Part shown: piece by piece, positions 1 to 64,000 of the stretch | How positions within the stretch are numbered: the first letter of the stretch is position 1 | Layout of the letters: each line of letters begins with the position of its first letter | Origin: a virus | Strand: one strand, 5' to 3' | Length of the DNA stretch: 64,000 bases | Virus record (IMG/VR): IMGVR_UViG_3300023176_006361 | Span: 12,812 to 76,811 of that record | The notes under the pieces: generated by a model | Database searches by the model: none | What the model was told of the DNA's origin: nothing | Seen by the model: the letters and a program-made list of their open reading frames with translations, nothing else | Program-made: the position numbers and the translations under genes

Positions 1-1621
1 CATAGTATGGACCAGTATGTCCAGGATCTCTAGATGAGAATGAAGTTGTCAGACGAATAGTATCAGCATCAACATACTTGACATAGTAGCAATAACCATT
101 AGACATACCACCTGGAGTGCCATTAGGCGAAGGTCCAGAAACAAAGACTACTGGTTGACCATCTTTGAATTCGTGACGAGGAATCTTGATGGTATCTGCT
201 GAAACATCAATAGACTCTGGGAAGAAATATCTTTGCTTTCTACCATATCCAGCAACTAATGGATCGCCAACTTCAACAATATCATATTCATATGGATTGA
301 GAAGCGTTGAAGAATAACCTCTACCAAACAGCGTCATCTCCAACTGAGTAGCAGCTTGGTTTGCATCAGTCAGGGTAAATGAAACTGGATTACTTCCTGC
401 ACAGTTTGATGCACTACTTGCAAGTTGATAATTTTCATCATCAATTCTAATTACATAGTAAATACCGTTACCTGGGTTTGTTGATCTAGCGTCAGTACCA
501 GTTTGACCTGCTGCCGTAAATCCAGTAACGTTACCATTTCTATATCTCAAGAACATCATGTCGCCTGTTACCAGACCATGATTTGCTACTGCACCATTTA
601 CATAGTGTGTGATGGTATTAGTACTTGAATTCATGTAGCCTGCATTTGCTACCAGGAACTGCTCAGTATCATTACCACCTGGCTCCCACAGCGTCATTGC
701 TGTAGTTTCATATTGGTTGATATCTTCTGACCAGTCAACTGCACCACCTGAAGTGAATGCTCTACCATCAAACTCCTTTCTTCTTACAGCAATAGAGTTT
801 GTAATGTAGAATTCTGTACCAATTGCAAAGTTGGTTTCTACTGGAGTTGTGATTGTCAGGGTACTTTGTGCTGCCTGATCAGTCGTAACAGCAGAGTAAT
901 TACCAAGATTTAGTTTTGATCCAACATAGAATCTACCAATAATAACGTTGGTGTAAACTGTAAAGAGATCTCCAGAAGATTGGATTGGTCTAGATGCTTC
1001 ATAGATGAAAGTTTTATCATCTGGAATTGACTTGATGATAAATGTTCCTTCTGCTGAAATATCTTTCAGACCTCTGATGTCAAGGGGAATGCCGTTGACA
1101 AGACCGTGAAGTGATTTGGTTGTAACAGTAACTTCTGTTGATCCTGCTGTCGCTGTTACTGATGAAATATCTTCCAGAGGGACATCTCCTGAGGAAGAAT
1201 AGAAAGATGGAATTTGATGAATTCTCTCAAGAGTTTCCCACTTAGTTGACTGAAGACCATATTCAAAGTCAGTATCAATCAGAGTATTTGGGTTAGAAAC
1301 TCTGAGCTTACTAACTGGATCGACAAAAGTCTCAGTAGGTTTGAACTCTGCTCCCTCTTCATCAATAAAGATCTGAAGTTTGTCAGTATCTGCATGAGCT
1401 GCAGTTACCGTATCAAAGTTCAGAGTATAAGTAGTTTGATCTGAATCAATGCTATACGCCGTACTAGTAATCCTTAGGTCAGGATCACCTAATGCGTAGA
1501 TTGTTGTGCCGCGTGTAGCATTATTGATAAACAGTAACTTCTTCAGATCAACATGACCATTGATAGTTACTGTTTGCGCCGAAGCGTCAAATACGTAATC
1601 GTAAAGTAATTTTTTTGCCAT
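1..1621 (-). CDS. Large virion structural/tail-associated protein, N-terminal part (runs off the window's left edge)
   Basis: Not in the ORF track because it has no stop in the window. ATG at 1619-1621 is preceded by AGGAAAG; manual translation starts MAKKLLYDYVFDASAQTVTINGHVDLKKLLFINNATRGTTIY and later gives SKLRVSNPNTLIDTDFEYGLQSTKWE, typical of large cyanophage virion proteins. Confidence 0.8.
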   Translation of the reverse strand, partial: MAKKLLYDYVFDASAQTVTINGHVDLKKLLFINNATRGTTIYALGDPDLRITSTAYSIDSDQTTYTLNFDTVTAAHADTDKLQIFIDEEGAEFKPTETFVDPVSKLRVSNPNTLIDTDFEYGLQSTKWETLERIHQIPSFYSSSGDVPLEDISSVTATAGSTEVTVTTKSLHGLVNGIPLDIRGLKDISAEGTFIIKSIPDDKTFIYEASRPIQSSGDLFTVYTNVIIGRFYVGSKLNLGNYSAVTTDQAAQSTLTITTPVETNFAIGTEFYITNSIAVRRKEFDGRAFTSGGAVDWSEDINQYETTAMTLWEPGGNDTEQFLVANAGYMNSSTNTITHYVNGAVANHGLVTGDMMFLRYRNGNVTGFTAAGQTGTDARSTNPGNGIYYVIRIDDENYQLASSASNCAGSNPVSFTLTDANQAATQLEMTLFGRGYSSTLLNPYEYDIVEVGDPLVAGYGRKQRYFFPESIDVSADTIKIPRHEFKDGQPVVFVSGPSPNGTPGGMSNGYCYYVKYVDADTIRLTTSFSSRDPGHTGPYY

Positions 1622-1673
1622 TTTTCTTTCCTAGGTCTTTATTGTCAGAGGGAGGGAGAGAGAGAATTATTGA

Positions 1674-2567
1674 TTAGATACCAAAGGTAATTGCATATCC
1701 AAGTGCTTTGACTGAAAGTGCTTGGAGTTGATCTTGAGTAACCAATGATGCTGAATTAGTACCTTCAGTGAAAAGTTCCCAATTAGACGAAGAAGTCAAG
1801 GGATCATTGTTGGTTGATTCTAAGATATTTATATAAGTACTAGGTGCGCGGAAAGCAACATCACCTGGATAATAGGTGGTTCCCGCACTCCAAACACCTT
1901 TCCAAGAGAATCCTTCAAGTACCAGATCCCAGGAAGTTTGACCTGGCTGGTTTGGTGCTACGCCAACAGTCGTTGTTTTTGCAGTGTATGCATATCCACC
2001 AAACTGGACTACGTTACCAGGAGCGTATGTAACCAATGGATCATACGTTCCAATAACAGAGAAACCAGTTGTCAAAATGTCCCAAAAATCATTGGGGGCA
2101 TTCAAATACTGGTTTGGTTGTCTATTGTTATTTGCCTGCTTTGCAATGTAAGTATATCCACCAAAAGAAACAATGTCTCCTGGTTGATATGCTGATAAGT
2201 TATTCCAACTATCTTCAAATTGGAAACCACCAACATACTCTGAGAAGTTTGCCGCAGCAAATGCGGAAGTAGAAGAGTGTGCAGTAGTTACTAAGTAAAG
2301 AGTGTTTCCAAATTTTACTACGTCATTGAGACGATAGAAAGTATTCTGTGCCCATTCACCAACGTTGCGTACACCCTCAAGATGAAGCGCCCAATTAGAT
2401 AAATCGTTGGAATACCAATCAGTAGCTGCTGCAGTTGACGTATGGTTTGTAGTACAAACGTAACTGTTTGCACCAAACTTGACGATATCGTCGATGACAT
2501 ATGCAGTGCCACCAACCCAATCACCTTTCCACTTGAATTTTAATCTGCCAAGTCTAAAATCTGCCAT
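1674..2567 (-). CDS. Virion structural protein with about five W-x-Y-x-GDVV-FGG-Y (CBM5/12-like) repeats and a C-terminal YAITFG motif
   Basis: 297 aa; N-terminus MADFRLGRLKFKWKGDW; repeats YVIDDIVKFG, YRLNDVVKFG, YQPGDIVSFGG, YAPGNVVQFGG, YYPGDVAF. Confidence 0.75.
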   Translation of the reverse strand: MADFRLGRLKFKWKGDWVGGTAYVIDDIVKFGANSYVCTTNHTSTAAATDWYSNDLSNWALHLEGVRNVGEWAQNTFYRLNDVVKFGNTLYLVTTAHSSTSAFAAANFSEYVGGFQFEDSWNNLSAYQPGDIVSFGGYTYIAKQANNNRQPNQYLNAPNDFWDILTTGFSVIGTYDPLVTYAPGNVVQFGGYAYTAKTTTVGVAPNQPGQTSWDLVLEGFSWKGVWSAGTTYYPGDVAFRAPSTYINILESTNNDPLTSSSNWELFTEGTNSASLVTQDQLQALSVKALGYAITFGI

Positions 2568-2572
2568 TGTTG

Positions 2573-2947
2573 TTACTTAGGTCCGTTTGTGTTGTAATCG
2601 TAAGTTTGTCCCATACGGGCAACTAAAAATCCATCGTCATCGATGAAATAGGAAAGATTTCTAGAATCGAAACGATACTGAAAGTATGGATCGATATCTG
2701 GATCTTGTACTACTGGATTGCCATTCGCATCAACTGTATAGTCATCAAGAGTGCGGAAAATAGGTTCTCCATTAGAGTCAAGTTTTGGTTGACTAATAAG
2801 ATCAATCACATCATTATCATCGCCTGTGACTTTGGTGTATGTGAGCATACCGTCAGCATCGCGATCCATGGCATGGAAGTCCCAAGAGACATTTCCGCCT
2901 CCGCCTCCACCTCCTCTTGCTGTAATGTCTGCTAGATTGATTGCCAT
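2573..2947 (-). CDS. Small virion/adaptor protein
   Basis: 124 aa in the coupled structural operon; poly-Gly linker; C-terminal YFQYRFDSRNLSYFIDDDGFLV. Confidence 0.7.
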   Translation of the reverse strand: MAINLADITARGGGGGGGNVSWDFHAMDRDADGMLTYTKVTGDDNDVIDLISQPKLDSNGEPIFRTLDDYTVDANGNPVVQDPDIDPYFQYRFDSRNLSYFIDDDGFLVARMGQTYDYNTNGPK

Positions 2948-2948
2948 T

Positions 2949-3893
2949 TTATGTTACAATTTTCCAGTTGGTTCCATTATATACTAATAAAACTTCCCAA
3001 CCATCTGAATCTAAAATTAGCTGTGAATCTTGAGTATTCAAATAGTCAAGGAAATCCGCGCCAGTGGCACTAGAGTCAATAGTAATATTATTTATACTCC
3101 ATTGATTTGTTACATCAACAAATCTAATAAAATCTCCTACGGAAGGTGTTGCTGTCATGTCAATTTGATAGACACCTGCCGTGCTGTCTAACATATAATT
3201 TGAATTATATGTATTTGTAGTTCCGTCAATAGTAAATGCTCCAGTCTTTACCGCGACACCATAGTTGACATAAGATAAGACTGTTTCTTTATTTAGAAGC
3301 GGAACCCACGTAACTACACTATTTACAAGTTTTGTCAGATAGTAATCACCGTTACCATCTGCAGCAAATTGACCAACTCTTTGAGCAGTTGGGAGACTTG
3401 CTGCACCCAGATTCAATTTATCTGGAGTGATCGCTCCGTCAACAATTTTATTTTCCGTGACGGCATCATCTAAAATTTTAGATGAGTTAATTGAGTTGTT
3501 AGCTAGTTTATCTGCCGTCACAGATAGGTTAGCTAACTTAGATGTTGTGATATTTCCGTCTAAGATTTTCGCAGCGATGATACTACCATCACTGACTGTT
3601 CCGATGTCTAGTCGATCACCGAAGATAACAGCAAAGAATGTATCGTTCGTTGCTGGAGCTGTGGTGAACTCAATCAGATCGTTATTGATATTATAGTCAG
3701 TCGCAGGTTCAAGAACAGCACCGTTCAGAACTGCCATCACCTGAAACGCACCTGGATATACAGGGTCACCTGAAACTCTCAAATAGAAATCAGTAGAAGA
3801 TCCGTTGAATCCAGACCCTCCACCAAATCTATCTAACGGAAAATCAATCTTTCTTTGATTACCAGTCTTTGGTATATTACCAATATATGCCAT
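2949..3893 (-). CDS. Tail-fibre-associated protein (MAYIG N-terminal domain, six 10-aa D-x-x-I-T-x-x-K-I/L repeats)
   Basis: 314 aa; DGSIIAAKIL/DGNITTSKLA/NLSVTADKLA/NNSINSSKIL/DDAVTENKIV/DGAITPDKLN; C-terminal LVYNGTNWKI. Confidence 0.75.
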   Translation of the reverse strand: MAYIGNIPKTGNQRKIDFPLDRFGGGSGFNGSSTDFYLRVSGDPVYPGAFQVMAVLNGAVLEPATDYNINNDLIEFTTAPATNDTFFAVIFGDRLDIGTVSDGSIIAAKILDGNITTSKLANLSVTADKLANNSINSSKILDDAVTENKIVDGAITPDKLNLGAASLPTAQRVGQFAADGNGDYYLTKLVNSVVTWVPLLNKETVLSYVNYGVAVKTGAFTIDGTTNTYNSNYMLDSTAGVYQIDMTATPSVGDFIRFVDVTNQWSINNITIDSSATGADFLDYLNTQDSQLILDSDGWEVLLVYNGTNWKIVT

Positions 3894-3906
3894 GGCTTTT
3901 TGTTTC

Positions 3907-3914
3907 TATTTATG
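3907..3914 (-). promoter_or_regulatory. T4-type late promoter variant CATAAATA
   Basis: Intergenic, 13 nt upstream of the 3893 start. Confidence 0.6.
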
Positions 3915-3927
3915 GTTAGAGTTCAAA

Positions 3928-6900
3928 TTATCTTGCTCTACTGTTAGAACCGAATGCTTCTTTAGACCAAGCAAAGTACACATAAGTTCTACCACTAAAG
4001 TCAGTTGCTCCACTAGATCCTTTCCTCAGTTTGAATCCATCAGCTAAGAAATCTACATACCTGTTATTAGCAGAGGTTGTTTCTACAGCATTTGTATGAC
4101 AATATATTGAATTTACTATAGTGTTGCGGGAGTCTCTAGAGTCATTCCACATAACCCATTCTTGAAAATCTGTATCATAAGACTTGACTATGACGACAGC
4201 TGGACGGAAACCACACGATACATATGTACCGTTGTCATCTCCTGATCCAGGATATGTTCCAATACTAAAAAGTCCAGGAACACTGTGCCAATTATATGCA
4301 ATCCAATCTTCAGAAGCATTTCCTAAATATCCTGATGAAACTGTAGTAGCATTTGCAGCAAATGATGATGTATTTGTTGCATCATCATTTAGTAACATAT
4401 AACCATTGATAGTATTGGTATTGAATCTCCAATACCAATCACCAGCATCATCAAGTCTTTTTACGAGAGATACTTCTGGTGGTTTTGAAAGTCCATGAGC
4501 AATTACTTGGGAGGAACCGTTTACAGTATATTTGATAATAGAAAAACCATTTGTAGTTGATACTGAAGATCCTGTTATTGTAGAAGTTGAACCAGTCAAT
4601 CCCGCAGCAGATGCAGTAGCATATCCAACACCGTCTTTATTGAAGGTATTAGCACTGCCACCAGCGGATAACCCCCAAGCAACGTATTTATGATTATCAG
4701 CATTTACTGTATCATGTGTTCCTACAGTAACTTTTCCAACTCCATTACCAGTAACTCTTCCAGATCCCTCGGCCCAGTTTCCATTAGGGTAAGAATGTGA
4801 CCAACTTCTTACACTATCAGCAATAATCTGATCGGTGCTATCAACATTAGTGCATTTGATCCACACAAAGTCTGGTTCTGTTTGCATATCTAAATGCACT
4901 GACCTACCAGATACTCCATTACCATCATAATAAGCTGTTCCAACATAATCATTTGCATCAATGCCCACCTTATCATCAATATTTGCAGAATTTAGAGACT
5001 TATATCCAGTTGGTGCAGGATAAAGAAATCTCTTAGACCCAAAATTGAAATGTCCACTCAAATCTCCACCACCATTTACTTGATGTATACCTGGGGTATA
5101 TCCATGAAACTCAGGGGCGGACCTCAAAGATGAAATGTCAATTGCTCCTTGAGATGTCCCGTTTTTATAGAAAACTACAGAATCATTATCAGCATCTAAA
5201 GCAATACCAATTACGTCATATTTATTAAAAGTATCTCCATAAGCAGTACCAGCACCACTATTCAGAACCTTCTTATCACCGTCCATATGATAACTTACAC
5301 CCTTATCTCTCGCAGTATCTTTACTTGGGTTGATACCAATCATAGCTGCAGTAGCATAATCAGTATTGGCAGCTGAATCATGAATAACTTCCCAATAATA
5401 TTTTCCAGAAAATACAGTAGTGTTTGCACACGAAACTGTATTAGGACTATTTGATATTGTAAATTTCAGACCACCTTGTGAAATTACATAAACATCATCT
5501 GTACTCTTGATATTGTATTGGTCAAGAAGAACCGCATAATTTCCTGAAATTTCTCCACCAATTCCAGTATCTAATGTGGTGTCTCCTGAAGTTGGACTGT
5601 CTTTAGTAAAGTCATTATATTGAGCATCATATCCAATCAAAGTTTTTCTAGTGCCATCAGATAATGTAATACGAATGTCCACTACTGATGCGCCACCACC
5701 ATTATTGGATCTCCACCCCATTTTTGTAAATGTTACAGCAGATCCACTATAAATTTGGTTCCAAGTTGGAGAAGATCCTGAAATAGCGACCCATCCAGTA
5801 TCTCCTCCAGTGTAATATGCTTTTGCCTCCTGAAAGCCATCATAACCCATTCTTGTTTCAATTTTGGTTACATCACTAATTGCTGTTCCAAACTGATATG
5901 AAGATTCTGTGTTATCGCCAGGAGCTGCACACCAACCAGTGGTAGCACGACCAGAAAATAATCCCCATTCTGGATATCTGAAATCTGGAATTCTCCAATT
6001 TCCAGATGTTACTCCACCACCATAATATCCATTGCCCACCTTATGCCCAGTGCTATGAACATGATTTTCTCTGCCAGAACTATCTTTTCCAATTTGGAAT
6101 CCATCTGTTGCTAAAACCATATCGTTTCCAGTAACATCAGCACTGGCAAGTTTTAGATGATATGAATTATTATGTGCTTTCATATTGTATACTCTAAAGT
6201 TAGAGTACTTATATGTTCCACCAAGACCACTATTGCCATTTGTGATACCGATGTATCTACCCGTTAAATTGTTTGATGCTACATCAAAACTAATTTGACC
6301 AAAACCTTTACCAGAATCAAACTGCCCAACAAAGTTAGGCACTACAGTAGTACTACATCCACTATTACAAATACTGCTACCAGTATTAGTTCCTCCAGAA
6401 TGGAAGGCGATAAAGTTTGCTGTTGGGTCGCCACTTTGACCATCCATTTCCACATCAACAATAATTCTAGTGAATGGTGCGCTTGCAACACCAGTATCTA
6501 CCCACCAAATTTTGTCATAACCAACAGCAGCTGATGTAGAAGATGATGCTTCAGAATCATTCCATGACTGGTTTGAGTTTGCAGTATCTAACCTATAAGA
6601 AGAATTTTCATCTACATATGAAGTACCATCATGCAAAGTATATCCATTGACTTCCACTGCATGTAAATAAATTCCTCCCAATCCTAAATTATCAGTAGTG
6701 TTATAAGTTGTTCCAGCAAACTGAATTTCATTGATACTAGAATGTACTCCACAGTCTATCCAATATGGATTGGCATCAGAATAAATATCACTTACTTTAG
6801 TCCCATTGACATAAATTTTATATGCAGAACCACTAACTAACAATCTCAGTTTTCCACTGAGACCAAGCGTACTGGTGTCCCAAGTCACAATTTGGCCACC

Positions 6901-8139
6901 AGCAGCATTATTCATATAATCAAGTGTATATGATGCATCAAATGCTTTATCTGGACCTTGGCCAGCGGCAGCACCGTTCCCACTAAATGTCCAATAAGAA
7001 CTATCGCTCCATACTTTAGGAGTGTTATTTAGATTATCTGAGTAAATATCACTCGCAGGAGTTGGATCAGTTCTACTGTCTACAAGGTGAACTCCATCAA
7101 CTTTGAATCCACCAAATCCAGTTGCAGAACCAGATCCATCAAGATATCCAACTTCGATTTGGGTAATAGTTCCTGTGAAAGGATAATCTGTCCACATATA
7201 TCCAGAAGTATGTATTGGAATTACGTGAACATCTCCATTACTATCCGTAATTCTACAAGTAGAAGTGGATGCTCCACTATTAGCATAAAAACTGAAAGTT
7301 GCTTTTACTGGAATGCTTACTCCACTACATGCAATGACATATTGATCAGTAGAAGATTGATTTACATTGAATCGTTCATTATGTTCAAATCCAGTAAACA
7401 AATCTGAAATACTTCCACTATTGATTTTGCTATGTGGGTCAGATCCAGTAGCACTATAGTTTGTTCCTGAGTTTACTGTAACTTGTTTTGCCTGTTTTGG
7501 TGACCAAATACCGTCAACATATTCTCCGAATACTGCTGGATATAATGCAGACCCAGAAACAAACTGAACATCTGCCATGAGTCCACCCAATATAGATGTA
7601 TCATGAGATCCTAATTGGTGTCTTGATTCAGTATTCCAATCAGTTTTATCACTCAAACTATAATGAGTAGCAGTAGAAAAATTGTTAGGTGGTATTCTTT
7701 CACCGTTTACATATATTCTAACTCTATCCCATTGTTCTGGAAAACTAGTATCTACAGAAACAACAAAATGATACCATCCAGCAGCATCATTAAAAACTGC
7801 TGATGTGATGTATTGTGATACATACGCACCTTGATAATCTAGATATTCTAATTGTCCAGTAGGACCAATTTTCAATGCTGTTGTTGGATGTGTTGGTCCA
7901 TAGGTACTGAAGATACCATGGTCACCTCCTGAATTGAATTCAGATCTTTTTATCCAACCACTCCAAGTCCACTTTATTCTATCTCCTGGACCTGGATCAT
8001 AAACAAAGTGATTATCCTCCATTCTTATAGAATTTTCAATTAGATATGCATCAGCATCACCTCCAGATGCTGGAGAAAATCTAATACCCTTGATTGACAG
8101 GGGAGAAAACGACCCCGCGTTTGTTGCAAAAATTGACAT
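3928..8139 (-). CDS. Putative receptor-binding protein: concanavalin A/LamG-like domain, inserted beta-sandwich modules, SPRY domain, C-terminal repeated domain
   Basis: 1403 aa; LamG-like WTWSGWIKR...WYHFVVSVD...RIYVNG; SPRY SGKYYWEV...DVIGIALDAD..VFYKNG..NFG; C-terminal PDFVWIK/PEVSLVK/GFRPAVVIVK repeats. Confidence 0.75.
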   Translation of the reverse strand: MSIFATNAGSFSPLSIKGIRFSPASGGDADAYLIENSIRMEDNHFVYDPGPGDRIKWTWSGWIKRSEFNSGGDHGIFSTYGPTHPTTALKIGPTGQLEYLDYQGAYVSQYITSAVFNDAAGWYHFVVSVDTSFPEQWDRVRIYVNGERIPPNNFSTATHYSLSDKTDWNTESRHQLGSHDTSILGGLMADVQFVSGSALYPAVFGEYVDGIWSPKQAKQVTVNSGTNYSATGSDPHSKINSGSISDLFTGFEHNERFNVNQSSTDQYVIACSGVSIPVKATFSFYANSGASTSTCRITDSNGDVHVIPIHTSGYMWTDYPFTGTITQIEVGYLDGSGSATGFGGFKVDGVHLVDSRTDPTPASDIYSDNLNNTPKVWSDSSYWTFSGNGAAAGQGPDKAFDASYTLDYMNNAAGGQIVTWDTSTLGLSGKLRLLVSGSAYKIYVNGTKVSDIYSDANPYWIDCGVHSSINEIQFAGTTYNTTDNLGLGGIYLHAVEVNGYTLHDGTSYVDENSSYRLDTANSNQSWNDSEASSSTSAAVGYDKIWWVDTGVASAPFTRIIVDVEMDGQSGDPTANFIAFHSGGTNTGSSICNSGCSTTVVPNFVGQFDSGKGFGQISFDVASNNLTGRYIGITNGNSGLGGTYKYSNFRVYNMKAHNNSYHLKLASADVTGNDMVLATDGFQIGKDSSGRENHVHSTGHKVGNGYYGGGVTSGNWRIPDFRYPEWGLFSGRATTGWCAAPGDNTESSYQFGTAISDVTKIETRMGYDGFQEAKAYYTGGDTGWVAISGSSPTWNQIYSGSAVTFTKMGWRSNNGGGASVVDIRITLSDGTRKTLIGYDAQYNDFTKDSPTSGDTTLDTGIGGEISGNYAVLLDQYNIKSTDDVYVISQGGLKFTISNSPNTVSCANTTVFSGKYYWEVIHDSAANTDYATAAMIGINPSKDTARDKGVSYHMDGDKKVLNSGAGTAYGDTFNKYDVIGIALDADNDSVVFYKNGTSQGAIDISSLRSAPEFHGYTPGIHQVNGGGDLSGHFNFGSKRFLYPAPTGYKSLNSANIDDKVGIDANDYVGTAYYDGNGVSGRSVHLDMQTEPDFVWIKCTNVDSTDQIIADSVRSWSHSYPNGNWAEGSGRVTGNGVGKVTVGTHDTVNADNHKYVAWGLSAGGSANTFNKDGVGYATASAAGLTGSTSTITGSSVSTTNGFSIIKYTVNGSSQVIAHGLSKPPEVSLVKRLDDAGDWYWRFNTNTINGYMLLNDDATNTSSFAANATTVSSGYLGNASEDWIAYNWHSVPGLFSIGTYPGSGDDNGTYVSCGFRPAVVIVKSYDTDFQEWVMWNDSRDSRNTIVNSIYCHTNAVETTSANNRYVDFLADGFKLRKGSSGATDFSGRTYVYFAWSKEAFGSNSRAR

Positions 8140-8154
8140 GATCTATCCTCCTTA

Positions 8155-9150
8155 TCAAGCGAAGTTCTTGGAAGCAGCGCCAAGCACTTCCCAAGCAGAA
8201 CTTCTTCTAATCAGTGTAAATGAAAATACGTCTACAGCATTTGCTGTTCCTGTTGGTGCAGCACCACCAGACCATTTGATCGTTGCACCAACGCCTCCGA
8301 TTTGCAGAGTGCTAACGATATATGGAGTTCCTCCTTGGGAAACAATGAACGAAACGTTTTGAATTTGACCGTCTACTGCAGGTAAGTTTGTAACGTTCAG
8401 AGTCATGTCTCCAGTTGCACCACTCAGATATCCAATCATTCCGCTGTTAGAATTCAGAGTTCCTGCATTTGTTGTGAGCGTGACATCTACAACACTTTCA
8501 ATTACTCTATTCAGATTGACTGAAGAAGAGAATGTATTTGCTCCACTGAAAGTATTTGTTCCTGCAAGAGCAGCGTATCCTGCAAGATCTCCAAGAGCAA
8601 CTTCTGTATAGTTTGTTCCGTCGTTAGTTGCTTCCCACTTAGCAGTAGAGTTGTTGTAACGGAGAGTTCTTTCTGAGGTTACTGTACCAGCACCATCTGT
8701 TGTCTGTACTACCGAAATACCACCAACACCTGCTACCACGTTTTGACCAGTTCTCATCCTGATGATGGAGTCAGCAACATCAAGATCGGTCGTGTTGATC
8801 GCGGTGGTCGTACCCGAGACTGTAAGGTTACCAGAAACAGTCAGGTTGCCAGTGATTGTCTGACCACCAGTTAGATCAAGAAGTTCTTTCCATGCACCAG
8901 CATGTGCATAGTATGCTCTACCAGCATTACCTGCGCCAGGACCAATGCCATGAACATGTGCGAACATGCCATGATACGTTGATGGGTCTGGTAGGTCTGC
9001 AGAATCATCATAGTGAAAACGAATCTTGTTTCTTTGACTCGTTAGTTCTAGTTGATCTGTTGCTGCAACAGCACCTGTAATACCGTAAGTCGCTGTGGGT
9101 GCTCCTGTTCCAGCAAGGTCAGTAATAGTGTTGACTCTAATGGTAGACAT
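8155..9150 (-). CDS. Tail-fibre-associated protein
   Basis: 331 aa; MSTIRVN start; GNLTVSGNLTVSGTTT beta-fibre motif; C-terminal IKWSGGAAPTGTANAVDVFSF domain. Confidence 0.7.
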   Translation of the reverse strand: MSTIRVNTITDLAGTGAPTATYGITGAVAATDQLELTSQRNKIRFHYDDSADLPDPSTYHGMFAHVHGIGPGAGNAGRAYYAHAGAWKELLDLTGGQTITGNLTVSGNLTVSGTTTAINTTDLDVADSIIRMRTGQNVVAGVGGISVVQTTDGAGTVTSERTLRYNNSTAKWEATNDGTNYTEVALGDLAGYAALAGTNTFSGANTFSSSVNLNRVIESVVDVTLTTNAGTLNSNSGMIGYLSGATGDMTLNVTNLPAVDGQIQNVSFIVSQGGTPYIVSTLQIGGVGATIKWSGGAAPTGTANAVDVFSFTLIRRSSAWEVLGAASKNFA

Positions 9151-9172
9151 TTTATACTAAGTACCTTTTTTC

Positions 9173-9179
9173 TATTTAG
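9173..9179 (-). promoter_or_regulatory. Possible late promoter (CTAAATA)
   Basis: Overlaps the stop of 9176..9448, 22 nt upstream of the 9150 start. Confidence 0.4.
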
Positions 9180-9448
9180 TTACCGTAGACTGTTCGTGGG
9201 AAAATTTGACCGTATCTGGTGACTGTGCTCCTTCCACGGGCAAGTGATGATGCACCTTCACCAGATTGAATTCCAGAAGTATTAATGTTTTCTGGAACAA
9301 ATGCAGATCTCAACTTTACAATTGAGCCGAGTTCTAGTGCAGTATCCCAGGTGACATCAACAATTTGAGTTCCAAAAGTTTGATTTGAAATAGAAGCATC
9401 AGTTGCTGTCTGTAATGAAATATCTGATTTCAGTGAAATGTTTGCCAT
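9176..9448 (-). CDS. Small structural protein, paralogue of 9448..9780
   Basis: 90 aa; LKSDISLQTATDA ... GQIFPR; TAATG overlap with the upstream gene. Confidence 0.7.
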   Translation of the reverse strand: MANISLKSDISLQTATDASISNQTFGTQIVDVTWDTALELGSIVKLRSAFVPENINTSGIQSGEGASSLARGRSTVTRYGQIFPRTVYGN

Positions 9449-9780
9449 TAGTAGATGCTCCTGTAGAAACTTCTTCTATAAGGAATATATGTTCCTCTTG
9501 GATATAAAATACCAGTTGGTCTTCTGATGCCACGTCTAGAAACTTTTCTAGAAATTGAAGAGGTATCCTCAAAGTTTTCGTCTCTATTATTCATCCTCTC
9601 TTGAATTACTTCCCAAGAGAAGTTTGTATTTGAATAACTATATGCAGCAGCTCGTTGTGTTGCTGTAGAATTTCCACTTGTCAGTGTTGGAATAGTAGAA
9701 ACTCCCAGAGATGCGTTACCAGGGGTAGCATCTCCAGAAGTTTGAAGTGAGAGATCTGATTTGAGAGTAACAGCAGCCAT
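9448..9780 (-). CDS. Small structural protein, paralogue of 9176..9448
   Basis: 110 aa; LKSDLSLQTSGDA ... GILYPR; TGATG overlap with the upstream gene. Confidence 0.7.
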   Translation of the reverse strand: MAAVTLKSDLSLQTSGDATPGNASLGVSTIPTLTSGNSTATQRAAAYSYSNTNFSWEVIQERMNNRDENFEDTSSISRKVSRRGIRRPTGILYPRGTYIPYRRSFYRSIY

Positions 9781-11621
9781 CAGGTTGTTCTTGCAGCAAA
9801 TACTACGTATCTTGATACCAAGTCAGTGTCTATTCCAAAGAATGGTTGGTTTGTTCTTCCAGCAGGAACAATTACTGTATAAACTTCAGATCCACTAACT
9901 GTAATTGTATCTCCTGGATAGATTACAGTTTCTCCAGGTTCTGCGACCAACTGAATAACAACAAAATCATCTGGAAGATAATATGGACATGGCATCATTG
10001 CAGAACAAACTGGCAAACCTTTCAGTGGTTTGTGAGAATCTGCAGCAGCACTAACAGTGAAAGTTCCACCAGCAGCACCTGAAATTGTCATAGTATCATA
10101 GTTTGAATTTCTATAATACTGTTGAATTACGTTGTTCAAAATTCCAGCTTGATTTGCATATCCATCATTCCATTTGTGACCATCAATATTGATTCTATAT
10201 TGATCAACAATTCTATCTGAAGTGTGATAATGAGTTCTATCAATAGAATGCCTTTGATATCCAAACAGACATTCTCTTGCTCTACATGCAGAGTGAAGTT
10301 TACCTACAGATGGAGCATAAGTTTGATCTCCTACACCAAAATGTGGTTTGGATGCAGAATATGAATCATATGGTTCTTGGCAATCATTTGTTACCATCAA
10401 GAACCCTTCATTTACATTGTTCCAATAACCAAATTCTCTATCAGCTTGGGTTCCATATAACGTAACACTACCTTGGAACACATGGTCAAGATCCCAAATA
10501 TTTTGCCCCCAAAGAGTCCCTTTGTTCAAAGAGAACGTTGCAAATCTTTCAATATTTCCATTAATGACTTGCTGGAATTGAAATACAGTATAATTAGTAT
10601 CTTGTGAAACAGGTGCTCTATATGTAACAATTTTTAGTGGGTAATCAGTTGGGTCAACTTCTCTAGCAAACCTGAGTTTTAGACCCATACCATCAGAGTC
10701 TGAATCATTTCCTCCAACATAAGTTGGGAAAGATGCTGCTCTTTCAGCACTATAGTGCTGATAGACTGCCTGACCATTCGTGTCATATGTCAAATGGTTA
10801 CCAAAGTTATCCATTCCTGGGTCACCAAAAAATCCACCTTGAAGACCATATCCATCCCAACCAATGTATGGAGAGTACAACTCATTGAGGTTGAAGTTTG
10901 GACCCGACTTCATTGTAATAAAAGATCCAGATGAGTGTGGGGCAGTTACTGCGAAAGAATAGTATGTAATTCCCCTTGCTTTATTTGCATCATTTGTAAC
11001 TCTACAAACTCCTGCGTATGGTTGCCCCCAGTTAACAAATGCTGAATTATGACTCAATGCAAGATCTTTGTCTGACCACCACCAGTTTGTTGCACCACCT
11101 TGAGTTGCATGAACTTTGATTGCTGGAACTGTTGCACTTCTAGTGCCAAAAGTGATGTCAGTAGCAGTTGAACCACCAATATCAGCAGCTGATAAGGTAA
11201 TTGCAGCATCATTCGCATATCCTGATCCACCATTTCTGATATAGACAAGAATTACCTTTCCTTCAATACCAGAACTATGATCTGAACCATAACGCCTTAC
11301 GGTAACAGTAGCAGCAGTTCCACCACCAGGAGCAGTTAGTTGAACATCCCACTCCGCGTAATAAGTTCCATCCGAAACACCATCGGCACTCAGATTTCTA
11401 GTTGGAGTATTTGCATTTGAGATTGGATAAATCTGTCCACCAACTTCACTCCAACCATCAGTGGGTGCGAGAAGTTTTCTCATTACTCCTGTAGTTGCAG
11501 TACCACTGTGATGACCAGCACCACCAGTACCCAAAGCAAGTTCTAGAGCATCAAGAACTTGCTCACTTGTCCATCCAGTATTGCCTGAATTTACTAAAAA
11601 TTCTGTTCTTGTTACTGCCAT
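9780..11621 (-). CDS. Virion structural protein (possible fibre tip/receptor-binding)
   Basis: 613 aa; coupled operon; NGGSGY motif; C-terminal PCPYYLPDDFVVI...GDTITVSGSEVYTVI. Confidence 0.7.
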   Translation of the reverse strand: MAVTRTEFLVNSGNTGWTSEQVLDALELALGTGGAGHHSGTATTGVMRKLLAPTDGWSEVGGQIYPISNANTPTRNLSADGVSDGTYYAEWDVQLTAPGGGTAATVTVRRYGSDHSSGIEGKVILVYIRNGGSGYANDAAITLSAADIGGSTATDITFGTRSATVPAIKVHATQGGATNWWWSDKDLALSHNSAFVNWGQPYAGVCRVTNDANKARGITYYSFAVTAPHSSGSFITMKSGPNFNLNELYSPYIGWDGYGLQGGFFGDPGMDNFGNHLTYDTNGQAVYQHYSAERAASFPTYVGGNDSDSDGMGLKLRFAREVDPTDYPLKIVTYRAPVSQDTNYTVFQFQQVINGNIERFATFSLNKGTLWGQNIWDLDHVFQGSVTLYGTQADREFGYWNNVNEGFLMVTNDCQEPYDSYSASKPHFGVGDQTYAPSVGKLHSACRARECLFGYQRHSIDRTHYHTSDRIVDQYRINIDGHKWNDGYANQAGILNNVIQQYYRNSNYDTMTISGAAGGTFTVSAAADSHKPLKGLPVCSAMMPCPYYLPDDFVVIQLVAEPGETVIYPGDTITVSGSEVYTVIVPAGRTNQPFFGIDTDLVSRYVVFAARTT

Positions 11622-11622
11622 T

Positions 11623-13935
11623 TTATGCCTCTAATTGTACTACTTTGAGAGTTACGGTAATTTGTTGTTGGGAACCACTACGATTCGTTACTGACGCATA
11701 AATGCTAGTATTGGGTGTGGCTTCATAGTTGAATCCAATAGTTCCAGGAGTAATTTGTTGAGTGCCATCGACTCTAACTTCTGCAATAACACCAGATCCT
11801 GGTGATGGGTCAGTACCTTCCCCTCTATTTAGATCATTTGCTCTAGAAGCTGCAGTCGTATATAGTCTTACCCAAGCATCTGCTGATGTTGTAATTGCCA
11901 AAAGAACATAAGACTTGAAACCTGTAAGGTTTACATTGGAATCAGTGGTGTCAGTTGCGATATTCTGGGTCTGTGCTGCAACATCAGTTCTTGCTTGCAG
12001 AGAACCTGTTCCTCCACCACCACCACCAATAACCTCTGCTGGTGCCCATTGAGAACCATTCCACTGAAGATAATGTCCAGCAGTGATTGTTTGACCACCA
12101 CCAGTTGTTCCTGCAGCAGATGAAACGTTAGCAAGATCACCAAGATTCTGAGGAACTGTTGGTTTGTTTAGAATCTGTGCAACACCAGAAGTCGCATCCC
12201 AATCACTATTGACTTGAGTTGCTGCAAGGTTGGGAAGGTTCTGGAGATTGTTGTAATCACCATACTCTGAAGGGATGGGGATATTATGGTAGGTCGTACC
12301 ATCGTTGGTAAATTCCCACCTATCACTTGTCTCATTCCATCTGACTCTAGTGTCGTTAGAAGCAGAACGTTCAACAACAACTGAAGCATTTGCAGTTGGT
12401 GCAACAGGAATCGTCAGTTCAATAGCAGTCTGTGAACCAGAACCACCAAAGTTTGTGTTGAGAGTAATCTGAGTACCACTATCAATACTTGCAACAGTTG
12501 CTGCTCCAAGTGTCAGTGTTCCTGCATTACCAGTAATCGTTACCGATGCACCTTGCGTTATTCCTGAAGTTGATGCAAGGTTAGTGACAACTGCAGAGTT
12601 TGCAGAGGCATCACCAGTGAATACGCCAAGATTGTCATTCAGAACAACTTCATTGTTAGTGACATTCAGAGTCGCAACATTATTAGTTGTTGTGGTTCCA
12701 GTAACATTCAGGTTACCAGAAACTGTAACATCAGTGAACGTTGGTGATGAATTTGCAGTAACAAGATCAGTTGGTTTGTTTTTGATGTATGCAACACTTG
12801 TTGTCGATGTTTGAGTCCAGTCTGCTTGAACTTGAGCAAATGGTTGACCACCAAGATCGTTATAGTTCAGTTGGGAGTTTACCCAATTAGATCCGTTATA
12901 TCTAAGAACCTGTGCAGTAGCAGGAGTGTTTACAACAACATCAGACAGACCATCCAGATCGGATGCTCCACCAGTGCCACCACCAACAATACCGCCAACA
13001 GCACCACCACTCAGGTTAGAGAAAACACCAACCTTGAGTTCTTTACCAGATGCAATGTTGAACGCTTGTCCAGATCCTACGTTGATGTTATCGCAGAAGG
13101 TATAAGCATAATCTGTAGATGGATTTACAGTAACTGAAGAAGTTGTATTCAGATCAGGAGCAAATCTAATCTCTGGTGTATTTGCATCAAGAGGAATATC
13201 GCCAACATTGAGTGATGCACCACCAGTTGCAACAGAACTCCAACCAGAACCATTATGAGTTCTGAGTTCATTCAGAGCATCATCATAATAGATATCTCCT
13301 TCACCAAGACCTGCTGCGTTTGCTGCAATCTCGTCAGCATATCTGACATATAATTTTTTTGAAGTTACCGAATCATCAGCAATCTTTGCTGTGGTAATAT
13401 TTGCATCTTTGATGTGATCAGTGGTGATTGCTCTCAGAGCATCAGAAGTTGTGCTATTACCAATCTTAGATGAAACGACCGCACCATCTCTGATGTGATT
13501 GTTGGTAACTGCTCTAAGGCTATCTGATGTACCACTAGAAGATAATTTAGCACTTGTAACAGAACTGTTCTGAAGTGCTGCAGTATCTACTTTATTGGCA
13601 AGATCTGCTGTCTCTAAGTTGATATTACCTGTTCTTCCTTCAAAAGTTTGAACGCCTGAAGGTGCAACTGATACAATATCAACACTTTTCTGAAGATAGC
13701 GAACAAGAATCGCATCTCCCTGAGCGGGTGTTGATGTAAAAGTAATTTCGTTTTTTAGTGTGCCACCAATTTCATATTCTTCAGTGTTCTTCAGAACACC
13801 ATTGATGAACACAAGCAATTCCGTATCCTCGTTTACGGATTTTGAAAGTGTTTCTGTGGCGTTACCAGAAGCAGTGATCGACTGTTCAGCAAGATCAACT
13901 GTACTATTTTCTACTCCGTAACCGATATATGGCAT
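11623..13935 (-). CDS. Tail fibre-like protein
   Basis: 770 aa; MPYIG N-terminal domain, 10-aa VTxAKI repeats, LDGLSDV..QVLRYNGSNW and QADW..IKNKP fibre motifs, GNLNVTGTTT. Confidence 0.75.
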   Translation of the reverse strand: MPYIGYGVENSTVDLAEQSITASGNATETLSKSVNEDTELLVFINGVLKNTEEYEIGGTLKNEITFTSTPAQGDAILVRYLQKSVDIVSVAPSGVQTFEGRTGNINLETADLANKVDTAALQNSSVTSAKLSSSGTSDSLRAVTNNHIRDGAVVSSKIGNSTTSDALRAITTDHIKDANITTAKIADDSVTSKKLYVRYADEIAANAAGLGEGDIYYDDALNELRTHNGSGWSSVATGGASLNVGDIPLDANTPEIRFAPDLNTTSSVTVNPSTDYAYTFCDNINVGSGQAFNIASGKELKVGVFSNLSGGAVGGIVGGGTGGASDLDGLSDVVVNTPATAQVLRYNGSNWVNSQLNYNDLGGQPFAQVQADWTQTSTTSVAYIKNKPTDLVTANSSPTFTDVTVSGNLNVTGTTTTNNVATLNVTNNEVVLNDNLGVFTGDASANSAVVTNLASTSGITQGASVTITGNAGTLTLGAATVASIDSGTQITLNTNFGGSGSQTAIELTIPVAPTANASVVVERSASNDTRVRWNETSDRWEFTNDGTTYHNIPIPSEYGDYNNLQNLPNLAATQVNSDWDATSGVAQILNKPTVPQNLGDLANVSSAAGTTGGGQTITAGHYLQWNGSQWAPAEVIGGGGGGTGSLQARTDVAAQTQNIATDTTDSNVNLTGFKSYVLLAITTSADAWVRLYTTAASRANDLNRGEGTDPSPGSGVIAEVRVDGTQQITPGTIGFNYEATPNTSIYASVTNRSGSQQQITVTLKVVQLEA

Positions 13936-13936
13936 T

Positions 13937-14332
13937 TTATGCGATCTCCATGTAACTTACAATGACATCCAGTGATGCTGCAGCACTTGACTGTGCTTGT
14001 AATTTATCGCCTGCGCCACTAGCGACATTATATGCCATTACGATTTTATTACCAGCCATGATCTCAATAGAAGATCCTGCAGGAATTGGGATATTTCTAC
14101 ATAACCAAATATCTTCTGTCGCAACTGGATTTTGTCCTGCTACAGTCAAACTAACTGCAGGACGATCGATCTTGACGGAAGCATTGACGGCACTGGTTGT
14201 AACATTACACAAGGTAATACCAACAACAACAGTTTGCTTATCAGTCTGTCCAGTTCCTAATTCTTGGGTATAAACATCAGTAAGACCAAGACCTACTGCT
14301 GCTTTAGATGCTGATCTAAATTTACTTGCCAT
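13937..14332 (-). CDS. Small fibre-associated adaptor protein
   Basis: 131 aa; MASKF...GITLCNVT...IPAGSSIEI...GDKLQ...LDVIVSYMEI, a common phage fibre-cluster family; follows a protein ending in IALG. Confidence 0.7.
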   Translation of the reverse strand: MASKFRSASKAAVGLGLTDVYTQELGTGQTDKQTVVVGITLCNVTTSAVNASVKIDRPAVSLTVAGQNPVATEDIWLCRNIPIPAGSSIEIMAGNKIVMAYNVASGAGDKLQAQSSAAASLDVIVSYMEIA

Positions 14333-14339
14333 TTTTTTA

Positions 14340-14588
14340 TTATCCTAATGCAATTGTGAGTGCGATTACTTCGTCTTCTGAAACACCAGCAGTAAAGGAA
14401 TTCACAGCGTCGGTCAAATTAGTGAAGTTGCCTTGAAGTTGACCAATGTCGCCAACGTTCTCAGAGATCTGGTTGATCTTTCTTCTTTGACCTTCAAAAG
14501 TATCAGTAGTAAGAACTACTGGTTTTGTAGAAGTATGTGGTGAAGTGGGAGTAGAAAATATTGCTACTCCCCAAGATGATTGTGCCAT
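14340..14588 (-). CDS. Short fibre-anchor/coiled-coil protein ending IALTIALG
   Basis: 82 aa; TDTFEGQRRKINQI motif typical of cyanophage fibre N-termini; its N-terminus resembles the missing last strand of the upstream FN3-like module. Confidence 0.7.
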   Translation of the reverse strand: MAQSSWGVAIFSTPTSPHTSTKPVVLTTDTFEGQRRKINQISENVGDIGQLQGNFTNLTDAVNSFTAGVSEDEVIALTIALG

Positions 14589-14589
14589 T

Positions 14590-17500
14590 TTAGGTTACGT
14601 TGATTCTTGCCCTTACATAATAATTGGTTGACGATTCCAGGACGACATTAGAAGGTACTTCCAGTTCCAATAAATTCTCGGTATCTGTAAGTGACTCATA
14701 AATGACATTGCTAAATGAAGCATCGTCAGCAATCTGCCAATCAGTTGAAGTATGTGAATAGTTAGCAGTGTCATAGCTAACATTATTTAGGTTGATGGTT
14801 GGTCTCAGACTTGTTTCAATTGGTAGATTGAATACTGGTTGATCAACAACGTTTGTTGTAAATGCTACTGGAGAACTCCATGCACTATCAAAACCAGCAC
14901 TATCTCTATATCTAACTTCTACTGTATAAGTAGTGTTCCAATCAAGAACAGGAGCCAAGAATTCAATTTTTTGTCCACTATCTCCAGCAGGATCAAAGTC
15001 TACAGCAGTTGTATAAACAATCTGTCCATCACTCACTCTAGTAATTCTCCAGAATGAATATTCGTGACCATTACCAAGATAACTGATGAAGAGGCTAGAT
15101 TGAATTCTAGGTTGTCTTACAAAAGTTTTGGTGGTTATGGCATCTACAAATCCTGCAGGGTTGATAGTAGGATTTGCAATAAACTGAAGTGTCAGGATTG
15201 CTGCGTTTGAATATGCAACTGCAGCACCTTCAGACTGAGCACTTAGACGATAATAATAACCATTGTTTGTAGAGTCTCCAGTAACTGATAAATTATTTGA
15301 AATTGATGAAGGAATATCTGTCCAAGTAGCACCTTGATTAGAACTTACCTGCCAAAGATAGTTGATCGTTCTGTTGCTGGTAACAGATGCATTTGCAGTA
15401 AACGTAACTGGAACACCAGCAGTAGTAGAAACACTCTGGGGTTGTTGTGTAAAAGTAATGACTGGAGTCAATACTGTCAGAGTCGCAACATCAGATGTTA
15501 TTGGTGAATTAGTTGCAGCAGGGTGACTAATGATGACTCTATATTGATCACCATTGTCATTCGCAGTTACTGTTGCTGGAGTTGTGTATGAATTAGTTGT
15601 TTCTCCAACAAGTGGCGTCCATGTATTGCCATTATCATCTGACTTCTCCCACTGATATGTAACTACTGATGCATCAGATGCATTAGCAGTTACCGTGAAA
15701 TTGGCCGCATCAGGTTGATATCTTGTTTGATCTTGTGGTTGAGAAACAATTGCAATGGTAGGTCTGACATTGACAGTCAGAGATGCTGCGTTAGATGTAA
15801 TATCTCCTGCAGAACCTACAAGACTTACGACAACTCTATATTGATTTCCACTTGCTGAAGTAGCTACATTAGAAATAGTATACGAGTTATTGACAGCACC
15901 AGTAATAGGTGTCCAAGTAGAACCAGAATCTGTAGATTCCTGCCATTGATAAGTTGCAGTTCCGCTTGATACTGTAGTCGCTACACTGAATGTAACATTC
16001 TGAGTATCATAAACTGTTTGATCAGTTGGTTGAGTATCGATCGCAAGAGTTCTTTGAACAGTCAGAATAACTGCATTAGCAACAACTGATCCAAGACCAG
16101 GAATGGATCCAGTTACGCGATAATAATCATCATTATCATCTGCGTATGTTGTACCTGAAACCGTCAGAGAGCTTGAAGTTTCCCCTGCAACTGCCGTCCA
16201 AGTAGATCCTTGATCATCAGATCTTTCCCATAGATATGTGATTGATAGACCACTATTTGTGGACATGGCAACAGTAAATGTTGCATCTGTACCTTCGTTT
16301 ACAGTCTGATTTGTGAGTTGAGTATCAACTGTAATCGAACCCTGAGTTACAGTCAGAATTGCAACATCAGATGTCAAAGGAGTATTGACTGCTGAAGTCG
16401 ATGAAACCTGTACTCTGTATTGATATCCAGTGTTTCCTGCTGGAGTTTGAATGCCACTCAATGAGAGAGTTGCATTTGTTTCTCCAATCATTGTGGTCCA
16501 TGTAGAACCATTGTCAGATGACTCTTCCCACTGATATTCCAGAGGAACATCATCAGTGCTTGCTGCCGTTACTGAGAATGTTGCAGTCTGACCTGAGATG
16601 ATTGAAACATCTGCTGGTTGTGATGAAATAGTCAGGAAAGATCCAACATACTGCAAAGGCATTGCGTTGGAATATGTGGTTGCTGATCCAGAATCAGTAA
16701 TCTCTAATCTAATCAGAAGATTATTAATTGCAGAAGTATCGTCTTTGATCGTCAAAGTTGTGTTGGTTTCACCAGAGAATCCAATTTCAGATGCAGCAAT
16801 ATTTGTCCAAGTTGCTCCATTATCAGAACTCTTCTGCCACTGGTATGTGTGTGGTGCAGTTCCTGGTGCTATATCATCAACAGTAATTTCTCTTGGGTTA
16901 CTTCCACCACCTTTTGCAAGGACGGTCATACCATCTACCCAAATGTCATTTACATCAAAACCACCATTTGCTGGACCATTAGGGTTATTTCCACCTGGAT
17001 CAGATGGTACAAATGCAGATCCTGGTTGATAATATGCTTGTCTCAGTGATGTACCAAAGATGTATGGATATACAGGAACATTACTTGAGTCAACAGTAAT
17101 AAAGTATGCATATGTTCCATTTGGATAATCTGGGGTTACACCATAACGTCCGTTTGAACTATCAAGTGTTCCAGATCCTGGAGAATAAGTATAGTCTTGT
17201 AGGAATGAACCTGCACTCAAAGTTACTGACTGACCACTAACAGTAATAGTATCAGTATATTTGAAACCTACAGGTCTATGGGTATCAGTATTGAGTTGAC
17301 TAAATGATGAAGTCATTCTCGTAGGAGATGACGTATTATCATTGGCGTTTGTATAACCCCATGGACCATAAATTGGGTGACCATCAAATGCCCAACCAAT
17401 GATCTTAGAGTGACCATCAGGATGACGGAAATTATCTCCATTATAATTTGTTGTTTTATAATATGAATTTCCTTGTGCTACTGCACTCCAGTCGCCACTG

Positions 17501-20500
17501 AATAAGAATGTACCGCTGTGATAATGATATTCACCATTTTGTTCTGGATGTCCACCAGCACTGTCTACACCATAATACAATTCATTGTGAACAGCATTAT
17601 ACTCAAATCCTGGTGGTGGATTGTCTTGACTTCCTGGGAGAGCACCAGGACCAGCAGATGGGTTGAATAAAACAACACCATTAGATGCGATACCAAGAGC
17701 ACCAAGAGTCCATGGTGTCAATGATGGTGAATTTGTACCACCTCTATAAACAATTGTATGATTTAGAGTTTGTGCTGAAGTAGTATTTGGATTAGCGCCG
17801 TTTGGATGTGGACCATGAGTTGCTGGATCTGGAAGTTGATCAGAAACAATCGTCATCAAATACTCTGAAGCAGAGAAGTTGCTGCTTGTCAATGACAAAC
17901 TATCATCAGCACTTACTCCATTTGGTCTAATGATATTGATTGCCGATCCAACCTGAGTTTGAAGTACCGTTAGAACTTGTGCAGTGGATGTAACTGAACT
18001 GTAGAAAGAAGTTGAGTCAGCATCAGAAGTCCCTCCAGTTGTGGTAAAGTCGTAATAGATACGTGATCTAAATGAATAACCATTCAAAGATAATGGTGGT
18101 AAAATTTCAAGTGTTCCTGTTCCAAGTCCAGATGTATACCAGGACTCAGTTCCATCAATATACGTATAACCATTTCCATCATCATATTCCCAGAGAATTA
18201 CTCCATTTGGAACTGCGGGTGTTGAAAGATTTGTATAAGTTACTGTAAAAGTATATGGCGTGCTTTGATTGACACTACCTGTAGCAGGAATATCTGTGCC
18301 GACACTATAGACTGGATCAACACTAACTACTCCACTTGTTCCTCCTTGAGTTTGTGAAACAAGCAGTTGTGGATGATCAATAAGAACAACTAATTGAGCA
18401 CCATCATCACTAGGATTGAATCCATCAATTGATGCTTCACCAACTCTTACACTGTAGAGTTGATGTCCATTAGATCCAGTTTGTCCTTGAAGTGCTTCGA
18501 TTCCATATGGACTACCAGGAAGATACGAAGGATTTGCTGGCGTTGCCCCAGGATCATAACCAAGAGAAATTATTGGGGTAGATCCATCACTGAAAGTCGC
18601 TTCAATTTCTACTCTACCTGTATTTGCTCCAGCAAAAATATTTGTCAGAGAAGCATTATCCCAATAAGTATTATGAGTAAGTGTTACTGTAGCAGTGAAG
18701 GTTCTTGCTAGAGTTCTAACATCCGCAGCATTTCCCGAATCTGCAGATACTACGCATGAGAAGAAGTAACCACTTATGTCAGTACTATCAGGAACAGTCA
18801 AAGTTGCTGTATTGACACCACTGACATTAGCAAGAACTGCTGCATCATTCCACTGTCCATTATTGACTGCTGCTTGAGTTGTAGCATACTGCCAACCATA
18901 ACTCAAAGATCCTGCATCAGAAGCAGATGCTGTAACAGCAAAAGTAGCAGTTCCACCATCTACTGGATATGATCCATCTCCAGTTGCATTAGATGGTTGA
19001 ACATCGATTGTAATTACTGCGTTATTAGTGCCTGAGAGTGTAAATGAACGATCAAGTACATTTCCAGAAACTTTTTCTCTAATACGGAATGTGTAAGTTT
19101 CATCTGATGGACCTGAAGTTGCAGTTCCTGAAAATACACCAGTTGCAGAATTAAAGGTAAATCCAGAACCAGTAATTGTATAAACACCATTACTCTCTGT
19201 AAATGCTGAGGTTGACCCAGTATCTACTAATTCAAATTCTGGTGTGATGTATTGGGAACTTACAGTTTCTCCAGCAAAAGTAGTGGTTGTTACTGATACT
19301 GTAGTTGTAAATGTAGATCCATCATTGAGAGTTATACCATCAATGTTATTTGGAGTTTCGCTCCAAGTAGTTGTCAGATCAACAAATGGGAAGAAGATGC
19401 CTTGACCGCCGTCATATGTAACTGACTGAGTTCCTGAAGAAACTGGATTATATCTTCTTTCTTCTTCTGGGTTTGCATTGAGATAAGCTGCTCCCCAACG
19501 ACGACCAGCAAGACCGAGTTCAGAGAATCCACTACCAGTTGATTGTATAACTCTTGATTTTGGAACAGGGAATTGCTTTACAGCAATACCACCACCATAT
19601 TCCTCAGTTTCTAACTGAGCCCAAATATCACCAGCGACGAATGGATTACCGTCAGGTGCATTTCCAGACCTTACAACGCTTGAGTAATTAGTAATCCAAT
19701 TATAAATTGCATCATTTGCAAAGAAAGTCCCTTCAATTTTGGTGAATCTCATTGGCCATCTTGGACGACCACCAATAATCGAGTCATCATCTGCTTTATT
19801 GAACATGCTGCCGCCACCTTGTTCGGTGCCAGTTGCAGTTGTATCAGCAGTGAATGTAATAGTTTTATTTGTAGAGTCAATTGCCGTGACTGTTCTCCAC
19901 TTAGAGCAAAAATCTGGGAGAGAAATACCACCAATTGTTGCTTCAGTAACATTTGTTGCAGAAATAAGCTCTGCTCCCATTCCTGGATGATTTTGGCAAT
20001 AGTAGTAATAACTTGCTGATGTAGCAACAGTACTAGGAACGTCTGGGTGAGTATCTCCTCTTGGATCAATAAATTCAATATAACACTCTACTCCGCCACC
20101 AACAGCAGCACTATAAGTTGCTTTATCTACTTCTCCTTGCCCAGCAACAAAATAACGAATACAATTGTTGGTGTTCAAGCTCAAACTAGTAAAATATGCA
20201 TCAAAGGAATCTCCACCAGAATGAGTTCCATCTGATGTTGGAGAAATATCTAATGGATGAGTTGCATTAGATGCATCAGTTTGAAGGAATCTATAAACTA
20301 CACCTTGTTCAATGGAAAGATTTGGTTGAGATGCAGGAGATCCAGCAGCAACACCATTTTGAATTCTATCAAATGCAAATACTCCACCAGAAACAGTTAC
20401 TTCATATTTTATGATTTCGCCAAGGTTGAAAGTATCTTTCTTTCTCTCATCGTGAAGTAGAGTTGTTGGATTTTGTGTTCCAGGATCAGTAACTCTGGGA

Positions 20501-22494
20501 AATTCAAATTCAAAAATATCACCTTGCTGAGGATTCAGTGCAGTATATACTGCATCATGAAGACTCAATGTAACATCAGTAGAACCGCTTGTAGTGCTAA
20601 GAGGATATCTCTTTGCTGTATCATTAGCAGCAGTTGTCATAAAATACGTTGTTGCTGCACCCTGACTGACATTGGTGAAATTTTGAAAACCAACTGCAGA
20701 TGGATCCTGGACTGTATGGTCAGTAAAACTTACAGGAGACTCTGCCGCCAGCGCAGCATTTGGTTGACCAAATTGTGCCTGTGCATCATAAATGTCTCTC
20801 CAAACTGCAACCATGCCTGCAACAAGTGGAGATGAGAATGAAGTTCCACTGATTGTTACATGATTTGCTCCTGTATAATCAGATCCAGTAGTAGTGCTTG
20901 ATGTCCAATCATAACTTGGGCAATAAATTCCTTGACCAGGAGCATAGCAAGTAACAGCTTCACCATAGTTGGTAAAAGTTGCGAATGTCTGACGATTACT
21001 TACAAGTCTCGTAGCACCAACAGTAAGTTTATCAAAACCACCACCTGACATTCCATAAGTATTTGATGAATAATTTGTCAGACTGATTTCTGGATCAAGT
21101 TCAGATTGTATACCAGAATCTCTTACACCATATCCAATTCTTGTATTTTTTGGACCATAATTTTGAGGATTGCTATCTGCGTCCGTCCAAGTCATGCCGT
21201 TACCAGCAGATCTAACGAGAGTAACTCTTGGTAATGAAGCAATTCTTGCCTCAGCATCTTCATATGCCTCATCAAAATTTGTTGTTGGTAAATTAGCTTC
21301 TCGAACAACAATTGTGCCAGTCATCGCTGAGTGAAACTGGCAAACATAAGTCAGAGTACCAGAATTATCTAAGAGCTGAGAAGTATCAATCGTGACCTCA
21401 CCAGTTTGATTATCTCCAGATGTTGTTGTAGCACCAGAAAATGCACCAAAATCATCATTGACCAAGAATGGGTGTCCAGATGCATTCATGTTCATAACAA
21501 GAATGTCACCTTTGGTAACAGTCAGAGTCGGATCATTTGCATTAGTGTGTGTCGTAGTTCCATCAGTTCCAGAAAAAACATAATCACTAGAACCATTGTT
21601 ACCTACATTGAAATTATATGTTTGTGGAGCATAGTTTTCATTTCTCCCCATGAAAGGAAATTCGGGAGTAGGAGAACTCAGACCAATACTTACATTGACA
21701 ACAGAAGATCTTGGTCTTGTATTTCCGTCAAGAGTATTTCCTTTGAATTCTGCATCGTCAGGATCATTGTGTCTATAAACAGCATCCCATGCTTCCAGCA
21801 TCTTAGTAGTAAAGATGTCACCATTATCATCAGATACTCTCAAAGCATAAATTTTTGCCTTATTTGCAACGCCAGCAAATCTACCTGCTGCCATGATTGC
21901 ACAATAAGTTCCATGTCCATCTGAAACGTTGCTGCCAGTTGACTGAGGTTCATTTCCATCTGTAGTCCCTGGATCATATAGAGATGTTGGAAGTTCGTAT
22001 ACTCTGTAGTTACTTTGCTCAGTAGATCCATTCAGATTCGTAACATAATCTGGATGAAAAAATTCTGGGTGAAGTCCTGCACCAGATCCTGTTGGTCTGC
22101 TAGCACCTCGAATGCCTGAGTCAATAACATAGATATCTACATTTTCGCCATCATTTTTTGTGGAAAACGATCCAACGTTTGGATTTGAATCATCATAATC
22201 CAACCTTGAAATCGCATCCAAATGCCAATACCTATTGCCAGAAGTTGCTCCTGGAACATAGGTACTTCTTGTTGCGTGAAGCTCAAAATTACAATGATCT
22301 TTAGAAACCTTGCCCAACTCTAAGGCAGAAATTTCATTATAAAGTCTTTCTTGATCATCGCCGTCAAAGATGATTATGTCTAGACTTTTTAGAATCTTAT
22401 ATGAATCAATAGTTACGGAGGAAGAAACATCAGTCGCGATCTGCTCTAGAGATGCAGAAGGGGATGTTCTTTTGAGCAGGACTTTATTAGACAT
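14590..22494 (-). CDS. Giant virion protein: S8 subtilisin-like protease, two cupredoxin-like domains, YHYH domain, multiple Ig-like repeats, two FN3-like modules
   Basis: 2634 aa; triad motifs IYVIDSG, DGHGTYCA, SGTSFSSP and oxyanion SAGN; HPF...YVCQFHSAM and HPL...YYCQNHPGMG; GEYHYHSG...IIGWAFDGHPIYGPWG; repeated YQWxxSxDxGxTW..YRV Ig units. Confidence 0.85.
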   Translation of the reverse strand: MSNKVLLKRTSPSASLEQIATDVSSSVTIDSYKILKSLDIIIFDGDDQERLYNEISALELGKVSKDHCNFELHATRSTYVPGATSGNRYWHLDAISRLDYDDSNPNVGSFSTKNDGENVDIYVIDSGIRGASRPTGSGAGLHPEFFHPDYVTNLNGSTEQSNYRVYELPTSLYDPGTTDGNEPQSTGSNVSDGHGTYCAIMAAGRFAGVANKAKIYALRVSDDNGDIFTTKMLEAWDAVYRHNDPDDAEFKGNTLDGNTRPRSSVVNVSIGLSSPTPEFPFMGRNENYAPQTYNFNVGNNGSSDYVFSGTDGTTTHTNANDPTLTVTKGDILVMNMNASGHPFLVNDDFGAFSGATTTSGDNQTGEVTIDTSQLLDNSGTLTYVCQFHSAMTGTIVVREANLPTTNFDEAYEDAEARIASLPRVTLVRSAGNGMTWTDADSNPQNYGPKNTRIGYGVRDSGIQSELDPEISLTNYSSNTYGMSGGGFDKLTVGATRLVSNRQTFATFTNYGEAVTCYAPGQGIYCPSYDWTSSTTTGSDYTGANHVTISGTSFSSPLVAGMVAVWRDIYDAQAQFGQPNAALAAESPVSFTDHTVQDPSAVGFQNFTNVSQGAATTYFMTTAANDTAKRYPLSTTSGSTDVTLSLHDAVYTALNPQQGDIFEFEFPRVTDPGTQNPTTLLHDERKKDTFNLGEIIKYEVTVSGGVFAFDRIQNGVAAGSPASQPNLSIEQGVVYRFLQTDASNATHPLDISPTSDGTHSGGDSFDAYFTSLSLNTNNCIRYFVAGQGEVDKATYSAAVGGGVECYIEFIDPRGDTHPDVPSTVATSASYYYYCQNHPGMGAELISATNVTEATIGGISLPDFCSKWRTVTAIDSTNKTITFTADTTATGTEQGGGSMFNKADDDSIIGGRPRWPMRFTKIEGTFFANDAIYNWITNYSSVVRSGNAPDGNPFVAGDIWAQLETEEYGGGIAVKQFPVPKSRVIQSTGSGFSELGLAGRRWGAAYLNANPEEERRYNPVSSGTQSVTYDGGQGIFFPFVDLTTTWSETPNNIDGITLNDGSTFTTTVSVTTTTFAGETVSSQYITPEFELVDTGSTSAFTESNGVYTITGSGFTFNSATGVFSGTATSGPSDETYTFRIREKVSGNVLDRSFTLSGTNNAVITIDVQPSNATGDGSYPVDGGTATFAVTASASDAGSLSYGWQYATTQAAVNNGQWNDAAVLANVSGVNTATLTVPDSTDISGYFFSCVVSADSGNAADVRTLARTFTATVTLTHNTYWDNASLTNIFAGANTGRVEIEATFSDGSTPIISLGYDPGATPANPSYLPGSPYGIEALQGQTGSNGHQLYSVRVGEASIDGFNPSDDGAQLVVLIDHPQLLVSQTQGGTSGVVSVDPVYSVGTDIPATGSVNQSTPYTFTVTYTNLSTPAVPNGVILWEYDDGNGYTYIDGTESWYTSGLGTGTLEILPPLSLNGYSFRSRIYYDFTTTGGTSDADSTSFYSSVTSTAQVLTVLQTQVGSAINIIRPNGVSADDSLSLTSSNFSASEYLMTIVSDQLPDPATHGPHPNGANPNTTSAQTLNHTIVYRGGTNSPSLTPWTLGALGIASNGVVLFNPSAGPGALPGSQDNPPPGFEYNAVHNELYYGVDSAGGHPEQNGEYHYHSGTFLFSGDWSAVAQGNSYYKTTNYNGDNFRHPDGHSKIIGWAFDGHPIYGPWGYTNANDNTSSPTRMTSSFSQLNTDTHRPVGFKYTDTITVSGQSVTLSAGSFLQDYTYSPGSGTLDSSNGRYGVTPDYPNGTYAYFITVDSSNVPVYPYIFGTSLRQAYYQPGSAFVPSDPGGNNPNGPANGGFDVNDIWVDGMTVLAKGGGSNPREITVDDIAPGTAPHTYQWQKSSDNGATWTNIAASEIGFSGETNTTLTIKDDTSAINNLLIRLEITDSGSATTYSNAMPLQYVGSFLTISSQPADVSIISGQTATFSVTAASTDDVPLEYQWEESSDNGSTWTTMIGETNATLSLSGIQTPAGNTGYQYRVQVSSTSAVNTPLTSDVAILTVTQGSITVDTQLTNQTVNEGTDATFTVAMSTNSGLSITYLWERSDDQGSTWTAVAGETSSSLTVSGTTYADDNDDYYRVTGSIPGLGSVVANAVILTVQRTLAIDTQPTDQTVYDTQNVTFSVATTVSSGTATYQWQESTDSGSTWTPITGAVNNSYTISNVATSASGNQYRVVVSLVGSAGDITSNAASLTVNVRPTIAIVSQPQDQTRYQPDAANFTVTANASDASVVTYQWEKSDDNGNTWTPLVGETTNSYTTPATVTANDNGDQYRVIISHPAATNSPITSDVATLTVLTPVITFTQQPQSVSTTAGVPVTFTANASVTSNRTINYLWQVSSNQGATWTDIPSSISNNLSVTGDSTNNGYYYRLSAQSEGAAVAYSNAAILTLQFIANPTINPAGFVDAITTKTFVRQPRIQSSLFISYLGNGHEYSFWRITRVSDGQIVYTTAVDFDPAGDSGQKIEFLAPVLDWNTTYTVEVRYRDSAGFDSAWSSPVAFTTNVVDQPVFNLPIETSLRPTINLNNVSYDTANYSHTSTDWQIADDASFSNVIYESLTDTENLLELEVPSNVVLESSTNYYVRARINVT

Positions 22495-22702
22495 TCTTCT
22501 TTAGCAATTCCTTGAGTAGGGTTTTTATTTCAGATATTTCTTGCTTGAGATTATTTATATCTTCAACCGTTGTGTTCAATTTATGATGCTGTTTTTTGGA
22601 CTGCATATATCTTTCATATGCAGTCCTGTCGGTATTGACTACAGCCCCCGTTTCCATGTTCTTGCGTAGGTCAGAATGACCTTCAATACGTGCTTCTTTC
22701 AT
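22487..22702 (-). CDS. Conserved small T4-like cyanophage protein
   Basis: 71 aa; IEGHSDLRKNMETGAVVNTD...coiled-coil EISEIKTLLKEL; lies directly after the VrlC-like gene. Confidence 0.75.
   Translation of the reverse strand: MKEARIEGHSDLRKNMETGAVVNTDRTAYERYMQSKKQHHKLNTTVEDINNLKQEISEIKTLLKELLKKNV
22552..22559 (-). promoter_or_regulatory. T4 late promoter TATAAATA
   Basis: Perfect consensus, 57 nt upstream of the 2634-aa gene start, inside the small upstream gene. Confidence 0.55.
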
Positions 22703-22703
22703 A

Positions 22704-25700
22704 TTATGCGCTAGCGATACATCTTAGATCTTCAATTTTTGGAACATATGCTGGTCCCTTCTCATCATTCAGTCTCATGATAATTTTGACAGAGAACTCA
22801 GAAAACTCTGGAAGATCTTCAACTGTGAACTTATATTCCTTGAAGGAATCAGCAAATTCTTGTGATGGATCAAGGATGTCTGAATCATCAACTTCAATAT
22901 CATCTGCATTATCTGCTAAACCACTTGTCTCCTCATCGAAGTCAACTGGGAAGATGAATGCCTCTGCAACAGCGAGTTCAGTTGGAGATCCAGCGGCAGT
23001 AACATTAGCAACTGTTACTTGAACTCCCGATCCACCACCAGCACCATCAAAAGTAGGATCAAATGTTAGATATTCTCCATCTTTATACCCAACACCTGGA
23101 GAATTCAGAACTACTGAAGAAACAATACCATTTGCGTCTACAGTGATATCAAAGGTTGCCCCAGAACCAGCAGATGGAAGATTTGTAGGTGAGTTTGGAT
23201 CATAGATAGCTGCTACATTAGAATAAGAACCCTGAACATAACCTGCACCACCGCTGGTCAATGTTTGGTTTCCAGTCAAAGCATTTCCTGTTCCACCTGT
23301 ATTTGAATCAATTATAACTCTAGGAGCAGACAGGAATCCAGATCCTCTCTTAGTAACCAAAATGTTAGTGAGAGTATTTGTATTAGTATCAATCACAGGA
23401 GTAACTTCAGCACCATTTGCTGGTTCAAGAGTTACTGCTGGTGCAGTTGTATATCCTGCTCCACCATTTGTAATTTCAATCGATCTAATAGAAGATTTCT
23501 CAGTAAACTTAGGATTGAAGTATCTCCATGGTTGTGAACTGATAATCTTATCAGATGAAGTAGGTCTGATTCGATACATTACTTGAATGTCTTTGTTAGC
23601 AAATAGATTTGCTGTCAAACGAACATCAATATTAGTAGCAGGGTTTTCCAGATTTACTGTCTTAGTCTGATACTTAGCACTATGTGATCCCATTTCACCT
23701 TCTTCTTCAGTTCTATAGAGGAATCCTCCACGATCAATAGGATCTGTTTGGAGATAATAGTCTGTAGATGCTCCAACAACCTGGAATACATATGGGGTCA
23801 GAGATGCAGTTGTTTGTGGTGGAGCAAATCTCATTCCTTGCTGAAGAATGAGTTCACCAGAAGCACTATTTACACTAGTAGTAGGAATCTTCAGATATCT
23901 GATATCAATATATTTTTCCTCTTGGTTTATACCAACAACCTCTGCTTGAATTATACCTGTTGAAGCTGATTCAATAGATCCTGTCACAAAGTTTCTAACT
24001 CCATTTGGATCTACCTTATAAACGTTCTGGATTACAGAACCAATTCCAATACCACCAATTTCTGCAGTACCGCCAAGTGAAGGGGTATTATCAAAAGGAT
24101 ATAAGCGATAAACCTTATATCCAAATCTTGCTTGATCTGGCATTGGTTTATCAATTCTATTAGAAACTGTAAAGAGACTTACACGATCAAGATCAAGCAC
24201 AGGAGAAACCGCATCATTTGTGGTTGACATGGTTATGTTGTACTTCAGAGACTTTCTACCATCATTTCTATAGATTTCATTGATTTCAGAAAGAACTGCA
24301 TAGTTATCAGTCAGATAAGTATTCCTACCAGGAACAACAGAAATTGTTTCAGTTGAGAATGCATTTGGATTGTCATAATCAACAGAGTCTGCTTTCAAGG
24401 CATCGATGGTGTGCGAAACATTACAACTTGGGAACTGAAGAAGAGAGACTTGAGGTTGTAAAGTCTGGAACTGCTGGTTTTCAGTTGCATATGCAAATAC
24501 TCCACCGCCCCTACCACTTTCAGTTGCCTGATCATTCTGAGAGTTAGGATCTTTTGAAATCAGAACATCATATGAATCTATACCAACATTCAAAATTTGA
24601 TGGATAGAGTTCATCTTAGAAATGGCGATTCCATTCATAAGAGCATCTCCTGTACCAACACCCTGAACTCCCTTGAGAATCACGTAATCGCCCTCTGACA
24701 TTCCATGGTTCTTGTGAGATACTCTTACAACTCTTGGATTAGAACCAAAGAGGTTGTCAGCATAAGCAGAAGGTGCAGATGCACTGCTGTAAATACTTTC
24801 CCCGATCGAGTTGCCACCTCTATAAGAGAGTTTATTGGTTTCAAATGGCGCAGGACCCATTCTGATGAATGGCATCTTATCATTTACAAGTTCGACAGAT
24901 GCTGTAGATGTTGTGGAGAACTTAGCACGATTCAGAGTAAACTTGACATCTTCAAACTGATCAGCAGTCCAAAGAGTAGAGTTCTGAGACTTGAAGAGAG
25001 ATCCAAGATATGGTTGAGTAGAAACTCTCTGTGTTGTCCCAATTTCATTCTCACCAAGGCGAGAGATATACATGTTGTAATCGATGCTATTTGAAACAAC
25101 AACGAATGCATATTCAGTATTATTTTCAAGATAAATTGGTGATGGGAACTTGAACTTGGTTCCAACACTTGCATCATCTGAAGTACCTACTCCCATCTCA
25201 ACTGCATGAGATTCTCCTCTAATTCTGGAAATCGCTGTTGCTCCAGCACCATCACCCTCGATTGAAACTGAAGGTTCTGAAGTGTAACCAGATCCTGGAT
25301 TAGTAACTACAATCTCAACAATTCTTTGGAGTCTTGCATCAATTTTTGCATATGCAGTTGCTTGTACACCACCAACTTGTTGTGGAGATCCAATTGTAAC
25401 TGATGCTGTAGTATAAGTTTCTCCAGTGTTTACCATCTCAATAGATGCTACCTGGAAAGAATCTCTTGCAATATTGACAATAGAAGTTGGTTCTGGGAAT
25501 CTTTGAATTGAAAGAACTTCTCCTGGTTGGAAGTCAATTCCATTATGATTACTCAACTCAAGAGTATATGTTGTATTGCTGAAGTTTACTGTAGTAGTTG
25601 TTCCTGTAATCTCTAAATTAGTTTTGACAGTTCCATTTGCACCAGAGGTCAGTCCAATAACAGTTTCTCCAGCAACGAAGGAAACTGCACTATCACTTAC

Positions 25701-28700
25701 AATCTTCAACTTAGTTGTTGGATTGACAGTAACTTCAGAGAATGGAATTGTTTTCTTGCCTGGAGTTCCAAGAAGAGTTTCAGTCAGATAGCATCTAGTT
25801 GGTACATTTTCACTCTTTGATTGGAAGAAGACTTCCAGACTTGAGAGGAACATACCATCTTGATATCCTTCAACCATGAAAGTCTGAGCAACAGGGTCAA
25901 AGTAGTTTGTATTTGCTTCTTGATTAGTTCTAACACCATCAACAAACTGAGTCTGGTCTTGCTCAGAAACAGATCTTTGAGTAATGGTAGGAACTCTCGT
26001 AGAAACGATAGTTTCCTGCACAGTCTCCATGAGACCCATTGCAAAGTATTCTGCTTCTGAGAAGGTATCTACATCAACTTCTCTTTCACTGTTTACAGAA
26101 CTGGAAGTAAGTCTGAACGTTCTTTCACCAACTCTGAATGTTCTTGTAGAACTAGAAGTGTCATAAATGATATCATCCAGATTTCCAGTAAACCTTTGGA
26201 AATTGTATGATGAATCGGAAGAACTTGTAGAAACTCTTCTACGATCCAATTCATTATCAGAAATTCCTCTAGTAGCGAGTTCATTAGTAACATTAGTGGT
26301 AAATTCTCTAAGAGGAGCTGCGCCATTGGGAATGATAAAGACACCACTAACATTACCATTATCATCAGTAATGATTGGTTGACCAAATCCTTTAGGAGAG
26401 TTTAGTGCCTCTCCAGTGTAGTTGTTATCTGGGCAAACCCATGCACTAACATCAATACCCTCAAAGAATGCGTAGAGGCGAGTATTTGGTTTGAGTGCTG
26501 TAGAAGTAAATCTTACTACTCTTGCTCTCATATTTGGTTGGAATGCCATTCCAACTACTCTATCACCAAAACTTTGCTGAACTACATTAGATCCAGCAAG
26601 ACGATTTTGTGTTCCCTGTCTAGTTCTGGTTCTTGTTCTGCCCAGTACACTAGTAGTAGTGTTGACAGTTACACCAGCAACTAGAAGGTCTCTAGTTCTA
26701 CCAGAACCATTTGGATTTCTAATCCTCAGATTATCTGGAAGATTTCTTTGGAAATCTCTCATCCATGGCATCAAGTTGCCAGTTGAAGATGTATCTCTAG
26801 CAAGTTCTTGCTGACCACTCCAAGAAGTCTGCCATTCATTCCAAACAGTACCAAGAACACCGTTCTCGTCTGCCATATTCTGAATGGTGTCAAAGAGATT
26901 GTTATCGTTGACAACCAAGTTGGGTCTTCTCTCAGTATCCTTCCACTCATCAAAAGGAGGATCAAGAGTAAGAGATCCTTTATACTGGAACACCAAGAAT
27001 GGGTTCAGGTTGATAGTTTCAGTAGCAAATGGATTCTTGATAAACTCTTGCTCAGTATAATCAAGAGTAATCAAACTTCCTGCCTTTTTGTAACCCTTAG
27101 CAGATCTTGATGCATCATCAGTTACCTGCTCTCTAAGAGATACTTGATTTGTAAAATGCTGTGGTCTCAGTTGCTGAGACTGCATGTCAATAGCACACTT
27201 ATATTCAGTAGAGAAAGTGTCTCCAACATTATGTCCAGAGAAATTATCTACAACAATACCACTCTTGAATCTATCAAGACCTGTTACTGCATCTTTGATT
27301 GAAGTATTGAGTGTGTCTTGCTCAAGAAGACTGAGAGTGGTGTAATACTCCATTCTCTCAATACGATCTTCAAGTTTGCGAATATCCTTCATGGTATATC
27401 GCTTGTAATTATATACCTTGATCGATACCTCTGATGGATCAAATGTATATGCAGGTACATCAAGATCAAAGAGTCTGATAGACTCTTCAAGTGCTTGTGG
27501 ATATTCTGGGAGAATAGAAGGTACGCCTTGAACTACTTCAAATACACCTCTTCTTGTCAAATAGACACTATCCTTTCTTGGAAGATAGAAGTCATATGTG
27601 AGTTCAAATGAATCACCTGGAACAGGAACAAATGTATCTACCGTTGTAAATCTAAGTGCCCCAAGTTCTCCCTTATCTTCAGCACCAGCAACATATCCTG
27701 TAGTTGATGTTCCAGCACCTATATCAGCAGAGGGTCTGAAATCAATTGCATCTCTAAGTTGAATTGCACCACTCTTTTCTGAATAGAATACGGGAATATC
27801 ATCATAAAGAAGAGTAATATTGTTTGCATTCAGATAAGAATCAACGGAGAAAAATTCTCCATCATTAGAACTGTGATCAAAATATGTGAAGTCAACCAGA
27901 AGTTGACCACTTGGTTCCTCTGAACCTTTTTTACGGATCAATCTTGCAATGTCGTAAACATTGTCTCTTTGACCATTATCAAAGATGAAACGCTCTTTGA
28001 TATCAATGTCGGTTACAAGAGCAGAAGCATCTGGATCAGCAGACATATAAACTGCATTTAGTTTGAATCCATCAACTTTACCAAGATTGATAATTTCTTT
28101 CTTGTTGTAAGTAGAAACTGCTAACTGGGCATTTTTGAGAATCTTAGTTCTTGGTCTAGCGTTTCTGATAAAAATAGGAGCAGTCAGTTTGATAACGGCA
28201 CCATTGAATGTCGAAGGGAGACCACTGAATACGATCTGACCGTTTGTTCCTCCTGTAGCAAGAGTTCTTTGATTTTCGTAGAGTGACAAATCAATAATGT
28301 CACCAACTGATAATCCACTACTAGTTCCAGCATCAGCGACAACTGCAGTGTATCTATTTGAGAATCCATCAAAGTCTCTATTCTCACCACTCAGAGTGAA
28401 TGTAAGTGACCCACTACCGATAGTAGAAATAAATTGCTTGAGCGTCTTGAAGTTGAATCCAGTCTCAGTCTTATCTTTTGCAGTTGTTTTTACTACAGAA
28501 TCTGGAGTTTTTAGAACCAAAGTATTTTTATCTGCTCCACCAACTCTTGCTTCAATCTTGAAGAGTTGTGCATTTGTTACATCATCAACAATAGAACCAT
28601 AAACATATACTCTAGAGGTATTTGTAAGTAATGTTCCTCTTCTCTGAACATACTTTACGCTATATCTTCTCTCAACTCCAGCGTCAGATACAACTTTGAT

Positions 28701-31340
28701 CAGATCATTAGACCTCAGGTTTTTTCTAGGATCAGCAGTCAAACTGGTAATTTCAAAATAAGTATTTGATGCCTTTCCGTTTACCTGTGCAATTTCGATT
28801 GCATTATAGAAGTTTTCGTCATCAAGAATTGTATCTGCAGAGAACTTGCTGTTAGCAGCACCACCAGAGATAGACTTGATGTCCTTCATGGTATAAGTTC
28901 TTACAGTGTCACCCCAAAGATCAACTTCGAGCAATGCTGCAGTACCTGTAGTCATTGTAATTGTCGCTACAGGAACACCACTGTAAACAGTTGCATTATC
29001 TGATTTGAAGTGCCATTTATTTGGGAAAATGTCCCCACTTGATTCTCCATCATCAAGTTCAACAGTCATCAGTCCACCAATTGAGTTGACATCTAACTTA
29101 TATGGAAATAATTGACCACCAACTGCTCTATCTAATCTTACAGACTCTAAGCTATTCAGATTAGGACCAATTTTCAATTCTGTTGTTGCAGTTGGATTGG
29201 CAATTTGAGAATAACCAGATCCGCCATCAAGAACTTTGATTGATTTGATAGTGCCGTTTTTGATGATTCTTGCCTGTGCTCTTCTGCCCTCATTACCATA
29301 ATCTGGATCTGTGACGATCAATTCACCATCTTTGAAGGTTCCAATAACATTTGAAAGGATAATTTCATCCCAACCCTCTGCACTAAAAGATGCTTCAACA
29401 ATACCTGTTGCACCAGAAGATGAACCTGTAATCTTTGCACCATAAGTTTTTACACCACTGGCATAAGCACCAACAGTTACATTACTATGTACTTTCAAAG
29501 ATGTGAATGTTGTAGTATCAAAAATGCCAAGTCTAAAGATTGAATCACGATTATCTTTACCAGAAATCAGACCATTACCATCTGTAGTAGTAGAAATCGA
29601 TGTCAAATATTTTGGATGAGCACAACCGATAGGAACAGAAGAAAGTTCATCTACACGTCTTACAATTGCTCTATCAGTTCCACTAGAAACATTTGATGTA
29701 TTTACATCTTGTACAGTGGTGCCACTTTGAATAAAATCCCCTGGAGTCAGGGAAACTAGCATGGTATAAACATGACGAGCATTAGATCCTGATGTGATAC
29801 CATTTTGTGCGGTTCCTGCAGCAGCATCTGCTCCTCTAAGAATAGATCCTTCAACAATATTTCCAGTTTTATCTGCAGGTTGTTGATTGCTGGTTGCCAT
29901 ACCACCAATCAAAGAATCTGTCCAATCAAAAGTTGCTTGTGCGTCTAAATTCTCAATTTCAATAAGATAATAACGCAGTGGAGCAGAACCTCTACCACCT
30001 TGGGTCAAACCTAAGTAAGAGTCTGTAAATCTTCCATAAAATTTGAGTTGTGATAGTGCTTCTGTGCTAATAGATCCAGAAACAATGTTATCAAGATCAG
30101 TTGAACCAAAAACGTTTTGAACATTCAAGAATGCACCTTGAGGTACAGAAATACTTGCTCTTTCTCTGGTCAGGGTCTCTCTTGCTCTATCAAAAGTTTT
30201 GAATTTTGTACCAGTGCTTTCAATTTCATATCCACGAACATATGCCTTACCTGGAGAAATTGCTGCAACAATGGAATCTTTTGAATCATCGAAAGAAAGA
30301 CCATTATATGTGCCGTCATTACCTAGAGGATAAACTCCATTGTTTTCTCCATCATCATCATGGTTTTTGATTTCTAAACCATAATTTCTTACAATGTAGT
30401 CTCCAGACTCATCATAAGTTCTTCTTGCAAGAATCTCTTCAATATCAGACCAGGATTTCTTCTCTACCTTTCTCTCAATGATTCCATCTCTAATTCTGAG
30501 AAGTTCAATGAAGTTGTTCTCAACAGCAGCATCAATCAATCTAGATGCCAGAGTGAGTGTAATCTTGAGACGATGAGCACCAGGAGCAGCATAGTTGCTG
30601 AAACCAGCAGCGTTATCATTCAGAGAATTATCTTCATCTGGAGTAATAAGCTCTTCCTGTACGAGGAAACCAACTCTACAAGTTGGAGTAGTTGAATACT
30701 TATCAACAATAAGTGTTTGAGCAGCATTACGTACAAAATGCCCATTGACGTAATAAATACCTTCTTGAATAAAGACAGCAGAACCATTCCCCGTTGCGGT
30801 ATTCTGTGTCAGTTCCAGAGTGGTGGCAGAACCAAATGGTTTATAAACAGTTGGTCTTGCAGAACCTGTAATTCCTACGACGGCAGTTGGAGAACCAACA
30901 ATATCAGAAGAAAGAATTTCACCTTCTTGGAATCTTCTATTTGTTGTAGCAGTACCACTGCTTTCATATCTTACAAAAAATGTTGCAGAATCTGCTGAGG
31001 TTTCCTCAGTAGCATTCAATACTTTCGCTACAACACCAGTAGTTTCGCCAGTCAGAGTAGCACCCAAAAATTGTGAGAGGGTGAAACCCTGAGAAAAACT
31101 AGAAATTTTTACATATGCATAGCTATTGTTGAAAGATACCTCTCCAGGGACCACCATGGATCCCTCTTTCATGAGGTATTTTCCAACACTTTCAACTTGA
31201 TTTTGAAGAACTGACTGTAATGTCGTCAGTTCTCTTGATTGAATTGAATATCCTGGTCTAAAAAGAACTCTGTAAAAATCCTTATTAGAATCAAAATCGT
31301 CGTAGTAAGGAGTTACATTTAGATTCGTACTCTGTGGCAT
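22704..31340 (-). CDS. VrlC-like / DUF4815 large virion structural protein
   Basis: 2878 aa; MPQSTNLNVTPYYDDFD..FYRVLFRPGYSIQSRELTTLQS; LARRTYDESGDY; PGKAYVRGYE; RFKSGIVVDNF; DPVAQTF; located after gp8. Confidence 0.85.
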   Translation of the reverse strand: MPQSTNLNVTPYYDDFDSNKDFYRVLFRPGYSIQSRELTTLQSVLQNQVESVGKYLMKEGSMVVPGEVSFNNSYAYVKISSFSQGFTLSQFLGATLTGETTGVVAKVLNATEETSADSATFFVRYESSGTATTNRRFQEGEILSSDIVGSPTAVVGITGSARPTVYKPFGSATTLELTQNTATGNGSAVFIQEGIYYVNGHFVRNAAQTLIVDKYSTTPTCRVGFLVQEELITPDEDNSLNDNAAGFSNYAAPGAHRLKITLTLASRLIDAAVENNFIELLRIRDGIIERKVEKKSWSDIEEILARRTYDESGDYIVRNYGLEIKNHDDDGENNGVYPLGNDGTYNGLSFDDSKDSIVAAISPGKAYVRGYEIESTGTKFKTFDRARETLTRERASISVPQGAFLNVQNVFGSTDLDNIVSGSISTEALSQLKFYGRFTDSYLGLTQGGRGSAPLRYYLIEIENLDAQATFDWTDSLIGGMATSNQQPADKTGNIVEGSILRGADAAAGTAQNGITSGSNARHVYTMLVSLTPGDFIQSGTTVQDVNTSNVSSGTDRAIVRRVDELSSVPIGCAHPKYLTSISTTTDGNGLISGKDNRDSIFRLGIFDTTTFTSLKVHSNVTVGAYASGVKTYGAKITGSSSGATGIVEASFSAEGWDEIILSNVIGTFKDGELIVTDPDYGNEGRRAQARIIKNGTIKSIKVLDGGSGYSQIANPTATTELKIGPNLNSLESVRLDRAVGGQLFPYKLDVNSIGGLMTVELDDGESSGDIFPNKWHFKSDNATVYSGVPVATITMTTGTAALLEVDLWGDTVRTYTMKDIKSISGGAANSKFSADTILDDENFYNAIEIAQVNGKASNTYFEITSLTADPRKNLRSNDLIKVVSDAGVERRYSVKYVQRRGTLLTNTSRVYVYGSIVDDVTNAQLFKIEARVGGADKNTLVLKTPDSVVKTTAKDKTETGFNFKTLKQFISTIGSGSLTFTLSGENRDFDGFSNRYTAVVADAGTSSGLSVGDIIDLSLYENQRTLATGGTNGQIVFSGLPSTFNGAVIKLTAPIFIRNARPRTKILKNAQLAVSTYNKKEIINLGKVDGFKLNAVYMSADPDASALVTDIDIKERFIFDNGQRDNVYDIARLIRKKGSEEPSGQLLVDFTYFDHSSNDGEFFSVDSYLNANNITLLYDDIPVFYSEKSGAIQLRDAIDFRPSADIGAGTSTTGYVAGAEDKGELGALRFTTVDTFVPVPGDSFELTYDFYLPRKDSVYLTRRGVFEVVQGVPSILPEYPQALEESIRLFDLDVPAYTFDPSEVSIKVYNYKRYTMKDIRKLEDRIERMEYYTTLSLLEQDTLNTSIKDAVTGLDRFKSGIVVDNFSGHNVGDTFSTEYKCAIDMQSQQLRPQHFTNQVSLREQVTDDASRSAKGYKKAGSLITLDYTEQEFIKNPFATETINLNPFLVFQYKGSLTLDPPFDEWKDTERRPNLVVNDNNLFDTIQNMADENGVLGTVWNEWQTSWSGQQELARDTSSTGNLMPWMRDFQRNLPDNLRIRNPNGSGRTRDLLVAGVTVNTTTSVLGRTRTRTRQGTQNRLAGSNVVQQSFGDRVVGMAFQPNMRARVVRFTSTALKPNTRLYAFFEGIDVSAWVCPDNNYTGEALNSPKGFGQPIITDDNGNVSGVFIIPNGAAPLREFTTNVTNELATRGISDNELDRRRVSTSSSDSSYNFQRFTGNLDDIIYDTSSSTRTFRVGERTFRLTSSSVNSEREVDVDTFSEAEYFAMGLMETVQETIVSTRVPTITQRSVSEQDQTQFVDGVRTNQEANTNYFDPVAQTFMVEGYQDGMFLSSLEVFFQSKSENVPTRCYLTETLLGTPGKKTIPFSEVTVNPTTKLKIVSDSAVSFVAGETVIGLTSGANGTVKTNLEITGTTTTVNFSNTTYTLELSNHNGIDFQPGEVLSIQRFPEPTSIVNIARDSFQVASIEMVNTGETYTTASVTIGSPQQVGGVQATAYAKIDARLQRIVEIVVTNPGSGYTSEPSVSIEGDGAGATAISRIRGESHAVEMGVGTSDDASVGTKFKFPSPIYLENNTEYAFVVVSNSIDYNMYISRLGENEIGTTQRVSTQPYLGSLFKSQNSTLWTADQFEDVKFTLNRAKFSTTSTASVELVNDKMPFIRMGPAPFETNKLSYRGGNSIGESIYSSASAPSAYADNLFGSNPRVVRVSHKNHGMSEGDYVILKGVQGVGTGDALMNGIAISKMNSIHQILNVGIDSYDVLISKDPNSQNDQATESGRGGGVFAYATENQQFQTLQPQVSLLQFPSCNVSHTIDALKADSVDYDNPNAFSTETISVVPGRNTYLTDNYAVLSEINEIYRNDGRKSLKYNITMSTTNDAVSPVLDLDRVSLFTVSNRIDKPMPDQARFGYKVYRLYPFDNTPSLGGTAEIGGIGIGSVIQNVYKVDPNGVRNFVTGSIESASTGIIQAEVVGINQEEKYIDIRYLKIPTTSVNSASGELILQQGMRFAPPQTTASLTPYVFQVVGASTDYYLQTDPIDRGGFLYRTEEEGEMGSHSAKYQTKTVNLENPATNIDVRLTANLFANKDIQVMYRIRPTSSDKIISSQPWRYFNPKFTEKSSIRSIEITNGGAGYTTAPAVTLEPANGAEVTPVIDTNTNTLTNILVTKRGSGFLSAPRVIIDSNTGGTGNALTGNQTLTSGGAGYVQGSYSNVAAIYDPNSPTNLPSAGSGATFDITVDANGIVSSVVLNSPGVGYKDGEYLTFDPTFDGAGGGSGVQVTVANVTAAGSPTELAVAEAFIFPVDFDEETSGLADNADDIEVDDSDILDPSQEFADSFKEYKFTVEDLPEFSEFSVKIIMRLNDEKGPAYVPKIEDLRCIASA

Positions 31341-31377
31341 TGTCTATTCTTCCAGATAACGGGGGGGAATATAATAA

Positions 31378-33036
31378 TCAGAACTCGATTACAAGTTTTA
31401 CGTCTTCGATTTGGTCAGCTGCTCTGGTAATAACTCTTCTATTTTCAACGTAGATAACATCGCCAGAATACTTAGAAAATTCAGGTTCACAAAGACCATT
31501 TACAAATGTACCTTGCTGTTGAATTGTTCCCTGACTAGATCTGTTGATTGGACGATCTGCACTAGAACCAGTTCCTGCAATATTATTTACAGTACCACCG
31601 CCAGTTGCTGCAGTATAGAATGGATGAAGTGAACCATCAGCATCTCTCAGTTCAGGGTCATTTGGTGATTGAGTATATCTCAGAATTGCAAGGTTTCCTG
31701 AAGAATTGTACTCATAGTAATCAACAACTCTACCCTTCGCTACAACGTTGATCGTATCAGTTCCTCTAGTTACAGTATATGCCTGTGTGATGACTTCATC
31801 TTTTGCAAAAATTCCTGTACCAGTTGAAGTATCAATAATTGCAGCAAATGTACCACTAGCAGTATCTGATGTCAGTGCAGCAGATCCAGTAGCATCTTGG
31901 GGATCTTTCAGAACACCGATTCTTCTAAAGTCTTGGTCAACGTAGAAGTCAGTTGTTTTGTCAGCAGCAGTTGATCTGTTACCATAGATCAATCTGGTGT
32001 TGAGCATAACTCTCTTTGCACCCAGTTCTTTTGAGACATTTGAACCATGTCCATTTTGTGGGGGAATTACAATCTCAATGCTTGGTGCTGTGTAACCACT
32101 GCTTGGCAGTGTTGATGAAGGAGTACCTGCTCTCAGATTGGCAACAGAAGTGTAGTACGTAGCGCCTGGAGCAAGATCTACAGTTGCGAAAGTGTAGTTT
32201 CTACCTCTAGTTGTAATTTCAGATGCAGTTACCTCACCACTAGCGTTTGTGGTCAGTTTCAGTACAGCAAATCCGTTAGTTGCGTCATCACCATCACCTT
32301 TGACTCTGAAGTAAAGGTCTGTAGAGGCAGGAAGACCTGAACCAGAACTCTTGAGAAGTGAAACATCAAGAGCACCGTCTACAACTGAACTACCATAAGT
32401 AGTTTCTTTGACGGGAATAAAGTCTGTTGAGGTAAAGAACAGAACGTCGTTAGTTTCCAGTTTGTAAAGATACTGATATTGATACCCATCAGACAGGGTT
32501 ACAATTTGATCTGCGTTTGCCGCTGCAGCAGTAGGTGCTGTAGTACCTGTAACTGAACCAGTTGGGTTTGCAGGAGTTACGCCATTATTCAAAACCTTGA
32601 ATACCTCATAGGTATCTGGGTTCATTACATAGAACTCAGAGTCCATAAGGTTTGACGTACCAGAAGCGGTTTGGTTCGACTGGTTATAGTTTGGACGATA
32701 CATGGTAAACTTTTTACCTTGTACCCAGTTATATCTTCTGACAACCTTTCTAACGTTTGAAAACCCTACTTTCTTCAGCGATAGAATATCGTCATGGATT
32801 TCATTATAGAAATCTGTATTATCATAAGGAGGTGGAACATTGCCTTCACTCAGAGTTGGTGAAGCACTGGTTCCATAGTTGCTGTTCGCACCATACGCAG
32901 AATACCACGATTGATGCCTTCCAATGAAGAAGTAGATGTTGTTAGAGTTAGTGCCACTATTGGTTGTGTCAAACGCTTGTAAAAATTTCTCTGCGTTATG
33001 AATTCTAAACTGCTCAGTAATTAGACTGCTAGACAT
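31378..33036 (-). CDS. gp8: Baseplate wedge subunit gp8
   Basis: 552 aa; ITEQFRIHNAEKF, YFFIGR, DGYQYQYLY, PPQNGHG..ELGA..VM, C-terminal YSGDVIYVENR..ITRAADQIEDVKLVIEF; gp6-gp7-gp8 synteny. Confidence 0.9.
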   Translation of the reverse strand: MSSSLITEQFRIHNAEKFLQAFDTTNSGTNSNNIYFFIGRHQSWYSAYGANSNYGTSASPTLSEGNVPPPYDNTDFYNEIHDDILSLKKVGFSNVRKVVRRYNWVQGKKFTMYRPNYNQSNQTASGTSNLMDSEFYVMNPDTYEVFKVLNNGVTPANPTGSVTGTTAPTAAAANADQIVTLSDGYQYQYLYKLETNDVLFFTSTDFIPVKETTYGSSVVDGALDVSLLKSSGSGLPASTDLYFRVKGDGDDATNGFAVLKLTTNASGEVTASEITTRGRNYTFATVDLAPGATYYTSVANLRAGTPSSTLPSSGYTAPSIEIVIPPQNGHGSNVSKELGAKRVMLNTRLIYGNRSTAADKTTDFYVDQDFRRIGVLKDPQDATGSAALTSDTASGTFAAIIDTSTGTGIFAKDEVITQAYTVTRGTDTINVVAKGRVVDYYEYNSSGNLAILRYTQSPNDPELRDADGSLHPFYTAATGGGTVNNIAGTGSSADRPINRSSQGTIQQQGTFVNGLCEPEFSKYSGDVIYVENRRVITRAADQIEDVKLVIEF

Positions 33037-33065
33037 CGCTAAAAATGTAGGGTTTTTGCTTAGAT

Positions 33066-33079
33066 TATTTATATTTATT
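33066..33079 (-). promoter_or_regulatory. T4 late promoter, tandem AATAAATA/TATAAATA
   Basis: Intergenic between gp7 and gp8; perfect TATAAATA at 33066-33073. Confidence 0.75.
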
Positions 33080-33088
33080 CCTGGAGCA

Positions 33089-36000
33089 TTAGATGTCCAG
33101 GCGAGTTGGTCTGGTGGTTCTTAGATAATCTCCTTGTGCGTGTGCAAATGCACATGAACCAGAAAGAATGATTCTATTACCACTCCAATCAATTTCTTCA
33201 TAACCAATTGTTTCATTGCCAAATTCAACAAGACCATATACTTGAGATGCAATAGAAACCTTGACAGTGTTCGCTACATTACTTATAGGAGTTCCAGAAA
33301 GGAGATTTTGACCTGGATTCAATCTTAGAATAAATGTATCAGTGTCAATGATTCTATCAACGTATCCTTTTACAATTAGAGATCTCTCTTCATATATTTC
33401 CATATCTGGTCTCAACCAGAACGTATTACCTTCAACAATCATATAGTTGAAGCCATGAACTCCCTGAAGAGATAATGAAGTATCTCCAGGATTTGCTGCA
33501 GCAGCAAGAATGCCACCAAACTCCTTAGTAGTTGATACTGGAGTAATGTTGAATCGAATTGTTGATGATACATTATTTGGATTGTACTTAGAGTACAAGG
33601 ATGAAAAGTATCTTTCTGCAACCTGTTCAATTCTCAAATCTGAGTATGCCTTGGTCAAATCAGCAATAGACATTGTTGATTCCACATTGAACTTATTTGT
33701 TTCAAGTGCTTGGAATGTTGGATATGCACGAATTCTTCCAACAGAGATAATATTTGGTTCAGCAAGAGCAGAATCTTTTGGATAAACTGGATTTGCCTGC
33801 AGATAATCATATTCGCGTGATACATCCTCATCAATACCATCTTGATGCTCATGCTCAGTCATGATAGTGACTTCTTGACCAGCTCTGGTTACAGTAGTTG
33901 TACCTTGGAGGAAACTGGAAACTGTGAACTGTTGTGCTTCAAGAACCATGACAGTCTCAAGGACTGTATCAACACTTGTCCAGAAATTATATTGATTTCT
34001 AGTGGTTACAAGAGGATAGACACTATTGATTACCTTATACGCCCTTGTGACAACGATATCAGGAACCTGGAAATAATCACGACCCTCATAATCAACAATA
34101 CAGCGAGAAATTTGTTTGTTCTCGTCAATTTCAGCATGAGCAAGGGCAAATACACCAGTATCTGTCTCTGCTGGTTTGATTACAAGAATTGGTGCAGTAT
34201 CATAATCTAATCCAGTTGGGAATGATCCTGTGAGAGATTCAATAGAGTGGATTCTGCCATTTTCCTTAGAGGAAACAGTTACACTATTTGAACCGCCAAG
34301 ATCTGTACTAACTGTTGCACCATTTGCAATTATTCTGTCTGGCAGAATTTGGAATTCAACTTGATTATTTCCAAGATCGGAAATAACAGTACCGACAGAT
34401 TCTCCGCCAGAGAATACTAAAGTTCCAGCAGGATATGCTGTAGAATCAGAAAGAGTCATTGTAAACCTGACTCTCGCAGTAAATGATGCCTCACGACCTC
34501 TGGTAATTCCACTATAATCTGAGGTTTTGAATTGAGTTTGCTTGAGACCAACGATAGCTGTATCAATTCTAAACTTATGAATACCAGTACTTGTTCCAAG
34601 AGTAATTGCTTGCTCTGGAGGAGCACTCAGAGAATCATAGTAATTAGTGTAAAGGAATACTCCTCTATCTCTAAATGAATACCCGAGATAATATGTGTTA
34701 CCACTTGTCAAACCTGGAATGTCTGCGTTACCTTCGTTAGTATAAACCAACTTTGTACCAGAAATAAATCCAGATGTCGATTGTGTCGAATAATCTTCAA
34801 AGTAGATCTTATTTGCTTGATCAACATAGAAAAGGGAAGAACCTACATTTGAAGCATCAATAAAATAATCATTATATGTGTCAAGGTGCTCCCATTCAAT
34901 AATATCCCTATTGGTAATGTCAACCAGTTCTCTTTCAGCATTCTCACCATCAACTAAAATGCTATCATCAGGTCTAAAGTATTCTCTAATTGGATAATAT
35001 GCCTTTGGAAGAGATCTGAGACGCTTATTAGTTTGTGTACCATCATCAAGTACATAGTAAACTTCATTTCCATTATCATCATACTGAACATAAGATGGAT
35101 CGTATAGAGGAACATTATATCCCCTAAGAACTTTCTCAAGATCCTTACCATACCAATAGAATACGTGGAGTTCACTTCCCGCAAGAACTGGATTATAGAA
35201 TTCCAAAAGGGACTCATTGATTACATATGATTGTCCAAATTCTTGAATAATACCATTCACAACAACAATAATTTGAGAAGAACGATTTGGAATAATCAGA
35301 CTTCCATTAGCTCTCATAATAAAGGTTGTTGTTGGTGATGATGTGTCTGGAGTATCCAATACAGTATACTTACCATTTGAATACGCAAAGAACTGTTGAG
35401 ATTGACCCTTTCTCTCAACATAAGACTTTCCAGGATTTCTTGATAAAGTAGAAAGATATGATGGATTACTGATAACAGATGTAATTATACCAATTGAAGA
35501 CCCAATTGCAGATTCTACATTTGCACAGGAACCAACATAACTTCCAGTAGCACCATCAATAGCAATTGTATTATCAAAATACTGCGTAAGACCATGTGAA
35601 CCCTGCACAGTTACAGTTTGATTCTGCATTACTGCAATGGCAATGTCTCTTGCATGATTGAAAGTTTCAATTGATTCTGCCTCTTCACCAACAAGATGTT
35701 GGAGTGCTCCACCTGTTGCGTACAGATTTGCAGCATCCCAAGCTGGTGCATTTCCACCATAGCGAAGAACATCAACGACAGCACCGAGAACATCAACAAC
35801 ATCATCAATACAATTCTGAGAACCTCCAGGAACATTGAATCCTGGATTATTTGCAAGCATTCTCTCTACCGCTTCGTTTGCGATAAAGTTCTTATTGATT
35901 TCAATCAAGTTTGAAGCATCAAGAAATCTATCAGATTGAGTAATAGTTCCAAGAAGTTTGATCGTTGATGTTGCTGAAGATGTTGTTCCAGTAATTGTTT

Positions 36001-39000
36001 CTCCAGATTGGAAATCTCTTTCCAAAACCTCTACTTTCAAAAGACCTTTGTTTTCATAACCAATAGGAGTTCTAGAAAGAATTTTGCCTCTAGCATTACT
36101 GGTTCCACCAGTAATAATTTCATTGTCAGAATAATTCAGAATATTTGAAACATCACTGATGTTGATAATCTTACCAATTCTCTTTGGAGGAGAAGTAAAT
36201 ATAATTTCATTCGTAGTATCATTTATTGTATATGAAGAACCAGGAATTTGAATTACGCCATCAAGAAATACTAAAGCAGTTTCATTTGGTTCTAATGGAT
36301 CACTTGGAGCATAATTTGGTTGTTGTGCAGTATATTGTAAATTGAACGTTGTCTGATAGTTATCAAATTGATCAGAAATGTCAATATACTTCTTCGCGTA
36401 ATCTCTATTGTTGGCAACATCCGAGAATCCAAACATTCTACCAACAAACTTTGCAGTTTGGGTATGTCCATTGACTGGATCAACAAATTCTTTTGGTGGT
36501 TGTGCAAAAATAATTTTTTGCTGCAACTCCGTCTTAGAAAGTTGATTTTCTGGGTAGAATTTATGGTAAAGTTTTGTTCCAGTTACATATGGATATGCAG
36601 CATTTTCTTCTGGTGTTCCAACACTATAATCGTAGGTAGATGACTTGATGGTTGCAAAATAGCAATATCTACCCTCTGGGAATTCTGGAGTTACACAGAA
36701 TCTTCCATTATACTCATCAAGATCACCACTTCCAGCAGTATATTGGAAATCTGCAGTGAAATATCCAATCTTATAGATGATTGGTGTAGATACAATTTGT
36801 GCCCAAGCAGTTGGAGTCTTTATCCACATGTTCTGGGAGAATGTCCCATTTACTGAAGAGAGGAGTAGTTTTCTATTGATTGGATCATAAGAATCTACAA
36901 TTCCATTTACACCAGCAACAGTTGTATCATCAGTATCACTTGTAACCTGTGTACAGATTTGTGAGCTGGTAAAGATATCTGTTGAACCAGTGAATGAAAC
37001 AAAATTCAGTACAATAAATTCAACAGAATCTACTGGAGGACCAACTTCATCAGATTGAAGAATTGTTCCATCGGGTAAGAAGTTTCTGGTGGCGATAGTT
37101 CTTTCAGCGTAACTTGACTCAATTTTCTTGATAGAAGACACTGAGGAATACGCATTAGAATAACCATATGGTCCATAAATTGGAGTTCCATCAAATGCCC
37201 ATCCAAGAATCTTAGAGTGTGCAGTTTGATTTTCAGTATATGCTCCAGTTGTAGAGATATTATCTCCACGCTGTCTTCTCAAACCAATTGGGTTAGCAGT
37301 GTGATAATAATTACCAGTCAAACTTGATTTGCCACCATATGAATCTGTTGCTGGTGAAGATCCCGTTTCATTGACAATCCATATATTCTTATCGTTATAA
37401 CTTTCTTGTTGTTGATTATTATAAAGTAAAGTTCCGTTTGACCATAATCCAATTGCTCCAAGGGGAGTGTCTTCTTTGTCAATAGGTGCAAATGTCTCTT
37501 TTGGAATCCTTTTGATATAATCAGAGAAAACTGGATTGTTTCCAGTGTATGGTCCAAGAGTTGCTTGATATGATGGAATTCCTCTACCTTTGATGTAGAT
37601 AAATTCCTCATCAATATACGTTTCTTGAACGTCTGCTTGTCCAGATACTGTGGTAGAACCATCATTGATATCTGTTGTTGTTCCAGAGATATACCAAGAA
37701 TCAAACTCTAACTGACCAGAGTTAGATGTTGCGATTTGGAGAGACTCGATCTTCTTATCATTGATAATGGTATATGCTTTCCCAGGTTCTTGAGCAACTC
37801 CATCAAGTGTAACTAAAAGGTTGTAATCACTATATGGTTGAATTGGTGACCCTTGCTCTCTAATATCATATGTCTTATTGACATTATCAAACAGAGGAGT
37901 GATGTCATCAATAATTGCTAAGTCAATGGCAACAGTTCCTTCAGCAGAAACAACAGAACCAGCTCCTGGTTTTTCAACCATTCTGAAGAACTTATTGATG
38001 ATAAGAGTTTTCAGGTTGCCATTTTCGGCAACATTTGCAGGAGTTTCTGAGTTGATGTCAATAAACTCTTTGTAGATCTCAATTGTGATCTGTTTGTATG
38101 GGTTCTGAACATCACAGATAATCTCTGGGAAGTATGAAATGCTTGTAGGAAGCACTTTATATGCCAGTCTTTCTCTGTTATGTGCAGCATCTGCAAATCT
38201 ATCCCTAGGATGATATTCAGAGATTTGAATATACTTTCCATCAGGATCATCTTTTACTGCAATAATATGATAGATCTTGTCTTGAATAAGAACTCCAGTA
38301 ATTGTCTCGTCATTAGCATTTATTGATTCCCACTGGATTTCAAAGTCACCTTCCGCATAATATCTAAATGAGTCACCTACTTCAATGTTTTGACCATTTC
38401 TAATGTAGATATATCCATCAGAATCAACTTCAGTTCTAGAATCAAAGTTGAATCTATGCTGCAGTGGAGGACATGTTGTTGAACCACCCAGAGGGACTGT
38501 AGAGACGCTAGCAGAAGAGTCTACAATAACCTCACCAAATACCAAGAATCCTGCGGGGTGAGTGGATTCTTTGATAATTTCTCTCCATTCAGATACAGGA
38601 ATTTGTGATCTGATAACGTATGAGAAATCTTGATAGAAGTAAGAATCTTGGATCTTCTGAGAAGATGTGCTAAGTTTACCCAAATCATCAGAGAACAATC
38701 CACTGATCTGAGTAATTGAATTGACAATTGATGCGAGTGATGGAGTATTTACAGTTTTTGGTACAGACCTTGTGGCACTCAAATATCCAAACAAAGGTGC
38801 ATCTACAACAAATTCACCAACAACAGGATTGACTCTAATTGTTTGATTGATTTCATTGTAATCGATAACAATTCCTCTAGCAGTTGGAGTGTTTACATCT
38901 CCCTGATATACTCTTTCGCCCCTTTCATATTTTGTACCAATAGTTGGTTGAAAATTTCCATTGGAATCTTTACCAACATTAATCAATTGCATAGAAACTG

Positions 39001-42000
39001 GAATGGTAGTTTCTGGGACTAATGTAGGATTATTGGAGAATCTTGATCCAGGATTTGTAATCTTGATTCCAAGAGCTTTACCAATAGTAGTGGATGATGG
39101 CAAAATCCTTACATTTTTTGGATCTTGTTCTACAAGAGTCAATGTTGTATTGTTTCCATACCCAGATCCACCACTAGTTACAGAAATAGCATTGATAGTT
39201 CCTGTATTAGAAACTTCTGGAGCCAATACAGCACCAGAACCTGTACCATTGACAATAATAGTTGGATTTACATATCTATTACCACCATAGTTGACGGTTA
39301 CACTAGTGATAGCACCAAACGCATTTGTTGCAATTGTGTATCTCAGTTCGTCAGATTTTCTAAAATATACACCTTTGATTTCTGGAAGAGATTCATATCC
39401 AAATCCTTGGTTTGTAATATCAACTCTTGCAATTTCACCAAGAGCATTTGTAGAGACAACTCCAAATTTTTTAGTTCCTCTAGCATTACCTTCAACTCTA
39501 TTTCTAATAATATAATCAAATGATGTGGATTGGACATTGAAAATGCCTACACCACCAACATTATAAGGATCTTCGATAAATCTAATCTTTGGAGAACTAT
39601 CAGTAATAAGACTATTAGTATTATTATAATAAAGATTTACGATTACTCTATCAATAACTTTCAAAGAAACCGTTGCTCCAGCATTACCAGGAGTTCCAGA
39701 TCTTTCTACAGAAAGACTATTTGCATACCTATCATCTAAGAAAAATGAAAGAATCGTTCCAGTATTAGAAGCATCCGAAACATCAAAGATATAATTATGA
39801 CCATACACAAAACTTAGATTTGGATTTTGTTCTACACCATTAGTATGGACACTTGAGAACCCAAATCTATTGGTTCCAGGTATAAAGGTAACAGTGACAT
39901 TGGTAGTCGTAGTATCTGACGCTGGATCTCCAAATACTTCTACAAAGTCTCCATTGATCAAACCATGTGCTCTATCTGTTGTTAGAGTTGCAATAAGTTC
40001 AGACAAGTTAGTAATCTGAGCATTTTCTGCATGTGTAGATGCAGTTGTATTGCCAAACGCTCTGGTGACTCCAAAAACATTACCAGTTATTGAATCAATT
40101 CTAATTTGCTCATTACCAACCTTGAAGATGTTACCAACGTTGAAGAAATCAATATTATTTGGTTTGATATACAGAGAAGTAGAGTCACTTTCAATAGAAA
40201 GATTTTCTACAGTATCAACATCGACTGTTTGCTCTTTGCGATCTTTGAATGTACTGGTAGTAGTAAATTTCTGATGATTCTCAAGATCTACCGAAACATA
40301 ATAAACATCAGAATTAAAAGTTCCCTGACCATTCACAACAGCTACATTGATGCCAGTAGAATGAGTTGTTGCAACAGTTCCTCCCTGTGCTCTAGAAACC
40401 GTCAACTCAGTTCTGGTCTTAGATACGACACGCATCTGCTCCGAACCAACAACAATATATCTGTTGATTGGGAAAAACTCTGTACTAACAACAGAGATTG
40501 TTGTATCTTCTACAGAGACATCTTCTGTAAGGGTTGTTTGATTACCACTACCAATTTCTTGAATGGTTTCTGAACTCCAAGTTCCAGAATTTATATCAAA
40601 GTTACCAAATTTTGGAAGATCGCTAGCATCAGGACCTTCAGCAATTTCATTGACCCACAAATATCCAGTGGTTGATGTAAGTTCTTCAATTCTTACAATT
40701 TTTGCAGAAGCATCAGAATTAGATCCTTTTATGTATGTGCCAACAGAAAATATGTCCATAGTTGCACTAGTGACATACAATCTTGCAATATACTCACTAA
40801 TCTTTCCTGTTGCAATTTGACTAGAGATCTGTAAGTCAGATTTATGAGTGGTTGCAGTTGTCCCATCAAATGAACGAACAACAGGAACTTCTTTGACGTT
40901 TATTACTTGTGAAATATTCTGAGAATATCTGGGATCATTCTCAGGTGCGTTTGCAATTGAAGTGCCTACAGTTGGAATTGGATACCTGTTTGAAGATCCA
41001 GGTTGAGTTATCATTTCAACCTTCAGAGTATTTGTCTCATAATCAATACCAATCACATTTGCAATCTTGACTACACTACCAGCAACATCAGCATAAATTG
41101 AATCTGCTATAGTTTTACCCTCACGATACTTGTAAAAGAATCCTTGATCTGTCGCAGGACCAACAGGAGTTGTTGCAAAAATATTTGCAATTCTGAAATA
41201 AGCATATCTAAGATTATTTGTCGCTGCACCATTTACATATACGACTTCATCTTCAATTTCAAGTGTGTCTCCTGTAGACAAGTTAGAAATATTATAATCT
41301 TTAAGAAGAATACTAGTATCAGTATTAGAGGTCTCAATAGCAGTAATAAAGTTCTGTGTAGTCTTTGAACTATCAGAAATTACATCACCATCGTTGATTC
41401 TATTATAAGTGAATGTGGAGGTTGGTACATCATAAGTTGGTGCAGGAATTGTCATTCTCTGCGATCTTGAATCAAGATTGCCATTGATATCCCCTGCAGA
41501 GATTGATGAAGTTGCGATGATAGTACCAGAAGAATCTTTTGGTAAGATCGATGAAACTACACCTGAGAAACCAGCACCTTGGGTATTTGTGTCATCAACA
41601 TATAATTTATCTCCAGCACCAAATTTTGGAGTAATAGTTACTCCAGAATTTACGTAGTTTGTACCACCATTTTCAATAATTACTGAATTGACAGAACCAG
41701 AAGATACATTTGTAACCTCTGCATTTACTGAAGTTCCAAACTGAGGAATATTATCATTATTGTCTCTAACTCTGATTACATTACTTGGAAGATTTCTGAG
41801 AGTAGAACCTGTACCAAAATTGATTGTTTCTGGAGCAAATTTATAAGTTGGACCAATTACATAAGGATATCTTGGTTTTACGACCTGACCATCATTTTTA
41901 CCAGGATCATCGCTTTGATGAATTGTCAAGAAGTAACAATATCTACCCTCAGGAAACTCTGGAGTTTTGCAGAATCTGCCATTATGTTCATCAAGATCTT

Positions 42001-44638
42001 TATGTAAAGGATCGCCTTCTGGTTTATACTCATAGTCTTCAACAAATGCACCAAGAGCATATTGTCCAATTGCTGGACCAGTTCCTTGTGTACGACCAGA
42101 CTTCAAATAATATGATGATCTAATTCTCTTTAGAGGTGATGTCGTATCAAATGGATTTGTATATCCAACAGGACCATAGATTGGTACTCCATCATATGAC
42201 CATGCAACAATGGGTGAGTGAGATAAGTTGCCCTGAGACTCGATTTGACCATTGATATTATCAGAAAGTGTATTTCTGATACCTACTGGATTGCCAACAT
42301 AGTAGTAGGCATCATGATATTCTGGAATAGATCCAGGGAAAACATATCCATTTTGACTATCACTAAACTTAGAATATTCTTCATAATTATCTCTACGCCA
42401 TTGACGAACCTTAGCAATAGCAGATGCACCACTGGCACTTGGTACTACATATATTTTTGTTTTTGTTTTATCATAATCATATCCTCCAGCAATTTTTCTG
42501 ACACTAATAATTCCATTATTTGAAGGATCAATAGTCTCTACAACAAATTTAGCACCTCTACCTCTCCCAGATTCGTCTACGATAACAATATCTGGTACTT
42601 GAGTATAATCTTTACCACCGCTAATCTTTGTCAGTGAATCAATTGCTCCTGTTTTATCATTTGCTGCAAAATTTGCAGTGAATAACGCACCAGATCCAGC
42701 AGAAATAGTTACATTTGGTGTAACATTATATCCTGCACCAGAATTTTGAAGAGTAACCGAAACTACTTTTCCACCGATAATATTTGCTGTTCCATATGCA
42801 CCGCCTGTGCCGTCGATAGAAACTACTGGTGCTGCTGTATATCCAGATCCCCCACTTGTTATTTCAATCTCTTGAATATCACCTTGCTCAACAAGTTGCC
42901 TATCTGTACTACTGGTCAAAGTTCCCGTTGGAGAAACAATAGGAACACCATCAACAGTAACAGCAATCGTTGAATTATCTGGAAGTCTAGTTTTAGATTC
43001 ACCAAATTTAGGCGATTTAGGGATCTTCTTTAGATGTCTTTGGGAAGCTGGTTCTAAGTTTGTATTCGGTCCAGATGCATTGATATCACCAATACTTCCA
43101 GAAACATCTGGGAATCCACTAGAAGAAACATAAACTGCTTCGTAATTTTCAAAAACTTGAGTGATGCCAGCAGCAACCCTATATCCAGAAGTCAAATAAG
43201 CATTACTCATTTGACCAGCAACATTTACCTCTCTGACCTGACCATCATTACCTGGGACATTTTGTCTCCAGTATGAGTTGAGGGGAATATCTTGACTCTT
43301 TCCAGAAAGACCTAACTCAAGAACATCACCCTCTTTTACAAAAAGTCCAGGGGATTCAATCTCAACGTCTTCAATTAGACCAGATGGTCTAAAAGATGCA
43401 AAATATCTTTCCTGAAGTGGATTTGTATCTGTGCTAGAGACAACATATAAGATGTTTGAACCATAGATAAACTTATTCTTTGTTACACCAGTAAAAGCGG
43501 CCGATGTACGAATTCCATAGAATTCAGTAGCAGTCTTTTCTTTGTATGAGAATGAGATCGGATCTCCAACAGCATTATTGATACCTTCAACATAGAACTC
43601 GCCATTGATTTCTGGGAATCCTACAGTTGAGTCAACAATAATTGATTGATTATTTGGACCAAACGTTGTTCTACTAATTGTTTGGTTTGTTGGTAAAAAG
43701 TTTCCAATAATTGACTCATTATTCAAGAAAATTCTATAAATGGTAACATTTCCAGATTTGATAGGAACAACCTTCTCAATGGAAGCAGTCGCTTCTTTGA
43801 TACTCTCATCAAAACCATAAGTAATCTGTTTCAGAACCAAACCTGGCAGATCATCTATTGTTACGCCAGTATTGAATTTGATCAGAGATCCTTGAATGAT
43901 CGTATCTTCAGACCAAGTTGATACTGAAGATTTGAGGAGCTGTTCATTTGGATATCTGACAAGAACTTTCTCATCATTGAACGCACTTCTGAATAAGAAT
44001 CCAATTGCTGGACTTGTGCCCTTTGAAGTGTAAAAATCCTTGATATACTTCAGAATTGTTGGTACTGAAATATCAGAGTTCAGTCTTTCAATGGGAATAC
44101 CCGAGAAATACTGACTCTTTAGACTTTTGAAAAGATTTGCTAGGAAAAGATGCGAAATATTGGTAACTTTCGTTCCAGATGCGAATGATGAGGTTTCTGT
44201 AGTGATAAATTCGCCATCATTCAAAAGATCACCAAGTTTTACTCTACCAGAAGATGCTCTTTTTGCTTGAGTTACTAATCCAGTCGCACTAATGCTTTTA
44301 TATTGTACTACTTCTCTATTAGTACCATCATCAATCAGAAGAAGACCCTCTTGAGGAAATCTCTTATAAATTGGTTGACCATTCGAGTCTGAATTTATGC
44401 CGAGTTGAATATCAGTATCATTAGACGCTAGATTTGCACCCAAAGTTGTCTCAAGAATCAGACCATCTCTGTAAAAGTCCGAATCTTGATAACTTTGGAT
44501 TTTTCTCAGAATATTAGAAGAAAAACCATCTACTTCTTGTGATTTGTAGTATTCTTTGAAGAAATCTACAAATACTGGATACTCCTGTCTAAAAAAGTCA
44601 GGTAACTGACTATCGACTAACTGAGAAATATTGATCAT
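33089..44638 (-). CDS. gp7: Baseplate wedge initiator gp7 (giant, with two YHYH-like inserts)
   Basis: 3849 aa; ISQLVDSQLPDFFRQEYPVFVDFFKEYY, IKDFYTSKGT..LFR; QKIQDSYFYQDFSYVIRS..HPAGFLVFGEV; lies between gp6 and gp8. Confidence 0.85.
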   Translation of the reverse strand: MINISQLVDSQLPDFFRQEYPVFVDFFKEYYKSQEVDGFSSNILRKIQSYQDSDFYRDGLILETTLGANLASNDTDIQLGINSDSNGQPIYKRFPQEGLLLIDDGTNREVVQYKSISATGLVTQAKRASSGRVKLGDLLNDGEFITTETSSFASGTKVTNISHLFLANLFKSLKSQYFSGIPIERLNSDISVPTILKYIKDFYTSKGTSPAIGFLFRSAFNDEKVLVRYPNEQLLKSSVSTWSEDTIIQGSLIKFNTGVTIDDLPGLVLKQITYGFDESIKEATASIEKVVPIKSGNVTIYRIFLNNESIIGNFLPTNQTISRTTFGPNNQSIIVDSTVGFPEINGEFYVEGINNAVGDPISFSYKEKTATEFYGIRTSAAFTGVTKNKFIYGSNILYVVSSTDTNPLQERYFASFRPSGLIEDVEIESPGLFVKEGDVLELGLSGKSQDIPLNSYWRQNVPGNDGQVREVNVAGQMSNAYLTSGYRVAAGITQVFENYEAVYVSSSGFPDVSGSIGDINASGPNTNLEPASQRHLKKIPKSPKFGESKTRLPDNSTIAVTVDGVPIVSPTGTLTSSTDRQLVEQGDIQEIEITSGGSGYTAAPVVSIDGTGGAYGTANIIGGKVVSVTLQNSGAGYNVTPNVTISAGSGALFTANFAANDKTGAIDSLTKISGGKDYTQVPDIVIVDESGRGRGAKFVVETIDPSNNGIISVRKIAGGYDYDKTKTKIYVVPSASGASAIAKVRQWRRDNYEEYSKFSDSQNGYVFPGSIPEYHDAYYYVGNPVGIRNTLSDNINGQIESQGNLSHSPIVAWSYDGVPIYGPVGYTNPFDTTSPLKRIRSSYYLKSGRTQGTGPAIGQYALGAFVEDYEYKPEGDPLHKDLDEHNGRFCKTPEFPEGRYCYFLTIHQSDDPGKNDGQVVKPRYPYVIGPTYKFAPETINFGTGSTLRNLPSNVIRVRDNNDNIPQFGTSVNAEVTNVSSGSVNSVIIENGGTNYVNSGVTITPKFGAGDKLYVDDTNTQGAGFSGVVSSILPKDSSGTIIATSSISAGDINGNLDSRSQRMTIPAPTYDVPTSTFTYNRINDGDVISDSSKTTQNFITAIETSNTDTSILLKDYNISNLSTGDTLEIEDEVVYVNGAATNNLRYAYFRIANIFATTPVGPATDQGFFYKYREGKTIADSIYADVAGSVVKIANVIGIDYETNTLKVEMITQPGSSNRYPIPTVGTSIANAPENDPRYSQNISQVINVKEVPVVRSFDGTTATTHKSDLQISSQIATGKISEYIARLYVTSATMDIFSVGTYIKGSNSDASAKIVRIEELTSTTGYLWVNEIAEGPDASDLPKFGNFDINSGTWSSETIQEIGSGNQTTLTEDVSVEDTTISVVSTEFFPINRYIVVGSEQMRVVSKTRTELTVSRAQGGTVATTHSTGINVAVVNGQGTFNSDVYYVSVDLENHQKFTTTSTFKDRKEQTVDVDTVENLSIESDSTSLYIKPNNIDFFNVGNIFKVGNEQIRIDSITGNVFGVTRAFGNTTASTHAENAQITNLSELIATLTTDRAHGLINGDFVEVFGDPASDTTTTNVTVTFIPGTNRFGFSSVHTNGVEQNPNLSFVYGHNYIFDVSDASNTGTILSFFLDDRYANSLSVERSGTPGNAGATVSLKVIDRVIVNLYYNNTNSLITDSSPKIRFIEDPYNVGGVGIFNVQSTSFDYIIRNRVEGNARGTKKFGVVSTNALGEIARVDITNQGFGYESLPEIKGVYFRKSDELRYTIATNAFGAITSVTVNYGGNRYVNPTIIVNGTGSGAVLAPEVSNTGTINAISVTSGGSGYGNNTTLTLVEQDPKNVRILPSSTTIGKALGIKITNPGSRFSNNPTLVPETTIPVSMQLINVGKDSNGNFQPTIGTKYERGERVYQGDVNTPTARGIVIDYNEINQTIRVNPVVGEFVVDAPLFGYLSATRSVPKTVNTPSLASIVNSITQISGLFSDDLGKLSTSSQKIQDSYFYQDFSYVIRSQIPVSEWREIIKESTHPAGFLVFGEVIVDSSASVSTVPLGGSTTCPPLQHRFNFDSRTEVDSDGYIYIRNGQNIEVGDSFRYYAEGDFEIQWESINANDETITGVLIQDKIYHIIAVKDDPDGKYIQISEYHPRDRFADAAHNRERLAYKVLPTSISYFPEIICDVQNPYKQITIEIYKEFIDINSETPANVAENGNLKTLIINKFFRMVEKPGAGSVVSAEGTVAIDLAIIDDITPLFDNVNKTYDIREQGSPIQPYSDYNLLVTLDGVAQEPGKAYTIINDKKIESLQIATSNSGQLEFDSWYISGTTTDINDGSTTVSGQADVQETYIDEEFIYIKGRGIPSYQATLGPYTGNNPVFSDYIKRIPKETFAPIDKEDTPLGAIGLWSNGTLLYNNQQQESYNDKNIWIVNETGSSPATDSYGGKSSLTGNYYHTANPIGLRRQRGDNISTTGAYTENQTAHSKILGWAFDGTPIYGPYGYSNAYSSVSSIKKIESSYAERTIATRNFLPDGTILQSDEVGPPVDSVEFIVLNFVSFTGSTDIFTSSQICTQVTSDTDDTTVAGVNGIVDSYDPINRKLLLSSVNGTFSQNMWIKTPTAWAQIVSTPIIYKIGYFTADFQYTAGSGDLDEYNGRFCVTPEFPEGRYCYFATIKSSTYDYSVGTPEENAAYPYVTGTKLYHKFYPENQLSKTELQQKIIFAQPPKEFVDPVNGHTQTAKFVGRMFGFSDVANNRDYAKKYIDISDQFDNYQTTFNLQYTAQQPNYAPSDPLEPNETALVFLDGVIQIPGSSYTINDTTNEIIFTSPPKRIGKIINISDVSNILNYSDNEIITGGTSNARGKILSRTPIGYENKGLLKVEVLERDFQSGETITGTTSSATSTIKLLGTITQSDRFLDASNLIEINKNFIANEAVERMLANNPGFNVPGGSQNCIDDVVDVLGAVVDVLRYGGNAPAWDAANLYATGGALQHLVGEEAESIETFNHARDIAIAVMQNQTVTVQGSHGLTQYFDNTIAIDGATGSYVGSCANVESAIGSSIGIITSVISNPSYLSTLSRNPGKSYVERKGQSQQFFAYSNGKYTVLDTPDTSSPTTTFIMRANGSLIIPNRSSQIIVVVNGIIQEFGQSYVINESLLEFYNPVLAGSELHVFYWYGKDLEKVLRGYNVPLYDPSYVQYDDNGNEVYYVLDDGTQTNKRLRSLPKAYYPIREYFRPDDSILVDGENAERELVDITNRDIIEWEHLDTYNDYFIDASNVGSSLFYVDQANKIYFEDYSTQSTSGFISGTKLVYTNEGNADIPGLTSGNTYYLGYSFRDRGVFLYTNYYDSLSAPPEQAITLGTSTGIHKFRIDTAIVGLKQTQFKTSDYSGITRGREASFTARVRFTMTLSDSTAYPAGTLVFSGGESVGTVISDLGNNQVEFQILPDRIIANGATVSTDLGGSNSVTVSSKENGRIHSIESLTGSFPTGLDYDTAPILVIKPAETDTGVFALAHAEIDENKQISRCIVDYEGRDYFQVPDIVVTRAYKVINSVYPLVTTRNQYNFWTSVDTVLETVMVLEAQQFTVSSFLQGTTTVTRAGQEVTIMTEHEHQDGIDEDVSREYDYLQANPVYPKDSALAEPNIISVGRIRAYPTFQALETNKFNVESTMSIADLTKAYSDLRIEQVAERYFSSLYSKYNPNNVSSTIRFNITPVSTTKEFGGILAAAANPGDTSLSLQGVHGFNYMIVEGNTFWLRPDMEIYEERSLIVKGYVDRIIDTDTFILRLNPGQNLLSGTPISNVANTVKVSIASQVYGLVEFGNETIGYEEIDWSGNRIILSGSCAFAHAQGDYLRTTRPTRLDI

Positions 44639-44642
44639 TCGT

Positions 44643-46520
44643 TTACGACTCCGCTAATACCTGAAGGTTACCTTTTTGTAGTGACAGAAAAACTTCTCTT
44701 TGAGCAAAAATATCTAATTGGGCAGGTCTTGCCGTTACTTTTACAATAGATCCAGCTTCACTGGTCTCTGTGATAATGATTGAATTCTTTTGACCTAAAA
44801 GAATCTCACCTTTAGAGTAATCTACAGTTCCAATTGGATCTCCAAGATATGTTTTGATTGAATTGTTCAAGTAATACGCCCTTACATTTTTGATTGTTCT
44901 GTTACTATTTACATAGTCACCAGAGAAGTCATCTTCAAGGAAAAATGTTTGGGTATAACCTTGAAGTTTGAATCCTGTAGAAGTTATGACTGGTGCATCA
45001 GTATCTACAATAAACGGATTTACATAACAGAGTTCATACGATGCTTTTGTATTCAGAATCGCTTTCAAATCTTTTCTCATCGTAACGGAAGTTACGTTTC
45101 TACTGATTGAGGAATCAGCATCATCGATAACACCTACTAATTTACTATATTTTAGTTTTCCACCAAATTTATTCAATGCTGTTGAAGCTTCATACAAATC
45201 AATCGCACTTTCTACCAAACTTCTGATTTCAGAAGAGGTTTTTGTGGTTGTCTGGGCATTATAATAAATTGTACTGTTTACTACAGGATATAATACTGAT
45301 GGATCTACAATATCTGTAGAAAGGGACGCTACTTTATATTGCCTTAGTTTTTGAGTAATGAAGGTTTTTGTGCTAGCAGAAAGAATTTCACCTGATTTGG
45401 GTCGAATTACAATCTTTACTCTTCCATATTCTGGAGGACTTGCTTCTTCACCACCATAAGCGAAAATATCATCTACATTTGGATAAACAAATCGAACGAT
45501 AGTGGCATAGTCTGCAACTGTTACTGCTCTATTTTGTGTTGCGTAGAATCTTGGTGCCTGAAACTTGATTGAGTCAATAGTTTCTGGTTGAGCACCACCT
45601 TCGGTTGTTGGTGCATTAGCAATGGTAACTGTTTGTGAAGTCGGAGTTACCAACAGATTATTTACAGCATTTCCAGAAAAGATGAAATTGCTATTACCCT
45701 GAATACCATTTGCATCTGCTCCACTAGAAACGATATAGGTAACTACGATTCTTGAACCGTTAGCAAGTTTTTCACCAATAACACCGTCACCAAAAACAAT
45801 CTCGTATTTTTCATCTTCAATTTCTTGAACAAAGTATACTTTACTTTCAGAGTTGATTTGAGTAATATTTACTCCTCTTGTATATACGGTTTGTTCTGTT
45901 GACTGAGAATTTGGTTGAACTTTCACAATCAATGTATCAAGATCAATTCCAGTATTTGGAACAATAAACCTTTGATCGAGATTTGAGTAATCTACGTCAA
46001 AAGTTGTAGAAATATACGTACCCTCATATAATCTTACTGCAGTAAACGCTGCCGTTCCTCCCAATCCAGGACTTAGTGGGTCAATATAAGTGATTGGTGA
46101 AACGATATCAACAGGAGTTGATAAAGAGTAAGTTACTTTGTCTTTGACTGCATTGAAAACTGTTCCTGCCTTGATCGTAATTGAACCAGGAGAACTACCA
46201 ATCAAACCACCAAATGTTGAAAATACATTGAAGTTGAAGAGAGCACTAGAAGACTTTGCAGATCTTGGAAGATAACCAAGATTTTTAGCATGTAGGACAA
46301 CATTGTCTCTCAGGATAGAAGAATCCAGAAAAGACTCATTCGCGACCATGTTGGCAACGAATGATTGGTAATGGGTGTTATATGCAAGAAGATCTACGAT
46401 GTTTGAAAGGGCAGAACCTTCAAAATCGTAGTCGGTAAAGTCTGTATTATTTCTGAGATAATCTTTCAATAAAGATTTGATATTCTCAAAATCTAATTCG
46501 GTAAGTTTAGTGTTTGCCAT
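44643..46520 (-). CDS. gp6: Baseplate wedge subunit gp6
   Basis: 625 aa; LDFENIK..DFTDYDFEGSALS..DLLAYNTHY..NESFLDS; QNRAVTVADY; GGEEASPPEYGRV. Confidence 0.95.
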   Translation of the reverse strand: MANTKLTELDFENIKSLLKDYLRNNTDFTDYDFEGSALSNIVDLLAYNTHYQSFVANMVANESFLDSSILRDNVVLHAKNLGYLPRSAKSSSALFNFNVFSTFGGLIGSSPGSITIKAGTVFNAVKDKVTYSLSTPVDIVSPITYIDPLSPGLGGTAAFTAVRLYEGTYISTTFDVDYSNLDQRFIVPNTGIDLDTLIVKVQPNSQSTEQTVYTRGVNITQINSESKVYFVQEIEDEKYEIVFGDGVIGEKLANGSRIVVTYIVSSGADANGIQGNSNFIFSGNAVNNLLVTPTSQTVTIANAPTTEGGAQPETIDSIKFQAPRFYATQNRAVTVADYATIVRFVYPNVDDIFAYGGEEASPPEYGRVKIVIRPKSGEILSASTKTFITQKLRQYKVASLSTDIVDPSVLYPVVNSTIYYNAQTTTKTSSEIRSLVESAIDLYEASTALNKFGGKLKYSKLVGVIDDADSSISRNVTSVTMRKDLKAILNTKASYELCYVNPFIVDTDAPVITSTGFKLQGYTQTFFLEDDFSGDYVNSNRTIKNVRAYYLNNSIKTYLGDPIGTVDYSKGEILLGQKNSIIITETSEAGSIVKVTARPAQLDIFAQREVFLSLQKGNLQVLAES

Positions 46521-46522
46521 TA

Positions 46523-46924
46523 TTACCTAGTGCTCTCTAAGTAGAATTCGATTTCTTGAGGGTTCGGTTGACCAATGATTTCAAATTCGATAGTAACATC
46601 GAATCTATTATTATCTGGGTCAGGGTTTACTCTAACCCTGTTCAAAATAACTCGCTTCTCATATTTTTTGATAGTTCTAGAAATCTCTTGAGAGATTCTA
46701 GCTGCTGTACCAAAATCTAGATTTTCAAAAAGCAGTTTTCTAATTCCTGTTCCAAGCTCTGGTTGAAATGGTCTTTCTCCAGGAGATGTAAGAATCAAGT
46801 GCTTTACAGCAGCTTTTATCGCTTGCTCATTTTTCTTGATGAGCAAATCACTAGTTTTAGGATGCTTTCCAAAACTAAATGCTAAGTCTTTGAATGATCT
46901 TGACAGTATGATAGGTTGCGCCAT
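46523..46924 (-). CDS. gp25: Baseplate wedge subunit gp25
   Basis: 133 aa; FKDL..HP..D...NEQAIKAAVKHLILTSPGERPFQPELG..LLFE..YEKRV. Confidence 0.95.
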   Translation of the reverse strand: MAQPIILSRSFKDLAFSFGKHPKTSDLLIKKNEQAIKAAVKHLILTSPGERPFQPELGTGIRKLLFENLDFGTAARISQEISRTIKKYEKRVILNRVRVNPDPDNNRFDVTIEFEIIGQPNPQEIEFYLESTR

Positions 46925-46948
46925 GAGGCACTATACAAAGTCGGGTTA

Positions 46949-46959
46949 TATTTATTTAG
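46949..46959 (-). promoter_or_regulatory. Late promoter (CTAAATAAATA)
   Basis: Intergenic, about 25 nt upstream of gp25. Confidence 0.65.
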
Positions 46960-46963
46960 TTTA

Positions 46964-47182
46964 CTATTCAGACCATCTTTCTACAAAATCATCGAATCCG
47001 CCCTGACCCCCACATGGTCTAGAAAGTCTATCCTCTGGTGGTCTAGCAGCTGCTCGCTTTTTGTTCTGTTCGTGGATTTTCAACCACTTTTCTGACTCAA
47101 CTTCGGTAATTAGAGTCATTCCAGATTCCATAAACATGTCGCCTTTGTCTACAGAACCGTCTAAATGTTGTGGATGTGACAT
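46964..47182 (-). CDS. Conserved cyanophage hypothetical protein
   Basis: 72 aa; VDKGDMFMESGMTLITE. Confidence 0.7.
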   Translation of the reverse strand: MSHPQHLDGSVDKGDMFMESGMTLITEVESEKWLKIHEQNKKRAAARPPEDRLSRPCGGQGGFDDFVERWSE

Positions 47183-47184
47183 TT

Positions 47185-47874
47185 TTACTCCTGATTTAGT
47201 GAATCAGAACTTTTTTCGGGGTTGCTATCCCGTTCTTTTGCTGTTTTCCAAAAATATTCGTCTTCACGACCCATTCCAAGACGATCAAAACCATTCTCAA
47301 CTGAGTAATATTGGGTTGAAACCTTGAAATCGGGCATTTTGGGGGTTTCTGGAGTCAAACTATTGTCAAAAATGCGTAATCTGTTGTTTGGATACAGTGC
47401 ATATTGACCATTTTCAAGTTCAATTAGGTTATGTGACTTGTGTTCAGCGGGATTTTCGCTTGTTGCATAGTCAACTACATCTGGATCTTGGTGATAATTG
47501 TCCAAAGTACATACATAAGTACCTTTTTGAATGCCATGATCGCGTGTGTAGCACTCAAAATCCATTGAACCAATGAATTGTTTGGTAACAGAGACTACAC
47601 CATAGTCCATACAGTTCCAAAATTGAAGATTTGGAAGATTCATGTCTGGATCTGGAGTCACAGGTTTGGACAAAAAGGCACTAATTGGTAATTTGTCATA
47701 CATTGCAGCATATTCTGGTAAATATGTCTCAAAATAAAAAGCGCGTCCAGGCATCGACTTAGCCGACACCCAGACGCCTTTGACAAACTCACCATGACCA
47801 AACTGATGATCAGTAAGATATTCTTTGCGAACCCATACTTCTACTGATGGTAAGTTAGTAACTAGACAACTCAT
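47185..47874 (-). CDS. Conserved cyanophage hypothetical protein
   Basis: 229 aa; NLPSVEVWVRKEYLTDHQFGHGEF..AMYDKLPISAF..EHKSHN..NGQYALYPNNR. Confidence 0.8.
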   Translation of the reverse strand: MSCLVTNLPSVEVWVRKEYLTDHQFGHGEFVKGVWVSAKSMPGRAFYFETYLPEYAAMYDKLPISAFLSKPVTPDPDMNLPNLQFWNCMDYGVVSVTKQFIGSMDFECYTRDHGIQKGTYVCTLDNYHQDPDVVDYATSENPAEHKSHNLIELENGQYALYPNNRLRIFDNSLTPETPKMPDFKVSTQYYSVENGFDRLGMGREDEYFWKTAKERDSNPEKSSDSLNQE

Positions 47875-47892
47875 CTCACAAGGGGTTTCTTT

Positions 47893-47900
47893 TATTTATC
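47893..47900 (-). promoter_or_regulatory. Late promoter GATAAATA
   Basis: Overlaps the stop of the upstream small gene; 18 nt before the 47874 start. Confidence 0.6.
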
Positions 47901-48042
47901 CCTTGCCTTGACCTCGACTACGCTTACGAGCAGCATTACGACTTGTAGCAGCATATTTGGTATGCTTTCCCGATCCCTGACGAGTTTTCTTGGGAGGACC
48001 AGGCTGCCATTCAGACTTCAGAAAAGATTTGACTTTTGCCAT
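47896..48042 (-). CDS. Small, highly basic conserved protein (48 aa; not in ORF track)
   Basis: Manual translation MAKVKSFLKSEWQPGPPKKTRQGSGKHTKYAATSRNAARKRSRGQGKG; fills the gap exactly. Confidence 0.75.
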   Translation of the reverse strand: MAKVKSFLKSEWQPGPPKKTRQGSGKHTKYAATSRNAARKRSRGQGKG

Positions 48043-48090
48043 TAGATCAAATTGATTACGGATTCATTATAAAGCATGGAGAGAGTCGTG

Positions 48091-50469
48091 TCAACCCTCT
48101 CTGCTGATATCGAAGGAGTTACAGAAGTCTCCATTTGGAGGAGACTGTGTTCCAGAAGAAGTGCCATTAGATGCCCAACCATAAGGAGAAGGTGATCTAT
48201 ATGTACCAGGGATGTACTTGAATGCTCCAATTGTTGCTGTACCATCACCTGCAATGACAGAACTGTTTCCATCATAAATGACATTACCTGCCCAAAGTAT
48301 AACAAGTTGACGTACACCTGATGTTGGTGTGCTCTCTGGTCCACCAGATCTTGTATACCAACCATAATCGGGTCTATTGGACATAAGAACTGGATATTCT
48401 GCAATACCTCCTTGTGCAGTATATGGTCCTTCGATTGCAGACTCAATAACAATTCTAGAGTTTGGATTACCACCAGATCCTTGGTTATCATCCTGATTGT
48501 CAGATGAGACTCCAGTGACGCCAGAAACAATAGTGGAGTGAATATAACCTGATCCACCGCCACCACCAGATGCATTACGGGTGGAGTTACCATTATCGTT
48601 ACCGCCGCCGCCTCCGCCGCCGCCGTACCATCCACCACCACCGCCTCCGCCGCCTCCAGCGTTGGGGTATCCATTCTGCTGACCATCGCCGCCACGACCA
48701 CCTTGTAGTCCACTACCAGCACTACCGCCAGCACCACCACCATTACCACCAGAGGACTGAGTACCAGCACCACCTCCAGTAGATCCGATTTGGGTATCAC
48801 TGGAAGATGTACCTCCACTGCCACTCTGACCGCCTCCAGTGCCGCCAGGAGACGACCCATGACCAAATCCAGTACCACCAGCACCACCAGCGATCATAAG
48901 GGCATTAGACTGCGATGCAGAGGTTCCTGTGAAAAGACCTGCATATCCACCACCCCTACTGTTACTGACCCATCCATATGATGTACCAGCATCACCACCA
49001 CCAGTATCAACTTGTGCTAGGTAATTTTGGTTTTGTACAAAGTTATAAGATCCTGTTGAATAACCTGCTCTGATACCATTTCTACCTTCTCCCCACATCC
49101 AAATACGACGACTCTGATCCTGATAAGGAATCAAAGTAAAGTCTCTTGTACTGAAATTATGAGCATCAATGATCAATGGACCATGTACAGCAAAGATCCA
49201 GTTGTTGACAGTTTCGTTCGTAAGTCCTGATGTGATGGCAGGAGAAACATACATGTCATAATCATAAGTAATGATTGTTGCAATCTCAGAGAATACAGGA
49301 GCAGCAGCATTGACATTAGTAACCTTACAACGATAAGAGTCACCACTGTCTGTTGCTGAATTCAATGCTGCTGTTGTATATGTCGCAGAATTAGCGCCAG
49401 AAACATCATTGAAGATCTGTTCATTCAATTCTCGCTTCTGCCACTGGTAAACTAACGTACCAGGAACATCCAACGTTGCTGTGACATTGAATGTTGCTAT
49501 GGATCCATTGACACCTGTAACGTCATTAGGATTGACTGTAATCGTGATGTTTGCAGGTGTGACAGTCAGAGTTGCTGAATTTGATATTTTTTCTTGATTG
49601 TATATTGAACTAATCTTACAACGGAATACTCTACCGTCATCATCAACATAAGATGTGTTTGCAATCACCAGAGACGTTCCTGTCTCTCCTGGCATATCTA
49701 CAAACGTGTTGAACTGGTTTCTTTCTTGCCACTGATAAGAAATTGCTGATCCATCACTAATTGTTGCTACTACATTGAATGTAGCAGTATTTGTTGCCTG
49801 AACTGTAACATCATCAGGATTTGCCGTTGCAGGATTGAACTCCATGACTGCCCATGTGCCAATCTCAGTATCAAAACGTAGTTCTTTACTCCAATCAGTA
49901 GATATACATTCTGTCAATGTAAATACAAACTTACCACTATGCTTTGGTGCTTTTGTAACTGTAAATGTTCTTGCATTCAAATCTACAGTTCTGACCAATA
50001 CATCATTATCAAATGCTGCACCACCCACAAACCCTTTGAGAGTTCGTAGATAGTCAATTCTCATGCCTGGTTCAATATCAAAGATTAGTTCTCTGCCATA
50101 TGTAAGAACATCACCCGTTACAGGATCTTGATAACCTAAGAGATTAACGGTTGTAGAACCACGATTGATAATTGCAACAATTTCAATTTTCCTCGCATTT
50201 GGTGCATCAACATTTGTGTGATACTTCGCATGGACCCAATATTCTTTGTTTTGCTCCAGAACATCCTCTACATTGAAAGAGAGCTTCTTGCGATGCTCCA
50301 CACTTACGTCCTGATAATAAACAACATCAGGAGGATTATTATTCCTCCCAAACATAAAAGTCTTTGAGATCTCCCAAGAGGTCGCTATATGATTCTTCTC
50401 AGTAACTCCCTCAAGTTCAGTGATCTGCAGATCGCTTGGGAGGTTGAACTTATATGGCGTCTTCGACAT
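48091..50469 (-). CDS. Virion protein with FN3-like, two Ig-like and glycine-rich domains
   Basis: Start reassigned to MSKTPYKF at 50469 (TAATG overlap with the PAAR stop); YQWQ..FRCKI Ig repeats; IAGGAGG...GGGGGGWYGGGGGG...GGGGSGY glycine-rich domain. Confidence 0.8.
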   Translation of the reverse strand: MSKTPYKFNLPSDLQITELEGVTEKNHIATSWEISKTFMFGRNNNPPDVVYYQDVSVEHRKKLSFNVEDVLEQNKEYWVHAKYHTNVDAPNARKIEIVAIINRGSTTVNLLGYQDPVTGDVLTYGRELIFDIEPGMRIDYLRTLKGFVGGAAFDNDVLVRTVDLNARTFTVTKAPKHSGKFVFTLTECISTDWSKELRFDTEIGTWAVMEFNPATANPDDVTVQATNTATFNVVATISDGSAISYQWQERNQFNTFVDMPGETGTSLVIANTSYVDDDGRVFRCKISSIYNQEKISNSATLTVTPANITITVNPNDVTGVNGSIATFNVTATLDVPGTLVYQWQKRELNEQIFNDVSGANSATYTTAALNSATDSGDSYRCKVTNVNAAAPVFSEIATIITYDYDMYVSPAITSGLTNETVNNWIFAVHGPLIIDAHNFSTRDFTLIPYQDQSRRIWMWGEGRNGIRAGYSTGSYNFVQNQNYLAQVDTGGGDAGTSYGWVSNSRGGGYAGLFTGTSASQSNALMIAGGAGGTGFGHGSSPGGTGGGQSGSGGTSSSDTQIGSTGGGAGTQSSGGNGGGAGGSAGSGLQGGRGGDGQQNGYPNAGGGGGGGGGWYGGGGGGGGNDNGNSTRNASGGGGGSGYIHSTIVSGVTGVSSDNQDDNQGSGGNPNSRIVIESAIEGPYTAQGGIAEYPVLMSNRPDYGWYTRSGGPESTPTSGVRQLVILWAGNVIYDGNSSVIAGDGTATIGAFKYIPGTYRSPSPYGWASNGTSSGTQSPPNGDFCNSFDISREG

Positions 50470-50810
50470 TATCCAATTTCTAATGCAGGTGCTGCAGGTG
50501 CTGAAGTAAATACTGGTGCTCCACCCGCAAAACAATTAGGGGATCCCTTGGCTACTGCGGTACATGTAGCATCACTCACACGCCCACCACCAACACCATT
50601 GACAATGACTGTCCGTGATCCGATAGTAATCGGTGCAGCATGTGTCGGACAGGGACTGCCAGGAAGTAGGTGAGCAGTATTATTATCACCCTGTCTACTC
50701 CATGGTATATTATTGATAAACACATCAGCTGATCCCTTTGCTCTGACCATGCCAGAACAATGAGGAACATCTGCGTCTCCAATTCTAGTAATTGGCATTG
50801 ATGCTGCCAT
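50469..50810 (-). CDS. PAAR spike-tip protein (T4 gp5.4-like) with C-terminal extension
   Basis: 113 aa; ITRIGD..H..GSADVFINN..SRQGD..H..H..GSRTVIVNG..RVSD.TC..KGSPNCFAGG. Confidence 0.9.
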   Translation of the reverse strand: MAASMPITRIGDADVPHCSGMVRAKGSADVFINNIPWSRQGDNNTAHLLPGSPCPTHAAPITIGSRTVIVNGVGGGRVSDATCTAVAKGSPNCFAGGAPVFTSAPAAPALEIG

Positions 50811-51637
50811 TATCCCTCCTTGATTTCAAATGGGTCGTATCCTTCTCTACCACGCCCTCTATCATATTTAGTTTGCATCGCTACAGGATCAGATTGCTTC
50901 TGTACTAATGTTTGACATAATGTAGGATTCCTTAGAGGATTATTCTCTACCTTATGTGTCAATGTATGGGTCTCTACAACAGGTACACCATCTAATACTA
51001 AGTTTACAACAATCGTATATGTCAATGTCACAAACTGTGTGGGATCAGGACGATACTCTGTAAGATGATCATAATGTCCACCATCTGGTAACTTCGGTGG
51101 AAAATCAGGAGATAACAACATATCAGTCAAACCATCCTCGTTTGGTGATGTGTTTTGCTCTAATTTCTTCTGCTGATCTTCTCCATATGCATTGTCCTGT
51201 AACCATTGCATACGATCACATGGGAAAAGAATCTTTGTATATGCACCACTAAACGTGCCAGTCAAAGTCGTAATCCCTGGTCCTCCTGTCATCACTGGAT
51301 ACGTTACACCAGAAATAGTCTCCTTCGCAAATTCTCCAGTTACTGCTGAAGTTACAGTGTCTGTACCACTCGGAATCTCCATCGGTGCTGCAAGATATTT
51401 CAAAGAAATACTTGTCCATGGACTACAATCTGATGGTTGTCCTGTTCCTGGTGTCCTTGTTACAGTCTGGACATTATCACTGACTTGTACTCTCCAACTC
51501 GCAATATAATCATCGAGTGCATTCAAGTTTGTTCCAGGTGGATATGGTGATACCAGAGAAACTGTCAGCGTGTCTGTCCAGTCATCTAACATCCTCACCA
51601 TCATGAGTTCTGTCTTGTCTAATACTGATGCTACCAT
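50810..51637 (-). CDS. Hypothetical protein (probably baseplate-hub associated)
   Basis: 275 aa, coupled to PAAR by TAATG. Confidence 0.65.
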   Translation of the reverse strand: MVASVLDKTELMMVRMLDDWTDTLTVSLVSPYPPGTNLNALDDYIASWRVQVSDNVQTVTRTPGTGQPSDCSPWTSISLKYLAAPMEIPSGTDTVTSAVTGEFAKETISGVTYPVMTGGPGITTLTGTFSGAYTKILFPCDRMQWLQDNAYGEDQQKKLEQNTSPNEDGLTDMLLSPDFPPKLPDGGHYDHLTEYRPDPTQFVTLTYTIVVNLVLDGVPVVETHTLTHKVENNPLRNPTLCQTLVQKQSDPVAMQTKYDRGRGREGYDPFEIKEG

Positions 51638-51640
51638 GTC

Positions 51641-51832
51641 TTACAGTGGTTGGGTGAGAAAACGTCTTTTGCCACTCTCTTCGATAAGCTCAACGTGAAT
51701 TGTGTCGGGGTCTGGACTTCCTGTCTCATGGAACTGATCTGCCATATCAGCAAGAATATCCAACATCTCCTCCTCGGAGACCTCTTTGTAAATCTTTCTG
51801 TCCCGACAATAAATGTCGTATTTGTCCTTCAT
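51641..51832 (-). CDS. Conserved cyanophage small protein
   Basis: 63 aa; KYDIYC..KIYKEVSEEEMLDILADMADQFHETGSP. Confidence 0.7.
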   Translation of the reverse strand: MKDKYDIYCRDRKIYKEVSEEEMLDILADMADQFHETGSPDPDTIHVELIEESGKRRFLTQPL

Positions 51833-51857
51833 AGTCTTTTGAGCGACCTTAGTATCT

Positions 51858-51866
51858 ATTATACCA
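51858..51866 (-). promoter_or_regulatory. Extended -10 promoter TGGTATAAT
   Basis: 25 nt upstream of the 51832 start, preceded by an A/T tract. Confidence 0.55.
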
Positions 51867-52047
51867 CGGAAAAATTTTTTTATATAGGGGGACCCTGAAT
51901 AAAACTTTGAGTTTCGATAGGACTCGCGTTTTCAAAGTTTTGTAGGTTAGAGGGACCCATTGTTTTTATATCCGCGCTATTTAACATTTAAGGGGCATAC
52001 ATTCAACACTGTCATAACACGAAATCTAAAAGTAAAAAAAAGGCAGA

Positions 52048-52545
52048 TCAGAAATCTGCCAAATCACGAAACCATTGTTCACCCTTACTACCTTGCAACC
52101 AATATAACTCTTGCCCTCCATCTTTGCCAGCATGTTGACGCTTACTGTCCTGACCTAAGACATACTCACGAAGGTCATCTTTAGTCGCCCACCATACACT
52201 TATGTCGTTGGGGTTGATGCCTACAAAGATGATACGATCGTAGTCTTGATCACGAATTTGTTGCCAGGTAAAATTGTTAAGTTCTTCGTTCCACGTAGTA
52301 GATACTTTGATCTCAGTTTTGTGGTTGGAGATGATACGATCGTGATCAGAATTCTCAGGACGTGTAACTTTATGTCCCAGAGTTTCCATCAGTTGCTGGA
52401 CAAGTTTTTCGCCCTGGGCACCCTTACTCTTAGGGGAGGGGATATTACGAAAGGACTGAAATTTGCTGCCTTCCCAGATGCTTTGCTTGCTGCTTTCCCA
52501 CTTCTCATAAATGGGCAGAGATTCAACGGTGGAGGTGTAATCCAT
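52048..52545 (-). CDS. PD-(D/E)xK restriction-like endonuclease
   Basis: 165 aa; KGAQGEKLV...SDHDRII...TEIKVS...FTWQQIRDQDYDRIIFVGINP. Confidence 0.65.
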   Translation of the reverse strand: MDYTSTVESLPIYEKWESSKQSIWEGSKFQSFRNIPSPKSKGAQGEKLVQQLMETLGHKVTRPENSDHDRIISNHKTEIKVSTTWNEELNNFTWQQIRDQDYDRIIFVGINPNDISVWWATKDDLREYVLGQDSKRQHAGKDGGQELYWLQGSKGEQWFRDLADF

Positions 52546-52584
52546 GTTTCGTTAGGTTAGGTGAAACGTTAGAGACGAAAGTGA

Positions 52585-52908
52585 TCAGGCAAAGATGTAA
52601 CCGTTGGCGAATTCACGCTCAACTTTGTTATCCATCACGTACCAAACAAAATCACGCTGATAGACACCATCGGTCACAGCATTGCAGAAACGATTGATAA
52701 GTGCATTGAGGCGTGATTTGGTCGTGTTGGATTGCCAACCGCCGTCAAAGATTTGCAGATAATCATCACCGATTTCTGCAATTTTGTTGCCGTGAAGATA
52801 GACTTCGGAGATCTCACGATCGGCGTCAAACGTAACAGCGGTGTTAGCAGACTGCCAGGAGCGGGACTCAGCGACGGCGGCGTTCATTTGCTGTTCGATC
52901 TTACGCAT
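52585..52908 (-). CDS. Conserved phage early hypothetical protein
   Basis: 107 aa; MRKIEQQM...NTAV...VYLHGNKIA...GGWQSNTTKSRLNAL. Confidence 0.8.
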   Translation of the reverse strand: MRKIEQQMNAAVAESRSWQSANTAVTFDADREISEVYLHGNKIAEIGDDYLQIFDGGWQSNTTKSRLNALINRFCNAVTDGVYQRDFVWYVMDNKVEREFANGYIFA

Positions 52909-52966
52909 GGGAAACGGTTAGAGGGTCGTTTGTTGTGTGGTGGGGTGCTGTCCCCTCCACTCCTAT

Positions 52967-53023
52967 AAGATACACGGGATTGGTGCCCTGTGCCAAAAAA
53001 GTGGACACCTTGCCGACCGTCAC
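52967..53023 (-). promoter_or_regulatory. Early promoter cassette a (palindrome plus -10 TATCTT)
   Basis: GTGACGGT-CGGCAA-GGTGTCCAC (53001-53023); -10 at 52967-52972. Confidence 0.75.
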
Positions 53024-53889
53024 ACGACTTCTTTACGCTTAGCGTTGTTGAAGTTAGCATTCGCAAAGACGGGACGATCTACCAACTTAAGCATCATCTC
53101 ATCATTGGAAATCACGAATCCTTCAGTGATATCAGACTTGGGACAATCGCGAACGATGAAGAACTCATTGAGAAGATCTTCTTTCATTTCAATCACCATC
53201 TGATACAGATTCACCAGATAAACATCACCCAACACGTCAAACAAGTTGCTATCAGTCAGGGGGATTTCTTCACGAATCATTGCATTGATTTTCTTCTTTG
53301 CTTCGGTTGCTTCCTTAGCAGTCATGAATTGCACCTTGTCGGTATCAATTACAGGACGGGGAGTTTCAATACTCCACCAATCAACAGTTGGGAAGACAAA
53401 CTTACAGTAACTGGTATCAGTGATGATATACTTCATCGGGGCAGCAATTGCATCCCGAAGATCATTCTCAGCAGTGTAAACTGTATGAGGTGCAATGATA
53501 ATTTCCTGGGAAATTACCTCAGAAAACTTGTAAGTGATCGTGTTGGGATTGTAAGTATCACTACCGCCAAAACCAATAAAGTCGCCTTGAATGATAGCAT
53601 CGACGCGAGGAAGATAATCAAAGCAAGCGTGAAGAATAGACGCAACTTCACCTTTATGGTTTTGGTCAATTTCTTCATGAGAGTGATTGATTTTGATCAG
53701 TTTTTTGTTGAAGACTGATTTCGTACCAACGAAGAAATCCCCAGTAGCAGGATCATTGCCCCAGACAATAGCAGGACTTCCATCAATTTTTACCGATGCA
53801 GAATTGAAATTGTAGAGACAATCAATGGCACGAAGATCGCCAGTCAGGATCAGATCTTCGGGGTGTTCGATGTGGAGGTTTTTTGTCAT
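53020..53889 (-). CDS. DUF6267-like protein with covalent nucleotidyltransferase (ligase-type) motifs
   Basis: 289 aa; KNLHIEHPED; SVKIDGSPAI (motif I), IQGDF (III), EGFVI (IV), LKLVDR (V). Confidence 0.7.
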   Translation of the reverse strand: MTKNLHIEHPEDLILTGDLRAIDCLYNFNSASVKIDGSPAIVWGNDPATGDFFVGTKSVFNKKLIKINHSHEEIDQNHKGEVASILHACFDYLPRVDAIIQGDFIGFGGSDTYNPNTITYKFSEVISQEIIIAPHTVYTAENDLRDAIAAPMKYIITDTSYCKFVFPTVDWWSIETPRPVIDTDKVQFMTAKEATEAKKKINAMIREEIPLTDSNLFDVLGDVYLVNLYQMVIEMKEDLLNEFFIVRDCPKSDITEGFVISNDEMMLKLVDRPVFANANFNNAKRKEVV

Positions 53890-53895
53890 GCTGTA

Positions 53896-53954
53896 AGTAT
53901 GGCAGAGATTGGGGCAGAAATCAAGTGGGGTTGTGACACTTATCCAACTGGTTG
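53896..53954 (-). promoter_or_regulatory. Early promoter cassette b (palindrome, TTGATT-17-CATACT, leaderless)
   Basis: CAACCAGT-TGGATA-AGTGTCAC (53933-53954); -35 at 53919-53924; -10 at 53896-53901; ATG 6 nt after the -10. Confidence 0.8.
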
Positions 53955-54095
53955 GGCAGCCGCCTCATTCTCTTCACTTTCCTGCAATTCTTCGATATCA
54001 TCGGGGATATCAAAGATTTCACCAGGCATGTCTTGAATTTCTTCCCACATAAGTTGATCGAAACGAAGGGCAATTGTACAGGGATCAGTATACAT
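53940..54095 (-). CDS. Small acidic protein (51 aa; not in ORF track)
   Basis: MYTDPCTIALRFDQLMWEEIQDMPGEIFDIPDDIEELQESEENEAAAQPVG; TGATG coupling with the upstream gene. Confidence 0.6.
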   Translation of the reverse strand: MYTDPCTIALRFDQLMWEEIQDMPGEIFDIPDDIEELQESEENEAAAQPVG

Positions 54096-54280
54096 CAAAA
54101 CAACATATCTGCGATGCCTTCAATCACATCACCATAATCGGCGTGAATGTTACCGAACGGGTCACGAATGTAAGCATAAGATCCACTTTCCTCATGCATG
54201 GCATAACATACATCAAAAGCACGATCTTCAGACTCAACATACTCACCTTCACCAAGTTTGGGGCAAGCGACGTAGAACAT
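54095..54280 (-). CDS. Hypothetical early protein
   Basis: Start reassigned to MFYVACPK, downstream of cassette c. Confidence 0.65.
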   Translation of the reverse strand: MFYVACPKLGEGEYVESEDRAFDVCYAMHEESGSYAYIRDPFGNIHADYGDVIEGIADMLF

Positions 54281-54308
54281 TGAACGAACCTTTTTTGAAC
54301 TTGAAACT

Positions 54309-54365
54309 ACAATACACGATCTGGGGGGCAATGGGGAGAATGGTGGACACTCTGCCAACTGACCC
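54309..54365 (-). promoter_or_regulatory. Early promoter cassette c
   Basis: GGGTCAGT-TGGCAG-AGTGTCCAC (54343-54365); -10 TATTGT at 54309-54314. Confidence 0.75.
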
Positions 54366-54402
54366 CAGGCGGCCGACCAGTTTGTGTTAAGAACTCACGA
54401 AG

Positions 54403-54603
54403 TCAGTTAGTCTCACTTTCTTCCAGCAATTCAGGATAATACTCTTCAACTTCCTGAATCAACTCATTGACACTATACTTATCCAGATGATCGTTCAGGT
54501 TATCATACACGAACGCATACATGGTTTTGTGATCCATTCCATCGATGATTGATTCGATGTAATTATCCTGCAGAGAATCACGATCAATGATACGATCTGC
54601 CAT
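54403..54603 (-). CDS. Conserved cyanophage early hypothetical protein
   Basis: 66 aa; IDRDSLQDNYIESIIDGMD...EVEEYYPELL; SD AAAGGAG. Confidence 0.8.
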   Translation of the reverse strand: MADRIIDRDSLQDNYIESIIDGMDHKTMYAFVYDNLNDHLDKYSVNELIQEVEEYYPELLEESETN

Positions 54604-54628
54604 GAATGAACTCCTTTGATTTGATACA

Positions 54629-54686
54629 ATAATACCCCACTAGGAGCGCCTGTGGGGTACTTGTGTGCCACTTTAGGTAGTGTCAC
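54629..54686 (-). promoter_or_regulatory. Early promoter cassette d with internal stem-loop
   Basis: GTGACACT-ACCTAA-AGTGGCAC (54665-54686); TACCCCAC...GTGGGGTA inverted repeat in the spacer; -10 TATTAT at 54629-54634. Confidence 0.8.
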
Positions 54687-54892
54687 CCTCTAAGTTGACT
54701 ATTTGCCTCTTTTAGGGCATTATATAAATCTTCTTCATCTTTGAAAGATTCGATATCAACTTCTCTTTCATATTCTGGATCTTCAGAAATACCTTGAGCA
54801 CCAATTGGTACAGACTTTAGAATATCATCTTCAAGATAAATTGCAAGATTCCAATCAGGAATCAAGTGATAATTTCTTTCCATTTGTGTCAT
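54683..54892 (-). CDS. Hypothetical protein
   Basis: 69 aa; preceded by GATAAATA at 54914-54921. Confidence 0.6.
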   Translation of the reverse strand: MTQMERNYHLIPDWNLAIYLEDDILKSVPIGAQGISEDPEYEREVDIESFKDEEDLYNALKEANSQLRG

Positions 54893-54913
54893 TAGTAATG
54901 TACATGTAACATA

Positions 54914-54921
54914 TATTTATC
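54914..54921 (-). promoter_or_regulatory. Late-type promoter GATAAATA
   Basis: 21 nt upstream of the 54892 start. Confidence 0.5.
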
Positions 54922-55000
54922 ATGCATATGTGGTGTGGGTAGGGGTGAGTGGGGTGCAGCACACATACACATGCGTTCTTGCACACATATGCTCACACAC

Positions 55001-55029
55001 ATTATACACGAATCTCGTACATATGTCTA
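55001..55029 (-). promoter_or_regulatory. sigma70-like promoter TAGACA-17-TATAAT
   Basis: -35 at 55024-55029, -10 at 55001-55006; imperfect direct repeat of 55173-55201. Confidence 0.65.
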
Positions 55030-55075
55030 GTGCATACATATACATCTAGATGTACGTACATAATATGTGTGTATA

Positions 55076-55263
55076 TCTAGACTAGATTATAGAGATCTAG
55101 TTATGATCTAGTAGAGTCTAGTAGAGATTATAGACGCACATATCTAGACTAGATTATGAGTCTAGTAGAGATATTATAGATGAATCTCGACTATATGTCA
55201 AGTATAGACTAGATTATATGTGCGAATCTAGACTAGAAATTTATGGAGGGTCTCGACTAGATT
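55076..55263. repeat. Cluster of about nine TCTMKACTAGA iteron-like repeats in both orientations
   Basis: Forward copies at 55076, 55143, 55185 (degenerate), 55203, 55227, 55251; reverse copies (TCTAGTAGAG) at 55107, 55117, 55161. Confidence 0.8.
55173..55201 (-). promoter_or_regulatory. Perfect sigma70 promoter TTGACA-17-TATAAT
   Basis: -35 at 55196-55201, -10 at 55173-55178; points into non-coding DNA. Confidence 0.8.
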
Positions 55264-55274
55264 TTGGGGGGGTG

Positions 55275-55303
55275 TTGACAAAACCGCCGAGATCTGATAG
55301 ACT
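55275..55303 (+). promoter_or_regulatory. sigma70 promoter TTGACA-17-TAGACT (extended TG)
   Basis: Upstream of the only plus-strand operon. Confidence 0.75.
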
Positions 55304-55330
55304 GCACGCTAAGATGACTACAAGGGAGCA

Positions 55331-55370
55331 CATAAACCAACATAAACTCACATAAACTCATATAAGAATA
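55331..55370 (+). repeat. Four tandem 10-bp repeats (CATAAACTCA-like)
   Basis: cataaaccaa cataaactca cataaactca tataagaata. Confidence 0.7.
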
Positions 55371-55371
55371 C

Positions 55372-55414
55372 TTTTCCACAGTTTCCACAAGTTTTTCAAC
55401 AGGGTTGTGGAAAA
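55372..55414. promoter_or_regulatory. Four cyanobacterial-type DnaA-box-like 9-mers
   Basis: TTTTCCACA 55372-55380, GTTTCCACA 55381-55389, TTTTCAACA 55393-55401, reverse TGTGGAAAA 55406-55414. Confidence 0.65.
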
Positions 55415-55467
55415 CTATAAACAACACAAACCTATTTTTTTATACATTTACAAAAAGTCCGCATCTC

Positions 55468-56103
55468 ATGACATTACTTGATTTCATGCCAAATATAAGG
55501 CAACAAGAGACAAAATCAGAGAAAGAATACGATACAAATCTTACACAAATACAGAATGAATACAAGAGTAAATTGAAGAAGAGTAAGTCATTTACGCAGA
55601 TGACTGAACAAAAGAACTTTGGTTTATTTCAGTATGAGTTTTATAAACAAGCATTGAAGATACATTCTCATATGGGTATTGTTTATAAGTTATCAACATC
55701 AAGTATTGACACTGGTGATGACTTAGGTGTAATTAGGGAAGAGAAAGGAAAGAGAAGAGAATTGTTTAGTTTACAATTCAAGACTGGTAGAGTCACACAA
55801 ACTAATAAGAGTGGTCGTGCTGTTGATATAAAGAAAGCAATGAAAGGTAAAGGTGGATCAGAGAATCATCATTTGAGATTATATAAAGTTGAGGAATTTG
55901 ATTTCTTAGTATGTGTTGATGGTATTGATGGAAGGGATGATCTTTTTATATTTGATAGGGAGACATTGATTTCACCATCTAACCCAACACATTATAAACA
56001 ACAACAATCTCTTTCACCACAGTATTGGGATAGACATCATTGCAATCGTGGTGGATGGGAATTACTCATGCCAGAACTAAAAGAGGTACAAAACTATGAA
56101 TGA
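55468..56103 (+). CDS. PD-(D/E)xK endonuclease, homing-endonuclease-like
   Basis: Start reassigned to ATG 55468; DTGDDLGV...SLQFKT...LYKVEEFDFLVCVD pattern resembles group I intron-associated PD-(D/E)xK enzymes. Confidence 0.6.
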   Translation: MTLLDFMPNIRQQETKSEKEYDTNLTQIQNEYKSKLKKSKSFTQMTEQKNFGLFQYEFYKQALKIHSHMGIVYKLSTSSIDTGDDLGVIREEKGKRRELFSLQFKTGRVTQTNKSGRAVDIKKAMKGKGGSENHHLRLYKVEEFDFLVCVDGIDGRDDLFIFDRETLISPSNPTHYKQQQSLSPQYWDRHHCNRGGWELLMPELKEVQNYE

Positions 56104-56344
56104 ACGTTGGATACAAGAAGAGATGGCAGACATTGACCGTTTCATTGATGAATGTTATAATAATGACGTTGTTTGGGAAGAAGAAGTGGGTCCAATGATT
56201 ACATACGATTCACTTGTTGGTAAATTCACATTCTTCTGGGAAGGAAGAGTCAAGTATTTTGATTCACATGAAACAGCAGAAGATTGGATCAAACTAAACA
56301 ATGCTCGTCGTATTCAAGAACGTAAAAAGGAGATCAATCAATGA
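56096..56344 (+). CDS. Hypothetical protein
   Basis: 82 aa; SD GAGG; coupled in the plus-strand operon. Confidence 0.7.
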   Translation: MNERWIQEEMADIDRFIDECYNNDVVWEEEVGPMITYDSLVGKFTFFWEGRVKYFDSHETAEDWIKLNNARRIQERKKEINQ

Positions 56345-56538
56345 AAGATCAGTATGTCATCGAAGATGGTGAAAGTAAGAGGGACAAATGGAATCGTGGA
56401 TTAGATTTATTCATCGAGTCTGTATTGAAACCAGATCCTGCATTACGTCAATGTGCTCATAATCAGAAATGTTATCATGAGTTGATGGATGTAAGAAATG
56501 ATATGCTTGAATACTTGAAGACAAAGCGTTGGGAATAA
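56341..56538 (+). CDS. Conserved cyanophage protein (ESVLKPD..LRQCAHNQKCYHELM family)
   Basis: 65 aa; SD AAGGAG; paralogue of 63051..63254. Confidence 0.8.
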   Translation: MKDQYVIEDGESKRDKWNRGLDLFIESVLKPDPALRQCAHNQKCYHELMDVRNDMLEYLKTKRWE

Positions 56539-56543
56539 GACAT

Positions 56544-56575
56544 AAAAAAAGGACCTCTAGGGGTCCTTTTGTTTT
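56544..56575. terminator. Bidirectional intrinsic terminator
   Basis: AAAAAAAGGACCT-CTAG-GGGTCCTTTTGTTTT between convergent genes. Confidence 0.8.
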
Positions 56576-56769
56576 GGTTGTTCTTCACCAGGGACATAAT
56601 AACAAAATCCCTCCATAATCAAATAATCGGCAGTCTTTCTCATTTGTTCTGATAGATGATGTATCTTATCAGTATCAATGAGATATTGAAACAGTTCTAC
56701 CAGATCGTTTTCGTCGGTGATACCATCATTGACATACAGTGATAGTAGTTCTTCATACTTCTTCAGCAT
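56557..56769 (-). CDS. Hypothetical protein
   Basis: Start reassigned to MLKKYEELL; VELFQYLIDT motif. Confidence 0.65.
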   Translation of the reverse strand: MLKKYEELLSLYVNDGITDENDLVELFQYLIDTDKIHHLSEQMRKTADYLIMEGFCYYVPGEEQPKQKDP

Positions 56770-56917
56770 TAGTAAGTTTGAAATACAACGTGGACATTGC
56801 ATCATCTACTTCATCATCTAAGTGCGACATTTGTTTGACAGTCTCCCTCAACAAACGTAATGCTTGAATTGCGGTATCGACTTCTTTTTCTTTCAGTTCA
56901 AGTGTGAATGTTTTCAT
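56753..56917 (-). CDS. Hypothetical protein (54 aa; not in track)
   Basis: MKTFTLELKEKEVDTAIQALRLLRETVKQMSHLDDEVDDAMSTLYFKLTNAEEV. Confidence 0.6.
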   Translation of the reverse strand: MKTFTLELKEKEVDTAIQALRLLRETVKQMSHLDDEVDDAMSTLYFKLTNAEEV

Positions 56918-56919
56918 TT

Positions 56920-57084
56920 TTATTTAGAGACAATTTTGACTTTTGATTGGTCCCATGGATATGCAATAACTCTTACCATGGTTGGATAAATTGCAATCGT
57001 AATATATAGCGGATCGACAAATGCAATTTGTCCTCTCATTCCATCATATTCGACTTCTGTTCCTTCAATCCATTGATCATTCAT
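56920..57084 (-). CDS. Small beta-barrel-like protein (54 aa; not in track), paralogue of 59101..59304
   Basis: MNDQWIEGTEVEYDGMRGQIAFVDPLYITIAIYPTMVRVIAYPWDQSKVKIVSK. Confidence 0.65.
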   Translation of the reverse strand: MNDQWIEGTEVEYDGMRGQIAFVDPLYITIAIYPTMVRVIAYPWDQSKVKIVSK

Positions 57085-57103
57085 GAGTAGTTCAACAAAT
57101 AAG

Positions 57104-57134
57104 AAAAATGGGGAGGGAGACTAATCCCTACCCC
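57104..57134 (-). terminator. Probable intrinsic terminator
   Basis: GGGGTAGGGA-TTAGTC-TCCCTCCCC followed by ATTTTTCTT on the minus strand. Confidence 0.55.
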
Positions 57135-57192
57135 GTCTACACATATATGGGAATATAATACATCCTCTTACCAGATTGGGATCATCCAACTG

Positions 57193-57357
57193 TTACCGAA
57201 TTGATTGTGATTGAGAATCAGAATCAAGTGGTGGCGGTGACTTTTTTGAATCACCTTTACTAATTATACACTCATATAAATGATCTGTCAAGTCAGTTGG
57301 ATCATAATCATAATACTTCACAACCTCTTGATATAATGATGCAGGATACTTTTTCAT
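57193..57357 (-). CDS. Hypothetical protein
   Basis: Start reassigned to MKKYPASL (TGATG coupling). Confidence 0.55.
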   Translation of the reverse strand: MKKYPASLYQEVVKYYDYDPTDLTDHLYECIISKGDSKKSPPPLDSDSQSQSIR

Positions 57358-58076
57358 CACTTCATATACAGATAACCGCCTGCCCAATCAGCATTCTCTA
57401 GCAACCACTCACGATCTTTGATCAAGAGTAGATTGAAACGTACATGCTTTGCAGGAGACTTGAATGATGCTGGTTTATATACTTCACCAGTCTTCTTATC
57501 AACAAATGCATGAACACTACGGGAAGCAGGACGATTGTTGTTAGGAACCTCCATGATGATTTTGTGATACTTGCGACCAGATTCGATCACAAACTTATAC
57601 ACAGGAGCATCATAACCACCGACAGTGCCATGATTACGATCCTTGAAGTTCTGCTCCAGCGCATCACACAGCATGAGAGTGTACTTACGAACATTCAGTT
57701 CGATAGTGTTCCGCGCATCTTGAGTGGCAACGTAGTCAGCGAACGTGGTGGTCATGGTCTCTTGCGTTGATGAATCAATTATAGGGGCTGGTTGGTCCTC
57801 CTGTGCGCTGTCGAGTGACAGTTTGAGGAGTGGCATAGCCGTGTACGGTGTGGTGTCGCGCAGATCTACCTTACTTCCGCGCTTGGTGCTTGATACTGGC
57901 GCATAATAGCACTGTGCTTTTCCTCCATGATAGCCCCAGATTGTTCTAACAGGGTCAGGGTTATAAACGTATTGACGATGATGGCACAGCCAAATAGCAG
58001 AATAGTTTTGTCGTCCTGTAGAAACTTCATAGTGATAACCTTCAGGTGCAGTGTGTGGGAAATCAGTTGGTAACAT
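57357..58076 (-). CDS. Apparent in-frame fusion of two early proteins; internal start at 57755
   Basis: N-part MLPTDFPH...PYTAMP; C-part MTTTFADY...RKYHKII...SVHAFVDKKTGEVYKPASFKSPAK; promoter cassette e lies between them. Confidence 0.7.
   Translation of the reverse strand: MLPTDFPHTAPEGYHYEVSTGRQNYSAIWLCHHRQYVYNPDPVRTIWGYHGGKAQCYYAPVSSTKRGSKVDLRDTTPYTAMPLLKLSLDSAQEDQPAPIIDSSTQETMTTTFADYVATQDARNTIELNVRKYTLMLCDALEQNFKDRNHGTVGGYDAPVYKFVIESGRKYHKIIMEVPNNNRPASRSVHAFVDKKTGEVYKPASFKSPAKHVRFNLLLIKDREWLLENADWAGGYLYMK
57778..57836 (-). promoter_or_regulatory. Early promoter cassette e (intragenic)
   Basis: ATGCCACT-CCTCAA-ACTGTCAC (57815-57836); -10 TATAAT at 57778-57783. Confidence 0.8.
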
Positions 58077-58203
58077 CTAATGACAGTTGTTTAAACTCAA
58101 GGTGATCACAACATGAATCATCATCATGCAAATCAATCATGTCAGTGTCAACATGAGTGACTAGTTTGTCAAACAGGAAGTCAACAAATTCTTTGTTAGT
58201 CAT
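58063..58203 (-). CDS. Small acidic protein (46 aa; not in track)
   Basis: MTNKEFVDFLFDKLVTHVDTDMIDLHDDDSCCDHLEFKQLSLDVTN; TGATG coupling. Confidence 0.6.
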   Translation of the reverse strand: MTNKEFVDFLFDKLVTHVDTDMIDLHDDDSCCDHLEFKQLSLDVTN

Positions 58204-58361
58204 CATTCTCCAAACATTTCAGCGTAGAGGTCAAGATTCTGATTCTTGTATTTCTGATTGTTCAACCAGATCTCCTGTTCGATCCAAGCGACCTGGGCAC
58301 GGGCTTTGAGCAGTTTCTCGCGGAGTTCGTAGTTGCGTTGGTTCCGTTCGGTGATGGTCAT
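58203..58361 (-). CDS. Small coiled-coil protein
   Basis: Start reassigned to MTITERNQ, downstream of cassette f. Confidence 0.65.
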   Translation of the reverse strand: MTITERNQRNYELREKLLKARAQVAWIEQEIWLNNQKYKNQNLDLYAEMFGE

Positions 58362-58382
58362 GGGTCGTTTGCTGATGTGTTT

Positions 58383-58439
58383 AGTATAGGGCATTTGGTG
58401 CCCAGTGGGTCAGGCAGGGACCACTTCGCTGGCTGGCAC
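58383..58439 (-). promoter_or_regulatory. Early promoter cassette f
   Basis: GTGCCAGC-CAGCGA-AGTGGTCC (58418-58439); -10 TATACT at 58383-58388. Confidence 0.7.
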
Positions 58440-58622
58440 ACGGGACACGGTGAGACGCTTGAAGTTGTACTGTCTCCATGCATCACATGCCTCGTTCACC
58501 ATACGATTGTGCTGACGATCCATGCCCTTGGCAGTCTTGCACTTGCGCTCCTTGCGGAAGTAGATGATGGGGATCTCGGTCTCGGGCATGTCGATCTCGA
58601 TCTTGTAGTGAGAGTAGGTCAT
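58410..58622 (-). CDS. Hypothetical early protein
   Basis: 70 aa; SD GAGGG; downstream of cassette g. Confidence 0.7.
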   Translation of the reverse strand: MTYSHYKIEIDMPETEIPIIYFRKERKCKTAKGMDRQHNRMVNEACDAWRQYNFKRLTVSRVPASEVVPA

Positions 58623-58650
58623 GGGGCGTTCCCTCGATTGCTATGAACAT

Positions 58651-58708
58651 AGTATGGCACAAAAAAACCGCCCGTGGGGGCGGTGGTGGACACTCATTCA
58701 GCTGTCAT
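58651..58708 (-). promoter_or_regulatory. Early promoter cassette g with embedded terminator
   Basis: ATGACAGC-TGAATG-AGTGTCCAC (58686-58708); -10 CATACT at 58651-58656. Confidence 0.8.
58661..58684 (-). terminator. Intrinsic terminator inside the promoter spacer
   Basis: ACCGCCC-CCAC-GGGCGGT-TTTTTT. Confidence 0.8.
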
Positions 58709-58930
58709 CATGTCTCGGATCAGTTGCAGGTTGGTGATCGTATTTTCGATTGTGGATCGATTCCAACCATAGGCATAGGCATAGGATGCCTTCTGATCGC
58801 CCGTCAGGGGGTCCAGGAGAGGCGCTCCGTCAGCATCCACGGGGTCTACAGTGTCGATTGCCCTTGAACCCACTTGCAGGGCGTTCTGGAGGGACTCGAT
58901 CACGGTGAGCAGGCTGCTGTCGATTGTCAT
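58694..58930 (-). CDS. Hypothetical early protein
   Basis: Start reassigned to MTIDSSLL, downstream of cassette h; YAYAYGWNRST motif. Confidence 0.65.
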   Translation of the reverse strand: MTIDSSLLTVIESLQNALQVGSRAIDTVDPVDADGAPLLDPLTGDQKASYAYAYGWNRSTIENTITNLQLIRDMMTAE

Positions 58931-58952
58931 GAGTGTGGGTGTTGAGATCATC

Positions 58953-59010
58953 AGTGTAGAACTGAATCAGAAGTCGTCGAGTTCAGGTGGGACACTCTCC
59001 TCACTGTCCC
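58953..59010 (-). promoter_or_regulatory. Early promoter cassette h
   Basis: GGGACAGT-GAGGAG-AGTGTCCC (58989-59010); -10 TACACT at 58953-58958. Confidence 0.75.
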
Positions 59011-59098
59011 ATAGAATCTCGTTTGCTGCTTCGCGCAGAATAGCATCTCGCACTGCTGGATCATCAGCCCAGCGGTCATTCATCATTTCTTCCATCAT
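58967..59098 (-). CDS. Small acidic protein (43 aa; not in track)
   Basis: MMEEMMNDRWADDPAVRDAILREAANEILWDSEESVPPELDDF. Confidence 0.55.
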   Translation of the reverse strand: MMEEMMNDRWADDPAVRDAILREAANEILWDSEESVPPELDDF

Positions 59099-59100
59099 AA

Positions 59101-59304
59101 TCAGTCGCGTGAGTGGTTTCCTTTGAGTAGTTTAACTTGGTCGAATCGTTCTTCATACACGACAATACATACTTGTCGCATGATACCTGTGTCTTTTTCA
59201 GGCCATTGGTGTGTGCAGATTACCATCTGCTTATACTCTGGACTCGCAAACTTTACGAATCCTATTTGCCCATCATACTCTACTTCTGTCCCTACGGGTA
59301 GCAT
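59101..59304 (-). CDS. Small beta-barrel-like protein
   Basis: Start reassigned to MLPVGTEVEYDGQIGFVKF; SD GAAGGA. Confidence 0.65.
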   Translation of the reverse strand: MLPVGTEVEYDGQIGFVKFASPEYKQMVICTHQWPEKDTGIMRQVCIVVYEERFDQVKLLKGNHSRD

Positions 59305-59539
59305 ATCCTTCTCTAGTAACTGGGTGATCGTTAATAACGAGGGAGAGGACATCAGGATACAGAGTGTGTGCAATGTACTGTGCTAGGTCACGGTTAGGTG
59401 CGATGACATAAGTGTCAACATCATACCAACCTTTAGGTGGATCAGCTTGTTCATCTGCCCACTCTAGTTCAAGTTCAACCAACCAGACGTGACCACTGTC
59501 TAGATGGGAATCAAAGTCATGAATAATATCAGCAATCAT
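59273..59539 (-). CDS. Hypothetical protein
   Basis: 88 aa; YVIAPNRDLAQYIAHTLYPD. Confidence 0.65.
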   Translation of the reverse strand: MIADIIHDFDSHLDSGHVWLVELELEWADEQADPPKGWYDVDTYVIAPNRDLAQYIAHTLYPDVLSLVINDHPVTREGYATRRDRSRV

Positions 59540-59672
59540 ATTCTCTGCTCTGCATATCGCTCATTTCCTGTTGCAACTCTTTGATGTAAGCATCTTGATT
59601 TTGGATCTTTTCGTTTTGGTCTTTGATGAGAGCCTTCATCTCGTCAACCATTGCTTTTTCGGAATCTGTCAT
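59529..59672 (-). CDS. Small coiled-coil protein (47 aa; not in track)
   Basis: MTDSEKAMVDEMKALIKDQNEKIQNQDAYIKELQQEMSDMQSREYDC. Confidence 0.55.
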   Translation of the reverse strand: MTDSEKAMVDEMKALIKDQNEKIQNQDAYIKELQQEMSDMQSREYDC

Positions 59673-59716
59673 GGTAGAAAATGCGTCTACTTGTATTATG
59701 TATAGTGAGTAACAAT

Positions 59717-59842
59717 TTACATGAACTCCTCCATGTAATAATCAACTGTTACTTCCAATACTTTAGCACGCTCTTCGATTGCGGCAACAAATGCCTCGTC
59801 CAACCAATAATTTTCGTGACTATTGTCAGTGTTTTCAGACAT
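59717..59842 (-). CDS. Conserved small cyanophage protein (LEVTVDYYMEEF)
   Basis: Start reassigned to MSENTD. Confidence 0.6.
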   Translation of the reverse strand: MSENTDNSHENYWLDEAFVAAIEERAKVLEVTVDYYMEEFM

Positions 59843-59996
59843 AGGGTTGGATTTCGACTGATTTGACATTGTTGAAAGATGCGTAGCCGTTGTTTTTGAT
59901 GTAGTCACACAGTGTTTGTGCTGCACGTTGTGATACAATGTGCTCTTGAATAATCTCACCAGTTTGAGATTCCATTTTGATGATGTACTTTTTCAT
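59835..59996 (-). CDS. Hypothetical protein (53 aa; not in track)
   Basis: MKKYIIKMESQTGEIIQEHIVSQRAAQTLCDYIKNNGYASFNNVKSVEIQPYV. Confidence 0.55.
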   Translation of the reverse strand: MKKYIIKMESQTGEIIQEHIVSQRAAQTLCDYIKNNGYASFNNVKSVEIQPYV

Positions 59997-59998
59997 GA

Positions 59999-60235
59999 TC
60001 AGCAGTAGACAGGAGAGTAATCAGAACCAGCGTATGCTTCAGTGTTAAAGTCAGTCACTTCTGCACCGTTGGCGATCAGGTTACGGATAGAATAGAGAGC
60101 ATCGGTCTTGACAACAGTGCTGAAGGAGATCATCTCGCTCGCAGCACCAGGATGCCAGATCACTCGCTTGACGAATCGCTTACCACTGCGGTCGGGGTAG
60201 AAGTCGATTTGGGTGGCGCTGGTTTGGAGTTGCAT
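59999..60235 (-). CDS. Hypothetical early protein
   Basis: 78 aa; first gene after cassette i; SD AAGGG. Confidence 0.75.
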   Translation of the reverse strand: MQLQTSATQIDFYPDRSGKRFVKRVIWHPGAASEMISFSTVVKTDALYSIRNLIANGAEVTDFNTEAYAGSDYSPVYC

Positions 60236-60260
60236 GTGCTGTTCCCTTGACTACCTTTGT

Positions 60261-60318
60261 AGTATAGGCTGCAACGGGTGCGCGGTGTGCGACTGTGTGG
60301 CGGTTTGTAGAGTGTCAC
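60261..60318 (-). promoter_or_regulatory. Early promoter cassette i
   Basis: GTGACACT-CTACAA-ACCGCCAC (60297-60318); -10 TATACT at 60261-60266. Confidence 0.75.
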
Positions 60319-60509
60319 AGCGCGTCCAGATCGCCGCCATGGCGCGTGGTACGCTGCGCCTCCTCTCGATACGAAACCAATTTGTTATATAATGGCGCGA
60401 TTGCACCAACTTCTTCTTCAATACGCATTTGTGCAGTGCGTTCGAGATACTGCAGTGAGCATGTAAGCATGAACAGCTCACTATCAGTCAGTGTTACTTG
60501 AATGGACAT
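60315..60509 (-). CDS. Hypothetical protein
   Basis: 64 aa; its stop lies in the cassette i palindrome. Confidence 0.6.
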   Translation of the reverse strand: MSIQVTLTDSELFMLTCSLQYLERTAQMRIEEEVGAIAPLYNKLVSYREEAQRTTRHGGDLDAL

Positions 60510-60676
60510 TGCCAGGTATCGCGGTCGGCTTGATCAATATAACCCTTTTCGAGCATGGTGTCAAGGAAAAACTCCCAGTATTCTTTCTTTGCTGACATAT
60601 CACCACGCATCTCTTTATGCCAGATCTTCATCATGCGGCGGCAGATCCACACCGATTGTCTTTTAGTCAGCGTCAT
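60494..60676 (-). CDS. Hypothetical protein
   Basis: 60 aa; GDMSAKKEYW..FLDTM..KGYI....DTWQCPF. Confidence 0.65.
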   Translation of the reverse strand: MTLTKRQSVWICRRMMKIWHKEMRGDMSAKKEYWEFFLDTMLEKGYIDQADRDTWQCPFK

Positions 60677-60821
60677 CTGGGTTCCTTGGGTTGTTGTGTG
60701 TACCGTAGTGATGTATATAGTTTAGAAAACTATTGATACTGCGCTCAATGCACAATGATTTCTTGACTTCTAGCCAATACTCATACTCTTGTTGCAGATC
60801 TGCACCTAATTCAATGTTCAC
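60663..60821 (-). CDS. Hypothetical protein (52 aa, GTG start; not in track)
   Basis: MNIELGADLQQEYEYWLEVKKSLCIERSINSFLNY...; GTGA overlap with the upstream stop. Confidence 0.5.
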   Translation of the reverse strand: MNIELGADLQQEYEYWLEVKKSLCIERSINSFLNYIHHYGTHNNPRNPDDAD

Positions 60822-61039
60822 TCTATGATTGGACCCCATGTACCGCTATCTCCTTCACGTCTGTTCTCTAATTTATCCATGATTTCGTCCATTGTCTTCA
60901 TTTGGTCAATCTTTTGTATCATATCTGCAATAATACCACAGACAAATGGTTTCTCTTGACGTGCAGCAAATGCTAATGCATTGCGTAAATTACTCTCTGC
61001 ATCATCGAGAGATTGTTCTACAGATTTAGACAGTGCCAT
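60818..61039 (-). CDS. Conserved cyanophage hypothetical protein
   Basis: 73 aa; MALSKSVEQSLDDAESNLRNALAFAARQEKP. Confidence 0.75.
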   Translation of the reverse strand: MALSKSVEQSLDDAESNLRNALAFAARQEKPFVCGIIADMIQKIDQMKTMDEIMDKLENRREGDSGTWGPIIE

Positions 61040-61238
61040 TAGTATTCTCCAGTTTTCTCAATGTAAATGATCCATCTTTGTTGTCAATCCATTCCAGTTC
61101 ATCACCCTCTTTCCATCCCAGTTTATCCATAAGTTCATCTGGAAATGTGAGAATACCATCTTCATCAACAGGAACAATGTAGCGCGTGGGAGATTGACCC
61201 TCTGGTGATGTCCAGAAGTCAGTGATAGCGTCTTTCAT
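61026..61238 (-). CDS. AbrB/MazE/SpoVT-like DNA-binding protein
   Basis: Start reassigned to MKDAITDF; VDEDGILTFPDELMDKLGWKEGDELEW..DGSFTLRK. Confidence 0.75.
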   Translation of the reverse strand: MKDAITDFWTSPEGQSPTRYIVPVDEDGILTFPDELMDKLGWKEGDELEWIDNKDGSFTLRKLENTNGTV

Positions 61239-61240
61239 AG

Positions 61241-61753
61241 TTAGACCCAGTTTGGTTTGCGTTGTGGCATACGTCGGTAGTTGTCTGCTACCCAAGGTTT
61301 TGAAGCAATATACATTTTGTATGCCGTAAATGTATCTATGCTGGTGTCAAGCTTGAACTCATCAGGCATAGCACGAACGAATGGTGTGACACTCTCGATG
61401 TTGCCCTTTGGGAACACATAATATGCATGAACTAGAGTATTATAGCATGAATGTTGCTTGTCAAAGCGTAATGAATACTCATCACATAGATTCATGCCAT
61501 GTTTAATCAACCAGTACGCATTGTGAATAGACTCACGCGCCCAAATTGTGCATGGATGGTTACGAAATGCTCCCTTATCTGTTGCATATGGTGTGCCATC
61601 AAGTTTGGGGAGTGTGCCATAGCCGTGACCCCACTTATCTGATGCAACAATAGCAAGCATTTGACAGCACTCTAATGGCATCTTGACAATGTGCTTGTCA
61701 GGTAGAACAATAGCACTCTCGGCAGGATATTTGTTGGTGACAAAGATGTTCAT
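61241..61753 (-). CDS. Pyrimidine-dimer DNA glycosylase / endonuclease V-like protein
   Basis: 170 aa; MNIF...LPDKHIVKMPLECCQML...NHPCTIWA...AMPDE. Confidence 0.75.
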   Translation of the reverse strand: MNIFVTNKYPAESAIVLPDKHIVKMPLECCQMLAIVASDKWGHGYGTLPKLDGTPYATDKGAFRNHPCTIWARESIHNAYWLIKHGMNLCDEYSLRFDKQHSCYNTLVHAYYVFPKGNIESVTPFVRAMPDEFKLDTSIDTFTAYKMYIASKPWVADNYRRMPQRKPNWV

Positions 61754-61773
61754 GATATGATCTGCATCTCACT

Positions 61774-62088
61774 CTATAGTTTACCACCAACAACGCCACT
61801 GTTGACCACTCTTGTATGATCTTTTAATGTTCCTTCTTGAAGACACTTGAGATGCCATCTGGATATTCTCAACACTGATTCTTCAGTAGGTCCAGTGATG
61901 AAGTGTTGTCCCAGTGGATTCTTTAGAACACTGGTGAATAGTCCGAAACGAGTCTTTTTAATATAAAATGCATCATCAATCCATACAACATCTTCAGGAA
62001 TATCTTTTTCTACTGTTCCACCAAATGATGTTGCTAGTTCAGGATTGACAGTTGATTTTTGTTCAGTCACTTGCTCGCCATTGGTCAT
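61774..62088 (-). CDS. Conserved cyanophage hypothetical protein
   Basis: 104 aa; WIDDAFYIKKTRFGLF...RWHLK...VVGGKL. Confidence 0.75.
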   Translation of the reverse strand: MTNGEQVTEQKSTVNPELATSFGGTVEKDIPEDVVWIDDAFYIKKTRFGLFTSVLKNPLGQHFITGPTEESVLRISRWHLKCLQEGTLKDHTRVVNSGVVGGKL

Positions 62089-62257
62089 AACTACGTCCTT
62101 TTAATGATTGGTATTCTTCTACGATCTCAAGAATATGTTGTGAGATCTCTTTTGCTGCTTCATCATCCCAGTCACTATCACTCAATGTTCTACCCATGTT
62201 GAACACTTCAAATAGTTTCTGATTGATTGTATCGATTAGCATGTCATGTGTTGTCAT
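62063..62257 (-). CDS. Hypothetical protein
   Basis: Start reassigned to MTTHDML (ATGA overlap). Confidence 0.55.
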   Translation of the reverse strand: MTTHDMLIDTINQKLFEVFNMGRTLSDSDWDDEAAKEISQHILEIVEEYQSLKGRSYDQWRASD

Positions 62258-62715
62258 TCCAATGCTCTCCACTGTTTGCGTAATTTCTGGTATATAGGAT
62301 CATAAGCTGCCAAATCACGCTTTTCCTTGAAAATTGATGCACTTTGTGCTTTTTCACAGGTTAATGCATCTTTTTCTTGCGGTCTGATAGTTTTATCCAC
62401 ATTGTATTTCCTGCCCGACCTGTGGTTAGCATACCGTCGTGCGCGGGTAAAACCCATTTCAAGGAATTTCCTGCACATGTCCATTCCAATGAAATCCTGT
62501 TGTTCTTTGTACTTACAGAACATCTCGTAAATCTTATTAGAAGATTTAACAGCTGTTGGCGCATCTACGAACCTCCAATGACTACATATGTAGTCAGTGT
62601 AAGGGCGTACCAATAGCACTCCTTGCTCTCCCCTTCCAATACGATAAAGTTTGCGAGTCTCTGTATTTGTAAAGTCAAGAGATTTGTAATCCAAGTCATA
62701 ATCAAACTCTTTCAT
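62254..62715 (-). CDS. DUF4385-like protein
   Basis: 153 aa; YRIGRGEQGVLLVRPY..HWRF..DFIGMDMCRKFLEMGFTRARRYANH. Confidence 0.8.
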   Translation of the reverse strand: MKEFDYDLDYKSLDFTNTETRKLYRIGRGEQGVLLVRPYTDYICSHWRFVDAPTAVKSSNKIYEMFCKYKEQQDFIGMDMCRKFLEMGFTRARRYANHRSGRKYNVDKTIRPQEKDALTCEKAQSASIFKEKRDLAAYDPIYQKLRKQWRALE

Positions 62716-62858
62716 TGTGGGTTACAAATGATTAGTGCTGTGTATGGGTCAGGTTGTGTGCAAAAGTATTGTGGTGGTGGCTCTGGTATCTTTGATAGTG
62801 TTACCAGAGCAATGATCACCTGAAAGAATGGGAGAATGAATACAATCTTATCTCTCAT
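62712..62858 (-). CDS. Small membrane protein (48 aa; not in track)
   Basis: MRDKIVFILPFFQVIIALVTLSKIPEPPPQYFCTQPDPYTALIICNPQ; coupled on both sides. Confidence 0.55.
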   Translation of the reverse strand: MRDKIVFILPFFQVIIALVTLSKIPEPPPQYFCTQPDPYTALIICNPQ

Positions 62859-63061
62859 CAGAATCCTTTTCCTCTCACCTTTTGCTTCTTGTCGATAACA
62901 ACTACAGTAGGATTATACAACGCATGTGAGTGATGAAACCAGTAAGCTCGAAGAACTTCATAGTCATCAAACACAGGTGATTTACCATGGTCATGCACAA
63001 CTTGATAATTGTGTCTATCATACAATCCATCAGATGTGCATGTGAATGTTTTAATGCTCAT
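62858..63061 (-). CDS. Conserved cyanophage hypothetical protein
   Basis: FTCTSDGLYDRHNY...FDDYEVLRAYWF...KGF. Confidence 0.7.
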   Translation of the reverse strand: MSIKTFTCTSDGLYDRHNYQVVHDHGKSPVFDDYEVLRAYWFHHSHALYNPTVVVIDKKQKVRGKGF

Positions 63062-63254
63062 TGTGTGAATAGAACTCTTCATTACGACGACGGTCTAGAT
63101 ACTGGATGACTTCATCACGCCATTCCATCAACTCATGGTAGCATTTCTGATTGTGAGCACACTGACGCAGCTCATGATCTGGTTTCAATACTGACTCATA
63201 GAATAGACCAAGGGCATCTCTGCGCTTTTCGTGTTTTTCCTGATCCATAGACAC
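63051..63254 (-). CDS. Conserved cyanophage protein, paralogue of 56341..56538
   Basis: ESVLKPDHELRQCAHNQKCYHELM. Confidence 0.8.
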   Translation of the reverse strand: MSMDQEKHEKRRDALGLFYESVLKPDHELRQCAHNQKCYHELMEWRDEVIQYLDRRRNEEFYSHNEH

Positions 63255-63321
63255 CTCTTGGGTTATTTTATATGTAGATGAATTTTAACAGGGAATGTGT
63301 TGAAATGAGTATAATTTAATA

Positions 63322-63507
63322 CTATTCACAGGATTCATTCTTTTTGAAATGCTTGCGACATTTCTTCACATCCTTCAGTTCATCCTTGATCATCTGGTAG
63401 GCATCTTCGGCACTAATTCGTCGTGCCATTTCCATAGCCGTGATGATTTCTACTCTGGTGCCAAAGTGTTTCAGTGCTTCTTCGAAGCAATTCAATTCCT
63501 CATACAT
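63322..63507 (-). CDS. Conserved cyanophage hypothetical protein
   Basis: 61 aa; FEEALKHFGTRVEIITAME..ISAEDAYQMIK. Confidence 0.75.
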   Translation of the reverse strand: MYEELNCFEEALKHFGTRVEIITAMEMARRISAEDAYQMIKDELKDVKKCRKHFKKNESCE

Positions 63508-63510
63508 GGC

Positions 63511-64000
63511 TCAATAATCGGTAACTTGGATAGCGGGTAGACCCTTGACGAACACAGTATCAACAAGATTCTGCAGTCGCTTGATAGTATTTACACCGTA
63601 ATTCTTGAATACAGGGACGGTGACAAAACCAGTGGACTTGCGATACATTTGACATGCGCCAGGAGTAAGATTGCCTGCAGCCATATCAGCAGCATCATCA
63701 CGATTGACACGGATAACACGACCGATAGTCTGTGCCATCTCAATCACATTCAGATTGCGAAGGAACACAGTCTGGGTGAGACCATGCACGTTGATACCTT
63801 CAGACAGAATAGAATAGTGGAAGATGATGAACTTCTTGCTGGGATCTTTACCCCACTGGTCGAACTGGTGAAAGAACTGCTCACGATTGACCTTGAGAGT
63901 GTTGACATAAGCACCATACTTGCTGGTGATGTGCATCACTTCAAAACCACGGTTCTTGCACTCATCAATGATGTTAGTCTTGGTGAGCAGGTTGAACATG
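63511..64000 (-). CDS. SF2 (DEAD/DEAH-like) helicase, C-terminal part (truncated by window edge)
   Basis: HYSILSEGINV (motif V) and QTIGRVIR (motif VI). Confidence 0.8.
   Translation of the reverse strand, partial: MFNLLTKTNIIDECKNRGFEVMHITSKYGAYVNTLKVNREQFFHQFDQWGKDPSKKFIIFHYSILSEGINVHGLTQTVFLRNLNVIEMAQTIGRVIRVNRDDAADMAAGNLTPGACQMYRKSTGFVTVPVFKNYGVNTIKRLQNLVDTVFVKGLPAIQVTDY

What the first reader, a model, noticed from the sequence alone, without database searches (positions are those of the whole stretch)
14540..14900. FN3-like domain split across a gene boundary: possible donor-strand assembly of virion proteins
Seen: the penultimate module of the 2634-aa protein ends LDWNTTYTVEVR-YRDSAGFD-SAWSSPVAFTT. 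The last module stops at LESSTNYYVRAR-INVT*, and the next ORF begins MAQ-SSWGVAIFST, which looks like the missing terminal S-x-W...F-x-T strand. Skipping one base (ACC T AAA ATG) would restore the same 8-residue spacing. The TAAAATG junction recurs at 2948, 11622 and 13936, so an assembly error is less likely. Inference: the 82-aa protein completes the fold in trans (pilus-like strand donation), or a +1 frameshift makes a fusion, linking the protease to the fibre chain.
Basis: partly seen in the sequence, partly recalled or inferred. Interest (0 to 1): 0.75.

Follow-up and report, generated by a model that had tools for sequence, protein, structure and literature searches.

The report
Virion domain split across two genes
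In a group of marine cyanobacterial viruses, the last fold of a giant protease-bearing particle protein stops one strand short, and the next small gene begins with a strand-like piece; the split is real and old, but nothing here shows that the small protein supplies the missing strand.

Summary
The 2634-aa protein (T4-GC_519, 'peptidase S8') ends YYVRARINVT, then TAA, one base, and the ATG of an 82-aa ORF that starts MAQSSWGVAIFSTP.

A profile built from 23 complete modules of unrelated proteins covers the last module only to position 88 of 106. Reading on into the 82-aa ORF extends the match to 102 (+7 bits; about 3 in 10,000 random peptides do as well).

It is not an assembly error. Three assemblies from different studies are identical here. 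S-BM3 and 19 viral or metagenomic loci, down to about 52% identity, all show TAA + 1 nt + ATG, and none is fused.

A programmed +1 frameshift is unlikely (about 7%). The last sense codon varies (ACC/ACT/ACA/ATC), the stop is always UAA, the ATG is invariant, and the same TAANATG coupling joins other genes of the operon.

Best reading (about 45%): an old gene fission inside an FN3-like domain. The small protein is a strand, a Pro/Ser/Thr linker and a helical body like the N-terminal motif of fibre proteins, and it would complete the fold in trans.

Main doubt: P-HM1 and P-HM2 keep the same truncated module with gp13 downstream and no donor found.

The parts
14590..22494 (-). 2634-aa virion-type protein (P0001). 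It has an N-terminal S8 subtilase region, a YHYH domain, Ig-like repeats and two C-terminal FN3-like modules. It is an ortholog of S-BM3 'peptidase S8' (T4-GC_519) and matches phrog_27200.
   Evidence: The phrog_27200 profile (1832 positions) is matched up to position 1829 at residue 2633, so family members end at the same place.
14854..15177 (-). Penultimate, complete FN3-like module. It ends with the F-G hairpin YTVEVRYRDSAGFDSAWSSPVAFTT.
   Evidence: AlphaFold2 gives pLDDT 60-84 with strands through to VAFT. VIA-align matches many FN3 domains at Z 6.2-7.2, rmsd about 2.5 A over about 77 residues. Pfam Ig_Rha78A_N E = 2e-4 and fn3 E = 0.11, both below their cut-offs.
14593..14853 (-). Last FN3-like module, truncated after the F strand (ends YYVRARINVT). 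It lacks the F-G loop and the G strand.
   Evidence: The module HMM covers positions 8-88 of 106. The same end is seen in all orthologs from 100% to 41% identity. In the same AlphaFold2 job this module gets only pLDDT 31-49.
14586..14592 (-). Junction TAA-A-ATG: stop of the large gene, one spacer base, start of the small gene. This is a translational-coupling arrangement.
   Evidence: It is conserved as TAA + a/t/c + ATG in 19 loci and in S-BM3. The same motif sits at three other junctions of the operon.
14340..14588 (-). 82-aa ORF (P0002), always 82 aa in its relatives.
14550..14579 (-). G-strand-like segment SSWGVAIFST (residues 4-13 of P0002).
   Evidence: It extends the module HMM match to position 102 (+7.2 bits). 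S4, S5, W6, G7, A9, F11, T13 and P14 are invariant across the five loci aligned despite many synonymous codon changes; the protein cluster P0036 has S at position 9. The segment is coil when the protein is folded alone.
14520..14549 (-). Pro/Ser/Thr-rich linker PTSPHTSTKP (residues 14-23).
   Evidence: Together with the strand it forms a 19-20 residue N-terminal extension that is absent from the stand-alone homologs P0029-P0031 and from fibre N-termini.
14343..14519 (-). Helical body of P0002 (VVLTTDTFEGQRRKINQISENVGD ... IALTIALG). It resembles the N-terminal motif of fibre-like virion proteins.
   Evidence: phrog_6005 'virion structural protein', profile positions 6-31 of 1512. BLASTP to residues 6-33 of the 394-aa and 625-aa proteins that follow VrlC-like and GC112-like genes gives E = 5e-5 and 1e-4. 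Three helices are predicted at low confidence.
14547..14571 (-). RNA hairpin within codons 6-14 of P0002, starting 17 nt after the stop. It is probably incidental.
   Evidence: z = -3.0 in the window, -2.2 in L007 and -3.4 in L011 (a different stem), but absent in L008 and L010 (z = -0.6 and +0.2).

Best explanation
An old gene fission cut an FN3-like domain between its F and G strands. The large protein is released with an incomplete last sandwich. The small gene starts one base after the stop, so it is probably translated by coupling (inferred).

The small protein has three parts: the missing strand (SSWGxAxFxTP), a flexible Pro/Ser/Thr linker, and a short helical body homologous to the N-terminal motif of fibre-like virion proteins.

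The proposed mechanism is that the strand inserts next to the A and F strands of the last module, as a donor strand does in pilus subunits. This would join the protease-bearing protein non-covalently to an adaptor whose helical body plugs in where fibre N-termini normally attach.

Shown: the truncation, the strand likeness, conservation of the split and of the strand, and homology of the body to fibre N-termini. Inferred: docking, translational coupling, and the attachment role.
For: - The truncated module covers HMM positions 8-88 of 106. Reading on into P0002 extends the match to 102 and adds 7.2 bits. Null tests: 0 of 55 ORF N-termini, and about 4-5 unrelated peptides out of 20,000 random ones, do as well. 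The strand motif alone has p about 1.5e-4 per position.
- The split is conserved in S-BM3 and in 19 viral or metagenome loci down to about 52% identity, always as TAA + 1 nt + ATG and never fused.
- Strand residues are invariant across the five aligned loci despite synonymous drift, and more conserved than the G strand of the neighbouring complete module, where the W is lost in three clades.
- The strand plus linker is an N-terminal add-on. Homologs P0029-P0031 and the fibre proteins start about 19 residues later.
- In one AlphaFold2 job with one alignment, the complete module folds as FN3 (pLDDT 60-84, Z about 7), while the truncated one does not (pLDDT 31-49). The N-terminal 30 residues of P0002 are coil when it is folded alone.
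- Three assemblies from different studies are identical here, at 15-53x word depth, with no indels.
Against: - P-HM1, P-HM2 and MED4-213 orthologs (41% identity) have the same truncated end. In P-HM1 and P-HM2 the next gene is gp13.
- No ORF N-terminus or other segment in P-HM2 looks like a donor. The truncated module is still well conserved there, so it can be kept without this partner.
- The W-to-F spacing is one residue shorter than in canonical strands.
- Docking was never tested.
- The AlphaFold2 contrast rests on an alignment of only 5 sequences.
- One database variant (P0038, a single contig) has the strand scrambled by a local double frameshift. Whether that is real or a long-read error could not be checked.
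Confidence: 0.45

Rival explanations
1. Relic without docking. The fission, or a chance likeness, left a strand-like N-terminus on the small protein, but the truncated module is self-sufficient or binds something else. The N-terminal peptide of the 82-aa protein then serves another contact or is only a spacer.
For: - P-HM1 and P-HM2 keep a conserved truncated module with gp13 downstream and no detectable donor.
- The strand likeness is moderate: 7 bits, with one residue missing between W and F.
- No docking evidence was obtained.
Against: - The strand residues are invariant across the five aligned lineages despite synonymous change, which is unlike a spacer.
- The extension occurs only where a truncated module lies directly upstream: 6 of 6 loci found through the upstream module alone.
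- Its position and spacing are what a G strand needs.
Confidence: 0.35
2. Programmed +1 ribosomal frameshift (or stop-hopping) at ACC_UAA_A. This would make a fused protein of about 2717 aa with a complete last domain and a C-terminal anchor, in addition to, or instead of, the two separate products.
For: - The downstream frame is always +1, with exactly one spacer base.
- The read-through restores the loop length.
- A stable hairpin lies 17-22 nt after the stop in three of five lineages.
- Phages are known to add Ig-like extensions by frameshifting, including +1 at a stop in Listeria phages (PMC5009743).
Against: - Known +1 sites need a slippery P-site codon, such as CCC_UGA in the Listeria phages PSA, A118 and A500 (PMC5009743). 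Here the codon is ACC, ACT, ACA or ATC, and none can re-pair in the +1 frame.
- The stop is always UAA, followed by A, U or C.
- No Shine-Dalgarno-like stimulator is conserved upstream, and synonymous sites around the junction vary freely.
- The hairpin is missing in two lineages and lies too far downstream. There is no Rfam match.
- The ATG is invariant in 19 of 19 loci, and the ORF is called as 82 aa everywhere.
- TAANATG is the ordinary coupling junction of this operon.
Confidence: 0.07
3. Sequencing or assembly error that splits a continuous ORF.
For: A single-base offset next to a short A run is the sort of place where such errors occur.
Against: The junction is identical in three assemblies from different studies. 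Fourteen runs hold half or more of the stretch's sampled words. The split is present in the isolate genome S-BM3, with a different spacer base, and in 19 loci with spacer a, t or c. No fused form matched the pattern, which allowed for one.
Confidence: 0.01

Closest known systems
Donor-strand complementation in chaperone-usher pili (and related strand-donation fibres such as TasA and type V pili)
   Same: An Ig-like sandwich lacks its C-terminal G strand. A short N-terminal extension of another polypeptide has the sequence pattern of that strand.
   Different: There is no chaperone, usher or polymerisation. It would be a one-to-one join of two different proteins made in the cytoplasm, encoded by adjacent coupled genes. 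The fold is FN3-like rather than pilin-like. Docking is not demonstrated.
Programmed frameshift extensions that add Ig-like domains to phage structural proteins (T3 and Lactobacillus phage A2 by -1; Listeria phages PSA, A118 and A500 by +1 at CCC_UGA; PMC5009743)
   Same: A phage structural gene, an Ig/FN3-like module at its 3' end, and a downstream frame offset by one base at the stop codon.
   Different: In the known cases a whole domain lies in the new frame and a slippery codon is present. Here the domain itself is cut. No slippery codon or stimulator is conserved, and the downstream ORF has its own invariant ATG.
Engineered split Ig-like domains (SpyTag/SpyCatcher from CnaB2; split FN3) (from general knowledge, not tested here)
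   Same: A terminal beta strand removed from a sandwich domain can rebind as a separate peptide and rebuild the fold.
   Different: Those are laboratory constructs, and SpyTag also forms a covalent isopeptide bond. This would be a natural, conserved, non-covalent case.
T4-GC_519 / phrog_27200 proteins of T4-like cyanophages (S-BM3 'peptidase S8', P-HM2 PHM2_106)
   Same: Orthologous large protein with the same truncated C-terminal module.
   Different: In P-HM1 and P-HM2 the next gene is the neck protein gp13 and no strand-bearing small protein was found. The strand-bearing 82-aa partner is seen only in the S-BM3-like clade.

Membership tests
Donor-strand complementation system (pilus type) | Acceptor: an Ig-like fold that lacks its C-terminal G strand | tested here: met
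   The module HMM covers positions 8-88 of 106 and the protein then ends. The homologous complete neighbour folds as FN3 with a G strand.
Donor-strand complementation system (pilus type) | Donor: an N-terminal extension on another polypeptide that matches the missing strand | tested here: met
   SSWGxAxFxTP at residues 4-14 adds 7.2 bits to the module match. The likeness is rare in null sets, though one residue shorter than the canonical strand.
Donor-strand complementation system (pilus type) | Physical insertion of the donor strand into the acceptor groove | not testable with these tools
Donor-strand complementation system (pilus type) | Periplasmic chaperone and usher genes | not tested
   These are not expected for a cytoplasmically assembled phage. 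The neighbours scanned against PHROGs are fibre or virion structural proteins. No chaperone or usher search was run.
Programmed +1 frameshift at a stop codon (prfB or Listeria phage tsh type) | Slippery P-site codon that can re-pair in the +1 frame (CUU_U, CCC_U) | tested here: not met
   The last sense codon is ACC, ACT, ACA or ATC across 19 loci. The known sites are described in PMC5009743.
Programmed +1 frameshift at a stop codon (prfB or Listeria phage tsh type) | Conserved stimulator (upstream Shine-Dalgarno-like sequence or downstream structure at the right distance) | tested here: not met
   No purine-rich element is conserved upstream. A hairpin occurs in only 3 of 5 lineages, 17-22 nt downstream. 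No Rfam family matches.
Programmed +1 frameshift at a stop codon (prfB or Listeria phage tsh type) | A fused product exists | not testable with these tools
   This needs proteomics or ribosome profiling.
Fibronectin type III / Ig-like fold | Seven-strand sandwich recognised by profile or by structure | tested here: inconclusive
   Pfam fn3 E = 0.11 and Ig_Rha78A_N at 21.9-25.3 bits against a cut-off of 27.4. The model of the complete module aligns to many FN3 domains at Z 6.2-7.2, a range in which chance matches also occur.
T4-GC_519 / phrog_27200 | Full-length profile match and synteny in the fibre region of T4-like cyanophages | tested here: met
   phrog_27200 E = 2.5e-210. The S-BM3 ortholog is annotated T4-GC_519 in the same gene order.

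The most novel reading that the evidence does not exclude
A natural, conserved case of one protein domain divided between two adjacent phage genes and rebuilt in trans. The N-terminal strand of an 82-aa adaptor would complete the last FN3-like module of a 2634-aa protease-bearing virion protein and tether it to the fibre attachment site. That would make donor-strand assembly part of phage particle construction.
Probability: 0.4. Interest if true: 0.75.

Novelty: new variant of a known kind. Interest (0 to 1): 0.55.

Why it matters
How the very large, variable accessory proteins of marine T4-like cyanophages are attached to the particle is largely unknown.

A strand donated across a gene boundary would be a simple, modular way to hang new proteins on an existing anchor. 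Here the cargo is a subtilase with copper-type (cupredoxin-like) and Ig-like domains. It could explain how the hypervariable fibre region swaps cargo. It would also be a natural counterpart of the split-domain tags used in protein engineering.

If instead the strand does not dock, the case still shows that a truncated sandwich module can be kept for a long time at a protein's end.

S-BM3 has an isolate genome with Synechococcus WH 7803 recorded as host, so the question can be tested directly.

Tried and rejected
I did not resend it in any form, so docking remains untested.
The contexts of P0015, P0020, P0024 and P0038 could not be fetched that way.
- A search for fused forms of P0002 among 145-2000 aa proteins found none. 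A full fusion of about 2717 aa lies outside that range, so this is weak evidence.
- The exhaustive representative search with P0002 gave only 7 hits, none a module-plus-anchor fusion.
- Pfam on P0002 and its homologs gave nothing.
- The Atlas lead to T4_gp9_10_N (score 0.87, on 54% of members) was not confirmed by Pfam. It stays a lead only.
- A PDB sequence search with the module-rich protein P0023 gave no hit.
- The ungapped strand matrix scored the P0002 N-terminus at only 0.9 bits. This exposed the one-residue shorter spacing.
- The RNA consensus fold around the junction showed little covariation, and the Rfam scan gave one chance-level hit.
- The metatranscriptome contigs (X15) do not bridge the junction by enough bases to say anything about the RNA.
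- The proteomics paper on T4-like cyanophages (PMC3037559) gave no data on this gene pair in the text read.
- A literature search for donor-strand mechanisms in phages returned only pilus papers.

Full report
**What the window is.** The window lies on a 76.8-kb IMG/VR viral contig. It is about 85% identical at the DNA level, over the junction region tested, to Synechococcus phage S-BM3, a T4-like cyanomyovirus (Kyanoviridae).

The finding sits in a long minus-strand operon of tightly coupled structural genes. The order is: a VrlC-like 2878-aa protein, a 71-aa GC112 virion protein, the 2634-aa protein, an 82-aa ORF, a 131-aa ORF, and then a series of fibre-like proteins.

**Observation.** The 2634-aa protein (P0001, 14590..22494) ends ...NYYVRARINVT. 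It is followed by TAA, one A, and the ATG of the 82-aa ORF (P0002, 14340..14588), which starts MAQSSWGVAIFSTP. The module before it ends with a full F-G hairpin, YTVEVRYRDSAGFDSAWSSPVAFTT. TAAAATG also joins three other gene pairs of the operon.

**Is the last module really incomplete?**
- I built a 106-position HMM from 23 complete modules of two unrelated proteins, P0013 and P0023.
- The last module matches positions 8-88 at 47.1 bits, and the protein then stops. That is a better match than the penultimate module gives (27.8 bits).
- The missing part is the F-G loop and the G strand.
- An AlphaFold2 run on the last 195 residues with four orthologs modelled the complete module at pLDDT 60-84, with a terminal strand at VAFT. 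The truncated module reached only pLDDT 31-49 and had almost no strands.
- The modelled complete module aligns with many fibronectin type III domains at Z 6.2-7.2, rmsd about 2.5 A over about 77 residues. Pfam hits (Ig_Rha78A_N, fn3) are below their cut-offs.
- The alignment was shallow, so the contrast is suggestive only.

**Does the small protein start with the missing strand?**
- Reading the stop plus one base as a single step extends the HMM match to position 102 and raises the score by 7.2 bits.
- None of 55 other ORF N-termini from the window does as well when placed in the same position. Of 20,000 random 25-mers from the window's ORFs, only four or five unrelated ones do.
- A strand-only matrix shows that W-to-F is one residue shorter than in canonical strands. 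With one deletion allowed the score is 7.5 bits, p about 1.5e-4 per position.
- The likeness is real but moderate.

**Is the split real?**
- S-BM3 has the same two genes, with TAATATG at the junction.
- Proteins homologous to the C-terminal 205 residues, down to 52% identity, all end at the same point: INVT or INLTAI.
- Loci found through the upstream module alone all carry the small ORF one base after the stop, 6 of 6.
- A degenerate DNA pattern that would also have matched an in-frame fusion found 6 viral and 13 metagenome loci. Some of these are the same contigs in both collections. Every one has TAA + one base (a, t or c) + ATG.
- Fourteen public runs hold half or more of the stretch's sampled words, and three assemblies from different studies are identical here with no indels.
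- An assembly error is excluded.

**Frameshift or two proteins?**
- The last sense codon is ACC, ACT, ACA or ATC. None can re-pair in the +1 frame, and the Thr codon drifts synonymously.
- The stop is always UAA, and the ATG is invariant.
- Synonymous sites on both sides of the junction vary freely.
- A hairpin in codons 6-14 of the small gene is strong in three lineages, using different stems. It is absent in two others and lies 17-22 nt after the stop. No Rfam family matches.
- Known phage +1 sites at stops use CCC_UGA (PMC5009743).
- TAANATG is simply the way many genes of this operon are joined.
- I put the frameshift at about 7%. It is not excluded, and it is not exclusive of trans complementation.

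**What is the small protein?**
- Its relatives are all 82 aa.
- Folded alone, residues 1-30 are coil and the rest forms three helices at low confidence.
- Homologs found by exhaustive search (P0029-P0031, 62-90 aa) start about 19 residues later and lack the strand and the PTSPHTSTKP linker.
- In other phages the same motif (xLTSNTFEQQRQTIN, SDTFDEWRQKTN) is the N-terminus of 394-aa and 625-aa fibre-like proteins. Those proteins directly follow the VrlC-like and GC112-like genes. phrog_6005 'virion structural protein' matches at profile positions 6-31.
- The body of P0002 therefore looks like a free-standing copy of a fibre N-terminal motif, with the strand and linker added in front.
- Across the five aligned lineages the strand residues S4, S5, W6, G7, A9, F11, T13 and P14 are invariant despite many synonymous changes. 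The protein cluster P0036 has S at position 9. The equivalent W in the neighbouring complete module is lost in three clades.

**The main counter-evidence.**
- P-HM1, P-HM2 and MED4-213 have a GC_519 ortholog at 41% identity. In P-HM1 and P-HM2 it has the same truncated end (YYVRIRFNINPT in P-HM2), and the next gene, again one base after the stop, is the neck protein gp13. Its N-terminus has no such motif.
- Scanning every ATG-started ORF of P-HM2, and every position with the strand matrix, found no convincing donor.
- The truncated module there still keeps its key residues.
- So the module can be maintained without this partner. It may have another partner there, or it may be stable as it is.
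- A single database variant, P0038, has the strand scrambled by a local double frameshift. I could not check its contig.

**Verdict.** The error and frameshift readings are unlikely. The most economical account is an old fission of an FN3-like domain whose pieces still belong together: the small protein supplies the strand in trans and carries a fibre-type anchor. I give this about 45%. A relic without docking gets about 35%.

Noticed in passing
window 14547-14571 (minus strand): A stable RNA hairpin (GGGAGUAG...CUACUCCC) lies inside codons 6-14 of the 82-aa gene. A different stem of equal strength sits in the same place in the most distant clade (L011). Two intermediate clades lack it.
   Followed up: partly
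L031:2501-4378, L032:2489-3673, L033:2501-2905: In other viral contigs the motif of the 82-aa protein's body is the N-terminus of 394-625-aa fibre-like proteins. Those proteins directly follow a VrlC-like gene and a GC112-like small gene. In the window the 2634-aa gene sits between GC112 and this motif.
   Followed up: partly
protein P0038 (ENA, single contig of 160,935 bases): A variant of the 82-aa protein reads MAQSSWGV, then nine residues of another frame, then HTSTKP. This is a compensated local frameshift that destroys the strand. It may be a long-read homopolymer error or a real variant.
   Followed up: no
window 14340-14366 and 1674-1700 (C-termini on the minus strand): The 82-aa protein and the homolog P0029 end in a hydrophobic IALG tail. 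The 297-aa fibre-like protein (1674..2567) ends similarly (ALGYAITFGI). The role of this tail is unknown.
   Followed up: no
window 14590-22494 (minus strand): The large protein combines a subtilase region (PF00082 in the precomputed annotations), a weak plastocyanin/azurin-type hit at residues 322-397, a strong YHYH domain (1596-1804) and several Ig_3-like repeats.
   Followed up: partly
L004:4090-4110 (P-HM2) and L005 (P-HM1): In P-HM1 and P-HM2 the truncated GC_519 module is coupled by the same TAAAATG junction to the neck protein gene gp13.
   Followed up: partly
protein P0028 (880 aa): This protein has eight tandem copies of a unit of about 55 aa (…TKTKDVVLETDDVAEGQTNLYYTDERAR…) that weakly resemble residues 11-68 of the 82-aa protein.
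   Followed up: no

Follow-up and report, generated by a model that had tools for sequence, protein, structure and literature searches.

A conserved promoter, DnaA-type box and AT-rich module in the Kyanoviridae as a candidate early replication origin

A non-coding gap at positions 54893–55467 of a 64,000-nucleotide stretch of viral DNA (hereafter the window) appears to be a cis-acting control region arranged round a module conserved in the Kyanoviridae, and we tentatively suggest that this module is most likely an early phage replication origin. The window is a Kyanoviridae fragment, its nearest isolate being Synechococcus phage S-BM3, and the 76.8-kb record from which it was taken is itself a fragment of a genome. 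The locus is two-layered. Its conserved core combines a TTGACA-N14-TGn-TAnAnT promoter reading rightward, a leader that is likewise conserved, a cluster of DnaA boxes that includes a facing pair, and an AT-rich block. The clade-private layer adds iteron-like CTAG repeats, a duplicated pair of leftward promoters, a G-tract, a stretch of alternating purines and pyrimidines, and a set of 10-mers.

Anatomy of the gap

As the sequence-only reading had claimed, this is the largest non-coding gap, that is, the longest stretch of the window devoid of an ORF of at least 60 aa (512 nt; the runner-up has 387 nt). The same reading had listed a G-tract, an alternating purine/pyrimidine stretch, a palindrome, two leftward promoters, some nine TCTMKACTAGA repeats in both orientations, a rightward TTGACA-17-TAGACT promoter, four 10-bp tandem repeats and four DnaA-type boxes. 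Each was recovered where it had been placed, far above chance, the tandem repeats as 3.7 copies. These elements and the flanking ORFs are:

54683–54892, minus strand: acidic ORF of 69 aa, the gene that comes first behind the two leftward promoters
54893–55075, unstranded: alternating purine/pyrimidine (CA/TG/TA) stretch, inside the leftward transcribed leader
54931–54958, plus strand: G-tract with runs of G3–4, quadruplex-prone on the plus strand
55001–55029, minus strand: leftward sigma70-type promoter P_L2, TAGACA-17-TATAAT, score 11/12
55041–55054, unstranded: perfect 14-bp palindrome TACATCTAGATGTA, an exact match
55064–55266, both orientations: iteron-like repeats ATCTMKACTAGA / TCTAGTAGAG, including three long copies of ~28 nt
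55173–55201, minus strand: leftward sigma70-type promoter P_L1, TTGACA-17-TATAAT, score 12/12
55275–55303, plus strand: rightward promoter TTGACA-N14-TGA-TAGACT with an extended -10, where the conserved core begins
55304–55324, plus strand: conserved leader block GCACGCTAAGATGACTACAAG, its columns near-invariant in five phages
55329–55365, plus strand: tandem copies (3.7 by tandem-repeat count) of the 10-mer CACATAAACT
55372–55414, unstranded: DnaA-box cluster with TTTTCCACA at 55372 (+), GTTTCCACA at 55381, TTTTCAACA at 55393 and inverted TGTGGAAAA at 55406
55416–55451, plus strand: TATAAACAACAC and, after it, the AT-rich block CCTATTTTTTTATACATTTAC; no part of the module is better conserved
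55468–56103, plus strand: 211-aa ORF, inserted directly after the module and outside the conserved element

Three consensus sigma70-type promoters lie within 300 bp, the leftward and rightward units being back to back. The description of the gap as the point of divergent transcription holds locally but not beyond it, the plus-strand island comprising three genes only (55468–56538); most relatives have no ORF after the rightward promoter. The 211-aa ORF, which has no Pfam family match, is missing from S-BM3 and from the relatives L007 and L067, all three of which carry the CTAG repeats. The 69-aa leftward ORF has a homologue of 80 aa in S-BM3 and matches no Pfam or PHROG family.

On the leftward side, P_L1 and P_L2 are duplicates of one 31-nt unit (81% identical). 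P_L1 would yield a leader of ~270 nt, and L067 likewise has a leftward promoter scoring 12/12; in S-BM3, P_L2 shows a single base change, located in the spacer. Purines and pyrimidines alternate at 0.79 of the steps in 54893–55075 versus 0.49 in the window as a whole, the maximum among segments of 183 nt, and the longest perfect alternation of the window (18 nt) falls here. S-BM3 and L067 retain a stretch of this sequence type, and a 10-bp core of the palindrome is kept in S-BM3. The G-tract is present in L013 and L067, but S-BM3 and L007 have lost it. The leftward leader is more stably folded than shuffled versions of it (z = -3.4), and its sequence is clade-specific.

With up to one mismatch ATCTMKACTAGA has nine matches in the 76.8-kb record, none of them outside the gap (0.07 expected); the total includes both strands of the three sites whose core, TCTAGACTAGA, is near-palindromic. 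The gap holds 14 CTAG tetranucleotides. The repeat units measure 11–12 nt, occur in both orientations at spacings of 10, 44, 48, 60 and 67 nt, and lie upstream of the rightward promoter in the least stable duplex of the gap (55064–55266, 99.9th percentile of low stability). They are retained in S-BM3, L007 and L067. The view that every such module includes iterons was rejected, since S-PM2 and S-RIM32 carry a different repeat family and S-SM2, S-RIM8 and Syn9 none; the CTAG repeats are clade-specific and fall outside the core. Nor was the proposed repeat-binding phage protein found, there being no Rep-like or DNA-binding gene beside the repeats. The neighbouring proteins were considered as binders and rejected, all being small, acidic or without family, and Pfam and PHROG assigned no function to the flanking ORFs.

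The rightward promoter has the spacing TTGACA-17-TAGACT with a TG upstream of the -10, and is conserved in S-BM3, L067, S-SM2, S-SCSM1 and P-TIM68. Its transcript is predicted to start at about 55307–55310. The sequence GTGCTAAGAC, which is homologous to the leader block, constitutes the -10 region in S-PM2-type modules. The 10-mers that follow are missing from S-BM3; L067, S-SCSM1 and P-TIM68 have repeats of the ACATAAG/ACATTTA type in the same place. The AT-rich block proper (55431–55451) lies within ~150 nt of the promoter and is a candidate unwinding or binding element, albeit one of only moderate instability.

The box cluster is situated between the 10-mers and the AT-rich block, some +65 to +110 downstream of the promoter. 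Two exact and two one-mismatch boxes, conforming to the consensus TTWTNCACA, are packed into 43 bp. Exact TTTTCCACA, which we take to be the cyanobacterial form of the DnaA box, occurs at 55372 (+) and 55406 (-), and only three times in the entire record. It is listed among species-specific DnaA-box motifs in the Ori-Finder and DoriC papers. The boxes TTTTCAACA at 55393 and inverted TGTGGAAAA at 55406 form a facing pair, 4 nt apart. The one-mismatch boxes deviate at positions 1–3 only, leaving the TCCACA core invariant. Position 5 is an invariant C, at which the DnaA consensus permits any base, and the boxes of relatives include TTATCCACA and TTATACACA, both exact forms of that consensus.

Conservation of the core across the Kyanoviridae

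The core recurs in at least 10 Kyanoviridae genera, usually at a single locus per genome, and was aligned for the window, S-BM3, L067, S-SM2 and S-SCSM1. Promoter, box cluster and AT-rich block persist as a unit across these genera, which answers, for these parts, the question of conservation in related phages that the sequence-only reading had raised. The order of the parts is rearranged in S-PM2, S-RIM32, S-RIM8, Syn9, S-CAM1 and P-TIM68, the last of these retaining the cassette with a single box inside. The module lies near 52.6 kb in Syn9, 19.2 kb in S-PM2 and 6.7 kb in S-BM3, and nowhere else in the 177-kb Syn9 genome are boxes clustered so densely. Some phages (S-RIM32, L075, L067) have two clusters, or boxes upstream of ordinary early promoters. 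No module was seen in the stretch of S-RSM4 examined, whose whole record has no exact box. A DUF7326 neighbour, tried as a synteny anchor, was rejected as S-CAM1, S-RSM4 and S-SM2 have it within unbroken runs of genes.

In S-SM2, S-PM2, S-RIM8, S-RIM32, S-SCSM1, S-CAM1 and Syn9 the promoter opposes every neighbouring gene, and in all seven it is followed by no annotated gene on the same strand, an arrangement that fits a non-coding transcript.

The facing pair is found in more than 119 viral contigs. Among the 119 viral loci listed, 91 have at least three boxes, the clusters ranging from 3 to 6; in 30 the AT-rich block lies no more than 120 nt from the facing pair, about ten times the chance frequency, and the block and the promoter motif co-occur at approximately 10-fold over background. 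A survey of 50,697 isolate records gave strong matches in the Kyanoviridae only. We did not find a description of this module in the literature searched.

The origin reading and its alternatives

The module is the best candidate for the place at which replication starts in the related viruses, and it may best be read as a DnaA-docking, transcription-primed, origin-like element resembling T4 oriE and oriF. Transcription by host RNA polymerase, carrying the primary sigma factor, would start at the extended -10 promoter (55275–55303), and the untranslated, unstructured transcript would cross the DnaA-type boxes (55372–55414) into the AT-rich block (55431–55451). With the boxes presumably occupied by host DnaA, the initiator and transcription together could melt the adjoining unstable DNA, so that the RNA would remain paired in an R-loop and serve the phage's own T4-type replisome as the leading-strand primer. 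Several points weigh against this reading: we know of no need for DnaA in T4-type replisomes, the least stable DNA lies upstream of the promoter and not in the AT-rich block, the A/C-rich composition of the rightward RNA is unfavourable to stable R-loops, the host boxes sampled differ from those of the phage (below), and some phages depart from the one-cluster pattern, as described above. The CTAG repeats, the two leftward promoters and the alternating leader would form a second, divergent early transcription unit, the repeat layer perhaps also contributing the least stable duplex of the locus.

The skew of the DNA was dismissed as evidence for an origin, being non-diagnostic both in the record itself and in Syn9. 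Cumulative GC skew, which had been put forward as a check, tracks gene orientation and has no inflection attributable to the module. The 76.8-kb record, a fragment in which the trend follows the gene strand, has a broad minimum at 52–55 kb of the window; over the whole Syn9 genome the curve rises monotonically, with no inflection at the module, because nearly all genes are on one strand. The earlier proposal of a hybrid replication/control element is supported in part, as regards the anatomy and the conserved promoter, box and AT-rich unit, but not as regards a skew signal or the inclusion of the CTAG repeats in the core.

That the facing pair could form a 9-bp hairpin, the sole structure predicted there, raises the possibility that the functional product is a structured small RNA or a long leader RNA, the DNA motifs being by-products of hairpins. 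We consider this highly improbable. The better-than-shuffled folding of the leftward leader is in its favor, as are the RNA contigs that lie over this leader (54669–55239) in three of four metatranscriptome runs, these being Logan contigs, which give no strand, ends or level. The cover of the leader, together with one such contig over the box region, also speaks for the origin reading; the ORF after the boxes has no RNA contig cover, although uncovered parts prove nothing. However, none of the nine hairpin pairs has compensatory changes, breaks being left uncompensated, and on this lack of covariation an RNA-structure reading was rejected. In addition, the rightward RNA is unstructured (z = -0.4), pairing cannot account for boxes in direct repeat, the leftward leader is clade-specific, and Rfam and tRNA scans gave nothing relevant, including no Rfam family match. 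Since compensatory changes are lacking and individual boxes turn over among relatives while the cluster persists and the TCCACA core is invariant, the boxes behave as protein sites, with DnaA as the candidate binder.

None of five complete relatives encodes a DnaA-type DNA-binding domain (domain IV), and a DnaA-type reader would therefore have to be that of the host. In four sampled picocyanobacterial genomes, assumed by size and GC content to represent hosts, the boxes upstream of dnaN are TTTTCTACA (5–8 copies) or TTTTCCAC[TC], with a mismatch to the phage boxes at position 6 or 9. The boxes of the module, previously called host-type, thus follow the canonical DnaA consensus and do not reproduce those of the host oriC; the notion of a host oriC copy was rejected on the box variants and on the occurrence of the facing pair in a mere 2 of 401 cyanobacterial genomes. 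Nor is a general link between the facing pair and oriC supported, given that only one of the seven bacterial loci inspected lies beside dnaA.

Because the palindromic pair is nearly absent from cyanobacterial genomes, a protein other than DnaA could be the binder. The 22-bp palindrome TTTTCCACA-N4-TGTGGAAAA might be recognized by a dimeric protein of phage or host origin, the likeness to DnaA boxes being coincidence or mimicry. The contrast between more than 119 viral contigs and those 2 of 401 genomes argues for such a protein, as do the divergent host boxes, the invariant C at position 5 and the single dnaA-linked pair among seven. We nonetheless regard it as unlikely: single and tandem boxes at 12-nt spacing fit arrays of monomers and not a strict dimer operator, the variants TTATCCACA and TTATACACA agree exactly with the DnaA consensus, one cyanobacterial MAG has the same pair within a 7-box cluster, and no candidate gene for the binder lies nearby. 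If DnaA does bind, consensus boxes on many phage copies might serve to titrate it in the manner of datA and so stop initiation on the host chromosome. The phage boxes are indeed closer to the canonical consensus than the dnaN-upstream boxes of the sampled hosts, and there are 3–6 to a cluster; but one small cluster per genome makes a weak sink, and the conserved promoter, leader, AT-rich block and fixed orientation would be left unexplained, so that we think this role very unlikely. A transcription switch in place of an origin, with the box-bound factor (DnaA or other) acting as a roadblock or activator for the rightward transcript and the back-to-back early promoters, is a somewhat unlikely explanation that nevertheless deserves attention, and it would couple early phage expression to the replication state of the host, as DnaA does at lambda pR. 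The position of the boxes downstream of a strong conserved promoter is consistent with it, as are three consensus promoters in 300 bp, a transcript antisense to the neighbouring genes in most relatives, and clusters just upstream of ordinary early promoters as well (the second site of L075, the left cluster of L067). It fits less well with a locus that mostly occurs once per 170–230-kb genome, with no regulon-like spread, or with the close linkage of an AT-rich block that has no obvious regulatory role, and neither a conserved target nor a conserved RNA structure came to light.

Comparison with known origins and implications

In T4 oriF and oriG an unwinding element lies downstream of a promoter. 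Both use an R-loop formed with RNA from the nearby promoter (PMC3016281). The module similarly has a promoter followed within ~150 nt by an AT-rich, if moderately unstable, element and no dedicated initiator gene. It differs from oriF (uvsY) and oriG (gene 34) in that the T4 promoters are MotA-dependent middle promoters while that of the module is a sigma70 extended -10 promoter with a TTGACA -35, and in having a DnaA-box cluster between or beside promoter and AT-rich block; the R-loop here is putative. T4 oriE (Kreuzer and Brister 2010, PMC3016281) has iterons together with an early promoter, at a place where transcription diverges. The gap shares with it a cluster of ~12-nt repeats, early host-sigma70 promoters (three, back to back), a local switch in transcription direction and a T4-type genome, and the role of the repeats is unproven in T4 also (PMC3016281). 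The T4 repeats, however, are direct and evenly spaced whereas the present ones are irregularly spaced, in both orientations and clade-specific; oriE lacks DnaA boxes, and no RepEA- or RepEB-like gene was identified here.

Further from T4, the phage cluster recalls cyanobacterial oriC as a tight, bidirectional group of TTTTCCACA-class 9-mers, comparable to the clusters upstream of dnaN in the four picocyanobacterial genomes and to the 7-box cluster of the cyanobacterial MAG. Those sampled host clusters are built of TTTTCTACA or TTTTCCAC[TC] without a facing pair at 4 nt, and the phage cluster is smaller, at 3–6 boxes. Bacterial oriC is also accompanied by dnaA or dnaN and a skew switch; the present element lies in a phage and has no skew inflection attributable to it. 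The origins of P1 (oriR), F, pSC101 and R6K bring repeats, DnaA boxes and an AT-rich region together in a compact non-coding locus. The present gap likewise has DnaA boxes and an AT-rich region beside repeats; it lacks an adjacent Rep initiator gene and regular direct iterons, and belongs to a lytic T4-like phage with its own replisome. At lambda pR and ori-lambda, DnaA-type boxes lie downstream of a strong promoter and transcription is linked to origin firing. The boxes of the module are similarly placed, but lambda has its O-protein iterons inside a gene and requires host DnaB, and no O- or P-like genes are present here.

To our knowledge no replication origin of a T4-like cyanophage has yet been mapped. 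For Syn9, only a predicted single theta origin has been reported (PMC2984593). It is possible, albeit doubtful, that T4-like cyanophages, unlike T4, rely on one main early origin that depends upon the host initiator and is composed of DnaA boxes, a sigma70-driven non-coding transcript and an AT-rich block. If so, the most abundant group of marine cyanophages would gain its first mapped origin, and T4-type phages their first example of an origin dependent on the host initiator, which would help to start a T4-type replisome. Were the locus a transcription switch instead, it would still represent a new host-factor input to the early phage program. A single family-wide non-coding module with candidate sites for the host initiator offers a precise place to look. 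Should the origin reading be correct, phage replication would be gated by the state of host DnaA and hence tied to the replication and growth state of the host (light, nutrients, cell cycle), which would matter for models of cyanobacterial mortality in the ocean.

The gap and its surroundings

The window covers the final 64 kb of an IMG/VR virus fragment 76.8 kb long, whose completeness is estimated at 41%; DNA similarity places it among the T4-like cyanophages (Kyanoviridae). Its closest isolate is Synechococcus phage S-BM3, with ~78% identity over the flanks and the gap (54893–55467). As the sequence-only reading had claimed, no other part of the window runs as long without an ORF as this gap, and all of the elements which that reading described were located in it.

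Features of the gap and the adjoining genes
54683–54892, − strand: very acidic 69-aa ORF (80 aa in S-BM3), first leftward gene, no family
54893–55075: alternating purine/pyrimidine stretch (alternation at 79% of steps vs 49% window-wide)
55029–55001, − strand: leftward promoter, 11/12 consensus (consensus scan)
55041–55054: exact 14-bp palindrome
55201–55173, − strand: leftward promoter, 12/12 consensus (consensus scan)
55275–55303, + strand: rightward promoter TTGACA-17-TAGACT, TG before the -10 (consensus scan)
55329–55365: 10-mer tandem repeat, 3.7 copies (TRF)
55468–56103, + strand: 211-aa ORF directly after the module, first of a divergent three-gene island

Both leftward promoters are copies of a single 31-nt unit, and the alternation is the maximum among all stretches of that size. 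The 12-mer ATCTMKACTAGA (≤1 mismatch) occurs at nine sites in the 76.8-kb record, all nine in the gap (0.07 expected). Iteron-like CTAG repeats occupy the space between the leftward promoters and continue downstream of them; their region (55060–55180) contains the least stable 40-mers, at the 99.9th percentile of the window by nearest-neighbour stability. By the same measure the AT-rich block is only moderately weak. The record has three exact copies of TTTTCCACA, a DnaA-type box; two of these lie in the gap at a distance of 34 nt and enclose two one-mismatch boxes.

Small early-type ORFs of no known function surround the gap (DUF7326, DUF6267, Kyano_Gp96 and several functionally unassigned PHROGs). 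The 211-aa ORF is missing from S-BM3 and from the metagenomic relatives L007 and L067, where the homologue of an 82-aa ORF follows the module instead, and from this comparison it looks like an insertion. It has no Pfam family; one motif recalls PD-(D/E)xK nucleases. Expression of the 69-aa ORF would be driven by the two consensus promoters through a structured leader of 100–270 nt.

Four salt-marsh metatranscriptome runs possess contigs on this stretch; these are assembled contigs carrying no strand, ends or level, and DNA carry-over is possible. The 69-aa ORF is covered in all four. Three runs have contigs that reach from this ORF into the leftward leader and jointly span 54669–55239, and the fourth has one at 54727–54909 and a second at 55330–55472 (10-mers, boxes and AT block), while 55473–55850 has no contig in any run. 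This uneven cover hints, weakly, that the two non-coding arms may both be transcribed.

Conservation and distribution of the core

The gap was aligned with those of S-BM3, two metagenomic near-relatives (L013 and L007) and the more distant L067 (full gap, L319). The promoters, the CTAG repeats, the box cluster and a 45-nt block (inverted box, TATAAACAACAC, AT-rich block) are kept in these alignments; the 10-mers and the G-tract are present or absent depending on the relative. Outside this clade the CTAG repeats are lost and a core is kept.

Parts of the conserved core
Promoter: TTGACA-N14-TGn-TAnAnT
Leader: GCACGCYWAGAT(G/C)AC
Box cluster: boxes of the TTTTCCACA class, the last two forming a facing pair (opposite orientations, 4 nt apart)
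AT-rich part: TATAAACAAC plus an AT-rich block with the pattern TAT-N-TTTTTT-AAT-ACATTT

The core is alignable in S-SM2 and S-SCSM1. S-PM2, S-RIM32, S-RIM8, Syn9 and S-CAM1 have it rearranged, with the promoter followed by the AT block and then by two direct boxes and one inverted box. Prochlorococcus phage P-TIM68 has a single box, TTATACACA, within the cassette and a facing pair 190 nt upstream. The conservation in related phages sought for the locus is thus borne out for the core, in at least 10 Kyanoviridae genera, the CTAG repeats being clade-limited. In S-SM2, S-PM2, S-RIM8, S-RIM32, S-SCSM1, S-CAM1 and Syn9 the module occupies a gap within a long one-strand gene run, which its promoter opposes with no annotated same-strand gene behind. 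The divergent transcription seen by the sequence-only reading exists in the window as the three-gene island but is therefore a peculiarity of its clade. In the S-PM2 record, several tRNAs (Leu, Asn, Met, Ala, Thr) are annotated over and beside the module (NC_006820 18506–19333; 1431–2258 of our locus L307); ARAGORN found zero tRNAs in this interval, and the annotation coordinates of the record look unreliable.

In L067 approximately 22 CTAG occurrences fill the leader of a 12/12 leftward promoter. At the equivalent place S-PM2 and S-RIM32 have another repeat family (AATCTTAAG, GAGATTT/AAATCTC), and S-SM2, S-RIM8 and Syn9 have no repeats. For the repeat-binding phage protein that had been postulated there was no candidate: none of the neighbouring ORFs resembles a DNA-binding protein, and relatives that retain the repeats lack the 211-aa ORF. 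The CTAG repeats may serve as operators for a clade-specific factor, as easily melted DNA, or as both.

Counts of exact boxes across nine complete genomes mostly gave a single clustered locus each. Two such loci, 1 kb apart, occur in S-RIM32, and a second, loose pair in S-CAM1; S-RSM4 lacks exact boxes altogether. Nowhere else in the Syn9 genome are boxes packed as densely as in the module. Over 119 IMG/VR contigs carry the facing pair, TTTTCMACA-N4-TGTGGAAAA. Among the matches listed, 91 of 119 loci have at least three boxes within 100 nt, 30 of 119 an AT block ≤120 nt away and 28 of 119 the promoter-leader motif upstream, the latter two each ~10-fold or more over background in the same loci. 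A search of 50,697 isolate phage records for the palindromic element gave strong matches in Kyanoviridae only.

Some Kyanoviridae carry a second DnaA-box cluster 0.5–1 kb from the main module, lacking an AT block and beside an ordinary early promoter. Early -10 boxes are preceded, at a constant distance, by a GC-rich palindrome of the CCCCAC...GTGGGG type ("early promoter cassette"), and in L067 and a further relative locus, L075, a box cluster adjoins this cassette.

Sites of these two elements
Second box clusters: L309 (S-RIM32) 461–482; L075 3040–3106; L319 (reverse complement) 968–1050
GC-rich palindromes: window 54636–54660; L319 (reverse complement) about 852–876; L075 3112–3160

The likely reader of the boxes

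A consensus fold of six type-2 modules predicted only one structure, the palindrome hairpin, in which none of the nine pairs showed compensatory change and breaks were uncompensated. Against shuffles, the rightward transcript of the window shows no excess of structure (z = -0.4); the leftward leader RNA does (z = -3.4), as expected from its many inverted repeats. Pairing is also no explanation for direct-repeat boxes at 12-nt spacing. In one-mismatch boxes flanking the pair (n=50, from 95 non-redundant viral loci) 84% of changes fall at positions 1–3 and TCCACA is almost invariant, whereas mismatches in control DNA are spread out. Such a pattern is typical of sites read by a sequence-specific DNA-binding protein.

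Several points favour DnaA as the binder. The boxes fit TTWTNCACA, and TTTTCCACA is commonly quoted as the cyanobacterial form of the DnaA box; TTATCCACA and TTATACACA are variants in relatives. The same TTTTCCACA is among the species-specific DnaA-box motifs in the Ori-Finder and DoriC papers. A search of five complete Kyanoviridae genomes found nothing similar to DnaA domain IV, control genomes being positive. One cyanobacterial MAG has the facing pair within a seven-box cluster. Against DnaA, the facing pair is present in just 2 of 401 sampled cyanobacterial genomes, and dnaA adjoins it at only one of seven bacterial facing-pair loci.

Might the boxes be copies of host oriC boxes? Upstream of dnaN, three low-GC Prochlorococcus-like genomes (G025, G004 and G010; L321, L322 and L323) have clusters of TTTTCTACA (5–8 copies) and one GC-rich genome (G008; L320) has TTTTCCAC[TC]. 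Exact TTTTCCACA in the small genomes G004 and G025 is at background level genome-wide and unclustered. These two observations also count against DnaA. Since the sampled host clusters differ from the phage boxes we reject such copying; the phage boxes instead match the canonical high-affinity consensus. By these motifs, the commonly quoted cyanobacterial box does not fit the picocyanobacteria sampled (G025, G004, G010 and G008). We infer that DnaA would be the most economical reader of the boxes.

Origin or regulatory switch

An origin-like role is suggested by the mostly single locus, by a promoter directed against its neighbours with no annotated same-strand gene behind, by the tight linkage of boxes to the AT-rich block, and by T4 precedents: oriF and oriG are R-loop origins using RNA from a nearby promoter, and at oriE 12-nt iterons occur together with an early promoter and transcriptional divergence (PMC3016281). 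For Syn9 a single theta origin has been predicted, the only statement on its origin in that review (PMC2984593). Cumulative GC skew, proposed as a check, proved uninformative: it climbs monotonically in Syn9 because nearly all genes are on the same strand, and the 76.8-kb record, a fragment, has only a broad minimum near the gap.

Alternatively, the boxes might control transcription instead of an origin. In L075 and L067, ordinary early promoters have box clusters upstream of them, and boxes downstream of the module promoter would parallel lambda pR, where DnaA boxes lie downstream of the promoter.

The proposed interpretation is partly supported: the module may be a T4-type promoter-plus-unwinding-element origin architecture, to which host-initiator boxes are joined in the manner of iteron plasmids and lambda. 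A full-text literature search found no description of DnaA boxes in T4-like cyanophages. Of the hybrid replication/control element proposed by the sequence-only reading, the elements and a conserved core stand; the role of the repeats is the least supported part.

Directly 3' of the last inverted box lies CTATAAAC, CTCTAAAT or CTATAACT (window 55415–55422, with equivalents in S-PM2, S-RIM32 and S-RIM8), which differs at a single position from the T4 late-promoter core TATAAAT and is oriented like the sigma70 promoter. If real, a late promoter here would tie the module to replication-dependent late transcription.
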